A stretch of 33,194 nt of DNA. Origin: Limisphaerales bacterium (GTDB lineage: Bacteria; Verrucomicrobiota; Verrucomicrobiia; Limisphaerales; SIBE01). Under the pieces are notes generated by a model. The model made no database searches and was not told the origin of the DNA. It worked only from the letters and a program-made list of their open reading frames with translations. Below, in pieces: positions 1 through 33,194 of the stretch. How positions within the stretch are numbered: the first letter of the stretch is position 1; each line of letters starts with the position of its first letter. The stretch covers positions 1 to 33,194 of the forward strand of contig JBGAIN010000088.1 of NCBI GenBank assembly GCA_044225505.1, in the 5' to 3' direction. The translations under genes were made by a program, and so were the position numbers.

Positions 1-859
1 AAGAGATCGCAACTTCGATCGTCAGATCCGGAGCGGGAGGGCATTTGCCGAGGGCGTTCTGTTGCCCGCCCAGCGCATTCACATGCTCAATGATGGCATT
101 TCCAGCGTTCCGAATGGGAGAAGTCCAGGCTCGCACGATGTCTGCCGTATCTCGAATTTTGAGATACCAGTGCTGGAAGCGGTGCTTCTGTCCTGCCGTG
201 AGAAAGGCACCGTCTTGAAGCCAGGTCATGTTCCAATGTCCCTGAGCAGACCACCTGTAGGGGAGCGGGAAACGTCCCTGGCGAATAGGGTTCCAATGAT
301 GCACGATTCCCCCACGAACGGCTCCTTGTGCGCCACCGATTGCCTTTCGGAAACCCTTTCGCGCATTTCCTTCGAGCAGATAACGCCCCGCCTCGCCACT
401 ATACTGAATGGCACGCCGACGGAGAGCACCACCCCCGAGAGTTACCGTCGTTTCCACAACAAATTCGGTCGTTTCCCCCACATAATAAAGGCCACTGGAA
501 TAGTCCACCGCGTCAATGGCAAGCTTACCCCGCAGCCAAGAGGTGATGCCCATGGTCAGGGAATCTGCAACACCGGCGGAAGCGTCCGCTGCCGGTTCAA
601 GCCAAGTCCAATCAGTAATGTCGCGACCATAGGCGTCGACGTAGCGAATTGGATTATTGTCGCAGAAGCCATACAGGTTCAGCCCTCCCTTCTCTCCGAT
701 CGGGTCCCTGGAAAGCCACCTTCCAGTGGAGGGGTTGTAATAACGGTGGCCTGTTACGACAGCGCAAAAACCCGGGTACAGCGGTTTTTGGCTCGCACGG
801 CAACGGCGGATCGAACTGCCGATGGGCAGACAGCGCTGCGAGGAAAGTCGCGTCTTGAT
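1..859 (-). CDS. Rhs-associated core + C-terminal toxin cassette A (HNH-like nuclease tip), runs off the window start; start codon uncertain (ATC at 859 or in-frame TTG at 865)
   Basis: Not in the ORF track. My manual minus-strand translation is open from 859 to base 2: IKTRLSSQRCLPIGSSIRRCRASQKPLYPGFCAVVT-GHRYYNPSTGRWLSRDPIGEKGGLNLYGFCDNNPIRYVDAYGR (Rhs core with DxxG cleavage motif), then ...IVHHWNPI...QGHWNMTWL...QKHRFQH (HH..N..H..H pattern). Confidence 0.85.
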   Translation of the reverse strand, partial: MKTRLSSQRCLPIGSSIRRCRASQKPLYPGFCAVVTGHRYYNPSTGRWLSRDPIGEKGGLNLYGFCDNNPIRYVDAYGRDITDWTWLEPAADASAGVADSLTMGITSWLRGKLAIDAVDYSSGLYYVGETTEFVVETTVTLGGGALRRRAIQYSGEAGRYLLEGNARKGFRKAIGGAQGAVRGGIVHHWNPIRQGRFPLPYRWSAQGHWNMTWLQDGAFLTAGQKHRFQHWYLKIRDTADIVRAWTSPIRNAGNAIIEHVNALGGQQNALGKCPPAPDLTIEVAIS

Positions 860-1037
860 GGCCAAGAGCCTAGTTCGCGGAGCGGCGGCGAAAAGAATAA
901 TCGCTGGTCATCGCAGTTGATCTCTTCTCCGATACAGCGCGTTTTGACCTCTGAGAATCGAGCGCAAGGTCGAATCTTAACGCTAACGAAATCATAGCCC
1001 TCTGAGCAGCAGTTACTTGTCATAGTGACACCAGAAC

Positions 1038-1622
1038 TCAAGGGACACCGGCTCGGCGGGCTTGCCACTGCTCAGCGTTCTTCAAGGCCTTCCGCAAAAC
1101 ATCTCTATCCACATTCCATCGCTCGTCCTGGTTAATCCAACTTAACCATTTTCGAACTACCGCCCACTGTTGTTCCGTGAACAGCTTCCAGCGCTCCTGC
1201 CTCCAAGAGACGAGATCTTTCTCATCGATGGAATCAATGGCCTGCGCGATTTCAGGGTTTTCCGTCAAGAGGGCCGATTCCGCGTTCTTCAACGATTCAG
1301 GCCAATGGATTCCACCATCGGCCAACATGTTGATCAGCGTGTCCACAAAGAGGCTGGTTTTCTCAACATCGGCTTGTGACTGTTTAATGAAGGCCGGGAA
1401 AAAATAGTGAAACGCTCGAGGGTTTAACCAAGAGGCCATGTCGAATGATTCTTGCAGCAAATCTACCCGAATAGCCTCCCACCTTTCACCCACTAACTTT
1501 TCAGCGTCGATGCGATCAAAATCATATTCAGGTGGCGATTCCCCCTCCGTCGTGCGCACCAAATCCTTGGGGTATTCGCGTTGAAAAGCTTGATGCAGTT
1601 CTTCGTCCGAAATCGCGGTCAT
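1038..1622 (-). CDS. Putative cytoplasmic immunity protein for cassette B (DUF6714-like)
   Basis: 194 aa, starts 16 bp after the cassette B stop with a GAGG RBS; no signal peptide; 'GERWEAI...WLNPRAFHYFFPAFI' resembles DUF6714 (recalled, not searched). Confidence 0.7.
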   Translation of the reverse strand: MTAISDEELHQAFQREYPKDLVRTTEGESPPEYDFDRIDAEKLVGERWEAIRVDLLQESFDMASWLNPRAFHYFFPAFIKQSQADVEKTSLFVDTLINMLADGGIHWPESLKNAESALLTENPEIAQAIDSIDEKDLVSWRQERWKLFTEQQWAVVRKWLSWINQDERWNVDRDVLRKALKNAEQWQARRAGVP

Positions 1623-1637
1623 CTCGGCATCCTCCTC

Positions 1638-2288
1638 TCACAGTGGACCTGTGCAGCCATTCTTCACTTGATACGTGGTGCAATCCCCGATGACCTGCCA
1701 GACTTGCGCGAGTGCTTGCTGGTGACCAGGATCACCTCCAGAAAAGCATTGTTTATGCAATCTGCTGCGTGCTAGCGCAACTGCCAGCCACGCTGCTGAT
1801 TTTCCCTTGAGAATTCCGCAAGTGTCATTGCTGTTACATTTCCCCAGAGCATTCGCGCCTCTCTTTGCGACCTGAACAGCAACGGCTAGAGCGCAGCACT
1901 CTTTGCTCGCACCAAGAGTGTCCAATAAATCACTCAAGCACGCCTGCTGCTGCGCTGGCGTAGGCAACCTCATGCAAGCCTCGACAGAAGCGTCAATACT
2001 TGAAACTGCAAGACCGAGGTAATCAGTCTGGTCGATAGGATTGTTCCCAACAAAAGCATAGAGGTTCGGTCCTCCACCGAGAGGATCTACCTTTCCGCCA
2101 CGCGACAACTCAAAACCTGGTTCACCCAACGGGTCTCTGGATAGCCACCGACCGGTGGAGGCGTTGTAATAACGGTGGCCTGTTATTGCAGCCGAAAAAT
2201 CCCGGTACAGTGATTTTCGATTCACACAAAGACGTTGGTGGCGGCGCGAACCGTCGGCAGTTCGCTGCGAGGATCGCCGCGTCTTCAT
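1638..2288 (-). CDS. Rhs-associated core + toxin cassette B (Ntox16-like predicted RNase)
   Basis: GHRYYNASTGRWLSRDP...NLYAFVGNNPIDQTDYLGL core; Cys-rich helical tip with 'ALARSRLHKQCFSGGDPGH' resembling the Ntox16 AR...CFxGGDxGH signature. Confidence 0.85.
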   Translation of the reverse strand: MKTRRSSQRTADGSRRHQRLCVNRKSLYRDFSAAITGHRYYNASTGRWLSRDPLGEPGFELSRGGKVDPLGGGPNLYAFVGNNPIDQTDYLGLAVSSIDASVEACMRLPTPAQQQACLSDLLDTLGASKECCALAVAVQVAKRGANALGKCNSNDTCGILKGKSAAWLAVALARSRLHKQCFSGGDPGHQQALAQVWQVIGDCTTYQVKNGCTGPL

Positions 2289-2608
2289 GGAGAAGAGCCT
2301 ATATCGCGGAGCGCCAGCGAAAAGAAGAATCGCTGGTCATCCCGGTTGATCCCTTCTGCGATGCAACCTCTTTTAAGCCCTGAAAATCGAGCGCAACGTC
2401 AAGTCGTAACGTTAACGAAATTGCAGGCGCTTTAGCAGTAGCTACTTGCCGTGGTAACACTAGAAAGCAGAATAGGAGTGTGTTCCCAAAGCTGCTGCGG
2501 GCCTAATTTACGCCTGAGCGCTTCGCAGAGAAAGCGCAAGCAATTGTAACGCCGGTTTTGAGGCGCCCGGAAGACTTGGGATGAAGTCCAGGCACGGCGC
2601 CAGACCTG

Positions 2609-3016
2609 CTAATCTGCGTGCAATCGGGCACTACCGTTAGCGTAAATATTTACCCAATGCCGGTTGCTATCGGAAGTAACCTCAAAGGCTATCGCCGCTG
2701 AGCCAAGCGTCGGGTTAATCGTCTCCCCTGGAAGAGCCAGTTTCCATTTCTGCAAGTCGATATTTGTCCCGATGATGCCTGGCTGAAGTTCCGCTAGAGT
2801 CTTTGGGAGGGTGAAGTTATTAGTGCTCGCATGCAGTAACAGTGCGGCGCCAATGAGCTCTCCTTCTAAGATCTTATTTACGGTGCGCCCATCAGGAGTT
2901 TGTCGCCATAGTTGATAGCTCTTTCTGTTCTGCTCGACGAGCCAAGCGAAGCACAATCCAGCCACTCCCACTCCACACGCGAATCCCAGTAAGCCGTTCA
3001 ATTTCCGTGAGATCAT
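2609..3016 (-). CDS. Putative membrane-anchored immunity protein for cassette C
   Basis: Likely start MISRKLNG at 3016 overlaps the toxin stop (ATGA, 3013-3016); N-terminal hydrophobic segment LLGFACGVGVAGLCFAWLV, then a soluble domain. Confidence 0.75.
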   Translation of the reverse strand: MISRKLNGLLGFACGVGVAGLCFAWLVEQNRKSYQLWRQTPDGRTVNKILEGELIGAALLLHASTNNFTLPKTLAELQPGIIGTNIDLQKWKLALPGETINPTLGSAAIAFEVTSDSNRHWVNIYANGSARLHAD

Positions 3017-3717
3017 TTGGCATTCCTCAACTCCGGTAAGGCCTGCAGGCACAGCTCTTCACACGTTTTTCCCTTTTTACAGGCGAGACTCCTCCCTCGT
3101 GCATTGGCGATGTTATCACCGGGAGAATCATTTGGGTCATAGAAACCCATGAAATGCTCCTTATACCAACTGCCGAACCAGGCTGCGAGTCGTCCCATAA
3201 AGCACTCACGGGTGATTCGACAGTTGGCGATACAGTGCGCGAGTCTGCACGAGCCATCGAGGTATTTTTCCTTCGCCTCCGTTGTGCAATACTTATCCTC
3301 AACTTCATCGAAAATCGCCCAGGCGCAGCCCTCCGTTGTGATACTAGGATCAATCGACAAATCAGGAGGCAATCCCATTCCATCAAGACCCAGAAAATCG
3401 AAGCGATTCATAGGGTCATTACGAAGGAACCCGTAGAGATTTAGCTCGTCGGAACGATGCTCGGAATTATCTTTGGCGGCACGCGCCTTGGAGCAAGTAT
3501 CCCTAACACTGCTCAGATTCTTCGGGTGGCAAAGATCAAAACCGAGTTCATTCTTCGGATCTCTGGAGAGCCACCGTCCGGTGGAGGGGTTGTAATAACG
3601 GTGGCCAGATACTACACCGCAAAAACCCGGGTACAAGGGTTTTTTGCTCGCGCGGCGACCCCGACGGCGAGGGCTTCCGATTGGCGGACAACGCCGCTTT
3701 GACGACAGCAGCCTCAC
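3013..3717 (-). CDS. Rhs-associated core + toxin cassette C (serum amyloid A-like tip)
   Basis: GTG start; GHRYYNPSTGRWLSRDP...NLYGFLRNDPMNRFDFLGL core; tip LAHCIANC...AAWFGSWYKE...DSPGDNIANARGRS. Confidence 0.85.
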   Translation of the reverse strand: MRLLSSKRRCPPIGSPRRRGRRASKKPLYPGFCGVVSGHRYYNPSTGRWLSRDPKNELGFDLCHPKNLSSVRDTCSKARAAKDNSEHRSDELNLYGFLRNDPMNRFDFLGLDGMGLPPDLSIDPSITTEGCAWAIFDEVEDKYCTTEAKEKYLDGSCRLAHCIANCRITRECFMGRLAAWFGSWYKEHFMGFYDPNDSPGDNIANARGRSLACKKGKTCEELCLQALPELRNAK

Positions 3718-3794
3718 GGTTCCAAATCCGACGCCGATCAGCGTCAGCTAGAAGGAGAATAAGCCTTCTCCCGCTTCCTGCGGTGGCGCGTGGG

Positions 3795-3965
3795 TTATTC
3801 GGCGCGGACGACTCTCGAAAGCAGGAATCCTAGAGCCATCATTAACCCGCCTATAGGAGTCATCCAATCCAGAATCAGTCCGTAGTGCTGTAATGCCTTA
3901 CCCACGAGGAGGCCAAGACCGATGCCGCTTACACAGCCAAAAACAAACGTCTTTCTTGCGATCAT
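3795..3965 (-). CDS. Small two-TM putative immunity protein for cassette D (56 aa)
   Basis: Below the ORF-track cutoff. Manual translation MIARKTFVFGCVSGIGLGLLVGKALQHYGLILDWMTPIGGLMMALGFLLSRVVRAE*; GGAGG RBS just upstream; starts 22 bp after the cassette D stop. Confidence 0.75.
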   Translation of the reverse strand: MIARKTFVFGCVSGIGLGLLVGKALQHYGLILDWMTPIGGLMMALGFLLSRVVRAE

Positions 3966-3986
3966 TGTCCTCCAGTCGATTCAATT

Positions 3987-4562
3987 TCATTCTATGGGCT
4001 TGTCCGTCCACGGGCTGATCAAGATGCCATTACGAAAACACCCTTCCTCGCGGCAGCCAGCCCATGCCACTAACCAGTTGCCTGCTAACCCTAATCCGAC
4101 ACCGATTCCGATGACCGGGACTTTGATCCCGATGAGGGTTGCCGCGCCTCCAACGATAGCTCCGACGCCGGTATCAATTGAAATGTCGTTTGCGCATTTA
4201 CAGGCGCTTGAATAGCCGCCAGCCTTCCAAAGGGGGATCCATTGTCCACCAACCTCCTGACATTTACCCGGCCAACTCCACGCCGCCAGCCCCAAAACAT
4301 CGACGCTACTGACGGGCCTATTGTCAACGAAAGCGTAGAGGTTGAGACTGGCAACTTTGTTCGTCGCCAGATCTCGATGCAAATTCACAAAACCCAAATC
4401 GGACAAGGGATCCCTGGAAAGCCACCGTCCGGTGGAGGGGTTGTAATAACGGTGGCCTGTTATTGCATCTGGAAAAATCCGGAACAGTGATTTTCGGCTC
4501 GCACGGTGACGCCGAGGGCCTCCTATGGGCGGGCAACGCTGCTTTGACCACAGCAGTTTCAC
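3987..4562 (-). CDS. Rhs-associated core + toxin cassette D (glycine-zipper, membrane-active-like tip)
   Basis: GTG start; GHRYYNPSTGRWLSRDP...NLYAFVDNRPVSSVDVLGL core; tip with GVGAIVGGAATLIG...GIGVGLGLAG hydrophobic Gly zipper. Confidence 0.85.
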   Translation of the reverse strand: MKLLWSKQRCPPIGGPRRHRASRKSLFRIFPDAITGHRYYNPSTGRWLSRDPLSDLGFVNLHRDLATNKVASLNLYAFVDNRPVSSVDVLGLAAWSWPGKCQEVGGQWIPLWKAGGYSSACKCANDISIDTGVGAIVGGAATLIGIKVPVIGIGVGLGLAGNWLVAWAGCREEGCFRNGILISPWTDKPIE

Positions 4563-4765
4563 GAAGGTTAAGCGTAATCAACTACAGCAGCAGTTAAAAG
4601 GAAAACCAACATATCTGAGCCTCGCTTGGGATGTTTCGAAGCGGAGGCGTCGCGGTTCTCGGAAGGGAGGTGGGCCGAGGAGCCGCCAGAGCCAGAGCGC
4701 AGAAAGCTCCCAAGGGAGCCCTCCGAGGGGCAGAGCCAAGTCTTGCCTGTTTCGCGCCTGCCGGG

Positions 4766-4785
4766 CCATAGCTTTGGCGAAGGCT
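4766..4785. repeat. REP-like short imperfect palindrome (gccatagctttggcgaaggc)
   Basis: Imperfect hairpin resembling a common dispersed intergenic repeat type (recalled); lies in the spacer between cassette D and the cassette E immunity gene. Confidence 0.45.
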
Positions 4786-4856
4786 GGGCGTAGTCTCATC
4801 GAGGGGAAGCGAAAGCCGGTAAGTCTTGGCTAGGACCATTTCCGAAATATCCGCCG

Positions 4857-5297
4857 TTACCGCATTTCCTGCTTCAGCCGCTGTAGGCGTGTCTCAAACG
4901 GTTCCTCCCTGTAGAGGGTTATCGCGTTCGACCAGCCATCACTCCCATTGAGCACTCCAATGAAAACACCAGAAGTAACCAGGCGACCGTCGATCCCTTT
5001 TAGGTGCGGATTCGATACCAGCTCGACCCGAACTGCGTTAGGACTTTGAACTTGCCACGACTGGATTCTCATTGTGCGAGGAGTTTCGAAAAATGGCGAC
5101 GAGTAGGCAAGTGTGCCACCATTGGACGAGCTAAGATGCAGGCGATAAAGATACAAATCGGCCTGCGCAAAACCAAACCATGCACCCGCAACATCGTTGC
5201 GTTGGTAGGGTTTGCCTTTTTCGACGATATATTCAGGGGATTTACACGAACAAAGGAGCAAAATGCCCCAGAACAGCAGTGCTGCTGGATGTTTCAT
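4857..5297 (-). CDS. Putative lipoprotein immunity protein for cassette E
   Basis: Signal peptide with lipobox-like MKHPAALLFWGILLLCSC; ATGA overlap with the toxin stop at 5294-5297. Confidence 0.8.
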   Translation of the reverse strand: MKHPAALLFWGILLLCSCKSPEYIVEKGKPYQRNDVAGAWFGFAQADLYLYRLHLSSSNGGTLAYSSPFFETPRTMRIQSWQVQSPNAVRVELVSNPHLKGIDGRLVTSGVFIGVLNGSDGWSNAITLYREEPFETRLQRLKQEMR

Positions 5298-6484
5298 TTC
5301 TTGTCCTTGTAAGACTCCTTACATCCGACGCATTTCTCGATCATCTGAATGTAAAAATTCGGATCTTTCTTCAGCCCAGCGCCGTGCAGAGTCTCGTGCA
5401 AAGCAAGACAATCCAGACTTGTGCCGCAACTTCCGGCAGTTCCTTTAAACGCCTCTGGGCACAAATGAACTATCCCTGATCCATTTTTAGCGAAATCCTC
5501 TCCTTGGGCAACAAACGCGCAAGTTCCAGAAACACACTCCTTGCTGCTTGCTTCCTCGCACACGAGCAGAATCGTGAAATCGTCCTTGCAGATCTTCTGG
5601 TAATTGTTCTTTGTTCGCAAATCGCAGTCCAGGCACTTGTTCTTTTGGGTAGCTTGGCACATCCTCTTTAGACCAGCAGCAAATTGATCCCTCTGTTCGT
5701 CGCTGCAAGTTGAGCCGATCACCCTTAACCCCAGCCGATCCACCTTGTCGACAGGGCTGTTTTTGACGAACGCGTACAAATTCAGCCCACCCTTCTCCCC
5801 GATCGGGTCTCTGGAGAGCCATCGTCCGGTGGAGGGGTTGTAATAACGGTGGCCGTAGTAAACCAAATCCGTCTCCGGATCAGAGCATTTGGTGGACCAG
5901 CGGATCGGGATGGCGGGGCTGATCGAGCTGGTGGCTCGGATCACTTCACCGAAGGGGCCGTATTCATGCTGCGCGGTTACCTGACCGCTCCCTCCACTGA
6001 CGTAGGCCACTACGTTCCCATTGCCGTCATAGGCCGGGAAATACATCGTCCCGCCTGCCAACACAGCTACGAGTCCTCCGACCCCACCCGCCCCCTGTAT
6101 CGAGCCGCTCAAGTCCGTTCCCCAGGAGTAGGCCCGAATGAGGGCATCGGCACCGTCAAACTCCGCCACTAAGTTCCAGCCATCCCAAACATACTTGGCT
6201 TGCCCCTGGAGCACATACGTCGACCCGTTATAGGTATAGGTTTTCTTGGAGACTCGACGCCCCTGGCTGTCGTATTCAAACTCCAGCCTTCGCTTGGCAC
6301 GGGTCGGCACCGCACTTTGGGATTGCACCGCCACAAGACGGTTCTCCGCGTCGCGTTTTGCGATAACGCTGACCCCAAACCGTCTTATGATCCCTCTCTC
6401 GCCGGGCCGCGTCGGTCCGGCAGTAGGACGGTTCATCGCGTGATAGGCCGCTTCCGGATATTCCAGATCCAGTTGCCTGGGCAT
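5294..6484 (-). CDS. 5'-truncated Rhs protein (last YD repeats + associated core + HExxH metalloprotease tip), cassette E; N-terminus appears transposase-derived
   Basis: DAENRL, EYDSQGRRVSK, WDGWNLVAE, GAGGVGGL, YDGNGNV, EYGPFGE, YYGHRYYNPSTGRWLSRDPIGEKGGLNLYAFVKNSPVDKVDRLGL, then Cys-rich tip with VHLCPEAF...LALHETLH. Confidence 0.9.
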   Translation of the reverse strand: MPRQLDLEYPEAAYHAMNRPTAGPTRPGERGIIRRFGVSVIAKRDAENRLVAVQSQSAVPTRAKRRLEFEYDSQGRRVSKKTYTYNGSTYVLQGQAKYVWDGWNLVAEFDGADALIRAYSWGTDLSGSIQGAGGVGGLVAVLAGGTMYFPAYDGNGNVVAYVSGGSGQVTAQHEYGPFGEVIRATSSISPAIPIRWSTKCSDPETDLVYYGHRYYNPSTGRWLSRDPIGEKGGLNLYAFVKNSPVDKVDRLGLRVIGSTCSDEQRDQFAAGLKRMCQATQKNKCLDCDLRTKNNYQKICKDDFTILLVCEEASSKECVSGTCAFVAQGEDFAKNGSGIVHLCPEAFKGTAGSCGTSLDCLALHETLHGAGLKKDPNFYIQMIEKCVGCKESYKDKK

Positions 6485-6540
6485 GACCTCCTCCCTACTG
6501 CCGCCAATACTTTATGTCAATCATGAGGACTAACACCCAC
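6428..6540 (-). mobile_element. Remnant of a REP-associated tyrosine (Y1/RAYT-like) transposase 5' end with promoter and RBS
   Basis: MPRQLDLEYPEAAYHAMNR resembles the recalled Y1_Tnp/RAYT N-terminus MPRxLRIEYPGAxYHVMNRG; upstream TTGACA (6520-6515)-N17-TAGGGA and GGAGG RBS. Confidence 0.6.
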
Positions 6541-6551
6541 GGTTTGCTTCC

Positions 6552-6630
6552 GTAGCCGACGAGGTGACGAGGCGGAACAGAAATCATGCTTTGAATTGAA
6601 GTCACTCCGCCTCGTGACCTCGTCGGCTAC
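6552..6630. repeat. REPIN-like inverted repeat (GTAG-type REP doublet)
   Basis: gtagccgacgaggtgacgaggcgga (6552-6576) and tccgcctcgtgacctcgtcggctac (6606-6630) are 24/25 reverse-complementary with a 29-nt spacer. Confidence 0.85.
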
Positions 6631-7063
6631 CCAGGTCTGATCCACGAGTCCGTTTCCTAACTTCCGAACGAACGTCTCGACCACCTCCTGCCGCGGCGAA
6701 AGTGAGCAGCGCTCCGCTTCTTAAGAAATCTTGGCGTGGTCGCATCTTGGCGTGCGGAACGCATTCAGCCATCCACCCGAGAGTGAGCGACTGGCCAGAG
6801 ATATGTCTCACATGCCGGGAGCAAATTGCTCCGGGATTCGGTTGCGCCGTCGCGACGCGCGACGACGGAGGATAGCCGCCGCGTTACTCGCTCGTTATCC
6901 CGACCTGTCGGGACGGGTCTGCGCCTCGCTCGCGCCTTACGGGCGCGCAAAAACCCTCGCCGCGAAAGTGCAAGGACTTAGCGGTCACCACACTAGATCG
7001 CTGACTTTGGCTGGATGTGACGGTTCGCGGTGGGGGGATGCAGAGCGGACGAAGGTGCGAAAG

Positions 7064-7117
7064 GATTAGGAGAACGATTAAGATCAGGATTACGATTAAG
7101 ATTATGATTATGATTAC
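7064..7117 (+). repeat. Degenerate hexamer tandem repeat (GATTAN) x9
   Basis: gattag gagaac gattaa gatcag gattac gattaa gattat gattat gattac. Confidence 0.9.
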
Positions 7118-7186
7118 GGGGGGAAGACCAAGACGGAAGCTGTTGGTATATAGCGAGCTGCATGGAACTCGGCTCGCCTCGAGGGA

Positions 7187-7226
7187 AAAGCGCCAGGGGT
7201 CTGGCGCACTCCAAGACGCTGGCGCG
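7187..7226 (+). repeat. Dispersed REP-like element, copy 1 (aaagcg...cactccaagacgctggcgcg)
   Basis: Hairpin gcgccag-gggt-ctggcgc followed by actccaagacgctg; related copy at 12663-12702. Confidence 0.75.
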
Positions 7227-7726
7227 GAAGGACGAAGGTGCCTCAAAAACTCGTTCGCCGCACCATCCCAGTTGAGGCCTTCTGCAAGCTGGCAACAATT
7301 TGTTGACGGAGTGTGAGACAAATCAACCAATGGACGCACAGTTTGGGAACGGACCGTTCCCAAACCGAAGATCGGGTGGCGACAAAAAGTCACCAGATGG
7401 GGCTGACCACCGTCGTTCGAAACCGGTGACCATGCCCAACGTGTGGCGAGTAAGCGAGGTACCTGCGTGCGCGGGAAGTCTCCTGTCGCTTTGATATCGT
7501 TTCCGATCGTCTCTACCCGCTTTTCCGGAGAATCGCGACCTGGGAAGCCCTGCGCCACTTCGATTTTAGATGCCTCGAGCGCGTGAGGTCGCCGAAGCAG
7601 AGCGGTTGATCTCGCCGTTCAGAAACCCTTTCAGGGCTGCTAGGAACGGTCGGCTGCGGCAGGTTGGGCTCGCCAGATTGGCCTTACCCCCGCTCCGAAC
7701 CACCATGAACTCCTGAACGACCGGTT

Positions 7727-7755
7727 TTGACAATAGCCGTTCTCCTTGGCAGAAT
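7727..7755 (+). promoter_or_regulatory. Sigma70-type promoter, probably leaderless transcript
   Basis: TTGACA (7727-7732)-N17-CAGAAT (7750-7755) with an extended TG, 6 nt before ATG 7762; no SD sequence. Confidence 0.55.
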
Positions 7756-7761
7756 CGTCTC

Positions 7762-8730
7762 ATGCGCACTCTGTTCCTGGCTGGGTGGATCTTCGTGAAC
7801 TTGGTCGCGCTTTCCCACGCTGCGCCCGTTCCAGACTTCAAGTTGATGGATGTCAACTCACGCTCCTCGCGTCGGAACACCCTCGTGTCGCCGCGGGACT
7901 ATATGCTGCAAGTCTCCGGTTACTATTTTGCGGAAGCGCACTGTTCCTATTGCCGCTTGCAGTTCGGATACCTGAACAAGATGATGGGTGAGCTGCGGAC
8001 CAACGTGGCCGATCTGAATATTGAAATCGTCGGGGTCAACCGGAATACGGACGCGGAGTTCAATCCCCTGATTACGGTCGGTCGCACGCTGCCTTGGCTG
8101 CAAGATACCACCGAAACCGACGCCTGGTCCGCGTGGCAAGCAACGTGGCGTGACGTTCAGATCGTGGATGCCCAAAACCAACGGATCACCATCTACAATC
8201 TCACCGATCACGACCTTTCAGACTCCGCAAACTACGCTGCTCTCAAGCAAATGTTCCTCGATGCGGCACGCGCCACGGATGTCGACGGCGATAAACTCCC
8301 GGACGCCTGGGAACTGCGTTACTTCAGCAATTTGAACGCGTTGCCCGATCAGGATCCGGACGGCGACGGCGTCAGCAACGCCGTCGAGTTCGCGTTTGGC
8401 ACGGATCCCACCTCGCCCAACTCGGCCGCGTCCATTAAACAGTCCTACATCCGCAGCGCCCAGCAGGTCCCCATCTCGGTTTCCTTCCGCAGATTCGCCG
8501 GGGGCATCTTCGATTACACTTTCGAAGTCTCGGACGACCTCCAGAAGTGGAGCCCGGCCACACCGGAAATCCTTGCCATCCAATCCCCCTACAATCGTTT
8601 TGACGGGTTTGGGACAGCGGAAGTGAACGCCGCGTTCAGCGACGCGGCCCTTGGCGCCCCTCTGAAATTCGTTCGGGTCCGGGCCCATCCGAGGAGTGGA
8701 AGTACTGCGGGGCCGTTGGTTGCGCCTTAA
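7762..8730 (+). CDS. Exported thioredoxin-fold (AhpC/TSA-like) protein with DxDGDG Ca-binding repeats and C-terminal beta domain
   Basis: Signal peptide; PDFKLMDVN; YFAEAHCSYC CxxC; LPWLQD; DVDGDKLPDAWE and DPDGDGVSNAVEFAFGTDP; YTFEVSDDLQKW...FVRVRA. Confidence 0.8.
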   Translation: MRTLFLAGWIFVNLVALSHAAPVPDFKLMDVNSRSSRRNTLVSPRDYMLQVSGYYFAEAHCSYCRLQFGYLNKMMGELRTNVADLNIEIVGVNRNTDAEFNPLITVGRTLPWLQDTTETDAWSAWQATWRDVQIVDAQNQRITIYNLTDHDLSDSANYAALKQMFLDAARATDVDGDKLPDAWELRYFSNLNALPDQDPDGDGVSNAVEFAFGTDPTSPNSAASIKQSYIRSAQQVPISVSFRRFAGGIFDYTFEVSDDLQKWSPATPEILAIQSPYNRFDGFGTAEVNAAFSDAALGAPLKFVRVRAHPRSGSTAGPLVAP

Positions 8731-8902
8731 GGATCGCGGAACCCCCTGTTTTGGCTCTTTTGGCCCAGGTCGCCAGAGCGTAGCCCCCTTGGCCAGGGTC
8801 AGCTTCTTTCCTTGGGAAAGGTCGTGTTTTCAGAGGCCGCAGTAAAGCCGCTGGGTCCCTTAAAGCTTGACGGTCGGGGCCGTTATGGTTGCATACCCAC
8901 CG

Positions 8903-9289
8903 ATGAAGACGAATGCGTTTGTTGTTTTGGCGGCTGTGTGCCTCGCCGCCTTGCTGGGTGGGTGTGTTAACACCGTGGATGGCAGGTCTCGGGCAGGTAT
9001 GCCGATCGCCACGGACACGAAAGAGAGCACCTACGAACGCCCGGTAGAGCAGATTTTTACCGCAGCCAAAGACGTTCTGAAGCTTAACGGCACGCTCGTG
9101 AGCGAGAACACGATCAACCACTCGCTCGAAGCCAAGATCGACACTCGCACCGTCTGGGTTGCGGTCGATGAAATCGAGCCCAAAGTCAGCCGAGTGCGTG
9201 TGCAAGCCCGCACCAAAGGCGGCCGCGGTGACATCGACCTGGCCAGCGAGATCGACAAACAGATCTACGGAAAACTGATCACCCGTTGA
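8903..9289 (+). CDS. DUF3568-like lipoprotein
   Basis: MKTNAFVVLAAVCLAALLGGC lipobox; YERPVEQIFTAAKDVL...SRVRVQARTKGGRGDIDLASEIDKQI. Confidence 0.75.
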   Translation: MKTNAFVVLAAVCLAALLGGCVNTVDGRSRAGMPIATDTKESTYERPVEQIFTAAKDVLKLNGTLVSENTINHSLEAKIDTRTVWVAVDEIEPKVSRVRVQARTKGGRGDIDLASEIDKQIYGKLITR

Positions 9290-10523
9290 TCCCGGCGTCA
9301 CTTTCGGACGGACTTCCACCGGGCGGGCCATGTTTTAGGCCGATATTCTGCTCATAACTGCCGAGCTTGACCACTTGCGCAGCCCGTTTCGGGCGGAGTT
9401 CCAGCTTCAAATACGCAATCCGATTCAATGCGTTTTCCGCCGCGGCCGTTTTCGGGTAGAGCTCGGCAATTCTCCGTAAGGTCGCGCGGGCCTGAGCTTC
9501 GTCCCCTGTCAGCTCGATCTGCAAATCCGCGAGGGTATTAAGCCAATGCACCACTTGCTTGGTCGGCTGGCCGGGATACCCGATCAGTTGCTCCAACTGG
9601 TCCGTCGCCAGGTCAAGCCGTTGATACTCGCGCGCGTAAAGTAACGCCAGCTTCTCCCGGGCCTCGTAATCGTCCGGATACTGTTCCAGGTGCTGCACGA
9701 ACTTCCCTGCCACCACGCTTGGATCCTCTGGTGGCGGAACAAGGTTTACGGGCGTCGTTCTCAGTCCGATATTCTGTTCTCCCGGGCGTAATGCAATCCG
9801 TGCGGGAGCCTCTCTTTCCGCCAGCATGGCTTCCGGCGTTAGGTGCGCAATCCGCTGCAAGGCCAACTGCGCTTGTTCAGTCCCGGGAAGACGGGCCACA
9901 ATCTGTTCCAGGGCCAGCCGCGCCGATTCGCGATCGCCGTTTAACTTCAAATGCCAGTCCGCTTCCCGGCTCAAGGCGAAGGCGATGTTCTTCGGCGCGT
10001 GGCCTTCCTGAGCGAGAACCTGGGCCAGTGTCTCCCGCGCTGCCGACAAATCTTTCAGATCCTCCGCCTGGATTTCAGCCAAGAGCATCCAGCCCGGGAA
10101 ATCTGTTGGAAACCGTTCCAGCTGAGATTGCACTTCCTCGATCGCTTCCGCGTATCGGCCTTGTTTACGACGGGCGTTGGCCCGTGAGTAGAATGGCGTC
10201 GGATCCACTTGTTCGTTCCCGCCCGTATACAAGGAAGCGAATTGGTCCCCCACAAAATCGCAGAACTTTTGCCGCCAAACAAAGGTCATCACCAGCCCAC
10301 CCACAGCGCCAATCAAGACCGCGGCAATCTTGGAAAACTCGTCTCGGGCGCGAGCGGCTGAGACAAAGACAAAGCCCAACACGACGGCGCTGATTGCCCA
10401 GCGGACAAGCAGTTGGCCGGGCTCATCACTGGCCTTGAGCCAGCGCCAGAGCAGCCAGCCCATAAAGCCCAGAACGACGAAGAGCGGGATGAGGTTCCAG
10501 ACCAGGTGAGGAGTCGAGTGCAT
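9279..10523 (-). CDS. Membrane-anchored tetratricopeptide repeat protein
   Basis: Three N-terminal hydrophobic helices, then TPR-like helices (YSRANARRKQGRYAEAIEE, AREKLALLYAREYQRLDLA). Confidence 0.8.
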   Translation of the reverse strand: MHSTPHLVWNLIPLFVVLGFMGWLLWRWLKASDEPGQLLVRWAISAVVLGFVFVSAARARDEFSKIAAVLIGAVGGLVMTFVWRQKFCDFVGDQFASLYTGGNEQVDPTPFYSRANARRKQGRYAEAIEEVQSQLERFPTDFPGWMLLAEIQAEDLKDLSAARETLAQVLAQEGHAPKNIAFALSREADWHLKLNGDRESARLALEQIVARLPGTEQAQLALQRIAHLTPEAMLAEREAPARIALRPGEQNIGLRTTPVNLVPPPEDPSVVAGKFVQHLEQYPDDYEAREKLALLYAREYQRLDLATDQLEQLIGYPGQPTKQVVHWLNTLADLQIELTGDEAQARATLRRIAELYPKTAAAENALNRIAYLKLELRPKRAAQVVKLGSYEQNIGLKHGPPGGSPSESDAGING

Positions 10524-10555
10524 AAGTCCCTTCGCGCCGTGCCACTCTCCGCGTA

Positions 10556-11617
10556 CTACCCTGTGCGCTTCACTATCCGTTCCGGGTTACGTGCTCGCTT
10601 CAAGGCGGTATCGTAACTGATCAGACAACGGCAATAGAGGTCATACAGACAGGCATCCATCAAAATCATTCCCTCCTTGCCACCGGTCTGAATCACCGTC
10701 TCGAGCATGTGCTTGTTGTCTTCACGGATCAGATTCCGTATGGCGCTGTTTGCCACCAGGAGCTCATAGGCCAGCACCCGCCGCGAACGGTCCGCGGAAG
10801 GCAGCAGTTCCTGGGCAATGATCCCCTGCAGCGAATTGGCCAGCTGCATAATAATCTGCCGCTGGGCGGCCCCTTCGAAAACCCCAGTAATCCGTTCAAA
10901 GGCATGAGACACACTGGGTGAATGCAAGGTCGCCAATACCAAATGCCCAGTCTCCGCCGCTGTCAATGCGGCCGAGATCGCGTCATGATCCCGCATCTCG
11001 CCCACCACGATCACGTCCGGATCTTGCCGCAGCGCATGAATCAAGGCTCGGCGAAACGAATGCGTGTCGGTTAGAACCTCCTGTTGGACGATGATCGCCT
11101 TCTTGTTTTCGTGAATGTGCTCGATCGGATCTTCGATGGTCACCACCTTGCAGCGCCGCTCGCTGTTAATGAGATCAACCATGTAGTTCAAGGTCGTCGT
11201 CTTTCCAGCCCCGGTCGGACCCGTGATCAAAACCAATCCGTTCGGACGCCGCGCCAGATCGTCAATCTTCGCTGGCAACCCCAACTCTTCGATGCCTGGA
11301 ATCCGGCGGCCACAGAAGCGAATGCTCATCTCGGGACTCCCGTTCCTCCGATAGAGCGTTACCCGAATGCGCCCCGCCACTTCGTGCGCAAAAGAAATGC
11401 ATAATTCCCATTCCCGATCGAACTTCTCGCGCTGGTCCGGATTCAAGAGATTGTAGGCCATGCCCGCCAAGGCTTCGACCGAGAGGACATCCTCGTCCGC
11501 CAGGATGATTTCGCCGTTGATACGAAACGCCGGGGGCACTCCAACGACCAAGTGAAGGTCCGAAGCTTCCTGCTCGATGGCCGTTGTGATCAGCTTATCA
11601 AAACGTGAGTAGCTCAT
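10556..11617 (-). CDS. pilT: Type IV pilus retraction ATPase (PilT/PilU family)
   Basis: ASDLHL, Walker A GPTGAGKTT, TIEDPIE, LRQDPDVIVVGEMRD, AETGHLVLATLH, AIRNLIRE; start MSYSRF overlaps the upstream stop (ATGA). Confidence 0.92.
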   Translation of the reverse strand: MSYSRFDKLITTAIEQEASDLHLVVGVPPAFRINGEIILADEDVLSVEALAGMAYNLLNPDQREKFDREWELCISFAHEVAGRIRVTLYRRNGSPEMSIRFCGRRIPGIEELGLPAKIDDLARRPNGLVLITGPTGAGKTTTLNYMVDLINSERRCKVVTIEDPIEHIHENKKAIIVQQEVLTDTHSFRRALIHALRQDPDVIVVGEMRDHDAISAALTAAETGHLVLATLHSPSVSHAFERITGVFEGAAQRQIIMQLANSLQGIIAQELLPSADRSRRVLAYELLVANSAIRNLIREDNKHMLETVIQTGGKEGMILMDACLYDLYCRCLISYDTALKRARNPERIVKRTG

Positions 11618-12387
11618 GTGCCAAACGCCTGCCGCCACCAACCCCGGACGCGCGTCCAAATACCTGCGGTCGACAGGTCCGAAAGTTCATTCGATTCCGG
11701 TTGGCACACAGGATCCAGATCCCGGGCATGACTAAAAGATTGCGCGGCGGCTTGCGGCAATCCCAGCGCCAACTGGCATCGTCCGAACTGAAGCCAGACG
11801 GCCGCTTGGGTCGGATTCAATTCGAGCGCTTTTTGCGCCAGCTGGAGGGCTCGCGAAAACTTGCGGTAAAAGTAATAGATCCGGCATGTCAACCAGTAGA
11901 CAAACCAGTCTCGAGCCGCCATGGCCATGGCCTTGTCGAAACAGAACTCCGCTCGCTTCTCCGCCCGCGCCAGTAACACATCCCCCCTGGCCAGCCAAAC
12001 GTAAGGCGTGTTTCCCTGCGTCTCGACGGCCGCATCGGAATAGCTGAGTGCGGCGTCCAAATCACCTGAGCGCGCCAACGCCACCGCTTTGGCCGAGAGC
12101 AGTTCCGCGTCGTTTGGAAACGTTTCCAGCGCCTTGTCAGCCCAAAGGTTCGCCTCCCGCCACTCTCGCAACTCGATCAACATGCGCACTTGGCCAGTCC
12201 AAGCCGCCGCACTTTGCGGGTCAAACTCCAGAACCTTCGCATAGGCCCGCAAGGCCTCTTCAAACCGCCCGGATTCGAACGAACGCCGAGCCTCTCCGAG
12301 GTAATACTGTGCATCCTTGACCGCAGGGGCACTGGCGGCCGATTCATCATATTCACCGCTAAATTCCAAGTTATTGAATCGGCTCAT
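11614..12387 (-). CDS. Tetratricopeptide repeat protein
   Basis: Multiple TPRs (GRFEEALRAYAKVLEFDP, ALQLAQKALELNPTQAAVWLQFG); likely start MSRFNNLEF. Confidence 0.85.
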   Translation of the reverse strand: MSRFNNLEFSGEYDESAASAPAVKDAQYYLGEARRSFESGRFEEALRAYAKVLEFDPQSAAAWTGQVRMLIELREWREANLWADKALETFPNDAELLSAKAVALARSGDLDAALSYSDAAVETQGNTPYVWLARGDVLLARAEKRAEFCFDKAMAMAARDWFVYWLTCRIYYFYRKFSRALQLAQKALELNPTQAAVWLQFGRCQLALGLPQAAAQSFSHARDLDPVCQPESNELSDLSTAGIWTRVRGWWRQAFGT

Positions 12388-12662
12388 ATCGCTCAAATAA
12401 GCGTAAGTTGTGCCACTGATCGAACTGATGGTCTATCTGAAGATGACGCACCTGCCAATGATTTCTGGCTTTAGTCCTTAGACGAAGCCACGGACGGTTC
12501 GTCACGCGTCCCCGCCCTCTCCTACTCTTGCTCCGCCCTGTTGCACACTCACTAACGCCACTCCGCTCCGCCAGGTTTTGGCTTGGGGTTGCCCTCCACA
12601 GCTTCCCGCAGTGCCCGCCCTCGCCGCCTCGTGCCAGAGCCTCTCCCGAGCGTTGGCACCCC

Positions 12663-12702
12663 AAAGCGGCAGAGGTCCGCCACGCTCCAAGACGCTGCCG
12701 CG
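12663..12702 (+). repeat. Dispersed REP-like element, copy 2
   Basis: aaagcggcagaggtccgccacgctccaagacgctgccgcg, homologous to 7187-7226; gcgttggcaccc is also duplicated at 12650 and 12762. Confidence 0.7.
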
Positions 12703-12957
12703 CAATAACTAAGCGCCCCCATCGCCGCTCGCCTTTGCCGAATCGTGTCCAAGCTGCGCTGGCGTTGGCACCCAAAATCCACGCCTGGTTCCGTGGCTCT
12801 CCGATAGCGGTTGACGAAAGCGGGGGGAAGGAGCGACTGTATTTCGCGTTGCCGGGCTTTCGTTCATTGGAAATGGCTGGCTGGCCCGGGTTTATGAACT
12901 ACAACCATTCCTCTGTCTCCCCTTCGCTGACGGTGCGCGAGGCACCGGACAGACCTT

Positions 12958-14583
12958 ATGTTGGCTGAACGGCTCCCTACGTCAGATCTCCTCCCGTGTT
13001 CCCGACTCTCGCCGAGGCTGGTTTGTGCGTTGGCTTTCGTGATTCTTTGTCTAGCGCGCGCGGCTTTAGCGGCCCGCAACGAGGCCGATGCTGCAGCCCA
13101 AGCCTTTTTCGACAGCCCAGCGTTGGTGCAATTTGAAGTGGAATTGGACCCGGAACGATTCGAGCAACTCGCGCAGTCTCCGAGGCGCTACGTTCCCGGT
13201 ACGGTCAAAGTGGGAAACCAGAGCTTTGAACAGGTAGGGGTTCGACTAAAAGGGACAGGGACATTTCAACCGATTTCCAAACGTCCAAATCTCGTCCTCA
13301 AATTTGATTGGAAACGCGCCGATCAGGAATTTGCCGGGTTGACCAAACTCTTTCTCAATAATTCACTGCAGGATCCGAGTCTCCTGAGCGAATTCGTCGC
13401 CAGCCAAGCCTACACCGCAGCCGACATTTCCACACCTCGTATCACTCACGCCCGAGTGCGGCTTAACGGCCGTGATCTCGGCCTCTGCGTCCTGGCGGAG
13501 GCTGTGAACAAGCGCTTTCTCCGACGCCACTTTAGCGACGCCCAAGGCAATCTCTACGAAGGCACGTTCCGCGATGTGAACGCTCCCTTGGAACAGGACA
13601 ACGGGAAGAAAGGAGAGCGTTCGGACCTCATCGCGCTGGCCACCGCCGCGGCCCTACCCGACCGCGAGGCCCGCCGTCAAGCCTTGTCCCAAGCACTTGA
13701 CGTCGGCAAATTTCTCGATTTCCTCGCCGTGGAAATGATCATCGCCAATTGGGACGGCTACGCGCTGCATCAAAACAATTATCGCGTCTACCACGACTCC
13801 GGCTCAAACCTGCTCTACTGGATTCCGCACGGTCTGGATAACTCCATCTTCGAGACGGGGTTCTCGGTGGTTCCTCCGCGGCGAGCACTTCTGACCTCGG
13901 CCTTGCTCGAAACCCCGGACGATCGCGCTGCCTTCCAACAACGCGTCCGCTCATTGCTGCCACGAGTGTTTGACCCGGCCAAGATCCTGCACCGCATCGA
14001 CGGAGAAGTGGCCAAGATGCGGCAAGGAGCGTCGCCCCAAGAGTCCGAGCGCATCGAACAACATGCCAGCTTATTCCGACGCCGCGTGCAGGAACGCGCC
14101 GTGCGGGTGAAAGAACAACTCGACGGCACGGGTCGAAACACGCCGTCCTTTGCCCCAAACAATGTGGCCGTGCTCACGGGCTGGACGGCGAAACCCGATT
14201 GGAATGATTCGCCTCTCGACGCCCCGGATCTGGAAGGGCAGAAGACGCTCCGTGTCACCGCCACCAACGGCTACTGCTTCGGGTCCTGGCGTATTCCAGT
14301 CTGGCTGCCGCCCGGCCGATATCGACTCGAGGGAAGCACCACAACAGCCGGCGTCAAAGGCTTGCCCAGCATGACCGGATCGGGTGCCGGAGTTCGTGCT
14401 CTCGGAAACATGCGCGGCTCCGGCGTGGACGGAACGCAGCCCTGGACACCCGTGCAACACAATTTCACGGTGGAGGAAGGCTGCGAATACGGCGAATTGA
14501 TCGCTGAACTCAGGGCGTACCGCGGCAAAGCGTCGTTCGATCCGACTCGCTTTCGACTCATTCGACTTTCCCCACCGCATTAA
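12958..14583 (+). CDS. CotH kinase family protein with C-terminal beta-sandwich (CBM-like) domain; start uncertain
   Basis: VGVRLKG, LFLNNSLQDPS, EAVNKRFL, GNLYEG, NWDGYALHQNNY, WIPHGLD; N-terminal signal-like segment. Confidence 0.85.
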   Translation: MLAERLPTSDLLPCSRLSPRLVCALAFVILCLARAALAARNEADAAAQAFFDSPALVQFEVELDPERFEQLAQSPRRYVPGTVKVGNQSFEQVGVRLKGTGTFQPISKRPNLVLKFDWKRADQEFAGLTKLFLNNSLQDPSLLSEFVASQAYTAADISTPRITHARVRLNGRDLGLCVLAEAVNKRFLRRHFSDAQGNLYEGTFRDVNAPLEQDNGKKGERSDLIALATAAALPDREARRQALSQALDVGKFLDFLAVEMIIANWDGYALHQNNYRVYHDSGSNLLYWIPHGLDNSIFETGFSVVPPRRALLTSALLETPDDRAAFQQRVRSLLPRVFDPAKILHRIDGEVAKMRQGASPQESERIEQHASLFRRRVQERAVRVKEQLDGTGRNTPSFAPNNVAVLTGWTAKPDWNDSPLDAPDLEGQKTLRVTATNGYCFGSWRIPVWLPPGRYRLEGSTTTAGVKGLPSMTGSGAGVRALGNMRGSGVDGTQPWTPVQHNFTVEEGCEYGELIAELRAYRGKASFDPTRFRLIRLSPPH

Positions 14584-14598
14584 AGTCCCCTTATTCCC

Positions 14599-15435
14599 AT
14601 GCCCGAACTGGCTGAAGTGGAATACTATCGCACCCGATGGAACGTTGGCTTGGGTCAACCCATTGTCGGGATCGCGGTGCACGGCGAAAAGCGGATCTTC
14701 CGCAAGGTGGATGTCCCGGCTCTCGTTTCGCAGATGGTTGACGCCGTTTTCCTGGAATCCCAGGCCCGCGGCAAACAGCTCCTGTTCCGGTTTTCCAAGA
14801 ATCTTTGGCTGGGCTTGCATCTTGGCATGACGGGAAAACTTTCGGCTGAGACAGCTGACTATGCCGCCGGCAAACACGATCATCTCGTCTTGCGTCAGCG
14901 GGACCGTTCGCTCCTCTTCCATGACCCTCGGTTGTTTGGTCAAATTCGTTTTCATCAAGGCGCCGACGCGCCGGATTGGTGGAGGGCGCTGCCACCGCCA
15001 GTTGATTCGCCCGAGTTCACCGCTGAGCGGATGGAACAGTTCTTGAAGCGACATTCCAAACTGCCCATCAAAGCGGCCCTGCTGCTCCAGGCTGGCTTTC
15101 CCGGGATCGGTAATTGGATGGCCGACGAGATTTTGTGGCGAGCCAAAGTTCATCCTCGTTATCCCGCAGGGCGACTCGCCGCCGACGCGCAACGGAGGTT
15201 GTGGCGCGAAGTGCGTTTCGTCGCACGGAAGGCTATCACGTCGATTGGCCAGGATTTCTCGGATCCGCCACGAGGTTGGCTTTTCCATGAGCGTTGGGGC
15301 AAAGGCGGCCGATGCCCCATTCATGGCAACACCCTGGAGCGGCGGACCATTGGGGGGCGGACAAGCGCCTGGTGCAAGACGTGCCAGCCTGAAGCGTCGG
15401 GTGCTCGGCTGCGAGCAAGGAAAGCCTCCGTCTAA
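14599..15435 (+). CDS. Fpg/Nei family DNA glycosylase
   Basis: MPELAEVE, RGKQL, HLGMTG, DPRLFG, H2TH motif GIGNWMADEILWRA, zinc finger CPIH...CKTCQP. Confidence 0.92.
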   Translation: MPELAEVEYYRTRWNVGLGQPIVGIAVHGEKRIFRKVDVPALVSQMVDAVFLESQARGKQLLFRFSKNLWLGLHLGMTGKLSAETADYAAGKHDHLVLRQRDRSLLFHDPRLFGQIRFHQGADAPDWWRALPPPVDSPEFTAERMEQFLKRHSKLPIKAALLLQAGFPGIGNWMADEILWRAKVHPRYPAGRLAADAQRRLWREVRFVARKAITSIGQDFSDPPRGWLFHERWGKGGRCPIHGNTLERRTIGGRTSAWCKTCQPEASGARLRARKASV

Positions 15436-15445
15436 ACGATCGGTG

Positions 15446-16441
15446 TCAGCGTTCCCTCGGCTTGGGCGGCGAAGGCACAGATCCAAAGTCAAACTCCAGC
15501 GTTTTGCCCCAGTGTGGAGCCGCGACTGGCTTCGGAGCGCGCCGGTTCGACGCAGTCTCCGGGGCCAACTCGCCGAGCATCTGCTGAAACGTCGCCGCGT
15601 TTCGCAAGGCGTAATCGGACGAATTGTTATTGTAGATGACGTGGGTGCGCGTGGCTTTCTGCGCCAGACCCAGAGTGAATTTGGCAAGCTCAGCCAACTC
15701 CTCTTCGGAATACAAGTAGTCGAAACGCTCCGCGACGGTCTTCCCAGTCAAGTAGCCTTTGACGTTGCGTCCGTGCAGGCGGACGTAAGCGAGTTCATCG
15801 GAAGTGACCACGTCGGAACGGGGCATGGCCATAAAGTGCTCCGTTTTGGGTGCATCCACCGTCACCAACGTCCGCCGCCGCTTCTTAAAGAAACTGACCG
15901 TCGCCTCCGACCGCTCTGGGGCGAGCCAATGGCGATTACGCAGCTCAATGGCCAACGGATATTCCGCAAGCAACTCCATCAAGGAGTCCAACTCTTCCAG
16001 TTTATGCCGCGGTGGTCCGAACGACGGGGTTAACTGCAGCAATAGAGCGCCCAGCTTGCCAGAATTTCGGAGCGGACTAATCTCTTGCAGGAAGAGCGCC
16101 GCCAACGCCTTTTCGAGTTCCGGCGTGAACACGACTTTATCTCCATGCACCTCCGCCCGGTCTCGGAGTGACGCGGGCAATGCTTTAGGAGAGGTGCTAT
16201 GCCGCGAAAAGAGCCGGTGCAATTTAACATTAAAGAGAAACCCTTCGGGCGTCTGTTCACACCACCGCTGCACCACGCGCCGCCCAGGCACAGCATAGAA
16301 ACTCGAGTTGACCTCCACTAAGTCAAAACGCTCCGCATAATAGAGCAATCGGTCAGACGCCGGCAGCGTTCGCGGATACCAATCAGCAATGAACCCAGGA
16401 TCCGTCCAACTCGCGGTTCCTATCCTAACGTGGCCAGGCAT
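15446..16441 (-). CDS. DUF72 (YecE) family protein
   Basis: RIGTASW, VEVNSSFYAVP, TPEGFLFNVK, LLLQLTPSF, AIELRNRHW, YVRLHGRN, YLYSEEEL. Confidence 0.92.
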   Translation of the reverse strand: MPGHVRIGTASWTDPGFIADWYPRTLPASDRLLYYAERFDLVEVNSSFYAVPGRRVVQRWCEQTPEGFLFNVKLHRLFSRHSTSPKALPASLRDRAEVHGDKVVFTPELEKALAALFLQEISPLRNSGKLGALLLQLTPSFGPPRHKLEELDSLMELLAEYPLAIELRNRHWLAPERSEATVSFFKKRRRTLVTVDAPKTEHFMAMPRSDVVTSDELAYVRLHGRNVKGYLTGKTVAERFDYLYSEEELAELAKFTLGLAQKATRTHVIYNNNSSDYALRNAATFQQMLGELAPETASNRRAPKPVAAPHWGKTLEFDFGSVPSPPKPRER

Positions 16442-16608
16442 GCCTTACTTTAAACGGAAACGGATGAATTGCACGCGCGCGCCCGGATTGGAGTTGCGAG
16501 ACTCGAGAAGTTCCCCATGACGAAGCCCCTGGCATCCGAGCGGGCTCGGATTTCAGCTTTCGCCCGCGCGGAACTCGTGGCACTCTCGAACACGCCATTC
16601 GCCATCTC

Positions 16609-18528
16609 ATGTCGACGCTCCATTCTATCACGGCTCTCGGCTGTTTCCTCGGCGTTGCCCTTGTTCCATTTCCTGGAAGGGGCGCGGAATCGGAATCGAT
16701 GCGGACCCGAACGCTGCGGATGCTCGACCGGCGGGCCGAGTTTCAAACCAATGCCACACGCCAAGCCCGAGCGTTCCACGCCTTTGGATTTGTCGACCGC
16801 CGGGAGGCGAGCGGAATTACTTTCGAGCACCATAGCGTCGCGGACGCGGGTAAACTCTACAAAGCAGCGCACTACGATCACGGCAATGGGGTAGCCATCG
16901 CCGATGTCGATGGAGACGGCCTGCTCGATATTTATTTCACCACGCAGTTGGGGGCAAACGGTCTCTGGCGCAACTTGGGCAGAGGACGTTTTGAGGAAAT
17001 CACCGCTGCCGCGGGAGTGGGTCTGGCGGATCAAATCAGCGTTGGGGCTTCTTTCGGAGACCTGGATAATGATGGGGATCCAGATCTCTTTGTCACGACG
17101 GTGCGACATGGCAATCACTTCTTTCGCAATGACGGCAAAGGACGATTCACCGATGTCACCAAATCGGCCGGCCTCGACTACTCGGGACATTCTTCAGGCG
17201 TGGTCTTTTTCGACTTCGACCGCGACGGGCTTCTGGACCTTTTCCTGGTCAACGTCGGAAACTACACCACCGAGGAACGTGGGCCCGGAGGCTATTTTAT
17301 TGCCCGGCAGGACGCTTTCTCCGGCCATTTGTTTCCGGAAAGAACAGAACGAAGCCGGCTTTATCGCAACACGGGCCAACTCCACTTTGAAGATGCCTCG
17401 CCGCTGCTCCATTTATCCGAAACCGTGTGGAGTGGAGATGCGACGAGCACAGATCTCAACCAGGATGGCTACCCGGATTTATACATCGTCAATATGCAGG
17501 GAGACGATCACTACTTGGAAAACCAGGGCGGCCAAGGATTTGTCGACAAAACAGCAGCCTATTTTCCCAAGACACCCTGGGGCGCCATGGGGGTTAAGTT
17601 CTTCGATTACAACGGGGATGGGTTGCTCGATCTTTTTGTCACCGACATGCATTCGGACATGACGCAAGGCCAAACCGAGAAAGCGCTTGGGTTTCAACCG
17701 CAGATCGAGAAGAACAAGAGCGAAGCGTTCTGTTCGGTCCAATGGACCGAGGATTACCTTCAAGGAGCTTCCAACAATATTTTCGGCAACGCTTTTTACG
17801 AGAACCGCGGCGGAGGCAAGTTCGTCGAAGTCTCCGAACGGCTTGGAGTGGAGACCTACTGGCCTTGGGGTGTCAGCGCCGGCGACTTGAATGCCGACGG
17901 TTACGAGGATCTCTTTGTGACCGGGGGAATGGGGTATCCTTTCCGATACGGCATCAACTCCCTGCTCCTGAACGAGCTTGGGAGCCGATTCGTTGATGCT
18001 GAATTCATCCTCGGGGTCGAACCCCGGCAAGGACGGCGGACGCAGAAGCCGTGGTTTGTGCTCGACTGTGACGGGAGCGATCGCGCGGATCCGCTCTGCC
18101 AGGGGCGTGCGGGTCGACAAACCGTGATGGGGGTTTTGAGCAGCCGCTCCTCCGCCATTGTGGACATCGATGGGGATGGGGATCTTGATATTGTGACCAA
18201 TGACTTTAATGATCGGCCCCAAATCCTGATAAGCAACCTGGCCGAAAAGAAAGCGATTCACTTTTTGAAAGTGCAGTTGACCGGCGTCCATGGCAACCGG
18301 GATGGCCTCGGGGCGACCGTGCGGGTGCATGTGGGCAACCGAACACTCCTCCAATGCAACGATGGCAAGTCCGGGTATCTCGCGCAAAGTTCCGTTCCTC
18401 TCTATTTTGGACTGGGTGAAACCAGCTCGGTCGATTGGGTGGAAGTTCTCTGGCCTTCCGGGCGCGCTCAGCGCCTCACCACGGGCATTCCCGTGAATGG
18501 CCTGCTGCGCGTGGTAGAAGTGAAGTAA
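16609..18528 (+). CDS. CRTAC1-family FG-GAP repeat protein with ASPIC/UnbV domain
   Basis: Signal peptide, repeated DxDGDGxxD motifs, C-terminal NRDGLGATV...SGYLAQSSVPLYFGLG...WPSG. Confidence 0.92.
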   Translation: MSTLHSITALGCFLGVALVPFPGRGAESESMRTRTLRMLDRRAEFQTNATRQARAFHAFGFVDRREASGITFEHHSVADAGKLYKAAHYDHGNGVAIADVDGDGLLDIYFTTQLGANGLWRNLGRGRFEEITAAAGVGLADQISVGASFGDLDNDGDPDLFVTTVRHGNHFFRNDGKGRFTDVTKSAGLDYSGHSSGVVFFDFDRDGLLDLFLVNVGNYTTEERGPGGYFIARQDAFSGHLFPERTERSRLYRNTGQLHFEDASPLLHLSETVWSGDATSTDLNQDGYPDLYIVNMQGDDHYLENQGGQGFVDKTAAYFPKTPWGAMGVKFFDYNGDGLLDLFVTDMHSDMTQGQTEKALGFQPQIEKNKSEAFCSVQWTEDYLQGASNNIFGNAFYENRGGGKFVEVSERLGVETYWPWGVSAGDLNADGYEDLFVTGGMGYPFRYGINSLLLNELGSRFVDAEFILGVEPRQGRRTQKPWFVLDCDGSDRADPLCQGRAGRQTVMGVLSSRSSAIVDIDGDGDLDIVTNDFNDRPQILISNLAEKKAIHFLKVQLTGVHGNRDGLGATVRVHVGNRTLLQCNDGKSGYLAQSSVPLYFGLGETSSVDWVEVLWPSGRAQRLTTGIPVNGLLRVVEVK

Positions 18529-18855
18529 AACGGAAGCACAGTCTCCGGATTGCACTCCTCCGCTGTCGCTTATTTCAGGCCTCAAGGGCTTCACCTGCGA
18601 CCTCACGATCCACCGCTGGATCGCCGGGACCGATCGGACGCTGGGCGTGTCGCGTCGGCTGATCGACTCCTATGGACCGATGGTTCCGCCGAACTCGGGC
18701 GGGCCCGACGCGGCGGGGTCGTTCGCCTAATCGAAATCCGACCATTCGGCCAACCCTGCCGCCGCCCGAATTGCTCGCCTCCCCTGAAGACGAGACCGCT
18801 CCGCACGCCTCTCGGCGCGCAGAGCGCTCGTGTTCCAGGTGCCCGAAATTGTTGC

Positions 18856-21800
18856 TTATTGCGTAAGCCGATAGAACTTACGTTGAGCCTGACCAATCCC
18901 GATGGTCACGGTCGTGCCGGTCGGTGCGGGAGTCACGTTCTTCCAACCGCCAGGCAGAGCGTCCGTCTCCTGCAGCGTTCCCGATCCAGTCCAGCTGATG
19001 ACCAAGTTTGCTCCAGTCAGCTTAGCCGTGAGTTGTGACGGGACCGAAGGAGTCGGACACACATCTTCCTCACCCGTGAGCGAGGCGTTGTCGAAATAAC
19101 CCCGCGCCACGTTGCCCGTCTCGTCGACGTAAGTCGCAAAACCAAACGTCAGGTTCTGGCCGAATGGGAAGGGCACTTCCGCACCGAGCACGCCGTCGAC
19201 ATAGAGTTTTGCCGTCACTCCATTGACGACGATCTTGGGACGGTGCTTGCTGCGGTCGTCGAAGCTGCCTCCATCAAACGCCAGCATGTTGACACCGGCC
19301 CCGGCGATATCGTCATCCGCGCCGCCCGTGACTTTATTGTAGCGCCAGCCGAAATTCCGGCCGTCATGCGCGATGTAATCGTTCAGGAAGAGCGAATGCC
19401 CGCTCCCGTCCCGCACCAGGATGCCGCTCCGCTGTTCTGCGCCTGTGCCCGTGAACAGAACGAATTCCACTTTGGCTCGGTCGACCTCGAAGGTGACCGG
19501 TGCCGTCCGGGTCGCATTGTAGGAACGCGCGGTCAGGACCGCAAACCCAGGCCAAAGAGAAGCCTCAGCCGTGACATCGATTTTCACCTGACCATTTGTG
19601 ATCGTCACACTGGAATCCGCAGTCGCCGTTCCCGTATCCAGCGGATTGGCATCCACGGTCCATTTCGCGGTGTCTAGAGCGGCTGCGGAGAAGTCGTCCG
19701 TCAGCAATGTCTTCGGACAAGCGACTACTTCGACACTAACAGACCCAGCGACACAGGCCGACGGAGTGCTAGCGAGTTCGAAGGTCGTCGCCCCTTTACC
19801 AACCGGCGTGATCGCGATCGTCTGACTGTTGGCCGCGCCCGCGGCGAAGTTCAATGTGAGAACCCCGTTCACTGCGCCGGCGGGAATGGCGACGGCCGGA
19901 TCGCGGCTGGTCACGGTGACCGTGACGGGGGCCGCATCGTTCAGGAGTTGCGGCACGGTAACGGTCAATTCCCGGCTGGCTTCCGCTCCCGTCATGCTGA
20001 CGACTTGCGGAGCCGCGGAGAGGCAAGGCAGGATGTTTTCAGCTTTGACGTTGTCAAAGAACCCAGTCACCGAGTCGCCTGCAGCCCGGCCATAGACCCC
20101 GAGTTCAAAGATGATTCCAGTGGAAACGTCGAAAGCGAATCGCCCTCCCGACCGACCGTCCAGGAAGACCTCCACCGTCTTTCCATCTGCCACCAGTTTC
20201 AGCTTGTGCGATCCTGTGTCGGTGACATCGGCAAAGGCGGTCACGGCGGTGCCGCTGCCGGTGGCGCTGCCCGGGTTGACATTCACTTCCCAGTTGTTCT
20301 CTCCCACATTCTGACCGAAGAAGACGAATTTAGAACGGTCCGCGGTCGTGATGAAGACACCGGATCGTCCCGCGGTGCCGTCCTGGGCAAGCGAAACCCG
20401 GTCCACTTCAAACGAGAGATTCAGATCTCGAGTTGCCACGTAAGTCTTGGCTGTTTTCAGGGATGCGCCCGGCCAAAAGTCGGCGTCGGTCGTTCCAGAA
20501 ATCTGCAACGTTCCGCCCGTTTGGGTAACGGTGTAAGCACCGGTGCCCGTCTCAAAGCCGTTCGTGGAGGTTTGCCATTTGGTGTTATCGATCGTGTTTG
20601 CCGCGAAGTTCTCTTCAAGCACGACACCAGGTCCGGAGATCACGGCCGCACTCAGCTTATTGCCGCCTTCCAGATCGCCCTGAATTGAGAATTGGGCTCC
20701 TCCTAACGCAACTCCTTTCACACGGAAGGTCGCGGTGTTCGCGCCCCCAGCCGGGAAGGTTAACGCGAGCGAGCCGCCCGTGCCTCCCTCAGGAATCGCG
20801 ACGGCGGGATCGCTGCTCACCACCCGCAACTGAATCGCCGATTGGGCGTTGAAGCCCTGCGGAATCTGGACGGTAACCGGCAGCGACGTTTGCCCAACGC
20901 GCACGCTCACGGAATCCGTGGCGAACGAGCCTTTGCCCGTGCTCTCGATATTAAGATTATCCCAAGTCGTCGACGCGGTGTCATTGTTGGCTCGAGCGTA
21001 GCTGCCGAATTCGAAGATCACCGGCGAGAAGGGAAACTTCACTTCCGGTCCTGGGATTCCATCCAGGAATAGCTTCACGCTCTTGCCATCCGCCGTCATG
21101 CTCATGCGGTGCAACCCGCCGTTGTCAAAGACATCTCCATTGAACGCGGTTATGTCCGTCCCGCCGCCGGTTGGCACGTCCCCATCTTCGCCGATCTTTC
21201 GGTTGTAATGCCAGCCGCCCTCGCCGCGTACATCGGCAAAGAGGACGTAGCGCGTCTTGGTTTCATCCAGGATCCACAGGGCACTACGAGAAGCTGTGCC
21301 TTGACCCGCTTCCGCCACGCGATCAATGGCCAGAGTAATGGTCTGTTGATCTGACGGCGCGAAGGTAGGAACGATCTGAAGCGTTCCACCGGACCACCAC
21401 TGCTGACTGGTGGTCCCGACAAATTCGATCACTCCATCGTGTGCCGTCGCATGAATATCTCCGACGCCCCCTTCGAAAAACGGAGCATCTGCCTTATATC
21501 GTGTCGGATCGATCGTGTTTCCAGCGAAATTGTCCGTGAAGATCGGCCTTGGGCCGCTCCCTGCCACCGTCTCGACCTTGATGTTATCCCACTTCGTTGA
21601 GGCGGTGTCGTTGTTCGCCCGCGCGTAGCTGCCAAATTGGAAGATTACCTTGGAGAACGGGAACTTAACTTCGGCTCCCTCTTTACCGTCCAACATCAGT
21701 TTTACGGTCGCGCCGTTTGCCACGATGCTCATCCGATGCAATCCGCCATCGTCGTATTGGTCGCCGTTAAACGCGGTAATGTCCGTGCCGCCGCCGGTGG

Positions 21801-22884
21801 GAACGTCGCCGTCCTCCCCGATCTTGCGGTTATAGTGCCAGCCGCCTTCCCCACGGACGTCGGCAAACAGCACATACTGTGTTTTGGTTTCGTCCAGAAT
21901 CCAAAGCGCACTTCGCGAGGCTGTCCCCTGCCCAGCTTCCGCCACACGGTCGACCGAGATCGTCACCGGCGTCGATTCGGACGCATTGAATGTCGGCACG
22001 ATCCGGAGAGTGCCTCCAGACCACCACTGTTGGCTGGTCGTTCCCACAAACTCAATGACCCCGTCGTGCGCCGTGGCATGGATATCGCCAACGCCACCTT
22101 CAAAGAAAGGCGCGTCCGGTTGAAACTTAGAAGGGTCGATGGTATTCGACGTAAAGTCGTCAGAGAATGCCACCACCGTCTTGACCGCCGTCTCGATCTT
22201 CAAATTATCCCACTTCGTTGAGGCGGTGTCATTGTTCGCCCGCGCGTAGCTGCCAAATTGGAATATTACTTTGGAGAACGGGAACTTAACTTCCGTTCCC
22301 TCTTTGCCGTCCAACATCAGTTTTACGGTTGCGCCGTTCGCCACGATGCTCATCCGATGCAATCCGCCATCGTCGTATTGGTCGCCGTTAAACGCCGTAA
22401 TGTCCGTGCCGCCGCCAGTAGGAACGTCGCCGTCCTCCCCGATCTTGCGGTTATAATGCCAGCCGCCTTCCCCACGAACGTCGGCGAACAAAACATACTG
22501 CGTCTTGGTTTCGTCCAGAATCCAAAGCGCACTTCGCGAGGCTGTGCCCTGCCCAGCTTCCGCCACACGGTCGATCGACACTGTAACGGGCGCGTCTTCG
22601 CTCGCGTCGTAGGTCGGGACGACGCGCAGCGTCGCGCCGGACCACCACTGCTGGCTGGTGGTTCCGACAAACTCGATGACGCCATCATGCGCGGTCGCAT
22701 GAATGTCGCCGGTGCCGCCCTCGAAAAAGGGTGCGTCCGCCTGATACTTGGTTGGATCGATCGCGTTGGACGCGAAGTCGTCCGAAAGGAGCACTTTGGA
22801 AGACTGGGCAACGCTCATCAGTGAGCCGGCTGCCAGAAGTGCCAGTGTACAAAACCACGTCACGAGTGAGTTAGTTCGTTGCAT
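18856..22884 (-). CDS. Large secreted/surface protein with tandem lectin-like beta-sandwich repeats and C-terminal 'FYRL' domain
   Basis: Start MQRTNS with signal peptide; three ~207-aa near-identical repeats plus two diverged ones separated by Ig-like SSDPAVAIP modules; C-terminus LVISWTGSGTLQETDALPGGW...FYRLTQ. Confidence 0.85.
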   Translation of the reverse strand: MQRTNSLVTWFCTLALLAAGSLMSVAQSSKVLLSDDFASNAIDPTKYQADAPFFEGGTGDIHATAHDGVIEFVGTTSQQWWSGATLRVVPTYDASEDAPVTVSIDRVAEAGQGTASRSALWILDETKTQYVLFADVRGEGGWHYNRKIGEDGDVPTGGGTDITAFNGDQYDDGGLHRMSIVANGATVKLMLDGKEGTEVKFPFSKVIFQFGSYARANNDTASTKWDNLKIETAVKTVVAFSDDFTSNTIDPSKFQPDAPFFEGGVGDIHATAHDGVIEFVGTTSQQWWSGGTLRIVPTFNASESTPVTISVDRVAEAGQGTASRSALWILDETKTQYVLFADVRGEGGWHYNRKIGEDGDVPTGGGTDITAFNGDQYDDGGLHRMSIVANGATVKLMLDGKEGAEVKFPFSKVIFQFGSYARANNDTASTKWDNIKVETVAGSGPRPIFTDNFAGNTIDPTRYKADAPFFEGGVGDIHATAHDGVIEFVGTTSQQWWSGGTLQIVPTFAPSDQQTITLAIDRVAEAGQGTASRSALWILDETKTRYVLFADVRGEGGWHYNRKIGEDGDVPTGGGTDITAFNGDVFDNGGLHRMSMTADGKSVKLFLDGIPGPEVKFPFSPVIFEFGSYARANNDTASTTWDNLNIESTGKGSFATDSVSVRVGQTSLPVTVQIPQGFNAQSAIQLRVVSSDPAVAIPEGGTGGSLALTFPAGGANTATFRVKGVALGGAQFSIQGDLEGGNKLSAAVISGPGVVLEENFAANTIDNTKWQTSTNGFETGTGAYTVTQTGGTLQISGTTDADFWPGASLKTAKTYVATRDLNLSFEVDRVSLAQDGTAGRSGVFITTADRSKFVFFGQNVGENNWEVNVNPGSATGSGTAVTAFADVTDTGSHKLKLVADGKTVEVFLDGRSGGRFAFDVSTGIIFELGVYGRAAGDSVTGFFDNVKAENILPCLSAAPQVVSMTGAEASRELTVTVPQLLNDAAPVTVTVTSRDPAVAIPAGAVNGVLTLNFAAGAANSQTIAITPVGKGATTFELASTPSACVAGSVSVEVVACPKTLLTDDFSAAALDTAKWTVDANPLDTGTATADSSVTITNGQVKIDVTAEASLWPGFAVLTARSYNATRTAPVTFEVDRAKVEFVLFTGTGAEQRSGILVRDGSGHSLFLNDYIAHDGRNFGWRYNKVTGGADDDIAGAGVNMLAFDGGSFDDRSKHRPKIVVNGVTAKLYVDGVLGAEVPFPFGQNLTFGFATYVDETGNVARGYFDNASLTGEEDVCPTPSVPSQLTAKLTGANLVISWTGSGTLQETDALPGGWKNVTPAPTGTTVTIGIGQAQRKFYRLTQ
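20945..22790 (-). repeat. Intragenic tandem triplication, ~621-627 bp unit
   Basis: ttatcccacttcgttgaggcggtgtc at ~21584 and ~22205 (offset 621); more diverged third copy at ~20957; protein repeats near-identical. Confidence 0.9.
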
Positions 22885-23045
22885 AAGCCGTTTAGGTTCG
22901 GGGAACAACCGTGTGTAAAACAAACAGCCGCTCCTTGTCAAAGCATTTGTGACAGGACGGCAAGAAAGTTCTTATCCAGCCTGATTTCGATCCCAACGCT
23001 TCAACCCGGCAGGATTAACAACCGCACAGGCGTCCGGCCACAAGG

Positions 23046-26000
23046 TCAACGGACCAAAGCTTCGTTCGCTATCGCTTGGACCTGACTCGCCCCAGCGGGC
23101 ACCGGCACGCGTTGCGTTTTGCCTCCAGGCCAGCGCACCAAGACGGCAACGGCCGCTCGCGGGGTCGATAAGATTTGGGTGACCGCATCTTGCGACCAGT
23201 AGCCAGAGCCCGCATGAACCTCGCGGATCGGTCCGCGCCCTCCCTCCGCGTCCTCGATTTGTAGCGTCACTCCTATACCGCTTGGATTGCCAACCGGTCC
23301 CTGGAGTTCCACACGCAACCCTGGTTTGCCCGTGCGATTGTGGTAGAGCAGCGTCGGATTGGCGTTCTGGCCAATTGCCAGGTCCGGACGGCCATCGTGG
23401 TCATAGTCGCACACCGCCGCGCCCCGGCCTTCGCCATCCACGCGAATTCCACTCTCGGCACCGAGAATGGGGTGGAAGGTTCCGTCGCCTCGTCCGCGCA
23501 AGATCAACCCCGAACCGGCGTCATATCGGGAGGTTTCCGGAGGAACGGCAAAGAAGTTCTGATTGAGGAATAGGTCTTCCTTTCCATCTCCGTCAAAGTC
23601 AGCCACCGCCAACCCGAATCCCAGAGCCCATTGCGCCTCTTTCGGCAGCGGGCGCGCTTCGAACTGGCCATGCCGGTTGAGAAAAACCATGGAATCCAGG
23701 GTCGTTACACTCGACACCTGAAACTCTTTCAGTCTGGCACCGAGAATCTCTTCCACTCCAGCAAGACTGAATTCCGTAAAGCTGTGATAGCGCTCGCGAA
23801 TGAACGGCAAGATGCGCGCCAGACTTTCCCAATCTTTGGACGGTACGAACTTCTTAAGATCCGGATCGAATTGGGCTTCAATTAACTCCGACGTCCCGTC
23901 CCCATTGAGGTCGCTGGAGTAAAGACGCAGGGGCTGCGCCAGGTAGGCTTGGTATTTACTATTTCGCCCCCAGTTCCCCGCCGCCAGGTCGAGAGTGCCG
24001 TCGCCGTCGAAATCCCCGGCCGTCACGCTTTGCCACCAACCGGAATATGGCGTCAACCCCCACGCCTCGGTCACTTCCTGCCAGACCGTTCCTTTGCGCT
24101 GATAGATCCGCAGAGGGCCCCATTCGCAGGCGAGAATCAGTTCCGGCACGCCGTCGTTGTTCAGATCACTCCAAACCGCACTGTTCACCAGGCCTACCTT
24201 CTCGAAAGTCCGCGTGGCAACCTCGTCCAACCCCCAGTCTTTCCCTTGCGGTTGGAACATCATTCCAGAAGCAGGCTCAGGGTATCGTCCTGGAATAACT
24301 TGGCCACCGACCCACAAGAGGAGCTGCCCGTCCGGGCCACCTGGCCCCAGGGTCAGCGGTCCGGTGCTAGCCCGTTGTCCTGGCCAAGGTTTGCCTGCAG
24401 AACTGCCTCCCAGCTGGAAGACCCGCGCCACGCCCCCGTTGGTCAGACCATCTTCGTAGTTGGCGGAACCGGCCAGCAATTCCACCCCCCCATCCGACCG
24501 GCGTTGCGCGATAATGGCGGTCTGGTCACGCGTGATCGTCCCGGCGAACGCGGGATCTGTCATCGGCGCGAACCCACCGTGTCCATCGTTCTTGAAGCCG
24601 GCCATTTTACCGCCTTTCGCCGCGCCGATTACCAGGTCTTCCCAGCCGTCCCTATCCAAGTCGAACCAAGTCACGCCTGGACCTCCCTGGCTAAACCGTC
24701 GCGGCAGCATCGGTTGCCGCGCGAAATCATCCCACGCGACCTCCTGATGCGTATGGCGCATAATGGCGCTGGCGTTTTCGAACCAAGTCACGGTTGGGGT
24801 GACCGGCTGGGGCGGAGCGGGCTCCGCGTCGGTTGCATCAATCTCAACCGAGTGGTTCGCTGGAAGGTCGCGAATGGTGCTGCGCCGGCCATCCCGCCAG
24901 ACCACTTCCACCCGCGCTCGATGGCTCGCACTGCCCATCGCGAAGGTAGCTAAGCGATCGTCCGACGAGAGATATCGCCCGCCCGACGTCACCTCGCGCG
25001 ATTGGACAGGGAAGCCAGGCGCAGACACCCGAATGCGCGCCCCGATCGCTTCCAGGTTCGGAGCCGTTCCGCGGAGGTGCACGGCCAGGCGCGGTGCCGT
25101 GCTGTCGTTTCGATAAACGAGCACCGGTCCATTTAAACAGCTTATCACCACGTCGAGATCGCCATCCCCGTCCAAGTCGGCCAGTGCGATCCCCTGCGAA
25201 ACCTGCGTCGAGTCGAATCCCCACGCCGTCCCGGTCTCTTCAAATGTCAAATCCTGTCGGTTTCGAAAGGCGAAGTTCGGCGTGGCGTAAACCGGGAATA
25301 GTTTGCGCAATTGCATCTGCGCCACACGCGACATCGGGCGCTGCCGAATGGCCGCTTCAATCCGGCGGGAGAGGTCGATGTTCTGGGCGTCCCGCTCGTG
25401 GCCGGTGACCATGAGCAGGTCGGGGTAGCCGTCCAAATCGACATCGAGAAACACCGGGCACCAACACCAGTCAGCCGCTTCCACGCCGCTGAATTGCGCG
25501 ATCTCCGCGTACGTTCCATCGCCACGATTCCAATAAAGCATGTTTCGCGAATACTGAGGACGATCATCGATCGCCCCGACTCCAGCTGGCATCATCTTTC
25601 GATCCGAAATCTGGACCTGCCGACGCGCGTGGGATCGACTGAGCATATCTGCCACGCAGATCTCGTCGTGGCCATCGCCGTCCAGGTCGGCAAAGTCCAC
25701 CCCCATTGAGAACAAGCCTGTGTGTCGCAACGCCCGCGGCGCCAGCTCGCGAAAGTTTCCCCGGCCATCATTGATCCAAACCCGGTCCTCGGATTGGAAA
25801 TCGTTGCAGACGTAGAGATCCGGGGCGCCATCCTCGTTAAGATCATGGAACATGGCGGACAATCCCCAATCGTAAGGCACGGCGATGGCCTTGCCTTTGG
25901 CGTCGAGAAACCGGCCTTGCGTCCAGCTTGCCGCCACAAACTTCCCGCCGCCCTGATTCAGATAGAGAACATCCGGTTCACCGTTCTCTAAAATCCCTGT

Positions 26001-26744
26001 GACTGGGTCCACGCTGAACCGGCCTTGCAGTTCCGCGTTGGTCGCTGGCTGATTATCCACCGAGAGCAATCTGAACTCTCCTTTGAGAGTAGAGACTTTG
26101 AATCGGGTGTCCGGCTCATCGCGAAGTGTTCGACTGCGATAATTGACGACATACAGGTCAAGCCAACCGTTGCCATCGACATCCGCCAGCGCCAGCGACG
26201 TGCTGCCCGTGGATCCTCCCAGCCCCGCCGCTTCCGTCGCCTCTCGGAACCGACCCCGTCCATCGTTGAGAAATAGACGCACCCCGCGCCGCACGCCCGT
26301 CACGAGCAAGTCCAAGTCGCCGTCGCCATCCACATCAGCGAATGCGGCTCCGGTCGACGCCTGGTCCGCGCAGGCCACTCCCGCATTCGCTGTGATTTGC
26401 TCGAACTTGAAGTCTCCTAAGTTTTTGTAGAGCGCGTTCGGATTATCCAAACCGCACAGGTAAACATCGCAACGGCCATCCCCGTCCACGTCTCCCAACG
26501 CCACGCCAGAACCATTCAAGTAGATCTGGTTCGTCAAGGATCGTTCCTGGCTCAACTGATTCGTAAACTGCAGTCCCGTGGTCGCTGACGAGAGCAGACT
26601 AAACCCGGTCTTCCCCTTTGTGGGAACCGTGAGCGGGTGAGCGCGGTAACCGGCGCCCTTTCCCTCCAGGGCCGCCGCCGCGCATGAGCCGCAGGCAAAG
26701 CGCAGAAGCGAGAGAATGATGAACAATCTGCAAATATGGGCCAT
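23046..26744 (-). CDS. Double FG-GAP/VCBS repeat protein with two ASPIC/UnbV domains (CRTAC1-like)
   Basis: Many DxDGDG motifs; GGRYLSSDD and AGSGYWSQD ASPIC/UnbV segments; N-terminal signal peptide. Confidence 0.92.
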   Translation of the reverse strand: MAHICRLFIILSLLRFACGSCAAAALEGKGAGYRAHPLTVPTKGKTGFSLLSSATTGLQFTNQLSQERSLTNQIYLNGSGVALGDVDGDGRCDVYLCGLDNPNALYKNLGDFKFEQITANAGVACADQASTGAAFADVDGDGDLDLLVTGVRRGVRLFLNDGRGRFREATEAAGLGGSTGSTSLALADVDGNGWLDLYVVNYRSRTLRDEPDTRFKVSTLKGEFRLLSVDNQPATNAELQGRFSVDPVTGILENGEPDVLYLNQGGGKFVAASWTQGRFLDAKGKAIAVPYDWGLSAMFHDLNEDGAPDLYVCNDFQSEDRVWINDGRGNFRELAPRALRHTGLFSMGVDFADLDGDGHDEICVADMLSRSHARRQVQISDRKMMPAGVGAIDDRPQYSRNMLYWNRGDGTYAEIAQFSGVEAADWCWCPVFLDVDLDGYPDLLMVTGHERDAQNIDLSRRIEAAIRQRPMSRVAQMQLRKLFPVYATPNFAFRNRQDLTFEETGTAWGFDSTQVSQGIALADLDGDGDLDVVISCLNGPVLVYRNDSTAPRLAVHLRGTAPNLEAIGARIRVSAPGFPVQSREVTSGGRYLSSDDRLATFAMGSASHRARVEVVWRDGRRSTIRDLPANHSVEIDATDAEPAPPQPVTPTVTWFENASAIMRHTHQEVAWDDFARQPMLPRRFSQGGPGVTWFDLDRDGWEDLVIGAAKGGKMAGFKNDGHGGFAPMTDPAFAGTITRDQTAIIAQRRSDGGVELLAGSANYEDGLTNGGVARVFQLGGSSAGKPWPGQRASTGPLTLGPGGPDGQLLLWVGGQVIPGRYPEPASGMMFQPQGKDWGLDEVATRTFEKVGLVNSAVWSDLNNDGVPELILACEWGPLRIYQRKGTVWQEVTEAWGLTPYSGWWQSVTAGDFDGDGTLDLAAGNWGRNSKYQAYLAQPLRLYSSDLNGDGTSELIEAQFDPDLKKFVPSKDWESLARILPFIRERYHSFTEFSLAGVEEILGARLKEFQVSSVTTLDSMVFLNRHGQFEARPLPKEAQWALGFGLAVADFDGDGKEDLFLNQNFFAVPPETSRYDAGSGLILRGRGDGTFHPILGAESGIRVDGEGRGAAVCDYDHDGRPDLAIGQNANPTLLYHNRTGKPGLRVELQGPVGNPSGIGVTLQIEDAEGGRGPIREVHAGSGYWSQDAVTQILSTPRAAVAVLVRWPGGKTQRVPVPAGASQVQAIANEALVR

Positions 26745-26935
26745 GAGAACGCCCCTCCCTTACCACATCTGCCGCTGTCGTCGATCGTATTCTCTGGTAA
26801 ATCCTTGGCCAGCGTCCGCGCGTCCGCCATGATAGCTTGAATGAAACCCGGGACTCGGGAAGGCAGCGCTCATCTGGAGAGCACCTTTTGCCGCACGAAC
26901 AAAGGCACTCATAAAACGCATCACCTCTTGCCCTA

Positions 26936-28087
26936 ATGCGCTCCCGTCGGAAGTGGATCGGTCTCTCCTTCGCGTTCATCATCGTTGCACTCGCGCTGTT
27001 TTTCCTTTGGCTCAGGGCGCCATCTCCGACGACGCCCCTGTCGATTCAGTGGCATCCCCAACCCGATGCGTTGCCTCTAGGCCGCTACCTGCAAGGGAGC
27101 CGCGTCGAAATCAGTCCTGGAATCTTGAGCGATCAGAAGCCGCCGCCGCTCCCGACCTGGCCAGCCCAGCTGCCGCAACCGTTGCGGCCTGCCGGAGAGC
27201 ACTTGGCTATTACGTGGGCTCGAATTACGGATAAGAACCGCCCGGAACTGACCGTGCAAGTGCCTGATTTTATCCACCTGGATCGCAGCCGCGTCTTTTA
27301 CCATCCAAGCGCAGGTTGGTTCCCCGTCCTGGAGGGCTCGATCATCACCGATCGCCCTGGGGAATACCGCGGGCAACTCGCCGTTCGCCTGTCCACCCCC
27401 CGTAACGGCACCCACACCGTGTCGATCCCCGTCCAATGCACAATTCTCGCCCAACCCGCCACCTGGCATGTCTTGGTCGTTCCCAGCCCGTTCAATCGCT
27501 TTGCCACCGACTCCGGCGGGCAATATCAAGCGATGACGGAGGTCGTCTCTCGGTTGGCGGCTCGCGGAGTTCAGGTCGATCTTCTGAGTGCGCTGCCCAA
27601 ATCTCTCGCCGGCTGGAATACGGTCCTCCTGGGAGAGGAAGCGCTGCTCCAAGCGAGCCCCAGTGACACGCAACACCTCCGCCAATTTGTGGCGCGCAAA
27701 GGCCGCCTGATTGTCGGCGCGGACCCCTTCTTTGTAGGGACAGTCCCTGCCGCCAATTCGTTGGTTGCCCCGTACGGATTCCGGGTCGAAAGCAAAGAAG
27801 CAGGAGATCACTTTTCTAACACGATCGTTGCGCCCGATCCCCTGACCCGCAACGTCTCGAACCTTACCTTTAACCGACCCGCCCGCGTTTTGATTGACGA
27901 CGCGAAACAAGCTCAGCTCCTGGCACAAGTTGCCGCCGATGATCCATCCGGCTTCGTCGCTGTCTCGCGGGAACCTGGGCGGGGCGACGTCATCCTGATC
28001 GGCAAATCCATGTGGTGGTTTTGGCTGGCGACGGCGGATGTCCAAAGCGACAACGCGGTTCTTTTGGAGCACTTCTTCTCCCCGTGA
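26936..28087 (+). CDS. Membrane-anchored hypothetical protein (Ig-like + class I glutamine amidotransferase-like C-terminal domain)
   Basis: N-terminal TM; C-terminal half with LRQFVARKGRLIV and GRGDVILIG...SDNAVLL, a pattern typical of GATase-like/DUF4350 folds (inference). Confidence 0.65.
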   Translation: MRSRRKWIGLSFAFIIVALALFFLWLRAPSPTTPLSIQWHPQPDALPLGRYLQGSRVEISPGILSDQKPPPLPTWPAQLPQPLRPAGEHLAITWARITDKNRPELTVQVPDFIHLDRSRVFYHPSAGWFPVLEGSIITDRPGEYRGQLAVRLSTPRNGTHTVSIPVQCTILAQPATWHVLVVPSPFNRFATDSGGQYQAMTEVVSRLAARGVQVDLLSALPKSLAGWNTVLLGEEALLQASPSDTQHLRQFVARKGRLIVGADPFFVGTVPAANSLVAPYGFRVESKEAGDHFSNTIVAPDPLTRNVSNLTFNRPARVLIDDAKQAQLLAQVAADDPSGFVAVSREPGRGDVILIGKSMWWFWLATADVQSDNAVLLEHFFSP

Positions 28088-28123
28088 CGGCAAGTGTCCG
28101 CAAATTGCCGCTGACCAAGTGTC

Positions 28124-28151
28124 TTGACGGACCCTGCCCCACCCGTACGCT
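28124..28151 (+). promoter_or_regulatory. Sigma70-type promoter of the LysR gene
   Basis: TTGACG (28124-28129)-N16-TACGCT (28146-28151), 9 nt before the ATG. Confidence 0.5.
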
Positions 28152-28160
28152 TCGACCCCG

Positions 28161-29051
28161 ATGGAACTCCGCCACCTCCGCTACTTCATCGCCGTCGCGG
28201 CCGAGGAAAACGTCTCGCGCGCGGCGCTCAAGTTGCACGTCTCGCAACCTGCATTGAGTCGACAAGTCCGAGATCTAGAGCGTGAGCTGGGCTTTGATCT
28301 GCTCGAGCGGACGCCAAAGTCCGTTCGGTTGACCGACGCTGGCAAAGTGTTTCTGATCGAAGCCCGCGCCGTGTTGGACCGTGCCGAGGAGGCCGTGCAG
28401 AAAGCGCGAACCGTGGCCACTGGCGGGCGCGGTGAACTCCACGTTGGGTACGCCCCATCATTGACAGCGCGAATTTTGCCTTCGGCCTTGCGGGCATTTC
28501 AGGCGGAGTTGCCCAATGTCAGCGTAAAGCTGCATGATCTATCCACCGAGGAGATGCTGGAAGGGCTGCGGTCGGGCAAGTTGCAGATTGCTCTGCTCGT
28601 GCGGCCGACGGCTGCTATGCTCCGGGGTCTGCACTTCGAGGAATTGCTGCGAGATCCGTTGCGGCTGGCCGTCGCCCCGACACACCCGCTCGCCCATCAA
28701 CGCACCGTCACTCTGGACAAAGCAGCGCAAGAACCACTGATCGTCTACAGCCGCAAGGAGTATCCCGAATACCACGAAATGCTAGCGTTGGTCTTTGCCT
28801 CGACGAAACGCATCCTTCGAATTCGCGAGGAACACGACGGGGTTTCCAGCCTGATTGCGGCCGTCGAAGCGGGCGGCGGCGTCGCGTTGATTCCGGAGTC
28901 ATTGAATTGCCTCGCGGGCGTCCGGTTGAAGCTGTTGCCGGTCTCCCCCGCACCAGCTTCCCTGGTCATTGGAGCAGCGTGGCCCAGAGGAGGCCTGACG
29001 ACCGCCGCACAGCGCCTCATCGACGCCGCGAAAGCGTTTCTTGTGAAATGA
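28161..29051 (+). CDS. LysR family transcriptional regulator
   Basis: MELRHLRYFIAVAAEENVSRAALKLHVSQPALSRQVRDLERELG HTH plus substrate-binding domain. Confidence 0.97.
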   Translation: MELRHLRYFIAVAAEENVSRAALKLHVSQPALSRQVRDLERELGFDLLERTPKSVRLTDAGKVFLIEARAVLDRAEEAVQKARTVATGGRGELHVGYAPSLTARILPSALRAFQAELPNVSVKLHDLSTEEMLEGLRSGKLQIALLVRPTAAMLRGLHFEELLRDPLRLAVAPTHPLAHQRTVTLDKAAQEPLIVYSRKEYPEYHEMLALVFASTKRILRIREEHDGVSSLIAAVEAGGGVALIPESLNCLAGVRLKLLPVSPAPASLVIGAAWPRGGLTTAAQRLIDAAKAFLVK

Positions 29052-29115
29052 ATCCGGCCCGGCTGCGTAGGCCGAGACCGCGATGCCCCACTTGAATTGG
29101 AGCGCTTGCAGACCC

Positions 29116-30141
29116 TCACTTTAGCCGCGAAGCGTCGTGGATTTGTCGCAAGGCAGCCGCGGCCGCTCGTCGAACGGCCTCGCTCTTGTCGTCAAGGAGT
29201 GGTTCCACCGCGCTTTTGGCAGTCTGGGCACCCTCGCCCATTTCGGACAATGCTCCTAAGCTCGCCGCGCGCACGGATGGGAGCTTGTGCTTCAACAAAG
29301 GAATCAGCGTTGGCAAAACCTCAGCCTTCTCGCCCATTTTCCAAAGGGCTCTCGCGGCGGCAACTCGAATAATCGAATACTCGCTCCGCAATTGCAGGCG
29401 AAAGAGCGAGCGATCGTCCTGATCGTTCGACCCCGAGGCAGCGATTGCCTCGATGGCACCCACGCGAGCGTCAATCGATTCGTCAGCGTTTTCCACGGTC
29501 TGCCGCAACCCAGGCACAAAGAGCGCGCGGTCGACACCGGCTTCGTTCAGGATCGTCCCGATAACTCCCCAAAGTTTGCGATCTTGTTCAGACTTCGACT
29601 GGAATAGCCCGATCAGACCCGGAGCCGCGGGCTTCGCCGCAGGACCACAGGCGCGAAGCGCAACCAGGCCAAATTGCCGTTTCGCCAAATCGTAAGGCCG
29701 GAGAAACTCGTCCTTTCCCGTAACCAAGTAAAGATAGCTTTGATACGCGTTCGTACTGGCCCGCAATTGACCATGGACTTTCCCCCATTCCGGGGACTCG
29801 TCGGCCCTTATGCTGGCCAGCACCGTCGCGGCACTTACCGCCACTTGGATTTCGGGATGCCCACTCAGGACAACCAGCGCGGGAACTGCCGGCCAAGCAT
29901 TGGTTCCCATCCGGGTTATGTCAGCGACCGCGCGGGACCTCGTTTCCCAAAGTTCGAAGAACGCGGCTGGGATATCCTTCCCCCTTGGATCTGGGGGAGC
30001 GGCGATTTCGTTTACCCGCCGGGAAAGCGATCCCACGGGGCCCAACGCAGCGTCAGGGTCTAATACTTCTTGGGCGTGACCCAGCAACGGCAACGAGAGC
30101 ATACCTGCCATGATCCACTTTAACTGCAAGCTCATCTTCAT
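29116..30141 (-). CDS. Exported HEAT-repeat protein
   Basis: Likely start MKMSLQLKW with signal peptide ending GHA-Q; HEAT motifs IRVAAARALWKMG, VRAASLGALSEMG, VRRAAAAALRQI. Confidence 0.8.
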   Translation of the reverse strand: MKMSLQLKWIMAGMLSLPLLGHAQEVLDPDAALGPVGSLSRRVNEIAAPPDPRGKDIPAAFFELWETRSRAVADITRMGTNAWPAVPALVVLSGHPEIQVAVSAATVLASIRADESPEWGKVHGQLRASTNAYQSYLYLVTGKDEFLRPYDLAKRQFGLVALRACGPAAKPAAPGLIGLFQSKSEQDRKLWGVIGTILNEAGVDRALFVPGLRQTVENADESIDARVGAIEAIAASGSNDQDDRSLFRLQLRSEYSIIRVAAARALWKMGEKAEVLPTLIPLLKHKLPSVRAASLGALSEMGEGAQTAKSAVEPLLDDKSEAVRRAAAAALRQIHDASRLK

Positions 30142-30385
30142 GGAAACAAGCTGGTTGCGGAAATGCCCGGAGCACTTGATTTTGCCCTTCCAAAGAGACA
30201 TGCGAGATCGGTGGTGGAAACGTATCAGACAGCGGCAAAAACGGATAGCGCGATCTGGACAAAGCGTCGGAGGTAGCGTCGGAGGTGACAATTTGTCACC
30301 AATCGCTTAATCAATTGTGATTAAGCATCTAACAAACGCGTCACACACTTCGCCGCCGCTTCCTGTTTATCCGGTTCGGGCTTCT

Positions 30386-30502
30386 CTCGATGAGCTCTCG
30401 ATCAGCTCTCGATGAGCTCTCGATCAGGTCTCGATCAGGTCTCGATGAGAACAGCATCGCGATACTCTCCTCATCGGGGTCTCATCGGGTTCTCAACCTG
30501 TT
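30386..30502. repeat. 11-bp tandem repeat x6 followed by three degenerate inverted units
   Basis: ctcgatgagct ctcgatcagct ctcgatgagct ctcgatcaggt ctcgatcaggt ctcgatgagaa (30386-30451), then ctcatcggggt ctcatcgggtt ctcaacctgtt (30470-30502). Confidence 0.9.
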
Positions 30503-30731
30503 TGGAGCGAACCACGGGCGAGCGCTGCAGCACGAAACCAGGTCTCCCATCGCGAGCCAATCTGATCCGTATCCAATTGTTACGCAGTAGTATCCACAGA
30601 TTGGCCCCGCGACAGTGCCAACGCTGCCTCACGTTCCCAGTCCGACGTTCGCCAGCGTTCCGTAACATCCATTGTCGCGCGCCGTTGGAACAGGCCTTGT
30701 CCTGTCAGGGGGATTCCCTCAGATTGATGGC

Positions 30732-31157
30732 ATGTCGCTCCTGGAAAAAGCCATTGCCATCGCCGTGGAAGCGCATCGTGGCAAAAATGACCGAGCGGGG
30801 CAGCCTTACATTCTGCATCCCCTGCGCGTGATGTTTCGTGTGGAGAGCGAAGCAGAACGAATCGTCGCGGCCTTGCACGACGTGGTGGAAGATCACGGCG
30901 ATGTCTGGCCTATGGAACGTCTGCGACAGGAAGGGTTTCCGCCAGAGATCCTGGAGGCTCTAGACGGCGTAACCAAGCGCGACGGCGAAACTTACGAGCA
31001 GTTCGTCGAACGGTCCGCCCTGAATCCGATCTCGACCCGAGTAAAGCTTGCCGACTTGGAAGATAACATGGACGTCCGGCGCTTGAGTCAAGTGACCGAA
31101 AAAGATCGGGAGCGACTGAACCGGTATGTGGCAGCGTACCGGCGTCTGCGCCGCTGA
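30732..31157 (+). CDS. Standalone HD-domain phosphohydrolase (RelA/SpoT hydrolase-like)
   Basis: AHRGKNDRAGQPYILHPLRVM, AALHDVVED, VKLADLEDN. Confidence 0.9.
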   Translation: MSLLEKAIAIAVEAHRGKNDRAGQPYILHPLRVMFRVESEAERIVAALHDVVEDHGDVWPMERLRQEGFPPEILEALDGVTKRDGETYEQFVERSALNPISTRVKLADLEDNMDVRRLSQVTEKDRERLNRYVAAYRRLRR

Positions 31158-31238
31158 CGGAACGGGCACTTGCCGAACCGCCGCAGCTTAGTACCATTCG
31201 CTCGGAGTGGCATGGCCACATTTAATGCTCAACGTATT

Positions 31239-32261
31239 ATGAAAGTAGCTTCGATTCGAAAATGGCCCATCATCGTGAGTTGCGCGTTCACTGCCCTCGC
31301 GCTCCCTGCGTCGCAAGGCGCGGAAACCCCCGCTCCAGTGGATGCCAAAACGCGCTCCGGGAACCCAATCTTTAGTGGATGGTACGCGGATCCCGAGGCG
31401 GTGATTTTCGGAAAGACCTATTGGGTTTACCCGACTTACTCCGCGCCTTATAACCAACAGGTGTTCTTTGACGCGTTTTCGTCACCGGACTTGGTGCATT
31501 GGACGAAGCACAGTCGCATTCTGGATACCAATCGGGTCACGTGGGCCTGGCGGGCGATGTGGGCACCGTCCGTCGCCGAACGGAATGGCAAATACTATTT
31601 CTTCTTCGGCGCCAATGACATTCACGATCCTAAGAAAGAGACCGGGGGCATCGGCGTGGCCGTGGCAGAGGCTCCCGGGGGTCCATTTCGCGATCTCCTA
31701 GGCAAGCCGTTGATCGGCGAGATTCAGAATGGAGCCCAGCCGATTGATCAGTTCCTGTTTCGCGATGACGACGGACAGGACTATTTAATCTACGGCGGGT
31801 GGTCGCACTGCAACATCGTGCGACTGAAGCCTGACTTTACCGGACTCTTGCCTCACCAGGACGGAACCCTTTTCAAGGAGATCACGCCTCAGAATTATGT
31901 GGAAGGCCCGTTCATGTTCAAGAAGGACGGCAAGTACTACTTCATGTGGTCTGAGGGCGGCTGGACCGGTCCGAACTACTCCGTGGCCTATGCCATTGGC
32001 GATTCGCCGTCTGGTCCTTTCAAAAGAATCGGCAAAGTGCTGCAGCAGGACCGGCAGATCGCCACGGGAGCGGGGCATCACTCGGTGCTGCATGCGCCGG
32101 GATCCGACCGCTGGTATATCGTCTACCATCGGCGTCCTCTCGGAGAAACGGACGCCAACCACCGAGTCACCTGCATCGACGAGATGCACTTCGACGACCA
32201 AGGGTTGATTCAACCCATCCGAATCACGCACGAAGGCGTCGGGGCTGCGTCCATTCCATAG
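31239..32261 (+). CDS. Glycoside hydrolase family 43 protein
   Basis: Signal peptide, NPIFSGWYADP, MWAPSV, QPIDQ, YVEGP, GAGHHS, IVYHR. Confidence 0.93.
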   Translation: MKVASIRKWPIIVSCAFTALALPASQGAETPAPVDAKTRSGNPIFSGWYADPEAVIFGKTYWVYPTYSAPYNQQVFFDAFSSPDLVHWTKHSRILDTNRVTWAWRAMWAPSVAERNGKYYFFFGANDIHDPKKETGGIGVAVAEAPGGPFRDLLGKPLIGEIQNGAQPIDQFLFRDDDGQDYLIYGGWSHCNIVRLKPDFTGLLPHQDGTLFKEITPQNYVEGPFMFKKDGKYYFMWSEGGWTGPNYSVAYAIGDSPSGPFKRIGKVLQQDRQIATGAGHHSVLHAPGSDRWYIVYHRRPLGETDANHRVTCIDEMHFDDQGLIQPIRITHEGVGAASIP

Positions 32262-32303
32262 GACCATGCCCCGGCCGACAGGGCTATTTGGACATCGAGG
32301 CGG

Positions 32304-33194
32304 CTATTTCGCGACAGGCGCCGTCCTCCAAAGTCGTTGGCGGAGCGAGGGAAACAGCTCCAGCGCATTCTCGCGCAGGATCTGTCGGCAAATCCGCAGC
32401 GCGTGCTCTTCGCGCAATTCACCGCGCTCAACCTTTTCCGCAAGCGCCTCTGCCAGGATGCGTCGGGTAACCTCGGTGGCGGCGTAGATCCCCTCAGCGT
32501 GATGGGCATCCGCACCCCACAGAATGTGATTGGAGGGGACGACATCGAGCCATTCCTGGTAAGCGCGCCGAGCCATGGTGAAGCTGATCGTCGGAAGCCA
32601 GACTGAATCGATCCAAACATTCTTGTGGCGGGTCGCAATCGCGCCCGTTTCGCCAACCCAAGGATAGCCGCCATGGAAGAGGATGAACTTGGTTTTCGGG
32701 TTGGCAGCGATCAAGTCCACCAGAAGCATTGGGTTACTCCCCTGGATGCGAGCATGCCCAGTGTGAATTTGAAAGGGCAAGTCGTAGCGCGCCGATAGTT
32801 CAACCAGGCGCCACAGGATAAAATCCTCAAACGCTTTGATCTCCTCGGGCCGGAGCGACGTTCGGGGCCGGTTGAACACAAGCGCAGCAGCCTCTTTGGA
32901 GACTTTGTCGAAAGCCAAAGTTCGCTCATAGGCCAGCGTCGTTTTGAGACAAACGGCTCCAGCCGCTTTGGCTTTCTGAAAGAGCCGATCGATTACGCCC
33001 AGATAGTCGTCCAACGAGCCCAGCTTCTGGCCTGTGTCACTCGCGAACTTCCAGGGATCATCTGCCGGACTGCTAAACTCGCTTGGATGAAAGCCGCGCA
33101 CGAGGGTGGTCACGTTGAAGACCATGACTTCAAAGGGGTATGAGGTCGTGAATTTCAACCGCGCCCAGTACGGGTCGATCAACATGAGCTCGAT
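32304..33194 (-). CDS. Amidohydrolase family protein (5' partial)
   Basis: LKTTLAYERTL, FQIHTGH, LFHGGYPW, ILWGADAHHAE; the frame stays open to the window end. Confidence 0.88.
   Translation of the reverse strand: MELMLIDPYWARLKFTTSYPFEVMVFNVTTLVRGFHPSEFSSPADDPWKFASDTGQKLGSLDDYLGVIDRLFQKAKAAGAVCLKTTLAYERTLAFDKVSKEAAALVFNRPRTSLRPEEIKAFEDFILWRLVELSARYDLPFQIHTGHARIQGSNPMLLVDLIAANPKTKFILFHGGYPWVGETGAIATRHKNVWIDSVWLPTISFTMARRAYQEWLDVVPSNHILWGADAHHAEGIYAATEVTRRILAEALAEKVERGELREEHALRICRQILRENALELFPSLRQRLWRTAPVAK

Follow-up and report, generated by a model that had tools for sequence, protein, structure and literature searches.

On the evidence of sequence comparison, a whole lineage of orphan Rhs toxin tips carries a dedicated, portable DNA head whose conservation is that of nucleic acid. 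The usual view of such orphans is that they are silent spare parts. Here, we analyze four of them, with their heads, in a stretch of 33,194 nucleotides from a Limisphaerales bacterium (the window). An earlier note on this DNA had read the Arg-rich leader before each tip as an export or loading signal, with a dedicated cassette DNA element as its fallback, and it is the fallback that fits best. In the reading we prefer, held with about even confidence, the head lets a displaced Rhs tip be translated alone and supplies homology for cassette shuffling. What we call the leader would be what frame 0 spells out in a conserved DNA/RNA module, which is about 110 to 170 nt long and lies directly 5' of orphan cassettes (half Rhs core, toxin, and immunity gene) in one Verrucomicrobiota-associated Rhs lineage.

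Cassettes and heads

The Rhs core-end motif (RYYxPxxGRW ... DPxG ... DxxGL) precedes the toxin in the translations of cassettes B, C, D, and E (Table 1), while in cassette A the second core-end motif is a variant. Cassettes A to D are orphan Rhs toxins in that a C-terminal toxin follows an Rhs core end. The statement that these four lack YD repeats agrees with Pfam, which detected no RHS repeat in A to D, Ntox16 in B, and weak RHS_repeat and YD-shell matches in E. The toxin of cassette E has an HExxH motif, and its N-terminal 19 amino acids resemble the N termini of Y1 transposase genes. Open reading frames (ORFs) in the same orientation after B, C, D, and E are candidate immunity genes by position.

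Table 1. Coordinates of cassettes, heads, and their parts in the window
Feature	Position	Strand	Remarks
Cassette A	2..751	-	Half Rhs core and unnamed toxin; frame leaves window
Head of cassette A	752..905	-	Leader frame 752-859; ATC at aligned start
Upstream box in head A	about 887-901	-	In non-coding upstream part
Distal extension of head A (long form)	906..1040	-
Likely immunity gene of B	1038..1622	-	Weak DUF6714 match, under curated cut-off
Cassette B	1638..2180	-	Half Rhs core and Ntox16 toxin
Head of cassette B	2181..2334	-	Leader frame 2181-2288; ATG start; box about 2316-2330
Distal extension of head B (long form)	2335..2465	-	78% identity to extension of A
Likely immunity gene of C	2609..3052	-	Inferred from position only
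Cassette C	3013..3606	-	Half Rhs core and unnamed Cys-rich toxin
Junction palindrome, C	3592..3615	-	Last 9 leader and first 15 core bases
Junction palindrome, counterparts	A 737-760, B 2166-2189, D 4443-4466	-
Head of cassette C	3607..3766	-	Leader frame 3607-3717; GTG start; box about 3745-3759
A-tract / CCC..GGG / T-tract hairpin, head C	3619..3647	-	Counterparts: A about 764-792, B about 2193-2221, D about 4470-4498
Likely immunity gene of D	3795..3965	-	56-aa hydrophobic protein; inferred from position only
Cassette D	3987..4457	-	Half Rhs core and glycine-rich, membrane-type tip
Head of cassette D	4458..4617	-	Leader frame 4458-4562; GTG start; box about 4588-4607
Likely immunity gene of E	4857..5297	-	Inferred from position only
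Cassette E	5294..6484	-	Rhs-type junction, about 220 aa of YD-repeat sequence

All four leader strings given in the earlier note (36, 36, 37, and 35 amino acids, starting at ATC, ATG, GTG, and GTG) are present on the minus strand, and they are homologous, stop-free, and in frame up to the G codon of GHRYY, as it had described; in head A, a TTG lies two codons upstream of the aligned ATC. Conserved DNA reaches about 45 to 50 nt upstream of the proposed start codons, with about 130 nt more in A and B, an extent absent from that description, and a repeat finder reported a 132-nt family of four copies with 73 to 76% identity to the reference. In the head, constraint falls on nucleotides, namely in a box (TTTYCTTTTAGCYGC) at the upstream end; a start codon (ATG or GTG) that precedes the junction by 35 to 42 codons; a CG-rich spacer whose length varies and whose codons give the arginines; an A-tract / CCC..GGG / T-tract hairpin; and a left arm of 9 to 10 nt that pairs with the first core codons to form the junction palindrome. 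Leaders do differ by whole codons, with start-to-junction gaps of 3, 6, and 9 bases in MAFFT alignments, but these gaps sit in a CGC/CGG-rich stretch where triplet slippage is to be expected regardless.

The first G of GGCCACCG is the exact point at which homology to the Rhs-type cassette E begins. In the genome there are 12 copies of the head, every one abutting the same codon, against three Rhs-type junctions, so the shared junction goes beyond chance; the leader thus always abuts the Rhs core here, and head motifs were found nowhere in the genome outside head sites. This confinement led us to reject a dispersed hairpin repeat of the REP/RAYT type, since only the long-form distal extension is dispersed (in the extension of head A, the first ~90 nt are a copy of a repeat dispersed in the genome, which has a short GC hairpin and then a run of T's).

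At the protein level, 108 of 154 proteins from two database searches were head type, all of 400 amino acids or fewer, with a median head of 42 amino acids that ends in [ST]G in 102 of the 108. Further heads lie on metagenome contigs (13) and in Verrucomicrobiota metagenome-assembled genomes (2). Head-like sequence was absent from 70 other junctions (nearly all Rhs type by eye), which bears out the claim that the leader is unrelated to the Rhs sequence normally found at that position.

Nucleotide conservation and the open frame

Counted over 51 within-group pairs, differences at codon positions 1, 2, and 3 were 640, 532, and 638 in the head versus 70, 63, and 226 in the first 14 core codons, a third-position share of 35% versus 63%. 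The dN/dS check suggested for peptide conservation gave pairwise leader values of 0.33 to 2.44, and with the third-position or synonymous excess absent, we rejected the leader as a protein-coding sequence under purifying selection. GC content at positions 1, 2, and 3 was 0.58, 0.63, and 0.54 in the head (GC2 above GC3) versus 0.63, 0.48, and 0.66 in seven long ORFs of the contig. "NPCTGRF" in a second family uses the same hairpin bases as "KKPLYPGF," one frame off, and the upstream box is read in varying frames or sits behind stops. Conservation is of nucleotides, not of the peptide, which is free to change while frame 0 stays open. This is also a warning for annotation: what looks like a conserved basic "peptide" free of stops may only reflect a DNA element.

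The Arg-rich leader peptide is therefore probably not a specific export signal, and we consider it very improbable that a conserved peptide serves to export a mini-protein or to dock it in trans in an Rhs shell that several tips share. Such a signal would suit the open frame with its start codon, the basic heads (R plus K of 0.2 to 0.38 in 40-residue windows of most heads), and the retention in the cassettes of both Asp-containing motifs of the Rhs core end. Against it stand the substitution pattern and the reading of the same DNA in different frames by related families, as well as the genomic setting. No full-length rhs gene with the same core was found in the assembly, upstream of the cassettes or elsewhere (342 contigs, in which a broken gene could escape), which leaves the proposed docking in trans without a recognized shell; the only long Rhs frames (C123 and C139) have a different core, and the three Rhs-type genes of the cassette family are N-terminally truncated chimeras. 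The leader was also found in no longer protein (411 to 2,000 amino acids), which is weak evidence.

Window-type heads were rejected as Sec signal peptides, since the hydrophobic core (about 10 to 15 residues after the basic N terminus) is absent; their best 12-residue hydropathy is 0.4 to 0.6 (start-trimmed examples P0004, P0009, and P0013). Six of the 108 heads are signal-like (2.1 to 2.7), and in a few relatives a Sec-type signal peptide occupies the slot of the Arg-rich stretch. One locus, L105, keeps both head flanks and the ATG and encodes between them a hydrophobic Sec-type signal, as judged by hydropathy; downstream of this head come a complete toxin ORF and a small membrane ORF, and the 10 kb upstream contain no Rhs gene. 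An Rhs shell gene is missing altogether from the surroundings of some head loci.

In the 111 nt before the junction, 22 heads contain 1, 6, and 35 stops in frames 0, +1, and +2, respectively, versus 24.5 ± 4.5 in shuffled sequences. Frame preservation, a further check raised in the earlier note, thus held in 21 of 22 copies (the only in-frame stop is in head L054_618), with about 12 to 21 stop-creating changes expected on the tree for frame 0. Openness is partly compositional, because frame +1 is also stop-poor, and head counts overstate independence, because copies share ancestry. An aligned ATG or GTG occurs in 17 of 21 heads (10/12 from the genome itself and 7/9 of family 2 from metagenomes), and family-2 heads have the ATG in one alignment column in all five cases (5/5); two heads are without an aligned start. 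The idea that tips are translated mini-proteins with a signal leader finds support in the open frame and aligned start, and none for a conserved signal peptide.

These data also bear on whether the head might be only a spacer that moves along with silent orphans, lying between an immunity gene and the core that follows it, its similarity kept by frequent homologous exchange and its frame and start owed to CG-rich composition and shared descent. We judge this unlikely. In its favor, the peptide evolves as if neutral, composition is not gene-like, frame +1 is stop-poor too, mosaic heads exist, and 3 of the 12 own-genome cassettes are broken downstream of the junction with their heads intact, which fits DNA conservation without protein use. 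No sigma-70-like promoter was called at the heads, and no Shine-Dalgarno core was found before the aligned starts, which says little, because the same test is positive at just 4 of 25 long contig ORFs. Against the spacer stand the contrast of 1 stop in frame 0 with those of frame +2 and the shuffles, a start codon position that is constant across two families and is also used by the signal-peptide variants, and the invariant A- or T-ending codons in the left arm (in 24 of 24 head-type junctions, A or T closes each of the two final leader codons). In several pairs, moreover, the head is better conserved than adjacent core synonymous sites: L029 and L038, with different toxins, have 1 aligned difference in 27 shared head codons and 6 in the next 42 bases, and L034 and L045 have 7 in 102 head bases and 6 in 42 core bases.

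Junction palindrome and possible cassette exchange

Read on the opposite strand, the R-Y-Y codons give the final codons of the leader. The 24 head-type junctions have a mean of 7.79 Watson-Crick pairs of 10, versus 1.43 (n = 7) and 2.40 (n = 63) at the other 70 junctions; 83.3% of cells at the palindrome are paired, versus 37 to 47% with the partner slid, and columns 59 and 70 pair as U-A in 15 sequences but as A-U in 8. With RNAalifold, the 12 copies of the genome reached only -2.45 kcal/mol, and a set of 27 copies yielded no consensus structure; the mean folding z-score was only -0.89 for heads versus 0.03 at Rhs-type junctions. Rfam returned no match at the gathering score over the whole window and none at an E value of ≤1 over positions 600 to 4800. 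Hairpin and palindrome could serve translation control, RNA processing, or recombination.

The last of these could take the form of an attachment site for integron-like cassette exchange, with palindrome arms of 9 to 10 bp around a 4- to 6-bp spacer and the hairpin alongside. Core-toxin-immunity-head units would be inserted in frame or excised at the G-[HY]-R-Y-Y codons of rhs by a host Xer-type tyrosine recombinase, as for integron or Xer-dependent modules, and the head start codon would keep every displaced tip expressed. All 24 head-type copies have a precise junction, only they have the palindrome, which includes one compensatory pair, and its right-arm codons AGA-TAT-TAC prevail at other junctions too (30/63) despite G+C-rich hosts; a database protein (P0003) is an Xer-like tyrosine recombinase C terminus running straight into a head, and L034 lies in an island with an integrase. 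We nonetheless regard site-specific exchange as decidedly improbable, given that the head-carrying contigs (C174, C140, C81, C77, and C64) contain none of the genome's 11 PF00589 matches. The closest pair, L029 and L038, is identical for 17 bases beyond the junction, which places that breakpoint elsewhere, and the 132 nt common to the solo copies C77 and C81_5111 run from -49 to +83 and do not end at the palindrome. A circular or empty-site form was not seen among the contigs aligned to the window, which break at repeats.

In the portable-head reading, the head would make a displaced Rhs tip a self-sufficient gene with its own start codon, and the toxin and immunity pair could then be expressed without an Rhs shell, much as reported for internally expressed Rhs tips of Salmonella. 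Together with about 130 nt of conserved adjacent core, the head would provide the homology for shuffling cassettes between arrays; one head of the genome (C140_44) is a hybrid of the two head types, and L029 and L038 have nearly the same head before different toxins. Counting against this reading are the in-frame stop of L054_618, the two heads without an aligned start, the cassettes broken behind intact heads, the stop-poor frame +1, the negative promoter call, and the low RNAalifold energy and folding z-score. Every tip would have a start codon and open frame of its own, and a few lineages appear to have turned the head into a signal peptide. If heads are used, the arrays would be independently expressed toxin and immunity genes, some perhaps exported, and not mere stores for an Rhs shell. 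The junction palindrome offers a concrete site for testing toxin-tip exchange.

Comparison with known systems

Signal-like heads (6/108, e.g., L105/P0045) resemble Sec-signal bacteriocin-like toxins in combining a basic N terminus with a hydrophobic core and, ahead of the half core, a small-residue motif, unlike the four window heads and most others, which are without the hydrophobic core. With integron attC sites and Xer-dependent dif modules, the heads share a repeated, partly palindromic element between array cassettes with a precise boundary. An attC hairpin is long and imperfect, with outer and inner sites paired and some bases extrahelical; in the heads, two short hairpins are present, for which the RNAalifold consensus was weak or none. 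Unlike attC and dif modules, the heads have no linked integron integrase or other tyrosine recombinase in this genome, and the element overlaps the coding junction and carries a start codon.

Closer are the classical orphan rhs-CT/rhsI modules of Enterobacteria (Salmonella and E. coli), which likewise form toxin/immunity arrays downstream of an Rhs-type gene, each pair retaining a 3' core-coding part as recombination homology. To our knowledge, the core fragments of those modules vary in length and nothing is conserved upstream of them, whereas here all are cut at the same codon and preceded by a non-Rhs head with start codon, hairpin, and palindrome.

In Salmonella Typhimurium, internal promoters are described as driving transcription of main and orphan Rhs-CT, whose translation begins at a CTG; promoter and CTG are located within the sequence that codes for the Rhs core, 89 nt ahead of its PxxxxDPxGL-coding part, and this shell-free expression has been proposed to retain the module (PMC7043789). 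The tips reported here are similar in having a candidate start of their own outside the shell, where the Salmonella start is described as non-ATG (PMC7043789). They differ, as far as that description goes, in that the candidate start lies in a separate non-Rhs module.

Cassette layout and copies in the genome

Cassettes A to D are orphan Rhs cassettes, each comprising half of an Rhs core and a toxin (table); no RHS repeat was found in them by Pfam. Cassette E becomes homologous to them precisely at the first G of the G-H-R codons, here called the junction. Directly upstream lies the head, a conserved DNA module of about 110 to 170 nt whose frame-0 reading is the leader. The four leader peptides, their lengths and their aligned start codons (ATC, ATG, GTG, and GTG) are correct on the sequence as the earlier note gave them. 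An origin of the leader in the corresponding Rhs sequence, with 6 of 17 residues identical by eye, was set aside; upstream of the junction, Rhs-type and head-type sequences share nothing. A repeat finder run on the window returned a 132-nt family across the junction (four copies) as well as a 203-nt repeat that occurs upstream of just A and B. The AlphaFold model of cassette D (single sequence; mean pLDDT, 35) was set aside. The toxin tip of E had no family match in Pfam; its HExxH motif (…HETLH…) suggests a metallopeptidase-type toxin.

Blast and motif searches found 12 heads in the genome, each adjoining the same codon (four on the window's contig, four on contig C140, two on C81, and one each on C77 and C64), and three Rhs-type junctions (cassette E, C140, and C79); the motif search found no head motifs in the genome outside the head sites. 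The frame runs unbroken into the toxin in 8 of the 12 head cassettes, is ended by the contig end in 1, and meets stops shortly past the junction in 3 (C64, C77, and C81_5111). Every long Rhs frame in the assembly carries a core unlike that of the head cassettes, and no shell gene with a matching Rhs core was found there. The first ~19 residues of all three Rhs-type genes match the starts of Y1 transposases encoded at other sites in the genome, such as one on C163 with a PF01797 match directly downstream of the shared N-terminus; these three genes are thus truncated chimeras (transposase 5' end plus 3' part of rhs), not shells.

Several other elements were recorded (table). Two solo copies, 89% identical, hold the last ~49 nt of a head and 83 nt of core; in each, a stop comes after 14 core codons, and no toxin lies behind. 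The second array has, upstream of its E-like gene, an open reading frame that resembles, by eye, a group II intron reverse transcriptase. Upstream of E lies a region that holds a run of ATC/GAT-type triplets and also precedes the E-like gene on C79; its summed contig depth was 100 to 250 in four metagenome runs versus about 6 for the cassettes, and it is probably a multicopy repeat. A dispersed intergenic repeat (~90 to 150 nt; a short GC hairpin, then T's) forms the distal part of long-form heads, and some of its copies (C245, C150, and C254) lie 0.4 to 2.5 kb from Y1-transposase-like genes; homology of the head proper with this repeat was rejected (alignment z of ~0 beyond the repeat's first 95 nt).

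Locations of cassettes and associated elements (C, contigs of the same genome, G000; L, compared loci; P, database protein)
Feature	Location	Strand	Description
Cassette A	window 2-865	minus	basic 35-37-codon start, G-H-R-Y-Y-N-P-S-T-G-R-W, DPxG, DxxGL-type motif, own toxin
Cassette B	window 1638-2288	minus	layout as A, different toxin; Ntox16 (Pfam)
Cassette C	window 3013-3717	minus	layout as A, different toxin
Cassette D	window 3987-4562	minus	layout as A, different toxin
Cassette E	window 5294-6484	minus	weak RHS_repeat and YD-shell matches (Pfam)
Toxin tip of E	window 5294-5700	minus	HExxH motif
Rhs-type gene 5' end	window 6350-6484	minus	matches Y1 (IS200/RAYT-like) transposase N-termini
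Rhs-type gene 5' end	C140:9498-9629		as above
Rhs-type gene 5' end	C79:56612-56746		as above
Region upstream of E	window 6605-7366		probable multicopy repeat
Solo copies	C77:5967-6098; C81:5062-5193		head end plus core
Intron-like reading frame	C140:11023-12000 (L001)		resembles group II intron reverse transcriptase
Dispersed repeat in heads	window 930-1040; 2371-2465		distal part of long-form heads
Dispersed repeat, other copies	C65:13033; C149:38747; C197:27358; C245:14799; C150:35187; C254:3294
G-P-F-G-E-junction heads	L050:2886-3056; L055:126-296; L094:337-507; L079:5812-5982; L084:1-47; P0012		second kind of head
Tip cassettes	L034 (=L035) 4662-6400; 9404-10660		behind secretin-like gene

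Heads outside this genome

The head was absent from 60 relatives (two of the same genus; sampled genomes, some incomplete), two of which matched the core alone. An exact DNA pattern of the head junction recovered all four window sites and gave 0 matches in genome-contig and metagenome-contig collections; it was too strict, since later protein-pattern scans did detect heads. Those scans returned 76 loci from metagenomes and 2 from genomes (one Verrucomicrobiia MAG, one Opitutaceae MAG). Together with six contigs of this genome, these loci gave 94 distinct junctions, 24 head-type and 70 other; by eye, almost all of the latter were normal Rhs sequence with ...YYG at the end. Searching 1.84 billion cluster representatives with a profile returned 306 proteins at an E value of ≤1e-10. 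Of the 154 proteins examined (the best 150 of the 306, with the remainder from a word-based search), 108 had a non-Rhs head, 20 were Rhs-type, and 26 did not fit the motif expression used. All 108 were ≤400 amino acids (aa) long (median head, 42 aa), and the head ended in [ST]G in 102; no leader was found in proteins of 411 to 2,000 aa, which is weak evidence.

There is also a second kind of head, likewise conserved, basic, and non-Rhs, that meets Rhs sequence ~65 codons further upstream, at G-P-F-G-E; its homology with the head studied here was rejected (local alignment z of −0.9 to 3.3, mostly ~0). At locus L034, two tip cassettes immediately follow a secretin-like gene, and there is no Rhs shell gene close by; the island in which they lie also encodes a DDE transposase and a tyrosine integrase.

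Open frame, nucleotide conservation, and junction palindrome

In the 111 nt before the junction, 22 heads held 1 stop in frame 0, 6 in frame +1, and 35 in frame +2 (shuffles, 24.5 ± 4.5). About 3.5% of substitutions in frame 0 would create a stop, and the tree requires at least 413 changes, so that 12 to 21 stop events were predicted and one was seen; this expectation is too high because frame +1 shows a deficit too, and the stop test therefore gives moderate support to a frame 0 kept open. The aligned start position is occupied by ATG or GTG in 10 of 12 heads of this genome and in 7 of 9 heads of a second family from metagenomes; in five heads of that family, the ATG shares a single alignment column. 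No Shine-Dalgarno core was found before head starts (the same test was positive at only 4 of 25 long contig ORFs), and a consensus scan called no sigma-70-type promoter at heads. A promoter formed by the upstream box and a TAGGCT-like hexamer was dropped, as their spacing is 16 to 17 nt in many copies and 11 to 12 nt in others and the scan was negative. With the open frame and aligned starts on one side and the negative start-site and promoter scans on the other, we consider it somewhat unlikely that the head is a purely silent linker.

Conservation of the head is at the nucleotide level. Differences at codon positions 1, 2, and 3 numbered 640, 532, and 638 over 51 within-group head pairs, versus 70, 63, and 226 when the same pairs were compared over the first 14 core codons; pairwise dN/dS for heads was 0.33 to 2.44. 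(Four copies with stops downstream of the junction were omitted from protein alignments and retained in DNA analyses.) GC content by codon position was 0.58/0.63/0.54 in heads, 0.55/0.49/0.56 in cassette bodies, and 0.63/0.48/0.66 in 7 long contig ORFs. In the second family, the same hairpin bases are read in a frame shifted by one (NPCTGRF versus KKPLYPGF), and the frame is regained before the junction. Upstream of the start codon, the conserved DNA goes on with a box of the form TTTYCTTTTAGCYGC, whose frame differs between copies or which lies behind stops. The earlier note had proposed the Arg-rich leader as an export or loading signal: its stop-free frame (1 stop in 22 heads) and aligned start stand, the codon-position counts and dN/dS speak against peptide constraint, and a conserved export or loading peptide is highly improbable.

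The last nine leader bases and the first G pair with the bases encoding R-Y-Y, GTA-(A/G)TA-TCT being the reverse complement of AGA-TAT-TAC. Head-type junctions form a mean of 7.79 Watson-Crick pairs of 10 (8.50 counting G-T pairs) versus 1.43 (n = 7) and 2.40 (n = 63) at other junctions; in a 27-head alignment, 83.3% of cells are paired versus 37 to 47% with the partner slid. At one paired position, 15 sequences have U-A and 8 have A-U, tracking the Arg codon (AGA versus CGT); this switch probably happened once. Both of the final leader codons have A or T as their third base in 24 of 24 head-type junctions. The palindrome accounts for the apparent V/A-V/I-S/T-G residue conservation, and protein-level constraint is not needed. 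A second hairpin (A-tract, CCC..GGG, T-tract) lies 13 to 14 nt upstream of the junction. RNAalifold gave −2.45 kcal/mol on 12 copies from this genome and no pairs on 27 copies, the mean folding z-score was −0.89 for heads versus 0.03 at 16 Rhs-type junctions, and Rfam gave no match, all of which argues against a strong RNA structure.

In locus L105 (Verrucomicrobiia MAG), the upstream box, ATG, hairpin, and palindrome are all kept, and the CG-rich middle is replaced by coding for a basic N-terminus, a hydrophobic core, and a small-residue motif. This reading frame extends into a glycine-rich tip, a small membrane ORF is next, and no Rhs gene was found within 10 kb upstream. Such hydrophobic, signal-like heads (6 of 108) are the best hint that the head start codon may be real.

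Mosaic heads and comparison with known Rhs systems

The C140_44 head is a hybrid, matching one head type in its 5' part and the other in its 3' part. Loci L029 and L038 are near-identical through the head and 17 bases past the junction, then differ at 6 of the following bases, and their toxins differ; three copies in this genome (C77, C81_1985, and C140_7037) have one head in common and different sequence both upstream and downstream. The head thus acts as a unit of its own, with recombination on either side. Metagenome contigs of four runs on window positions 1 to 7600 broke at the repeats. Two connect parts of different heads (2220 to 4513, X5; 3645 to 4497, X7); at a likeness of 90%, the sequences could come from heads in other cassettes or organisms, and no rearrangement was drawn. 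One database protein (P0003) has a recombinase fragment adjoining a head. That fragment and the junction palindrome would fit a site-specific recombination site, and the identity of L029 and L038 past the junction speaks against one; this reading is quite unlikely.

The likeliest reading, to which we give an even chance, is that the head is a portable nucleic acid module supplying a displaced Rhs tip with a start and open frame of its own, plus homology for shuffling; the Arg-rich peptide would then be a by-product of that module. A full-text literature search found no description of it, an absence there that is not proof, and the parts of Zhang et al. 2012 (PMC3482391) consulted do not mention such a head. 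Those parts describe toxin and immunity cassettes recombining with a constant gene body, and work on Salmonella (PMC7043789, consulted in part) gives a precedent for expression of an Rhs tip independently of its shell.
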